The translations under genes were made by a program, and so were the position numbers. The notes beneath the pieces were generated by a model. That model ran no database searches. It saw only the letters and a program-made list of their open reading frames with translations, and was not told the DNA's origin. A DNA stretch of 14,638 nt from Desulfuromonas sp. SDB (GTDB taxonomy: Bacteria; SDB-A), in contig LKUE01000328.1 in assembly GCA_001412365.1 (NCBI GenBank), positions 1 to 14,638 of the forward strand, in the 5' to 3' direction. Every line of letters begins with the position of its first letter. Position 1 is the stretch's first letter. Positions 1 through 14,638 of this stretch are shown here, in pieces.

Positions 1-4
1 AAAA

Positions 5-29
5 CCCGAGTATGCACTCGGGTTTTTTT
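5..29. terminator. Bidirectional rho-independent terminator: 7-bp stem CCCGAGT/ACTCGGG, 4-nt loop, flanked by AAAA upstream and TTTTTTT downstream
   Basis: Seen directly. A GC-rich perfect stem at 5..11 and 16..22 is followed by a T-run at 23..29 and preceded by an A-run at 1..4. It can therefore terminate the minus-strand gene ending at 48 and a plus-strand gene lying upstream of the window. Confidence 0.6.
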
Positions 30-47
30 ATTTAAAATTTAATATTC

Positions 48-1091
48 TTATTCAGGAGGCCATAAATTTAAAAGATGCTTGTTCTCTCCCGGATCAAGCC
101 ACATCACCGGTAAACCCTCCGGATCAAAGGTGATCAGACAATACTTGGGAGGAGCTATGTACAGAGCAATATCTCCAGGATTTCCTCTTTGCTGAGCTAA
201 CCAGGAGCTGTCCGAATCATCTTCCTTGACCAAATAGGAAGGTTTAAAGCTACCCTGGGGATATTCGTAATATGAAATCATGACATAGGGTTTTTCCACT
301 TCCACACTATCCCGGGGTACTTCTCTTCTCCTGCGCACTTCAGGTTCGGGGGGATTAGGCCATATAAATTTAATTTCAACAGAACCCAGGTTTGAGAAAT
401 TTTGGGGAAGCTCGGGAATATTACTGACTAAATATTCAGCAATGGTAGCATTGAACAACCATCCTGAAAACTCAGCTTGATCTTCGGGAGGTACTGTATC
501 CACATAAAGCAAGGTTGAATTTTCAGTCATGGAAAATTCAAGGTTGGGAGTTTTTTCACCACTTTCCCAAGCAGAATAAGTAATCTTATGTATAGAGGGA
601 TCGTAGGAGATAATTACTGAATCATCCAAAACCCCGGGAATACCTTCTAATCCCGCTTGTTCCCAAAGCTGGGCAATTTCAGGATCAGGTTTGTACATCC
701 ACTGACCTGCATCGGTGGTATCCCAGTAAAGTTCCACTGGATATCTACTCTCCACCAATGAAGATTCCGCAACAAAAACATTAAGATTTGCTTGACCTTC
801 ATTATAAGGATTTATCAGTGCTCCTTTAATGTTATTGGTGACATCTTCTAAACTGGTGGGATAGGTTATATCATAACTCCAGCTATGCCTGACCGGATCC
901 CAGTTCACTGTAGAATGTTGGAAAATATATCTTTCTATGCCTGCTCGAGCTGTATAAAGATTGGTCCTGGCTCTGCGAAACTTTAACTCTTCTTTCATCT
1001 CCTGTTGCTGGGGTAAAATTATTATAGCTACTAATACAATAGCCATCACTATAATTAAAATATCCAGCAGAACCCTCACAGTTTTACTCAT
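48..1091 (-). CDS. Hypothetical membrane-anchored protein (N-terminal signal anchor / uncleaved TM helix followed by a ~320-aa extracytoplasmic domain)
   Basis: The ORF-track start at 1130 is rejected in favour of the ATG at 1089..1091 (MSKTVRV...). That ATG is preceded by a perfect SD GGAGGAGAA (reverse complement of 1092..1100). A hydrophobic stretch LLDILIIVMAIVLVAIIIL follows directly after the start. No recognisable catalytic motif was found. Confidence 0.7.
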   Translation of the reverse strand: MSKTVRVLLDILIIVMAIVLVAIIILPQQQEMKEELKFRRARTNLYTARAGIERYIFQHSTVNWDPVRHSWSYDITYPTSLEDVTNNIKGALINPYNEGQANLNVFVAESSLVESRYPVELYWDTTDAGQWMYKPDPEIAQLWEQAGLEGIPGVLDDSVIISYDPSIHKITYSAWESGEKTPNLEFSMTENSTLLYVDTVPPEDQAEFSGWLFNATIAEYLVSNIPELPQNFSNLGSVEIKFIWPNPPEPEVRRRREVPRDSVEVEKPYVMISYYEYPQGSFKPSYLVKEDDSDSSWLAQQRGNPGDIALYIAPPKYCLITFDPEGLPVMWLDPGENKHLLNLWPPE

Positions 1092-1191
1092 TTCTCCTCC
1101 TAATCTCCCTTTCAGTAAACATAAATTCAATTAAAATTTGTAATAAATTTTATATATTATTTTATATTTTATCTCCAGTCAAATTAATAGT

Positions 1192-3594
1192 TCATTCTAC
1201 AAAATTGATCGGAATTACGGTTTGAGACTGAACCGGTGTTCCATTTTCGGTGGCGGGATTGAATTTTGCACCCATTGCTGCTCCCCGGGCTTCATTATCC
1301 GCAAGCGGATTTCCCGAAGATCCTACCACTTCTGCAGAAATTACTGATCCATCTGACCCTATAGTAACCCGGACAAAAGCCCTGGTTATACCCATTCCCT
1401 GAGCTGCATCGGGAACTCGAGCCTGGGGTAAACTGATGGGGGTGGGATTGGTCCTCACCACTTCTTGAGAAGTAGTGGCTACTGTATCCGGAGTTGTTGC
1501 CACTGTATCCTCCGGAGTTTCTTCTCCTACTGTTCCTCCATTGGAAGGTCCAGTAGTTACTTCCACCGGAGTTTCTTCAGTAATAGTTCCTTCAGAGGTA
1601 ACTTCGGCAGTAGTTTCTCCTCCTTCGATAACTGTTTCCGTTCCGGTTCCTACTGCTTCTTCCAACAGGGCACCGGTGGCGGCAAGCTCAATAGGCAGCT
1701 CGGTAGTATCTCCCGCTTCTTCTGCAACTTCCAGGGTTTCCGGCTCTACTTCGGGCAAGGAGTCAACAATAGTATCCACCGCTAACGTGTCTGCTTCTGC
1801 TACTACCAGAGTTTCTTCAACTACCGGCGTTTCCTCCTCCACTACCGCCACTGCAGTAGTGGGAACTCCGGTACCGGAATAATATATCTCCTGAAGGTTA
1901 AATGAAGCCAATCTGGTTTCTACCGGTTCACCTGCATAATTGATGTCAATAGCATTTAACTCCGAAGGAACAAATAGTAGAGTAAACGGCTGTTCATTAA
2001 GTAATATATTCTGCATTTCATCCCAGGCTTTTTTAGCTTCTCTGCGGTCCAGAGTAGCGGTAGCATTGATAAGGGAATCTATCTGATCTGATGAAAATGA
2101 AGCTAGATTCAACTTACCTCCGGTACCAAATACCTCTTTGGGGTGAACAGACTGCTCACCGACCAAAGCGTAGTCTAAAATATACCCGGAATATTCTGCC
2201 GTTTCTAATTTCTCCTGCACCACTCTAAGATCGGGAACTACCATGGTGGAACAGACAATTCCAATCTCCTCAAGCTGTTGACCTATCCGGTTAAGCACCA
2301 GCGCTCCAGAGCTGTTTAAGGCAACTAGTTTCAGAGTAATCACCTCTCCTTCATACATCCGGGCAAATATTGAATCGGAAGGAACGGTGTCCAATGCCAA
2401 CCTGCCCCTGGGTCTGGCTTCCAAAGTTTCCACTTTCCAGGCAGTGTAAAGCCATTTTCTGTCTTTCAATCCCAGAGAATCTAAAAGACTGTTAGCTAAA
2501 GATAAATCGTATTGGGGAGGATTTAGAGATGAATCATAAGCCCAAAACTCAGGGGAAAGCGGGGTAGCCGGTATCCTGCCTTCTCCCCTCAACAATTCCT
2601 CCACCAGTTGTTCTTTGTCAATAGCTAAACTTAAAGCATACCTAAATCTGGCATTACCCAACAAATCATCATTGGTAGCCCATCCGATTGAATAATATCT
2701 TCTGCCGGCATCATTTAGCTGGACATTAACATGCTCAAAATCAGCTAATATATCTGCATATGATGAAAATACTCCTAAAGCCAGGTCAATATTTTGATAT
2801 CTCAATGCTTCAACCATATCCCGGGAAGAACTGAATGATTTAAAAATCAAAGTATCCAGAGGAGGTTGATTCCGGTAATATTCCGGATTAGAAGTGATAA
2901 CAATTTCGTCTCCATGATAATCAGGCACCCTCCAGATAAATGCTCTGCGGGTATCTAAAATGAAAGGTCCATTGGATACAGTTTTAGATGGATTCATTCC
3001 AAATCCACTCATCACCAATGAACTGACTGAATTTACATTTACCAATAAATGTTTGGGTAGTGGGTAAATGTCGCTATCAAATAATTCAGTGGAATAAGGT
3101 TCGGTGAAATTAACTTTCACCGTGTATTTATCCAAGACTTCCACCGATGAAATCATATCGAAAAATTTTCTGAAGGGAGACTCAATCTCAGGATTATTTA
3201 ATATAAAATCAAAAGTAAATTTAACATCTTCTGCGGTTACATCTTCCCCATCCGACCATTTTATGTCTTTTCTAAGGTAATATATAATCGCACTGAGATC
3301 CTCAGAAAACTCCCATCTCTGAGCTAAAACCGGCACTAATTGCCCATTTTCATCTCTTCTTATCAATGGTAAGAATAACTGCTCAGAAATTGGATTTTTA
3401 CCAGTAAACAGAGGATGAAGGGGAACAAATAAATCGGGGATATCAGTTCCGGTAACCCCGATGATCATAGTTCCTCCCTGCTCGCCCTGAATTGGTTCCA
3501 CTTTGGAAGTGGTACAACTGCTGGCGCTTATAACAACCAGCAACAGTCCCAAGATAAATAATCTAAATTTTGAGTACTTTAGTACAGCATACAT
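1192..3594 (-). CDS. Lipoprotein with family-5 solute-binding domain (OppA/DppA-like, SBP_bac_5) fused through an acidic Thr/Glu/Val/Pro-rich linker to a C-terminal TonB_C domain
   Basis: There is a signal peptide with a probable lipobox (...VVISASS|C). The SBP_bac_5 signature region reads RWEFSEDLSAIIYYLRKDIKWSDGEDVTAEDVKFTFD. A low-complexity linker spans roughly aa 565-715. The C-terminal ~85 aa read FVRVTIGSDGSVISAEVVGSSGNPLADNEARGAAMGAKFNPATENGTPVQSQTVIPINF, which matches the TonB C-terminal consensus (G.V.v.f.I..dG.V....V..SSG...LD.aA..A.....F.P....G.PV......PI.F). A GAGGTGG SD lies upstream of the ATG at 3592..3594. Confidence 0.85.
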   Translation of the reverse strand: MYAVLKYSKFRLFILGLLLVVISASSCTTSKVEPIQGEQGGTMIIGVTGTDIPDLFVPLHPLFTGKNPISEQLFLPLIRRDENGQLVPVLAQRWEFSEDLSAIIYYLRKDIKWSDGEDVTAEDVKFTFDFILNNPEIESPFRKFFDMISSVEVLDKYTVKVNFTEPYSTELFDSDIYPLPKHLLVNVNSVSSLVMSGFGMNPSKTVSNGPFILDTRRAFIWRVPDYHGDEIVITSNPEYYRNQPPLDTLIFKSFSSSRDMVEALRYQNIDLALGVFSSYADILADFEHVNVQLNDAGRRYYSIGWATNDDLLGNARFRYALSLAIDKEQLVEELLRGEGRIPATPLSPEFWAYDSSLNPPQYDLSLANSLLDSLGLKDRKWLYTAWKVETLEARPRGRLALDTVPSDSIFARMYEGEVITLKLVALNSSGALVLNRIGQQLEEIGIVCSTMVVPDLRVVQEKLETAEYSGYILDYALVGEQSVHPKEVFGTGGKLNLASFSSDQIDSLINATATLDRREAKKAWDEMQNILLNEQPFTLLFVPSELNAIDINYAGEPVETRLASFNLQEIYYSGTGVPTTAVAVVEEETPVVEETLVVAEADTLAVDTIVDSLPEVEPETLEVAEEAGDTTELPIELAATGALLEEAVGTGTETVIEGGETTAEVTSEGTITEETPVEVTTGPSNGGTVGEETPEDTVATTPDTVATTSQEVVRTNPTPISLPQARVPDAAQGMGITRAFVRVTIGSDGSVISAEVVGSSGNPLADNEARGAAMGAKFNPATENGTPVQSQTVIPINFVE
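1452..1902 (-). repeat. Imperfectly repetitive low-complexity coding segment (Thr/Glu/Val/Ala/Pro-rich linker of the 800-aa protein)
   Basis: Degenerate repeated DNA words such as ccactgtatcc-ggagtt and ctactgtatccggagtt are visible. The translation is a T/E/V/P-rich acidic linker, and the shadow ORFs on the opposite strand are typical of low-complexity DNA. Confidence 0.55.
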
Positions 3595-3678
3595 CTTACC
3601 ACCTCACTATTTAATATTTTTTAAATAAATAAGGATCAGTTCATCTTTAATTAAATAGCTCATATTAATGATTCCATC

Positions 3679-3906
3679 CTATTTATCTTGCTTGGTTTCC
3701 CCTTTGTACTTATCCCCATATTTCTTCATAAATCTTTCTACCCGTCCAGCGGTATCCACAAACTTCTGTTTACCCGTAAAATAGGGGTGGCATGCAGAAC
3801 AAATTTCAACGGAAAAAGAGGGACGGGTTGAGTAAGTATCAATGACATTTCCACATGCACAAGTAATTTTACATGGCTGGTATTCAGGATGAATTCCTTT
3901 TTTCAC
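3679..3906 (-). CDS. rpmE: 50S ribosomal protein L31, zinc-binding type (Cys16, Cys18, Cys36, Cys39)
   Basis: MKKGIHPEY...C.C...[22 protein letters not shown] is a near-textbook L31 sequence. The gene has a GTG start, with SD AGGAGGAAAA immediately upstream (reverse complement of 3907..3916). Confidence 0.92.
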
Positions 3907-4082
3907 TTTTCCTCCTTACAACTATATTACCTCTAAAATTATAAAATAATTCCAAAAATTTATAATTTCAGCTTAATTTTGTTTTTCAATTTCCTACTGA
4001 CAATTTAAATTTATTATATAACCTTCTTTAATAAAACCAAAATTTTTTCTGATTTTAAGTGGTCAAATGATTTATTGAAAAA

Positions 4083-5657
4083 TCAATTGCTCATTGAGGA
4101 GAGGAACTCTTCATTATTTTTAGTTTTGCCTAATTCTCTCTTAATCGTTTCCATTGCTTCCACCGGAGTCATGTCGCTGAGAAATTTTCTTAATACCCAC
4201 ACTCTATTTAATTCTTTTTCCGAAAGTAATAATTCTTCTCTTCTCGTACTTGATTTATTTACATCAATAGCCGGAAAAATTCTCCGGTCAGCCAGTTTTC
4301 GATCCAGAACTATTTCCATATTACCAGTACCTTTGAACTCTTCAAAAATCACTTCATCCATTCTGCTTCCAGTTTCAATTAAAGCGGTGGCTAATATAGT
4401 TAAACTCCCTCCTTCTTCAACATTTCGGGCTGCTCCAAAAAATCTCTTGGGTTTGTGCAAAGCCAGGGAATCTACTCCTCCCGACAACGTTTTTCCGGAA
4501 TGGGGTATCACTGCATTATGAGCTCTGGCTAAACGGGTAATGGAATCCAGTAAAATTACCACATCTTTTTTCATTTCAACCAATCTTCTCGCTTTTTCCA
4601 GAACAATGTGGGCAACCTGAGTATGGTGATCAGCTGGTTCATCAAAGGTTGAGCTTATCACTTCAGCGTTAACCGATCTCTGCATGTCGGTCACTTCTTC
4701 AGGTCTTTCGTCAATCAGCAAAACAATGAGAATACATTCAGGATGATTAGCGGTAATTGAATTGGCAATTTTTTGAAGGATAATGGTCTTTCCGGCTTTA
4801 GGAGGAGAAACAATTAAACCTCTTTGCCCTTTTCCAAGGGGAGCAAGTAAATCAATAATTCTCATGGAAATATCATTTTTGTCATCTCTTTCCAATTTCA
4901 GCCTTTCACTGGGATACAAGGGAGTGGAGTCATTAAACGCCAATCTTTTTTTGACAATTTCCGGTTCCTGTTCATTAACTGAAACAATGGAAACCAGGGC
5001 ATCATTTTTCTCATTAGATTTTGGAGGTCTGGCATAACCACAAACTGTATCCCCAATTTTCAAGCGATGTTTATCAATTAGGGAACGGGTGACATAAACA
5101 TCGTAAGGGCTGAGAGTGTAATTGTACTTAGGATATCTTATAAAACCATAACCATTGACAACGTCCAGAACTCCGGTGATCTTTCTGAGCACTTCTTTTT
5201 TCTTGGGAACCATTACTTTGGCTTGCTTTTCTTCAAATTCCATAGATTCAGTTTTCACCGGGGCAGGTTTCTCCGGAGAGGGGTCACTGCTGTCCTGAAT
5301 CGGTTTTTCCATTTCAGTTTGAACCGGGTCAGTGCTTTCAAACTTATCAGTTTCCTCTTGATTGGTGGGCATTTCGCTATCCGCGGATACCTCTGTTTCA
5401 GATTTATGGTTGTCTGATTCCTTATCTTGTTGATCAACAGCTTTATCTGTTTCTGATTGATCTACTTGATCATCTGGTTCGGTTTGGGCAGATGATTTTG
5501 TTGAATTTTTACCCCTGGTTTTACGAGTTGTTTTAGTTGCGGTTTTTTTCACTGAGTTTTTTTTATTTTTTTTATTATCTGCATTTACCGAAGATTCTTC
5601 TGAATTTTCTGTTAGTTCATCTTGTTCTAAAATAACATCCTTATCTACATTTTCCAT
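4083..5657 (-). CDS. rho: Transcription termination factor Rho with ~150-aa disordered acidic/Lys-rich N-terminal extension
   Basis: The OB-fold RNA-binding region reads [14 protein letters not shown]...[27 protein letters not shown]. Walker A is [17 protein letters not shown], and the C-terminal half ([17 protein letters not shown]...[11 protein letters not shown]...[45 protein letters not shown]) is collinear with E. coli Rho. The start is assigned to the ATG at 5655..5657 (MENVDK). The ORF-track GTG at 5667..5669 abuts the AGGAGA SD with zero spacing, so it is unlikely to be used. Confidence 0.93.
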
Positions 5658-5830
5658 TGATTTTAGCACTCTCCTTTAAGGTTTAATGAATTGAAATCTC
5701 ATCTCTGGCCTTAGTTTTACATTTGCTGGGATTGGTTCCAGAAATTTTAAGTTTATATTCTACTTAATTAAGTTTATAAATCAACAGCAATTTGTCAATA
5801 GGTATTTAAATATTCCTGGTTAAATTTTAT
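5658..5830 (-). promoter_or_regulatory. Long 5' leader / promoter region of rho
   Basis: A ~170-nt non-coding gap lies upstream of rho with an SD at its 3' end. In characterised bacteria rho autoregulates through Rho-dependent attenuation in its own leader (established knowledge). No specific element was verified here. Confidence 0.35.
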
Positions 5831-6598
5831 CTAGTTAAAACTCTGTTCAATATCTTCAATAATTCTTTTTAACAGGCGGTTAATGGTTGATATCTCCGTA
5901 GAATAAACTGAATCTTTGTCCAGATCATTAGATAGTATTTGCCCATATTTTTTTATCTGCAGTAAAGATTCATAAAGATTTAATTTGCTGTTATTGATCG
6001 AACCTTGTTTTATTAATTTATAAATCAATTCCCCCGGCAACTTCCATTTAGAATCATAGGATTCGCATATATAGGTATCATCATCAATATTAATTTTTCC
6101 CTGTTTTATTTGACCTGGGTCAACATTTTGGGGAAAACCGGTTAGTTCCCCGCTAATTAGTACAGTTTTTTTATCCACATAAACCAGGGGATTCTTGCTT
6201 TCCGATTTTAACTTTTCTTTCCGAATTAAGTTGTAAAAAAACAGCATAGTGGAAAATGATTCCCAAAATATGACCTGGTTATAAAAATTTGCAGTGACAA
6301 TTAGAGCATCAATGTTTTTTTTGGAATTACCGCATAAATAGAAATGATAATTTCCTCTCTCCATAATGTAGATATTATCGCTGTAGTCACGAGTATATTG
6401 GCTTAGGTTACTGGTGGGTTCAATCTCAGCAGGCAATTGGTTAAATTCATTTTCAACCAAATATAATTTATCTCCAAAAGATCTTAAATACAGTCCGACT
6501 TTGTTTATCTGATTTTGATGCAATATATCCATTAAAGATTTGATAATAGTCTTATCAAATCTCCAGAACAATTTTCGCCATAGTTTTAAATCTTGCAT
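5831..6598 (-). CDS. Hypothetical cytoplasmic protein (255 aa), AT-rich, no recognisable domain
   Basis: A 768-nt ORF that stays open in very AT-rich sequence is unlikely to occur by chance. There is no signal peptide and no SD before either candidate ATG (M1 or M23). Composition is visibly lower in GC than the flanking rho gene and SPFH operon. Confidence 0.6.
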   Translation of the reverse strand: MQDLKLWRKLFWRFDKTIIKSLMDILHQNQINKVGLYLRSFGDKLYLVENEFNQLPAEIEPTSNLSQYTRDYSDNIYIMERGNYHFYLCGNSKKNIDALIVTANFYNQVIFWESFSTMLFFYNLIRKEKLKSESKNPLVYVDKKTVLISGELTGFPQNVDPGQIKQGKINIDDDTYICESYDSKWKLPGELIYKLIKQGSINNSKLNLYESLLQIKKYGQILSNDLDKDSVYSTEISTINRLLKRIIEDIEQSFN

Positions 6599-6711
6599 TA
6601 TTATTAATTTATAGTGATGTTATCAAAAGTTTTTACTTTATTTATCACTTATTTGCGTATATATTATTTTTGTTATTATCTATCAAACTGTCAAGAAAAA
6701 CAGGAGGCAAA
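6599..6711. promoter_or_regulatory. Divergent intergenic/promoter region with inverted repeat AGTGAT-N25-ATCACT and direct TATCAAA repeats
   Basis: Seen directly: the sequence is ...tatAGTGATgttatcaaaagtttttactttatttATCACTtatttgcgtatatattatttttgttattatctatcaaactg... followed by AGGAGG at 6702..6707 and the ATG at 6712. A candidate -35/-10 pair is TTGCGT...TATTAT. It lies between minus-strand and plus-strand blocks that diverge from each other. Confidence 0.4.
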
Positions 6712-7236
6712 ATGGGAGATCTTGGAAATAAATTGAGAAATGCAGGAGATTGGCTGGCCAAGCATATCCCTGGCTTTGCAGGTTATGTAAAAAGAGAAGA
6801 ACGCCGGAGAGCGGATAAAATTTTCCGAGATTACCTAGTGGGAAAATTAAGGGATGCGAAATCCCGTCTCAGCAGAGCAACTGTAAAAATAACCGATTCC
6901 GGAGATTTAAATGCATTGAAAACTCTGTCCAGGGTTGAAGCAAAGTATGAAACCGTCACTGACCGGTTGAGATTAGCTGATTACGGCTACACCGGCTGGT
7001 TCGATACAGTTCAAATTGATTTTGATGAATTAGACAAACTTTATGAATTTGATGTTAATCTCACCATGTCCGTGGACCAGATCTGTAAAATTGCCCAGGA
7101 TATGGAAGCAGGCTCTTCTGAAGAAGCATCAAAATTAATCATGACCTTAAATCAAAGTTTGGATGAATTAGATAAAAAACTTAAACAAAGAGATAATCTA
7201 TTCATCCAGGAATTAAATTTCAACAGGAGTGAATAA
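6712..7236 (+). CDS. Hypothetical soluble, predicted alpha-helical protein (174 aa), translationally coupled to the downstream SPFH protein
   Basis: The start is assigned to the ATG at 6712 (MGDLGNK), which has AGGAGG 5 nt upstream. The ORF-track TTG extension 6670..6711 is rejected. Its stop overlaps the next start (TAATG at 7234..7238). The protein is rich in charged and coiled-coil-like residues. Confidence 0.75.
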   Translation: MGDLGNKLRNAGDWLAKHIPGFAGYVKREERRRADKIFRDYLVGKLRDAKSRLSRATVKITDSGDLNALKTLSRVEAKYETVTDRLRLADYGYTGWFDTVQIDFDELDKLYEFDVNLTMSVDQICKIAQDMEAGSSEEASKLIMTLNQSLDELDKKLKQRDNLFIQELNFNRSE

Positions 7237-8429
7237 TGGCATTTGGCATGAAATTAATGGATTTAATTGAATATCATGATCCCTCCGGGGAGGAAATGGT
7301 TCATAAAATACCGGAGCAGGGATCCGGAGAAACAAAACTGGGCAGCAGATTGATTGTACGGGAAGATCAACAGGCGGTATTTTTCAGAGACGGGCAAGCC
7401 CTGGATGTATTTGGTCCGGGAAAACATGTTCTGACCACTGCCAACCTACCCCTTCTCAACAGATTGGTGGGAGCGGCTTTTGACGGCAACACTCCATTCC
7501 GTACCGAGGTAATATTTGTCAATACTAAAACTTTCACTAACGCAAAATGGGGCACCCCTGAACCCATTCCCTTCAGGGACAAGGAGTTAAAGTTAATCAG
7601 AATAAGGGCGTTCGGCGCATATTCCTTGAGAATAATCGAAGCCCAGCTTTTTGTTAATAAAATCGTTGGCTCCCAAGGCATCTACAGAAGAGAAGAAATT
7701 GAAGATTTTCTCAGAAGTATTATTATAGCCCGGTTTACTGATTTTCTGGGAGAAGTGGCGTCCAAGGGACTGTCAATTTTTGATTTAGCCAGCAATTACG
7801 ATGAAGTTGCAGTGGGAGGAAAAGCCAGGATTCAACAGGATTTCGAAAAATATGGACTGGAGATACCTGATTTTCTGATCCAGGCAATTAGCTTACCGGA
7901 AAAAGTCCAAGAAATGATAGATGAAAGAGGAGCAGTGGAAGCGATGGGGGGCTTAGGCGGATTTACTCAATTCCAGGCAGCCAAGGCGATGAGAGAAGCA
8001 GCCAGCAATGAAGGTGGTGGTGCGGGAATGGGCATGGGTATGGGTGCAGGTTTGGGCATGGGAATGATGATGCCGGGAATGATCAATAATGCCTTCCAGC
8101 AATCTCAGCAGCAAAATCAGGGAGGGGGAGGAGCAGCGGCTATGATTAATTGTCCCCACTGTAATACTCCTGTCCCCGCAAATTCAAAATTTTGTCCGAG
8201 TTGCGGCAAACCGGTGCAAGTGGGCACACCTTGTCCTAAATGTGGTCAACCAGTGCCATCCGGCTCTAAATTTTGTCCCCACTGTGGAAATGAAATGAAA
8301 ACTGGAGCGGTGTACTGTTCTAACTGCGGTAATGAAATTCCCCAAGGTTCAAAATTTTGTCCCCATTGCGGCAATTCCATGGGACAGAATCCTCCTTCCC
8401 AAGATCAGCCTTCTCAAGATACAGAGTAA
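7236..8429 (+). CDS. SPFH/Band-7 family protein (COG4260 / Band_7_1-like) with Gly/Met-rich linker and three tandem C-terminal zinc ribbons
   Basis: The N-terminal ~250 aa (GSRLIVREDQQAVFFRDGQALDVFGPGKHVLTTANLPLL...EVIFVNTKTF...) fit the COG4260 stomatin/prohibitin-like family exemplified by B. subtilis YdjI. The linker reads GGGAGMGMGMGAGLGMGMMMPGM...QQSQQQNQGGGG. Three CPxCG-x(6-9)-SKFCPxCG modules follow. An AGGAG SD lies 6 nt upstream. Confidence 0.85.
   Translation: MAFGMKLMDLIEYHDPSGEEMVHKIPEQGSGETKLGSRLIVREDQQAVFFRDGQALDVFGPGKHVLTTANLPLLNRLVGAAFDGNTPFRTEVIFVNTKTFTNAKWGTPEPIPFRDKELKLIRIRAFGAYSLRIIEAQLFVNKIVGSQGIYRREEIEDFLRSIIIARFTDFLGEVASKGLSIFDLASNYDEVAVGGKARIQQDFEKYGLEIPDFLIQAISLPEKVQEMIDERGAVEAMGGLGGFTQFQAAKAMREAASNEGGGAGMGMGMGAGLGMGMMMPGMINNAFQQSQQQNQGGGGAAAMINCPHCNTPVPANSKFCPSCGKPVQVGTPCPKCGQPVPSGSKFCPHCGNEMKTGAVYCSNCGNEIPQGSKFCPHCGNSMGQNPPSQDQPSQDTE
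8150..8400 (+). repeat. Three tandem ~83-nt coding repeats, each encoding one double-Cys-pair zinc-ribbon module
   Basis: The DNA word (c/a)aaattttgtcc(c/g) recurs at about 8184, 8268 and 8352. The protein repeats are CPHCNTPVPANSKFCPSCG, CPKCGQPVPSGSKFCPHCG and CSNCGNEIPQGSKFCPHCG. Confidence 0.7.
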
Positions 8430-8434
8430 AAATT

Positions 8435-8950
8435 ATGCGTTTACATTTACTTTTTTTATTTATTTTTCTCATCCCCGGGCTGGTATGTTCCAGCGCCCTG
8501 GAGATATCCACAGGGGGAGTGTTAATATCCTCTGACTACTTCAGCTCCGGACAGACTATTGACTTCAAATACAGTCATTCCCTTAATTTATTGGGATTCC
8601 AACCTCTGGCTAAATTTTCCTTTATCCAGGCTCAGGGTTCTCAAAGACCGGATCTTCAGTTGCATTCCTATCAATTTTACACCGGCTTGAAAAGAAATTT
8701 GTTCAATCCCACTCCCCGAAGTGAAATTGTATTTTCACTCTTACCAGGATTAAGCCATACTACCATATCCACTGAGACAGCCAGTGAAAGTTCAATAATT
8801 CCGTGGGTTGGTTGTGCCCTGGGCTATCAGTTTAAATTTTTTGAACCAGTTAAACTGGTTGCGGACATCGCTGGCAATTATTCTCTGGATAAAAGCAACA
8901 CCTTATTTTTCGGACTGACTCTGGGAATTGAATTAAACAAAGGATTTTAA
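8435..8950 (+). CDS. Small outer-membrane beta-barrel protein (171 aa; OmpW/OMP_b-brl-like), secreted
   Basis: The start is assigned to the ATG at 8435 (MRLHLLFLFIFLIPGLVCSSA), a signal peptide lying 5 nt after the upstream stop. The ORF-track extension back to 8357 overlaps the previous gene out of frame. The protein shows alternating hydrophobic beta-strand patterns and a C-terminal ...GIELNKGF ending in Phe, which is the classic OMP C-terminal signature. Confidence 0.7.
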   Translation: MRLHLLFLFIFLIPGLVCSSALEISTGGVLISSDYFSSGQTIDFKYSHSLNLLGFQPLAKFSFIQAQGSQRPDLQLHSYQFYTGLKRNLFNPTPRSEIVFSLLPGLSHTTISTETASESSIIPWVGCALGYQFKFFEPVKLVADIAGNYSLDKSNTLFFGLTLGIELNKGF

Positions 8951-9607
8951 ATGTTGAGAATTATCTTAATCATATCATCACTGGCAGTAATAGTTTTATC
9001 AGCAGGATGCCAGAGGGAAACCAACTTATTCAGGATAAACGAGGACTATTTCCCCACTCCGGATACCGGAAGTTATTGGACTTATTCCAACCTGCAAACT
9101 AATGACCACATTACTGTCTCCGTAAATGAAATTGATTTATTTTATGAAGGTAGATACTGTTATCAATGGATCTGGAATAATGAAAATATATACCTGTGGA
9201 AAGATGACAATAATATATATTCCCATCAATTAAGACAGAAATACTTCGGAGGAGACGGCTGGGATGTTGAAAACCGGTGGGCTCCTCTGTTCAGATTGCC
9301 ATTTTTAGACGGGGATCAATGGCAGGATAATTTTCATAATTCAATTAATATTTTGGGAGATATTTTTGAAATTGAAGTAAATACTGAAGTTAAAATTAGT
9401 TTACAGGGAGATGTAACTACCCCCGCCAGTAATTTTTCCAATTGTTATAAAATTACCTATATCCGCAATATACAAGAACAATCAGCATTATTAGGCAATT
9501 TAAATGAAGCTGATTCTGTTTATTACTGGTTAGCCCCTGGTGTGGGAATAGTAAAATTCCAAGACAGTACCGGAGTTTACAGTTTAACTGACTATCAATT
9601 TAATTAA
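8951..9607 (+). CDS. Lipoprotein, hypothetical (218 aa)
   Basis: There is a signal peptide with lipobox LSAG|C. The ATG immediately follows the upstream TAA. The protein is Trp/Tyr/Asn-rich with no recognised domain. Confidence 0.75.
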   Translation: MLRIILIISSLAVIVLSAGCQRETNLFRINEDYFPTPDTGSYWTYSNLQTNDHITVSVNEIDLFYEGRYCYQWIWNNENIYLWKDDNNIYSHQLRQKYFGGDGWDVENRWAPLFRLPFLDGDQWQDNFHNSINILGDIFEIEVNTEVKISLQGDVTTPASNFSNCYKITYIRNIQEQSALLGNLNEADSVYYWLAPGVGIVKFQDSTGVYSLTDYQFN

Positions 9608-11097
9608 TGCCCCTCTTTCTACTGGCAATATGGGAATTAATCTATATTGGATTAATACTAACCGTTAAAAAAAACTGGTTTAACCTACCTCTCCAGTACA
9701 AATTAAATAAGCACAAGCTGTTGCTTTTATTTGCTCCAGCTTTATTCTACCTTTTAATTCCCCTGATGCAATATTACCGGTTTTCTGAGCTTTACCTGGC
9801 ATCCTTCGTCTTTCTAAATGTCTACCTGTACTTTATTATCTTTGAAGATTACCGGGCTCTGGCTTCCTGGTGCGGAGTAATCGCCATTTTCATTATAGGG
9901 ATTTTAAATTTAGATAAAGCTTTTGGGGTTGAAATTATTGAACAGGAAGTGCTGTGGAAAGGAGTCAACTGGAATGTAATCGGTATTTTCACCGGAACCA
10001 TGATCGTGGCAGATTTATTCATGAAATCCAAAGTGCCTGAATTACTGGCAGAGATATTTATCGCCCGGGCTTCTACGGTGGGATTAGCCATAATTATTGT
10101 ATCCGCTTTTTCAGGATTGATTTCCGCAGTTTGTGAAAATGTCGCCACCGTACTGATTGTCGCCCCCATCGCCTTTAAAATTGCCAAACGGTTAAAAGTA
10201 TCCCCTGCTCCATTTTTAATTGCCATTGCCATTGCCTCTAATTTAGAAGGGGCAGCCACCTTAATCGGAGATCCCCCCAGCATCATTTTAGCCGCCAACA
10301 CCAATATGACCTTCAATGAATTTTTCTGGTTCCTGGGAAGACCATCTTTATTTTTTGCAGTGCAGCTAGGGGCAGTGGGAGGTATTTATGTGCTGTACCT
10401 GCTGTTTAAAAAATATAAGCAGCCCGTTGAAAAAATTGAAAAAACTGAAATCATATCCTGGATTCCCACCTATCTGTTGGGATTATTAACTTTAGGTCTT
10501 GCTCTTCTATCCATTTTCAATCTGGGATTTGAGATTACCGGTGGACCTTTATGCATGGTCATTGCAGTGGGGGGATTAATTTGGTGGAAATTCAAAATTT
10601 CCATCAAGGGAACTATCAGAAAAATAATCAGGGAATTTGATTTTGAAACAGTATTCTTGCTCATGGGGATATTTATTTTGGTAGCGGGACTTTCCCATTC
10701 CGGAGTAATTGTCAATGTGGCTAAATTTTTAAGCCAGCAGGCAGGTAATAATTTCTTATTGACTTTTATTTTTCTCACCTTGATGAGCATGATTTTTTCA
10801 GCATTTATTGACAATGTGCCTTACGTAACCGCCATGATTCCCATAAGTTTAACTATGGCTTTGGAGATGGGATTAAGTCTTCCCCAGACCTATGCCCTGG
10901 CTTATGCCATTGCCATCGGCGCTTCCATCGGCGGCAATATTACTCCTATCGGAGCTTCTGCTAACATCGTAGCAGTAGGATTGCTAAAAAAAGAAGGATA
11001 TCGGACATCCTTTATCGAATTTGTAAAAATCGGTCTTCCCTTTACCTTGGTAGCTACCCTCATCGCTTCTGCCTTTATCATCTTATTTTGGCACTAA
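9607..11097 (+). CDS. ArsB/NhaD-superfamily permease (CitMHS / anion-permease-like) with ~110-aa extra N-terminal TM region
   Basis: Two internal repeats of the superfamily hallmark are present. The first is [56 protein letters not shown], to be compared with ArsB SAFLDNDATVLL..PI...[30 protein letters not shown]. The second is [18 protein letters not shown]...[22 protein letters not shown]. The whole protein is polytopic. The start overlaps the upstream stop (TAATG). Confidence 0.85.
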   Translation: [496 protein letters not shown]

Positions 11098-11103
11098 TAT
11101 TTA

Positions 11104-11132
11104 TTGATATCAGGTGAATTATTTATTACAAT
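11104..11132 (+). promoter_or_regulatory. Sigma70-like promoter TTGATA-N17-TACAAT in the only sizeable gap of the plus-strand block
   Basis: Seen directly: TTGATA at 11104..11109, a 17-nt spacer, and TACAAT at 11127..11132. It is followed by the palindrome ACAATTGT (11137..11144) and the inverted repeat TAACTG-N11-CAGTTA (11145..11167), then SD AGGAGGAAGG and the ATG at 11200. The promoter consensus of this lineage is not known to me. Confidence 0.4.
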
Positions 11133-11199
11133 GAGAACAATTGTTAACTGTACTATTTTGTCAGTTATAAAATTTATTACCTTAACAGGAGGAAGGTAG

Positions 11200-13137
11200 A
11201 TGATGAAAAGATTTGTCGTAATCTGCAGTGTTCTTTTTATCTCCAGCTCTCTGCTAGCAGTGGTCAATCTTGATCATTCCACCGGATTATTCAGAATTCC
11301 GGTAGCTGGTAATCAGGGAAAAGGACAGTTCACTTTTGATGTAAGATACATGGTTAGTTATTTCGATTTTGAAGATTCATTCCCCACCACCTTGTATTAT
11401 TATGATACTACCACAGTGGGAGGGATAACCGTAATCGACACTACCATTGTAGATTCAACCATTCATACCGGTGATGCTATTGTAAGTATGACTATTCCCT
11501 TTGGAATGTCCTACTGTATAACTGATCACGACGAGATTGGACTGGGCTGGGTTTACTACTATGATGCAGTATTGACCCAGAGTATCCACATACGCCCGGA
11601 TAATCCCGGTTACATAGACAACGATTCCCTGGGGCATTATCCCTATTTCGGCAGGGCAAACGTGGTCAGTTCAGGCATTGGCGATCTCACCTTATTCTAC
11701 AAGAGGACCTTTGACTTCAACGAGAAGTTCTCCATGGGAGCACTAGCCGAGATCATTGTACCTACTGGCAGTGAAAGGGAAGAGAATTTTCCAGCACGCA
11801 CTGAACCGGACACCTTAAGACAAAGTGATGAAAACATTGAACGGGACGGAGGAGTATTCAGAGATTTCCGTCAAGGATTTGGAGGAGGAATTAGTTTGAT
11901 GGGTACGATGAAACCCACTCAGGAATCACCCATTGCCTTCACCGGTCTTCTGGGTTACCGATATCACGGTTACTCCGAACATCAGATATTAAATCTGGGG
12001 TTAGGAACCCAGTTCAAGGGTAAATACTTTGAACCTTATGTAGAACTATCCGGAGATTTTTATCTCAATGATGACAGCATTGCCAATCCGTTCAGGGTTA
12101 CTCCGGGAATAAGGTTTACCTCATTACCGGGGCTTTTCTTAGACATTGCTTACGATTTCAGACTTACCGAAAACAATCAGGAAAATGTAGAAAGTTATGG
12201 CACTTATCCCGATTGGCAGGCGAGTATAGGTTTCGGATGGACTCATGATTTCATGCCTCCCAAACCCAAATTAGCAACCATTGCGGGAACGGTTATAGAT
12301 GCGGATACCAAGCTGCCCATTCCCGGGGCAATACTAAGTTTTTCCGATACTCTGATTCCCAATATCACCACGGATGAATTTGGAATATGGATGGTTTCCG
12401 GCATTGAAGCGCCCATAGATTTAATCGTTGAGGCTGACGCTGAAGGATACCTGGGCAGCGACCCCATTCCCATGATTCTTTATCCCGGAGATCTCATCGA
12501 AGACATTACTATCGCCTTGAATGAACAAATTATTCAGGGCTCCATCAAAGGGATTGTTTACGAATTAGGAGCACAGGGAGACATTACTCCTATCGTAGCT
12601 ACCCTGAATATCTCCGGAGACACCACCGCAGTATTGCCCACCAATGAATTTGGAGAATTTGAAATAATCCTTTCTCCAGGAAGCTACAGCATTGAAGCCA
12701 GTGTACCCGGATATATTGCCCAATCCAAAGATTACAGTTTAGCCCAGGATCAAATCTTAACCACTGAATTTCATCTGCTCAAGGAAAGAGCGGAAATAGT
12801 ATTCCACAATATCAATTTTGAAGTTAATAAATCAGATATACTACCTGAATCCTATCCCATCCTCGACCAGGTGGCTGCAATTCTCAGGGACAATCCTTCT
12901 GTGCGTATTGAAATTCAAGGGCATACTGACAGTGATGGAAGCCGCTCTTACAATCAGAGTCTTTCCGAAGCCAGGGCAAATTCAGTTAGAAGCTATCTGC
13001 TCAACACCGAAGGGATTTCTCCGGACCGTTTAATTGCACGCGGATACGGCGAAGACCGGCTGGCCATATCTCCGGAAAGATCGGCTGAGGATAAGAGATT
13101 TAATAGAAGAGTTGAATTTCACGTATTAGAAAATTAA
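11200..13137 (+). CDS. OmpA-family outer-membrane protein: N-terminal beta-barrel region, two carboxypeptidase-regulatory-like (CarboxypepD_reg) beta-sandwich domains, C-terminal OmpA/MotB peptidoglycan-binding domain
   Basis: The signal peptide reads MMKRFVVICSVLFISSSLLA. The two CarboxypepD_reg-like segments are IAGTVIDADTKLPIPGAILSF...GIWMVSGIEAP and IKGIVYELGAQGDITPIVATLNISGDTTAVLPTNEFGEFEIILSPGSYSIEASVPGY. The OmpA_C motif is NINFEVNKSDILPESYPILDQVAAILRDNPSVRIEIQGHTDSDGSRSYNQSLSEARANSVRSYL...RRVEF. Confidence 0.88.
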   Translation: MMKRFVVICSVLFISSSLLAVVNLDHSTGLFRIPVAGNQGKGQFTFDVRYMVSYFDFEDSFPTTLYYYDTTTVGGITVIDTTIVDSTIHTGDAIVSMTIPFGMSYCITDHDEIGLGWVYYYDAVLTQSIHIRPDNPGYIDNDSLGHYPYFGRANVVSSGIGDLTLFYKRTFDFNEKFSMGALAEIIVPTGSEREENFPARTEPDTLRQSDENIERDGGVFRDFRQGFGGGISLMGTMKPTQESPIAFTGLLGYRYHGYSEHQILNLGLGTQFKGKYFEPYVELSGDFYLNDDSIANPFRVTPGIRFTSLPGLFLDIAYDFRLTENNQENVESYGTYPDWQASIGFGWTHDFMPPKPKLATIAGTVIDADTKLPIPGAILSFSDTLIPNITTDEFGIWMVSGIEAPIDLIVEADAEGYLGSDPIPMILYPGDLIEDITIALNEQIIQGSIKGIVYELGAQGDITPIVATLNISGDTTAVLPTNEFGEFEIILSPGSYSIEASVPGYIAQSKDYSLAQDQILTTEFHLLKERAEIVFHNINFEVNKSDILPESYPILDQVAAILRDNPSVRIEIQGHTDSDGSRSYNQSLSEARANSVRSYLLNTEGISPDRLIARGYGEDRLAISPERSAEDKRFNRRVEFHVLEN

Positions 13138-13149
13138 TGAGGTGATACC

Positions 13150-13962
13150 ATGAGAATTAAAATTGCATGCTTATTATTAATTATTATCACGGTATCTCTT
13201 GTAGCTGAGGTGCCGACAAGGATATTGACATTTGAAACCGGGTATATTTTACCTCATCGCCATTCAAAAATCGGGATTGGAGATGCCGCAGTGGGATTAT
13301 ACGATTATTTCCAAATTGGTTCTAACACCACTATGGATATGATCCTGGTTCCCAATATCAAGGTAAAAGCTGGATACTACTTCGGGGAAAAATTCCCCCT
13401 TTCCATTGCCATGGGCGGTCTTTACTGGGATTTTCTGGGATTTTCCCCCCTGGTTGCCCAGTCCTCATCTGAACTGCTCACTGACGAATTAACCGGAACT
13501 CTGGCGGGTAAACTTTACGGATATTCATTTTACTGGTCCGCCAGCTACGGAGTGGTTCCGGGATTAGCAGACGTTCATATTAACTACAAAGTAGATCATA
13601 CCGTATCCGATATCAGAGGTATTGGTGATTTCACCATTGATCCCCGTGAATATGTAGATAACACTGACATCTACATCGTCAGCGCAGAAGTGTGGGGAAA
13701 CAACAAAGGGTGGCACCATACCATGACTGCAGGAAATAATTTAACTGCCGGTTTATTCAATTTCTATACCGAACTTGGTTATGATTTTGAGATGGAAAAA
13801 CTTAAATGGGGAATTGGATTAGGAGTTCCCGCGGGAGGCAACGGAGAAATTCTGTTGGGAGTTGTCGGTCCCGGAGTAGAGTTTGAAGATATAAATTCCG
13901 GAGTCATTCCGGTTCTAGCAGCCACATGGACCTTTGGCTACGGGGAGGAAGAAAATGAATAG
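13150..13962 (+). CDS. Secreted beta-rich protein, possible outer-membrane beta-barrel (270 aa), hypothetical
   Basis: A GAGGTGA SD lies 5 nt upstream. The signal peptide reads MRIKIACLLLIIITVSLVA. The protein is Gly/aromatic-rich with alternating strand patterns (KLKWGIGLGV, VIPVLAATWTFGYG) and ends in an acidic GEEENE tail rather than a terminal Phe. Confidence 0.65.
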   Translation: MRIKIACLLLIIITVSLVAEVPTRILTFETGYILPHRHSKIGIGDAAVGLYDYFQIGSNTTMDMILVPNIKVKAGYYFGEKFPLSIAMGGLYWDFLGFSPLVAQSSSELLTDELTGTLAGKLYGYSFYWSASYGVVPGLADVHINYKVDHTVSDIRGIGDFTIDPREYVDNTDIYIVSAEVWGNNKGWHHTMTAGNNLTAGLFNFYTELGYDFEMEKLKWGIGLGVPAGGNGEILLGVVGPGVEFEDINSGVIPVLAATWTFGYGEEENE

Positions 13963-14584
13963 AAAATTATTAATTACTTTAGTCATGCTTACCGTGCTGT
14001 TTGCCGGTTGTATTTCAGTTATTCATGTCTCCACCCGCTCTGATCCTCAAACTTTGGATACCTCAGTGGGAGGAAGACTTAATAAATTTTACGACTGGGA
14101 AAAAGTATCCGGACTGGATATACCCGAAGATATCGAATTTAAAGTTTCCCGGGTGAGATTCCACTCTCATGTGGCGGTAAGTGTTCAGGACACCATTTAT
14201 CTAGATTCCAGTACTATTTATGTGTTTATCAGTAAAACTGATTCCACCGATGTGCCCATGGACACCACTTTACTCACTCCTCCGGTGAATCCCTCCTTTG
14301 ACTTGAACAACCACAGACTGCTGGTGACCATTGACTTCGATCCTATTGCCCCCGGAGACAGCGCCAACTTCACCGTGGATGCGGAAGTTGCCTTAGCCGA
14401 CATCAACTGGGTGGATGATGTAATTCAATCCCGACAGGATTTTTACATCAAGGCGATACTGATTCCCCGGGTTATAGATTTCAATTTCGATTCAGATGTA
14501 ACCGCTTATCTCGACGACACCTGGCTGCTTCTGGATTTTGAAAAGGAAACCGGGGGATTATTTCCCCTGCTGAACTTGTTTTAG
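13955..14584 (+). CDS. Lipoprotein, hypothetical (209 aa)
   Basis: The start is assigned to the ATG at 13955 (MNRKLLITLVMLTVLFAG|C), which has GGAGGAAG immediately upstream and overlaps the previous gene by 8 nt. The upstream ORF-track extension is rejected. A lipobox LFAGC is present. Confidence 0.72.
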   Translation: MNRKLLITLVMLTVLFAGCISVIHVSTRSDPQTLDTSVGGRLNKFYDWEKVSGLDIPEDIEFKVSRVRFHSHVAVSVQDTIYLDSSTIYVFISKTDSTDVPMDTTLLTPPVNPSFDLNNHRLLVTIDFDPIAPGDSANFTVDAEVALADINWVDDVIQSRQDFYIKAILIPRVIDFNFDSDVTAYLDDTWLLLDFEKETGGLFPLLNLF

Positions 14585-14594
14585 CTGAAACTTT

Positions 14595-14626
14595 CCGGTC
14601 TGACCATATGGTCAGACCGGTTTTTT
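14595..14626 (+). terminator. Strong intrinsic terminator: perfect 26-nt palindrome CCGGTCTGACCAT|ATGGTCAGACCGG followed by TTTTTT
   Basis: Seen directly. It lies 10 nt downstream of the last stop codon of the plus-strand block. Confidence 0.8.
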
Positions 14627-14638
14627 CCCATCATTACT

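What the first reader, a model, noticed from the sequence alone, without database searches (positions are those of the whole stretch)
1192..3594. Oligopeptide-binding-type SBP domain fused to a TonB C-terminal domain in one lipoprotein
The N-terminal ~520 aa are a canonical family-5 periplasmic solute-binding protein, the ABC-transporter receptor class that includes OppA/DppA. The last ~85 aa are an unmistakable TonB_C domain. A ~150-aa acidic T/E/V/P-rich spacer separates them, resembling the periplasm-spanning Pro-rich rod of TonB.

Canonical TonB proteins are anchored by an N-terminal TM helix that couples to ExbB/ExbD. Here the anchor is a lipid-modified Cys (or signal peptide), and the cargo is a ligand-binding domain. 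This suggests a tethered binding protein that docks onto TonB-box-bearing outer-membrane receptors, or a decoy or adaptor. Such an adaptor could link TonB-dependent peptide uptake across the outer membrane to ABC import, which would be plausible for an amino-acid/peptide-fermenting lineage.

No exbB/exbD or opp permease genes lie within the window. I am not aware of a characterised example of this architecture.
Basis: partly seen in the sequence, partly recalled or inferred. Interest (0 to 1): 0.8.

Follow-up and report, generated by a model that had tools for sequence, protein, structure and literature searches.

The report
Solute-binding lipoprotein with TonB tail
One real gene encodes a lipid-anchored peptide-type binding protein joined by a long floppy linker to the outer-membrane-docking domain of TonB; this fusion is conserved in a small group of uncultured bacteria (WOR-3 and TA06), has never been studied, and may physically link outer-membrane and inner-membrane nutrient import.

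Summary
Pfam scores SBP_bac_5 (E 5e-57) and TonB_C (E 6e-12), both above the curated cut-offs. AlphaFold gives a confident OppA/AppA-like fold, a disordered linker of about 146 aa and a confident C-terminal domain. The best PDB matches of that domain are all TonB C-terminal domains.

The fusion is not an assembly artefact. Twenty-eight homologues from independent assemblies (23-60% identical) share the same continuous architecture and an invariant lipobox cysteine. An exhaustive search of 1.84 billion representatives found only 16 clusters with it, from WOR-3 and TA06. TonB_C is the most conserved part.

The canonical TonB membrane helix is absent. No opp permease or exbBD gene lies within 10 kb in any of 11 contexts. 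The only adjacent TonB-dependent transporter is a B12-riboswitch-controlled BtuB-like gene.

Function is inferred. The most likely reading is an unenergised, lipid-tethered binding protein that docks on TonB-box proteins of the outer membrane. That would be a covalent version of the reported TonB-FhuD and TonB-BtuF contacts. This is a new variant of known kinds and of moderate interest.

The parts
1192..3594 (-). Complete CDS (800 aa plus stop) of the SBP5-linker-TonB_C lipoprotein. It is identical to NCBI 'hypothetical protein APR63_01995 [Desulfuromonas sp. SDB]' (a MAG).
   Evidence: ORF list and translation; 100% identical database protein P0001.
3599..3605 (-). Shine-Dalgarno-like GAGGTGG, 5 nt upstream of the ATG.
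   Evidence: Read directly from the sequence.
3514..3594 (-). Lipoprotein signal peptide, aa 1-27, ending in lipobox SASS-C27. Cys27 would be the lipidated first residue of the mature protein.
   Evidence: PROSITE-type lipobox pattern matched in 18/28 family members, near-matches in the rest. The Cys is invariant in 28/28. Lipidation itself is inferred.
1879..3513 (-). Family-5 (cluster C, Opp/Dpp/Nik-type) solute-binding domain, aa 28-572. It starts only about 12 residues after the lipid anchor.
   Evidence: Pfam SBP_bac_5 E 5e-57. AF2 model at high pLDDT. Foldseek PDB best hits are AppA 1xoc (E 2e-39, TMt 0.85), NikZ 4oet and DppA. phmmer against PDB: AppA E 1e-31.
2353..2460 (-). Clade-specific insertion in the SBP domain (aa 379-414), predicted as a long beta-hairpin. 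It is present only in the window's subclade (P0001-P0006).
   Evidence: Alignment A1 columns about 385-420; DSSP strands 379-393 and 399-414 in the model.
1441..1878 (-). Disordered acidic linker, aa 573-718 (146 aa; T/E/V/A/G/P-rich). In the other subclades the equivalent segment is 77-121 aa and E/K/P- or A/P/T-rich, like the Pro-rich rod of TonB.
   Evidence: pLDDT below 50 for aa 580-708. Composition and length in 28 homologues. Lowest conservation of the three parts, mean pairwise identity 0.22. One weak 18-nt tandem repeat at 1795-1833.
1195..1440 (-). TonB C-terminal domain, aa 719-800. The canonical 'YP' motif is replaced by 'VP' (RVP) in this protein.
   Evidence: Pfam TonB_C 46 bits, TIGR01352 45.8 bits. 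The AF2 model of the domain alone has pLDDT 88.9. Foldseek PDB ranks 1-14 are all TonB or TonB-homologue (FusB) C-terminal domains; the best is P. aeruginosa TonB in complex with FoxA, 6i97_D (TMt 0.73, rmsd 2.5 A, 30% id). TolA ranks lower. It is the most conserved part of the family, mean pairwise identity 0.41. YP/VP comparison.
48..1091 (-). Downstream neighbour (347 aa from the ATG), membrane-anchored, of unknown function. It always follows the fusion gene in this subclade. A possible partner, unproven.
   Evidence: No Pfam hit. Only 5 homologues, all from the same WOR-3 subclade; two come from contigs of the same length as those of fusion homologues P0003 and P0006. The same position occurs in L002/L003.

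Best explanation
SHOWN. This is one genuine gene for an exported protein with a conserved lipoprotein signal. The protein is built from two modules. The first is an Opp/App/Nik-type family-5 solute-binding domain placed directly after the lipid-anchor cysteine. The second is the periplasm-spanning linker plus C-terminal domain of a TonB protein. The module that defines a working TonB is missing: the N-terminal transmembrane helix that couples to ExbB/ExbD. The fusion arose once and is kept as a small family in the candidate phyla WOR-3 (including the SDB-A-like clade of this window and Hydrothermales) and TA06.

INFERRED MECHANISM.
1. The protein is held on the periplasmic face of the inner membrane by its lipid, as lipoprotein SBPs usually are.
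2. The binding domain serves an ABC permease encoded elsewhere in the genome.
3. The 80-150-residue linker, the same length class as the TonB rod, lets the TonB_C domain reach the outer membrane.
4. There TonB_C binds a TonB-box-like strand of an outer-membrane protein by beta-strand augmentation, without transmitting force.
5. The result would be a passive trans-envelope tether. It would hold the binding protein, and so the inner-membrane importer, under an outer-membrane transporter so that imported substrate is captured at once.

This would be a covalent form of the non-covalent TonB-FhuD and TonB-BtuF contacts reported in E. coli. The ligand is unknown; a peptide is the most likely class.
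For: Architecture:
- Pfam and NCBIfam hits for both domains lie above the curated cut-offs.
- The AF2 model has two confident domains and a disordered linker.
- Fold matches are to AppA/NikZ/DppA for the N-terminal part and to TonB C-terminal domains, several solved in complex with transporters, for the C-terminal part.

Not an artefact, and a single origin:
- 28 homologues share the same architecture.
- A neighbour-joining tree of the SBP part alone puts all fused proteins in one clade.
- A close SBP-only relative outside the fused clade (P0255) is followed by an OppB-like permease start, 47% identical to E. coli OppB residues 1-34. The binding module therefore derives from ordinary ABC-transporter receptors.

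Lipid anchor: the Cys is invariant in 28/28.

TonB ancestry of the tail:
- In most subclades the linker is E/K/P-rich (E 12-26%, K 10-24%, P 6-22%) and 77-121 aa long.
- The YP motif is kept in all clades but the window's.

Functional constraint: TonB_C is the best conserved segment (0.41, against 0.35 for the SBP and 0.22 for the linker).

Host biology:
- A family member's genome encodes a TonB-dependent transporter with a canonical TonB box, PEIVVTAKR.
- In Hydrothermales the gene sits in a tight co-directional array behind two M42 aminopeptidases and an M23 peptidase, which fits peptide use.

Precedent: TonB-FhuD and TonB-BtuF interactions, cited in PMC3813593, refs 55 and 56.
Against: - No conserved gene neighbour links the protein to a TonB-dependent transporter, exbBD or an opp/dpp permease. 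There are 11 contexts in at least 7 different arrangements.
- The one adjacent transporter is BtuB-like and controlled by its own cobalamin riboswitch (88 bits), so the adjacency is probably coincidental.
- The Asp that anchors the peptide alpha-amino group in OppA (D419) and DppA (D436) is not conserved. Only about 60% of members have an acidic residue there. The DppA Arg383 equivalent is absent.
- The window's own subclade has lost the Tyr of the YP motif and has the weakest TonB_C score in the family (46 bits, against 60-73 bits).
- An unenergised TonB_C that occupies TonB boxes should compete with the real TonB.
- Which membrane carries the lipid anchor is unknown. No member has Asp at +2, which in E. 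coli would send the protein to the outer membrane.
- Whether these genomes have a canonical TonB, ExbBD or an orphan OppBCDF could not be checked.
Confidence: 0.4

Rival explanations
1. Envelope-architecture protein. The SBP domain binds a cell-wall component, for example a murein stem peptide as MppA does. The TonB_C domain binds an outer-membrane protein. The lipoprotein would then be a structural or housekeeping cross-link or spacer between membrane, wall and outer membrane, not a nutrient-uptake component.
For: - The gene is stand-alone in every context seen and sits among housekeeping genes: rho-rpmE in the window clade, ribD/aspS in Hydrothermales, and the yidC/rnpA region in L090.
- An M23 (LytM-type) peptidase lies directly upstream in Hydrothermales.
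- A GH3 gene lies nearby in L093.
- MppA is among the structural matches.
- The canonical peptide-binding Asp is not conserved.
- From memory, SBP5-fold lipoproteins with non-transport roles exist (mycobacterial LpqW).
Against: - The best sequence and fold matches are transport receptors (AppA, NikZ, DppA), not MppA.
- The nearest non-fused relative is in an opp-like operon.
- No binding data exist.
- The M42 aminopeptidases in the same array are cytoplasmic peptide-degrading enzymes, which fits nutrition better.
Confidence: 0.2
2. Regulator or decoy. The TonB_C domain competes with the true TonB for TonB boxes, or for another TonB_C partner. Its availability is gated by ligand binding to the SBP domain, so that the periplasmic substrate level throttles outer-membrane transport.
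For: - TonB_C is highly conserved and TonB-like in fold.
- There is no energy-coupling helix.
- The protein is encoded apart from any transporter operon, as expected for a global modulator.
Against: - There is no evidence of an intramolecular docking site.
- The linker is poorly conserved and disordered, which argues against an allosteric connection.
- No precedent was found in the literature searches.
Confidence: 0.12
3. A working, energised TonB variant. The lipid anchor and SBP domain replace the transmembrane helix, and the protein still receives force from an ExbB/ExbD-type motor, for example through periplasmic contacts with ExbD.
For: - The linker plus TonB_C module has canonical composition and length in most subclades.
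- At least one host lineage has a TonB-dependent transporter.
Against: - The signal peptide ends in an invariant lipobox Cys and would be cleaved.
- The window protein's signal peptide contains no histidine, so no SHLS-type motif is possible there; other members were not checked for it.
- By established knowledge, the TonB helix sits inside the ExbB pentamer and is essential for coupling.
- No exbBD gene lies within 10 kb in any of 11 contexts.
Confidence: 0.05
4. Artefact: two separate genes (an SBP and a TonB) merged by a frameshift, a mis-assembly or a read-through in the low-complexity segment.
For: - One family member (L095) is split by a stop codon in the linker into a 515-aa SBP ORF and a 115-aa TonB_C ORF.
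- G+C rises from about 0.34-0.46 over the SBP-coding part to about 0.50 over the linker and TonB_C.
Against: - 28 independent homologues down to 23% identity have one continuous ORF. P0004 is on 24 or more contigs and the window protein on 3.
- The split L095 TonB_C ORF has no signal peptide of its own, so it is the broken form.
- The G+C rise follows from the T/E/V/A/G/P codon content of the linker.
Confidence: 0.01

Closest known systems
TonB (E. coli TonB; P. aeruginosa TonB C-terminal domain, PDB 6i97/6fip/1u07/2gsk)
   Same: - The C-terminal domain has the TonB_C sequence signature and fold.
- It is preceded by a long, non-globular, periplasm-spanning-type linker that is E/K/P-rich in most family members.
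- The overall topology is membrane anchor, then rod, then TonB_C.
   Different: - There is no N-terminal transmembrane helix or SHLS motif; instead there is a cleaved lipoprotein signal peptide.
- A 545-aa ligand-binding domain is inserted between anchor and rod.
- No exbBD linkage was found.
- In the window's clade the linker is T/E/V-rich and acidic, and the YP motif is VP/LP.
Family-5 (cluster C) ABC-transporter binding proteins: B. subtilis AppA (1xoc), C. jejuni NikZ (4oet), E. coli DppA/OppA; lipoprotein forms as in Gram-positives and Borrelia OppA (the last from memory)
   Same: - The fold matches (TMt 0.84-0.87 to AppA, NikZ and CcNikZ-II).
- The SBP_bac_5 signature region WEFSEDL...KWSDG..VTA.DV and the invariant Arg318 are present.
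- It has a lipoprotein signal.
- The nearest non-fused relatives lie in opp-like operons.
   Different: - It carries a C-terminal linker and TonB_C.
- It is never next to permease or ATPase genes (11 contexts).
- The peptide-anchoring Asp (OppA D419, DppA D436) is not conserved, and the DppA Arg383 equivalent is absent.
- All NCBIfam equivalog scores are far below their cut-offs.
Non-covalent TonB-periplasmic binding protein complexes (TonB-FhuD, Carter et al. 2006; TonB-BtuF, James et al. 2009; cited in PMC3813593)
   Same: The concept is the same: TonB's periplasmic part and a binding protein are brought together at the transporter so that substrate is handed on. The fusion would be a 'Rosetta-stone' version of this contact (inference).
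   Different: - Those binding proteins belong to a different structural class (cluster A, siderophore/B12).
- Their contact is transient and involves an energised, helix-anchored TonB.
- Here the link is covalent and the anchor is a lipid.
Other TonB_C-domain fusion proteins (from memory: BlaR1/M56-peptidase-TonB_C proteins of Bacteroidota; Myxococcus GltG/GltJ). Seen here: the NCBIfam model for the receptor MxcH matches the TonB_C domain at its positions 2-83, and the 5x TonB_C protein P0307
   Same: They show that TonB_C is a portable docking module that evolution attaches to other periplasmic or membrane proteins.
   Different: None of these carries an ABC-type solute-binding domain or a lipoprotein anchor. 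No paper in the searched library names the SBP_bac_5 plus TonB_C combination.

Membership tests
TonB family (energy transducer TonB) | C-terminal TonB_C domain (sequence signature and fold) | tested here: met
   Pfam PF03544 46.2 bits (cut-off 24.6) and TIGR01352 45.8 bits (cut-off 27.1). Foldseek ranks 1-14 are all TonB or TonB-homologue (FusB) C-terminal domains, best TMt 0.73 and rmsd 2.5 A.
TonB family (energy transducer TonB) | N-terminal transmembrane helix (SHLS motif with His20) that couples to ExbB/ExbD | tested here: not met
   The N-terminus is a signal peptide ending in a lipobox with an invariant Cys (28/28), and the window protein's hydrophobic segment contains no His. The helix would be removed on maturation (inference from the lipobox).
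TonB family (energy transducer TonB) | Extended Pro-rich periplasm-spanning linker | tested here: inconclusive
   A disordered linker of 146 aa is present, but in this protein it is T/E/V-rich with only 7% Pro. In the other subclades it is E/K/P-rich with up to 25% Pro.
TonB family (energy transducer TonB) | Conserved YP motif at the start of the C-terminal domain | tested here: not met
   The window protein has RVP. The five closest homologues have VP or LP. All 22 other members keep YP.
TonB family (energy transducer TonB) | Functional or genomic association with ExbB/ExbD and TonB-dependent transporters | tested here: inconclusive
   No MotA_ExbB or ExbD gene lies within 10 kb in 11 contexts. 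One BtuB-like transporter is adjacent in L089, but under its own B12 riboswitch. Whole genomes could not be searched.
ABC-transporter substrate-binding proteins, family 5 (Opp/Dpp/Nik type) | SBP_bac_5 sequence signature and bilobate cluster-C fold | tested here: met
   Pfam PF00496 194 bits. Foldseek: AppA 1xoc E 2e-39, TMt 0.85; NikZ, DppA and OppA all match at probability 1.00.
ABC-transporter substrate-binding proteins, family 5 (Opp/Dpp/Nik type) | Export signal (signal peptide or lipoprotein anchor) | tested here: met
   Lipobox with invariant Cys27.
ABC-transporter substrate-binding proteins, family 5 (Opp/Dpp/Nik type) | Encoded with, or shown to serve, OppBCDF-type permease and ATPase genes | tested here: not met
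   There is no BPD_transp_1 permease or Opp-type ATPase within 10 kb in any of 11 contexts. Orphan SBPs that use a distant permease are common, so this does not exclude the function. The non-fused relative P0255 does precede an OppB-like gene.
ABC-transporter substrate-binding proteins, family 5 (Opp/Dpp/Nik type) | Ligand-contact residues of peptide binders (Asp that binds the peptide alpha-amino group: OppA D419 / DppA D436) | tested here: inconclusive
   In alignment A4 the window protein has Q at this column with E next to it. Across 28 members the position is acidic in about 60% and otherwise N/Y/L/T/K/F/S. The alignment is uncertain by 1-2 residues in the window clade.
Bacterial lipoproteins | Lipobox [LVI][ASTVI][GAS]C-type motif at the end of a signal peptide | tested here: met
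   The PROSITE PS51257-like pattern is matched by the window protein and by 18/28 members. The Cys is invariant in all. Acylation itself is not testable with these tools.

The most novel reading that the evidence does not exclude
The protein is a new kind of passive trans-envelope coupler. A lipid-anchored ABC-transporter receptor is permanently wired, through a TonB-derived rod and docking domain, to TonB-box-bearing outer-membrane transporters. Outer-membrane and inner-membrane import steps would then be physically aligned without an ExbBD motor. This would be the first natural 'Rosetta-stone' evidence for the long-proposed role of TonB as a scaffold that positions periplasmic binding proteins under their transporters.
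Probability: 0.3. Interest if true: 0.75.

Novelty: new variant of a known kind. Interest (0 to 1): 0.5.

Why it matters
TonB_C and family-5 binding proteins are both textbook modules. Joining them in one lipoprotein, with the energy-coupling helix removed, separates the docking function of TonB from its force-transducing function in a natural protein.

If the tail does bind TonB boxes, the family gives a simple experimental handle on an old, unsettled idea: that TonB helps position periplasmic binding proteins beneath outer-membrane transporters (TonB-FhuD, TonB-BtuF). It would also describe how two poorly known candidate phyla, WOR-3 and TA06, organise nutrient uptake across two membranes.

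If the tail does not bind TonB boxes, the family is still a clear case of TonB_C reused as a general periplasmic docking module. It is also a warning that automatic 'TonB family protein' labels can hide non-TonB proteins.

Tried and rejected
1. Frameshift or chimera. Rejected on the basis of 28 continuous homologues. The one split member (L095) lacks a signal peptide on its second ORF and nests inside the fused clade.
2. Guilt by association. Eleven contexts were examined (window, L001-L007, L089-L093) and no conserved partner emerged. The TonB-dependent transporter next to P0242 looked promising, but it carries its own cobalamin riboswitch, so I do not count it as functional linkage. A CitMHS/ArsB-type transporter recurs within a few kb in three contexts (window, L090, L093) but is absent in the close relative L002. 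I treat it as residual synteny.
3. TonB_C-only profile search of the 5.8-billion-protein set. It returned only short proteins and fragments, with nothing about canonical TonB in WOR-3. Uninformative.
4. Scan of species-representative genomes. Only one full-length fused locus was recovered (L007, WOR-3 bin77 chromosome), so the taxonomic range comes instead from the exhaustive profile search and cluster names.
5. Mapping OppA/DppA ligand residues. The result was inconclusive.
6. Promoter and terminator scan around the gene. Nothing above shuffled background.
7. AFDB fold search. The library was not available.
8. Downstream 347-aa neighbour. Homologues exist only in the same subclade and no family was assigned; a structure was not attempted.
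9. Literature. No paper was found on this architecture or on TonB or peptide transport in WOR-3/TA06.


Full report
**1. What is in the sequence**

The finding's coordinates are exact, but the gene is on the minus strand. Window 1192-3594 holds an 800-codon ORF, preceded by GAGGTGG 5 nt before the ATG. It lies 84 nt downstream of rpmE (3679-3906). rpmE in turn follows rho (4083-5669) on the same strand.

Pfam finds SBP_bac_5 at aa 86-468 (E 5.1e-57, 194 bits) and TonB_C at aa 728-798 (E 6.4e-12, 46.2 bits, cut-off 24.6). NCBIfam adds tonB_Cterm (45.8 bits, cut-off 27.1). It matches several Opp/Nik/Dpp binding-protein equivalogs, all far below their cut-offs.

An AlphaFold2 model built on 64 sequences has mean pLDDT 81. 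It shows:
- a confident bilobate domain, about aa 28-575;
- a segment with pLDDT below 50, aa 580-708;
- a confident C-terminal domain, aa 710-800.

The spacer (aa 573-718) is 146 aa: T 21%, E 19%, V 15%, A 9%, G 8%, P 7%. Over aa 573-722, the segment measured, the net charge is -33. The N-terminus ends in ...LLLVVISASSC27, which fits the PROSITE lipobox pattern.

**2. Both domains are what they seem**

Foldseek of the full model against the PDB gives B. subtilis AppA with a bound nonapeptide (1xoc, E 2e-39, TMt 0.85). Next come NikZ, H. pylori DppA, GbpA, NikA, MppA and OppA, all at probability 1.00. phmmer against PDB sequences agrees (AppA E 1e-31).

The C-terminal 100 residues were modelled alone (pLDDT 88.9). 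Ranks 1-14 of the fold search are all TonB or TonB-homologue (FusB) C-terminal domains. The best is P. aeruginosa TonB bound to FoxA, 6i97_D (TMt 0.73, rmsd 2.5 A, 30% identity). TolA domain III ranks lower. By sequence, the same TonB chains are the only PDB hits (E 0.013).

**3. The fusion is real, ancient and rare**

A word-indexed search of 5.8 billion proteins returned an identical NCBI protein: 'hypothetical protein APR63_01995 [Desulfuromonas sp. SDB]', a MAG. It also returned twelve homologues at 27-60% identity that all carry both Pfam domains. Some are annotated 'TonB family protein' in candidate division WOR-3 or Candidatus Hydrothermales.

An exhaustive HMM search of 1.84 billion cluster representatives, using a profile of these 13 proteins, found only 16 clusters (at 50% identity) with the full architecture, scoring 1009-407 bits. 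Nearly everything else among the 150 best hits is an ordinary binding protein without TonB_C; one of them (P0253, see below) is a split family member. One cluster contains fragments named candidate division TA06.

All 28 aligned members share these features:
- a hydrophobic signal peptide with an invariant Cys;
- an SBP domain starting about 10-15 residues after the Cys;
- a 77-148-aa low-complexity linker;
- a TonB_C domain.

Mean pairwise identity is 0.35 for the SBP part, 0.22 for the linker and 0.41 for TonB_C. The TonB_C domain is thus under at least as much constraint as the binding domain.

A neighbour-joining tree of the SBP part alone places all fused proteins in one clade, with the TA06 member basal. 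SBP-only proteins fall outside (a rough tree, no support values). One close outside relative, P0255, is followed by an ORF 47% identical to E. coli OppB residues 1-34. This shows that the binding module descends from ordinary ABC-transporter receptors.

P0253 looked SBP-only, but it is followed by a 115-aa ORF consisting of a Pro-rich linker and TonB_C with no signal peptide. It nests within the fused clade, so it is a broken copy rather than a two-gene ancestor. An assembly or frameshift origin for the window's gene is therefore excluded.

**4. Origin of the tail**

Outside the window's subclade the linker is E/K/P-rich (for example E 23%, P 17%, K 17% in P0010) or A/P/T-rich. The domain begins with the canonical P-x-YPE motif of TonB. 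Linker and domain together thus look like domains II and III of a TonB.

The window's subclade (P0001-P0006) is the derived one:
- a longer, acidic, T/E/V-rich linker;
- VP or LP instead of YP;
- the lowest TonB_C score;
- a 36-residue beta-hairpin insertion in the SBP domain.

**5. What is missing**

The defining N-terminal helix of TonB, which sits in the ExbB pentamer, is replaced by a cleavable lipoprotein signal. The window protein's signal peptide contains no histidine.

Eleven genomic contexts were examined. None has MotA_ExbB/ExbD genes or an Opp/Dpp-type permease or ATPase within 10 kb. The arrangements are:
- rho-rpmE-[gene]-347-aa unknown, in the window clade;
- M42-M42-M23-[gene]-ribD, in Hydrothermales;
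- MscS-[gene], or a 200-aa unknown followed by [gene];
- YfhO-[gene];
- an ABC_ATPase-family (PF09818) gene followed by [gene];
- a TA06 arrangement next to a giant kinase.

In one context (L089) a 654-aa TonB-dependent transporter lies divergently 360 bp upstream. It has a perfect TonB box, PEIVVTAKR. However, the intergenic region holds a cobalamin riboswitch (88 bits) that belongs to that transporter. I therefore read it as a BtuB-type gene that happens to be adjacent. It does prove that a host lineage of this family has TonB-dependent transport.

**6. Ligand**

The family keeps the general SBP5 signature and the universally invariant Arg318. The Asp that binds the peptide alpha-amino group in OppA/DppA is acidic in only about 60% of members. 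The dipeptide-carboxylate Arg of DppA is absent. The ligand is therefore open. An oligopeptide is the default, given the AppA-like fold and, in Hydrothermales, the operon-like array with two M42 aminopeptidases.

**7. Mechanism (inferred)**

The arrangement is lipid anchor, then SBP, then an 80-150-residue flexible rod, then TonB_C. This copies the topology of TonB, with a binding protein in place of the motor-coupling helix. The rod has the length class of the E. coli TonB periplasmic linker (about 115 residues; from the E. coli sequence).

The simplest reading has three elements:
- the lipid sits in the inner membrane;
- the binding domain serves a permease encoded elsewhere;
- TonB_C reaches the outer membrane and docks by beta-strand augmentation on a TonB-box-like strand, as in the complexes that are its best structural matches.

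Without a motor the protein cannot pull a plug. It would act as a passive tether that co-localises the receptor and importer with an outer-membrane transporter. Reported TonB-FhuD and TonB-BtuF interactions (PMC3813593, refs 55 and 56) are the nearest precedent.

I give this reading about 0.4. The rivals are:
- an envelope-structural role, 0.2;
- a ligand-gated competitor of TonB, 0.12;
- an energised TonB variant, 0.05;
- an artefact, 0.01.

The remaining probability is 'something else'. The unknown membrane of residence is the main weakness. No member has Asp at +2, and many have a K/E-rich stretch after the Cys.

**8. Comparison and novelty**

The protein fails the membership test for a functional TonB, because it has no coupling helix. 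It passes for TonB_C-domain proteins, for the family-5 binding-protein fold and for lipoproteins.

No paper in the searched library mentions the combination. A recent survey of periplasmic force transducers (PMC12204202) has no occurrence of 'solute' or 'SBP' in its main text. Public annotation calls members 'hypothetical', 'TonB family protein' or 'peptide/nickel transport system substrate-binding protein'.

I class it as a new variant of known kinds: a rare, phylogenetically restricted domain architecture. It is of moderate interest (0.5). The architecture is certain and unusual, the function is unproven, and TonB_C is known to be a promiscuous module.

Noticed in passing
window 5220-5669 (-), N-terminus of rho (4083-5669): Rho is 528 aa. 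A disordered, K/E/D/T/S-rich N-terminal extension of about 150 aa precedes the Rho_RNA_bind domain (aa 165-237). The region shows a strong AT skew.
   Followed up: partly
window 48-1091 (-): A 347-aa protein with a single N-terminal hydrophobic helix that resembles a pilin alpha-1 helix, but without a prepilin cleavage motif. It has no Pfam family and only five homologues. All are in the same WOR-3 subclade and all lie directly downstream of the fusion gene.
   Followed up: partly
window 6670-13962 (+): A conserved block that is syntenic with relative L002: two small unknown proteins, an SPFH/Band-7 protein with three C-terminal zinc ribbons (7236-8429), a DUF3108-like protein, and a 645-aa CarboxypepD_reg-OmpA protein (11200-13137). 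The window has an extra CitMHS transporter (9607-11097) that L002 lacks.
   Followed up: no
L089 9708-9899 (-) and 7678-9642 (-): A cobalamin riboswitch (Rfam RF00174, 88 bits) sits in front of a 654-aa BtuB-like TonB-dependent transporter with TonB box PEIVVTAKR. The pair is divergent from a member of the fusion family (P0242).
   Followed up: yes
L095 104-2043 (+): A high-G+C family member is split by a stop codon in the linker into a 515-aa SBP ORF and a 115-aa Pro-rich-linker/TonB_C ORF without a signal peptide. This is either a pseudogene or a sequencing error.
   Followed up: partly
protein P0307: A 643-aa protein made of five tandem TonB_C domains (Pfam 338 bits, 5 stretches). It surfaced through the TonB_C part of the profile.
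   Followed up: no
family N-termini, e.g. P0241 CAKKEEA, P0242 CRKGEEE, L007 CAKREEK: Many members have a K/E-rich stretch directly after the lipobox Cys. From memory this resembles the lipoprotein export signals of Bacteroidota that send lipoproteins to the cell surface. The window protein (CTTSKVEP) lacks it. No member has Asp at +2.
   Followed up: no
L001, L005, L006 around 7200-10000 (+): In Hydrothermales the fusion gene is the fourth gene of a tightly packed, partly overlapping array: two M42 aminopeptidases and an M23 peptidase precede it.
   Followed up: partly
window 1200-1950: G+C rises to about 0.50 over the linker and TonB_C coding part, against about 0.34-0.46 over the SBP part. 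This is explained by T/E/V/A/G/P codon usage. One weak 18-nt tandem repeat lies at 1795-1833.
   Followed up: yes

What the first reader, a model, noticed from the sequence alone, without database searches (positions are those of the whole stretch)
6712..8429. Translationally coupled pair: unknown 174-aa helical protein + SPFH(COG4260) protein bearing a Gly/Met-repeat linker and triple zinc ribbon
The SPFH/Band-7 protein belongs to the COG4260 subgroup exemplified by B. subtilis YdjI. That protein works with a PspA/IM30-type membrane-stress protein and zinc-ribbon membrane partners (established knowledge).

Here the zinc ribbons are fused in triplicate onto the SPFH protein itself. The partner encoded just upstream overlaps it by TAATG, is soluble and helical, and shows no resemblance to PspA that I can see. 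It could be a new partner/adaptor family for SPFH scaffolds.

The pair heads a contiguous run of envelope-protein genes, which suggests a membrane-microdomain or envelope-stress module.
Basis: partly seen in the sequence, partly recalled or inferred. Interest (0 to 1): 0.6.

Follow-up and report, generated by a model that had tools for sequence, protein, structure and literature searches.

The report
Conserved helical partner of SPFH scaffold
A small, unnamed helical protein and an ordinary YdjI-type SPFH/zinc-ribbon membrane-scaffold protein form a tightly coupled two-gene unit; the unit recurs across many bacterial phyla and some archaea, sometimes with the membrane-repair protein PspA between the two genes.

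Summary
Gene A (6712-7236, 174 aa) and gene B (7236-8429, 397 aa) overlap in TAATG. B has Band_7_1 (1e-62), a Gly/Met-rich linker and three zinc ribbons.

- The SPFH + low-complexity + zinc-ribbon fusion is not special. B. subtilis YdjI has it, and all 120 best homologues have it (85 with three ribbons).
- The downstream envelope genes are shared by only 4-5 close relatives among 172 loci.

The central idea holds and is stronger than proposed.
- A belongs to a large, unannotated family: 2016 representative clusters, no Pfam model, and only a sub-threshold hit to NCBIfam LIMLP_15305.
- A lies directly upstream of a B-type gene in 63 of 80 genomes.
- Sampling from B instead, 53 of 65 metagenome loci have A upstream. 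The flanking genes differ across many phyla, including archaea.
- Operon variants insert DUF4178 (also fused to A), PspA, or a zinc-ribbon-TM-Toastrack protein between A and B.

Best reading: A is a cytoplasmic four-helix adaptor or regulator of YdjI-type SPFH scaffolds in the phage-shock/ESCRT-III membrane-stress network. Physical interaction is inferred, not shown.

The parts
6703..6707 (+). Shine-Dalgarno-like GGAGG, 4 nt before the ATG of gene A
   Evidence: Read directly from the sequence.
6712..7236 (+). Gene A. It encodes a 174-aa soluble all-helical protein. It belongs to a large uncharacterised family that is distantly related to NCBIfam NF047596, the LIMLP_15305 family.
   Evidence: The translation is. 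No Pfam family matches. NF047596 matches at E 9.2e-12, 45 bits, against a cutoff of 210. The family has 2016 cluster representatives. The AlphaFold2 model has pLDDT 77.8 with helices at 3-18, 28-63, 66-87, 104-133 and 136-167. Invariant residues across 70 members are P20 G21 R32 D35 R39 G92 D114 R160.
6973..7005 (+). Conserved loop motif L-A-D-Y-G-Y-T-G-W-F-D (residues 88-98) between helices 2 and 3 of A. This is the signature of the family.
   Evidence: Alignments A1 and A3 show A89 and G95 nearly invariant and G92 invariant. Model confidence is low here: pLDDT for the residue 91-100 block is 52.
7225..7229 (+). AGGAG ribosome-binding site for gene B, lying inside the 3' end of gene A
   Evidence: Read directly from the sequence.
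7234..7238 (+). TAATG stop/start overlap between A and B, indicating translational coupling
   Evidence: Read from the sequence. The same -1 or -4 overlap occurs in 26 of 122 A+B loci, and 60 of 122 have at most 30 nt between the stop of A and the first aligned residue of B.
7236..8429 (+). Gene B. It encodes a 397-aa YdjI-type SPFH protein with the order Band_7_1, Gly/Met-rich linker, three zinc ribbons.
   Evidence: Domain assignments come from Pfam. The AlphaFold2 model has pLDDT 80.2. Foldseek matches stomatin, HflK/C, erlin, prohibitin, flotillin and QmcA at E down to 1.9e-10. No transmembrane segment is predicted; the Kyte-Doolittle maximum is 1.10.
7326..7940 (+). SPFH (Band_7_1) domain of B, residues 31-235
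   Evidence: PF13421 at E 1.1e-62 and PF01145 at E 3.2e-15.
8001..8147 (+). Gly/Met/Ala-rich linker of B. It contains the conserved motif GAG-G-GAGLGMGMMMPGM.
   Evidence: The motif is present in essentially all of the 120 best homologues. Gly columns G266, G268, G270, G272, G274 and G276 are invariant. AlphaFold2 pLDDT is below 50 at 264-279 and 288-300.
8151..8378 (+). Three tandem C4 zinc ribbons of B, residues 306-381
   Evidence: Zn_Ribbon_1 matches in 3 stretches and DZR in 2. The Cys columns are invariant or nearly invariant.

Best explanation
The locus is the minimal two-gene form of a widespread cytoplasmic module that acts at the membrane.

Gene B is an ordinary member of the YdjI (SamI) branch of SPFH/Band_7_1 proteins. 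It has no membrane anchor. It consists of an SPFH domain, a short helical stalk, a conserved Gly/Met-rich segment and C-terminal zinc ribbons. By analogy with B. subtilis YdjI, it probably oligomerises under the cytoplasmic membrane. There it would organise or recruit membrane-stress proteins, with PspA/ESCRT-III where that protein is present.

Gene A is a four-helix-bundle protein from a large family that nobody has characterised. Its invariant residues are the PGFxGY turn, R32/D35/R39, the ADYGYxGxFD loop, Y111/D114 and R160. By helix topology they all fall at one pole of the bundle, which I read as a binding surface.

A and B are made from one mRNA in coupled translation. I infer that they form a stoichiometric complex in which A acts as an adaptor or assembly regulator of the SPFH scaffold. 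In longer operons the same A protein is fused to, or followed by, DUF4178, PspA or a zinc-ribbon-TM-Toastrack sensor. This suggests that A is the piece linking the SPFH scaffold to those partners.

Shown: domain identities, family size, gene-order conservation, operon variants and the absence of PspA homology.
Inferred: physical A-B binding, membrane localisation and a stress function.
For: Identity of B:
- Band_7_1 at 211.9 bits plus three zinc ribbons.
- SPFH fold confirmed by an AlphaFold2 model and Foldseek hits to stomatin and HflK/C.
- No transmembrane segment.
- The same architecture is described for YdjI in PMC8581546 and PMC11237479.

The A family:
- 2016, 1237 and 255 representative clusters at E<=1e-3, 1e-10 and 1e-30.
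- All source names are 'hypothetical protein'.

Linkage of A and B:
- 63 of 80 species-level genome loci have B directly downstream of A.
- Starting from B instead, 53 of 65 testable metagenome loci have A upstream on the same strand.
- Homologues at 31-38% identity keep the pair while all flanking genes differ.
- The pair occurs in a contig labelled Thermoplasmata archaeon, in a 1.69-Mb contig whose neighbouring genes look archaeal, and in a MAG labelled Firmicutes.
- Spacing is tight: 60 of 122 loci have <=30 nt, and 26 have overlapping stop and start codons.

Link to the phage-shock network:
- A-DUF4178 fusion | PspA (PF04012, 7.7e-49) | B in L030, L109 and L165; L126, L141 and L148 also carry PspA next to B.
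- A | DUF4178 | B in Armatimonadota.
- A | ZnR-TM-Toastrack | B in L093, L101 and L113, confirmed by Pfam; L094, L100 and L108 carry a look-alike gene between A and B that was not scanned.
- A fusion protein of A with DUF4178, P0046.

Conserved pole of A: the positions of invariant columns mapped on the helix boundaries of the model.
Against: - No direct evidence exists that A binds B. A complex prediction could not be run.
- 17 of 80 A loci lack B within 5 kb. Two of these are truncated. The rest are mostly Anaerolineae, where A precedes xanthine-dehydrogenase-type genes.
- 12 of 65 B loci lack A, so neither protein strictly needs a neighbouring copy of the other.
- No PspA_IM30 gene lies in the 25 kb of the window's own contig that was inspected.
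- No membrane anchor is encoded in the pair, so the membrane association of this minimal form is conjecture.
- The A model has only moderate confidence, and the signature loop is poorly modelled.
Confidence: 0.6

Rival explanations
1. A and B are co-transcribed and co-regulated, but they do not form a complex. A would be an independent cytoplasmic protein, for example a sensor, a small-ligand binder or a regulator. It would act in the same stress response, and in some lineages it would serve other pathways.
For: A occurs without B next to redox-enzyme genes in about 15 Anaerolineae genomes. B occurs without A in 12 of 65 loci. The conserved polar and aromatic cluster in A (R32, D35, R39, D90, Y93, Y111, D114, R160) could equally be a ligand pocket.
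Against: Stop/start overlaps and very short spacers recur across phyla. Gene order (A first, then B) is fixed. A is also fused to DUF4178, another member of the same operon set. These are the usual signatures of physically interacting products.
Confidence: 0.2
2. The pair would be the cytoplasmic head of a dedicated envelope-stress or microdomain operon. That operon would also include the downstream secreted, lipoprotein, transporter and OmpA-like genes.
For: In the window the next gene starts 5 nt after B. The following genes abut or overlap, and no + strand terminator-like site was found. The same order is kept in relatives L001 and L008-L010, and partly in L088.
Against: Homologues of the flanking genes are present in only 4-5 of 172 loci that carry A and/or B. 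All more distant pairs have unrelated neighbours. The co-directional string in the window's contig continues into housekeeping genes such as AIRS, HSP20, Lon, AspRS and deformylase. That pattern is typical of compact-genome gene strings and not of a functional operon.
Confidence: 0.1
3. A is a highly diverged PspA/IM30/ESCRT-III-type polymer. It would replace PspA in the minimal operon.
For: A occupies the position just upstream of a YdjI-type gene, as pspA does in B. subtilis. It is all-helical and of comparable size.
Confidence: 0.05
4. The pair is an anti-phage defence or mobile-element cargo module.
For: It is a small two-gene cassette with variable flanks in many lineages.
Against: Neither protein nor the neighbours match any PADLOC model. 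The neighbours are housekeeping genes such as Rho, L31 and tRNA synthetases. No integrase or defence-island context was seen.
Confidence: 0.03

Closest known systems
B. subtilis PspA-YdjGHI (SamGHI) system. YdjI/SamI is a soluble SPFH protein that links PspA to the membrane (Scholz et al. 2021, PMC8581546; Baur et al. 2026 preprint, 10.64898/2026.02.06.704340).
   Same: B has the YdjI architecture. [quoted passage not shown] Relatives of this pair sit in operons with a genuine PspA.
   Different: The window encodes no PspA, no YdjG-like partner (zinc ribbon plus TM) and no YdjH-like partner (TPM plus TM) in the pair or in 25 kb of its contig. The conserved neighbour is instead the soluble helical protein A, which has no counterpart in the B. 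subtilis operon. B has three ribbons, not one.
PSP-associated gene neighbourhoods catalogued by Ravi et al. 2024 (PMC11237479), including band-7+ZnR, DUF4178 and Toastrack as partners of PspA
   Same: The operon variants found here use exactly those parts: DUF4178, PspA, ZnR-TM-Toastrack and band-7+ZnR.
   Different: The A family is not among the described partners. PspAA has three helices plus a four-stranded sheet. PspAB, HAAS, SHOCT and CesT/Tir are also different. A has no Pfam model, so Pfam-based neighbourhood surveys could not label it. Most A-B pairs have no PspA next to them.
NCBIfam NF047596 'LIMLP_15305 family protein' (a name-only model for Leptospira)
   Same: A aligns to positions 24-174 of the 175-position model at E 9.2e-12. 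69 of 70 diverse family members hit it, so the homology is clear.
   Different: The score is 45 bits against the equivalog cutoff of 210, so A is not a member of that narrow family. The model carries no functional information. The only paper found that mentions the locus tag lists it as a neighbour of a small RNA (PMC7567364).
SPFH cage formers with dedicated partners: HflK/C-FtsH, QmcA-YbbJ (NfeD), stomatin and flotillin
   Same: They share the SPFH fold (Foldseek E 1e-10 to 1e-6). They also share the general logic of an SPFH scaffold encoded next to a small dedicated partner.
   Different: Those proteins have N-terminal membrane anchors and long coiled-coil walls. B has neither; only helices 222-236 and 240-260 follow the domain. 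Their partners, NfeD and FtsH, are unrelated to A.
Archaeal 'Meth_adaptin' ESCRT loci with an SPFH + coiled-coil + zinc-ribbon protein (Makarova et al. 2024, PMC10936438)
   Same: An SPFH-zinc-ribbon protein is linked by context to ESCRT-III-type machinery. The A-B pair also occurs in contigs labelled or appearing archaeal.
   Different: No Vps4, adaptin or ESCRT genes were seen next to the archaeal A-B pairs. A is not mentioned in that work.

Membership tests
Band_7_1 / COG4260, YdjI-type SPFH proteins (gene B) | Match to Pfam PF13421 above the gathering score | tested here: met
   211.9 bits against a cutoff of 24, E 1.1e-62, residues 31-235.
Band_7_1 / COG4260, YdjI-type SPFH proteins (gene B) | SPFH fold | tested here: met
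   The AlphaFold2 model has pLDDT 80.2. Foldseek probability is 1.00 to stomatin, HflK/C, erlin, prohibitin, flotillin and QmcA.
Band_7_1 / COG4260, YdjI-type SPFH proteins (gene B) | No membrane anchor; a soluble protein, unlike FloA/FloT/HflKC | tested here: met
   The maximum Kyte-Doolittle 19-residue hydropathy is 1.10, in the Gly/Met segment, with no TM-grade segment. YdjI is described as soluble in PMC8581546.
Band_7_1 / COG4260, YdjI-type SPFH proteins (gene B) | C-terminal low-complexity region followed by zinc ribbon(s) | tested here: met
   Six CxxC motifs and Zn_Ribbon_1 in 3 stretches. The feature is described for YdjI. 120 of 120 homologues have ribbons.
Band_7_1 / COG4260, YdjI-type SPFH proteins (gene B) | Encoded with PspA and the membrane anchors YdjG/YdjH | tested here: not met
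   The pair and 25 kb of the contig contain no PspA_IM30, TPM or ZnR-TM gene. PspA is present in a minority of related operons.
Band_7_1 / COG4260, YdjI-type SPFH proteins (gene B) | Recruits PspA to membrane foci under stress | not testable with these tools
   This needs microscopy and genetics.
PspA / IM30 / ESCRT-III (considered for gene A) | Sequence-profile similarity to PF04012 | tested here: not met
   No PF04012 hit for A or for any of 70 family members at E<=1. hhalign against operon PspAs gives probability 2.9%.
PspA / IM30 / ESCRT-III (considered for gene A) | ESCRT-III-like long helical hairpin fold | tested here: not met
NCBIfam NF047596 LIMLP_15305 family (gene A) | Score at or above the curated equivalog cutoff (210 bits) | tested here: not met
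   45.2 bits, E 9.2e-12, covering model positions 24-174 of 175. A is homologous but lies outside the narrow family.
A-family + YdjI-type SPFH gene pair (defined here) | A-family gene directly upstream of, and co-directional with, a Band_7_1+ZnR gene | tested here: met
   The window has a TAATG overlap. The pair is found in 63 of 80 A-seeded loci and 53 of 65 B-seeded loci.
A-family + YdjI-type SPFH gene pair (defined here) | Signature motifs of A: PGFxGY, RRxxDxxxR, ADYGYxGxFD, LYxFD and a late invariant Arg | tested here: met
   All are present in the window protein (I19-Y25, R32/D35/R39, A89-D98, L110-D114, R160). They are invariant or nearly invariant in A1 and A3.
A-family + YdjI-type SPFH gene pair (defined here) | Physical A-B complex | not testable with these tools
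73 non-redundant A+B pairs were assembled for a paired alignment but could not be submitted.

The most novel reading that the evidence does not exclude
The A family is an unrecognised, ancient core subunit of YdjI-type SPFH assemblies, shared by bacteria and archaea. Its conserved pole would dock onto the SPFH oligomer and control its assembly at the membrane. Through fusion or adjacency to DUF4178, PspA and Toastrack sensors, it would be the physical coupler between SPFH scaffolds and ESCRT-III-type membrane repair. In the minimal A-B form, as in this window, the two proteins alone would make a PspA-independent membrane-surveillance unit. Anchoring would come from the amphipathic N-terminus of A and/or the conserved Gly/Met segment of B.
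Probability: 0.3. Interest if true: 0.65.

Novelty: new variant of a known kind. Interest (0 to 1): 0.5.

Why it matters
SPFH proteins and PspA/ESCRT-III are central to membrane organisation and repair in all domains of life. How anchor-less SPFH proteins of the YdjI type are recruited and regulated is known only for B. subtilis, where YdjG and YdjH do the job.

Outside Firmicutes, the commonest neighbour of this SPFH subfamily is a different, soluble four-helix protein. It has no Pfam model and no literature, so domain-based neighbourhood surveys could not see it. The pair is small, widespread (many phyla, including archaea) and tightly coupled. It therefore offers a simple, testable system for asking how SPFH scaffolds are assembled and linked to PspA. 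It also supplies a candidate family for a new domain definition.

The SPFH-zinc-ribbon protein itself is ordinary.

Tried and rejected
2. A matching any solved structure by sequence. Nothing was found for the single sequence or for the 70-member profile; the best hit was PhoU at E 0.025 over 35 residues.
3. A as PspAA. Rejected because PspAA has a four-stranded sheet, while A is all-helical.
4. Natural A-B fusions. The long A-family proteins turned out to be A plus disordered tails, or A plus DUF4178, and not A plus SPFH.
5. Defence system. No PADLOC hit.
6. Envelope operon. The flanking genes are not conserved.
7. PspA elsewhere on the window's contig. None in the 25 kb inspected.
8. Foldseek against AFDB50. 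The library was unavailable.
9. Leptospira context of LIMLP_15305. The only paper gives no annotation.
10. Complex prediction of A+B with a linker.
11. Terminator and promoter scans gave nothing decisive.
Full report
**1. What is in the sequence**

- Gene A runs 6712-7236 and encodes 174 aa. GGAGG lies at 6703-6707.
- Gene B runs 7236-8429 and encodes 397 aa. Its AGGAG lies at 7225-7229, inside the end of A.
- The TAA of A and the ATG of B share one base, giving TAATG.

B matches Pfam Band_7_1 (PF13421) at E 1.1e-62 over residues 31-235. It matches Zn_Ribbon_1 three times and DZR twice. Six CxxC motifs make three C4 ribbons between residues 306 and 381. The 55-residue stretch before them is 62% Gly, Met and Ala.

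A has no Pfam family and no hydrophobic segment. Its AlphaFold2 model is all-helical (pLDDT 77.8, pTM 0.73). It has a short N-terminal helix and four long helices at 28-63, 66-87, 104-133 and 136-167.

**2. Gene B is an ordinary YdjI-type SPFH protein**

- An AlphaFold2 model (pLDDT 80.2) matches stomatin, HflK/C, erlin, prohibitin, flotillin and QmcA with Foldseek probability 1.00.
- B lacks the N-terminal anchor and the long coiled coil of those cage formers.
It is not.
  - Scholz et al. [quoted passage not shown]
  - Ravi et al. 2024 describe it as band-7 plus a C-terminal zinc ribbon (PMC11237479).
- More than 4181 database proteins match B. All 120 best carry Band_7_1 plus ribbons.
- Among those 120, 85 have six CxxC motifs, 25 have four and 10 have five. 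The triple ribbon is the majority state of this subfamily.
- The Gly/Met stretch is not filler. The motif GAGxGxGAGLGMGMMMPGM recurs in almost all homologues, with invariant glycine columns.
- That motif is not hydrophobic enough for a transmembrane helix, and it is modelled with pLDDT below 50. Its role is unknown. A membrane-interface anchor is my guess.

**3. Gene A belongs to a large, unannotated family**

- The word-indexed search found only 14 relatives.
- An exhaustive profile search of 1.84 billion cluster representatives found 2016 at E<=1e-3, 1237 at E<=1e-10 and 255 at E<=1e-30. Most are stand-alone proteins of about 170 aa.
- Every source name is 'hypothetical protein'.
- The only curated model that sees the family is NCBIfam NF047596, the 'LIMLP_15305 family protein' of Leptospira.
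  - The window protein scores 45 bits against a cutoff of 210.
  - 69 of 70 diverse members hit the model, and none of these matches was stronger than E 3.6e-21.
  - That model is therefore a narrow branch of the same superfamily and carries no functional information.
- Invariant residues across 70 members are P20, G21, R32, D35, R39, G92, D114 and R160. Nearly invariant are G24, Y25, E29, A89, G95, F97, L107 and Y111.
- Mapped on the helix boundaries of the model, all of these lie at one end of an up-down-up-down bundle. That end comprises the start of helix 1, the helix 2-3 loop, the start of helix 3 and the end of helix 4.
- I read this as one conserved binding pole.

**4. A is not PspA**

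- Profile-profile comparison of the A family with PspA sequences taken from related operons gives probability 2.9%.
- No member hits PF04012, even at E<=1.
- A profile search of PDB sequences finds nothing.
- A is also not PspAA, which contains a beta-sheet.

**5. The pair is a conserved module**

Starting from A:
- A scan of one genome per species found 174 genomes with the family.
- The 80 loci kept are labelled WOR-3, Armatimonadota/Zipacnadia, Chloroflexota, Acidobacteriota, Fermentibacteria/Aegiribacteria, Spirochaetota, Hyd24-12, WS1 and others.
- In 63 of the 80 a B-type SPFH gene follows on the same strand.

Starting from B, which is unbiased with respect to A:
- A metagenome scan gave 80 loci.
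- 53 of the 65 loci with at least 600 nt of upstream sequence carry an A gene upstream on the same strand.

Further support:
- Homologues at only 31-38% identity keep the pair while every flanking gene differs.
- The pair also occurs in a contig labelled Thermoplasmata archaeon, in a 1.69-Mb contig whose neighbouring genes look archaeal, and in a MAG labelled Firmicutes.
- Of 122 loci with both genes, 60 have at most 30 nt between the stop of A and the first aligned residue of B. In 26 the start codon overlaps the stop by 1 or 4 nt, as in the window.

**6. Operon variants tie the pair to the phage-shock network**

- In several Armatimonadota a DUF4178 gene lies between A and B.
- In L030, L109 and L165, A is fused to DUF4178 and a genuine PspA (PF04012, E 7.7e-49) lies between it and B. 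L126, L141 and L148 also carry PspA immediately upstream of B.
- P0046 is another A-DUF4178 fusion.
- In a group of soil-type metagenome contigs, a protein with an N-terminal zinc ribbon, one TM helix and a Toastrack (DUF4097) domain lies between A and B. Pfam confirms this in L093, L101 and L113. L094, L100 and L108 have a look-alike gene that I did not scan.
- PspA, DUF4178, Toastrack and band-7+ZnR are all listed as PSP-system partners by Ravi et al.. A is not.
- An SPFH-coiled-coil-zinc-ribbon protein is also a component of some archaeal ESCRT loci (PMC10936438).

**7. What does not hold**

The 'run of envelope genes' is real in the window: the next gene starts 5 nt after B, and no + strand terminator was found. 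It is clade-specific, however. Homologues of the flanking genes occur in only 4-5 close relatives of 172 loci. On the window's own contig the co-directional string continues into housekeeping genes.

No PspA gene lies within the 25 kb of that contig that I could read.

There are exceptions to the pairing. About 15 Anaerolineae genomes have A directly upstream of xanthine-dehydrogenase-type genes with no SPFH gene nearby. Twelve B-seeded loci lack A. No PADLOC defence model matches.

**8. Most likely mechanism**

B, like YdjI, would form an oligomeric scaffold beneath the membrane. A is made in coupled translation with it. A would bind B through its conserved pole and act as an adaptor or assembly regulator. 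In longer operons it would bridge to DUF4178, PspA or a Toastrack sensor.

The identities, the family size, the linkage and the operon variants are shown. Binding, localisation and stress function are inferred. I put this at about 0.6.

The main rival is co-regulation without a complex (0.2). The envelope-operon reading (0.1), a cryptic PspA (0.05) and a defence system (0.03) are poorly supported.

**9. Novelty and score**

B is a new member of a well-known kind. The A family as the commonest partner of YdjI-type SPFH proteins outside Firmicutes appears to be undescribed in the literature I could search. It would have been invisible to Pfam-based surveys.

I rate the locus a new variant of a known kind, with interest 0.5. 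It is a solid, testable lead for people working on SPFH and PSP systems. It rests on genomic context only and fits comfortably within the known logic of these systems.

Noticed in passing
L027, L036, L038, L041, L047, L049, L058, L064, L071, L073, L076, L078, L079, L084 (A gene at about 5001-5525 in most of them): In many Anaerolineae genomes the A-family gene has no SPFH neighbour. It sits directly upstream of a conserved set of three genes. These are a FAD_binding_5/CO_deh_flav_C/Fer2_2 fusion, a 139-aa membrane protein and a ~740-aa molybdopterin-type subunit. This may be a second context for the family, or it may be synteny within one class.
   Followed up: partly
L093 1762-2967, L101 688-1998 and 2002-2973, L113 1741-2955: In soil-type metagenome contigs, proteins with an N-terminal zinc ribbon, a Pro-rich linker, one TM helix and a Toastrack (DUF4097) domain are inserted between A and the SPFH gene. 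This is reminiscent of the YdjG role in B. subtilis.
   Followed up: partly
P0084, P0086, P0092, P0118, P0079, P0074, P0100 (proteins): Some A-family proteins carry disordered tails of roughly 180-280 aa, rich in Gly, Pro, Ser and Thr, after the helical domain. No Pfam domain is present in these tails.
   Followed up: partly
window 8001-8147 (B residues about 256-304): The Gly/Met-rich 'linker' is a conserved sequence motif (GAGxGxGAGLGMGMMMPGM) with invariant Gly columns across the subfamily. It is not random low complexity, and it may be a membrane-interface element.
   Followed up: partly
window 4083-5669 (-): Rho termination factor with an N-terminal extension of about 160 aa. The extension is highly charged and low in complexity (rich in Lys, Glu, Ser, Asp and Thr) and precedes the Rho_RNA_bind domain.
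   Followed up: no
window 1192-3594 (-): An 800-aa protein that joins an SBP_bac_5 solute-binding domain to a C-terminal TonB_C domain through a long acidic linker rich in Thr, Glu and Val. The same architecture is present in relative L001.
   Followed up: no
window 5831-6598 (-): A divergently transcribed 255-aa protein with no Pfam, NCBIfam or PADLOC match. It is kept at the same position only in the close relatives L001 and L008-L010 (25-31% identity).
   Followed up: partly
whole window (protein P0001): The source record is labelled 'Desulfuromonas sp. SDB', but the closest relatives of both genes and of the flanks are candidate division WOR-3 MAGs. The taxonomic label of the bin looks doubtful.
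   Followed up: no
window 8435-8950, 8951-9607, 13150-13962: Three secreted or lipoproteins without family assignment. The first is 171 aa, has a signal peptide and ends in Phe like an outer-membrane beta-barrel protein. The second is 218 aa, has a lipobox and a weak DUF3108_like hit. The third is 270 aa. All three are conserved only in the same narrow clade.
   Followed up: partly
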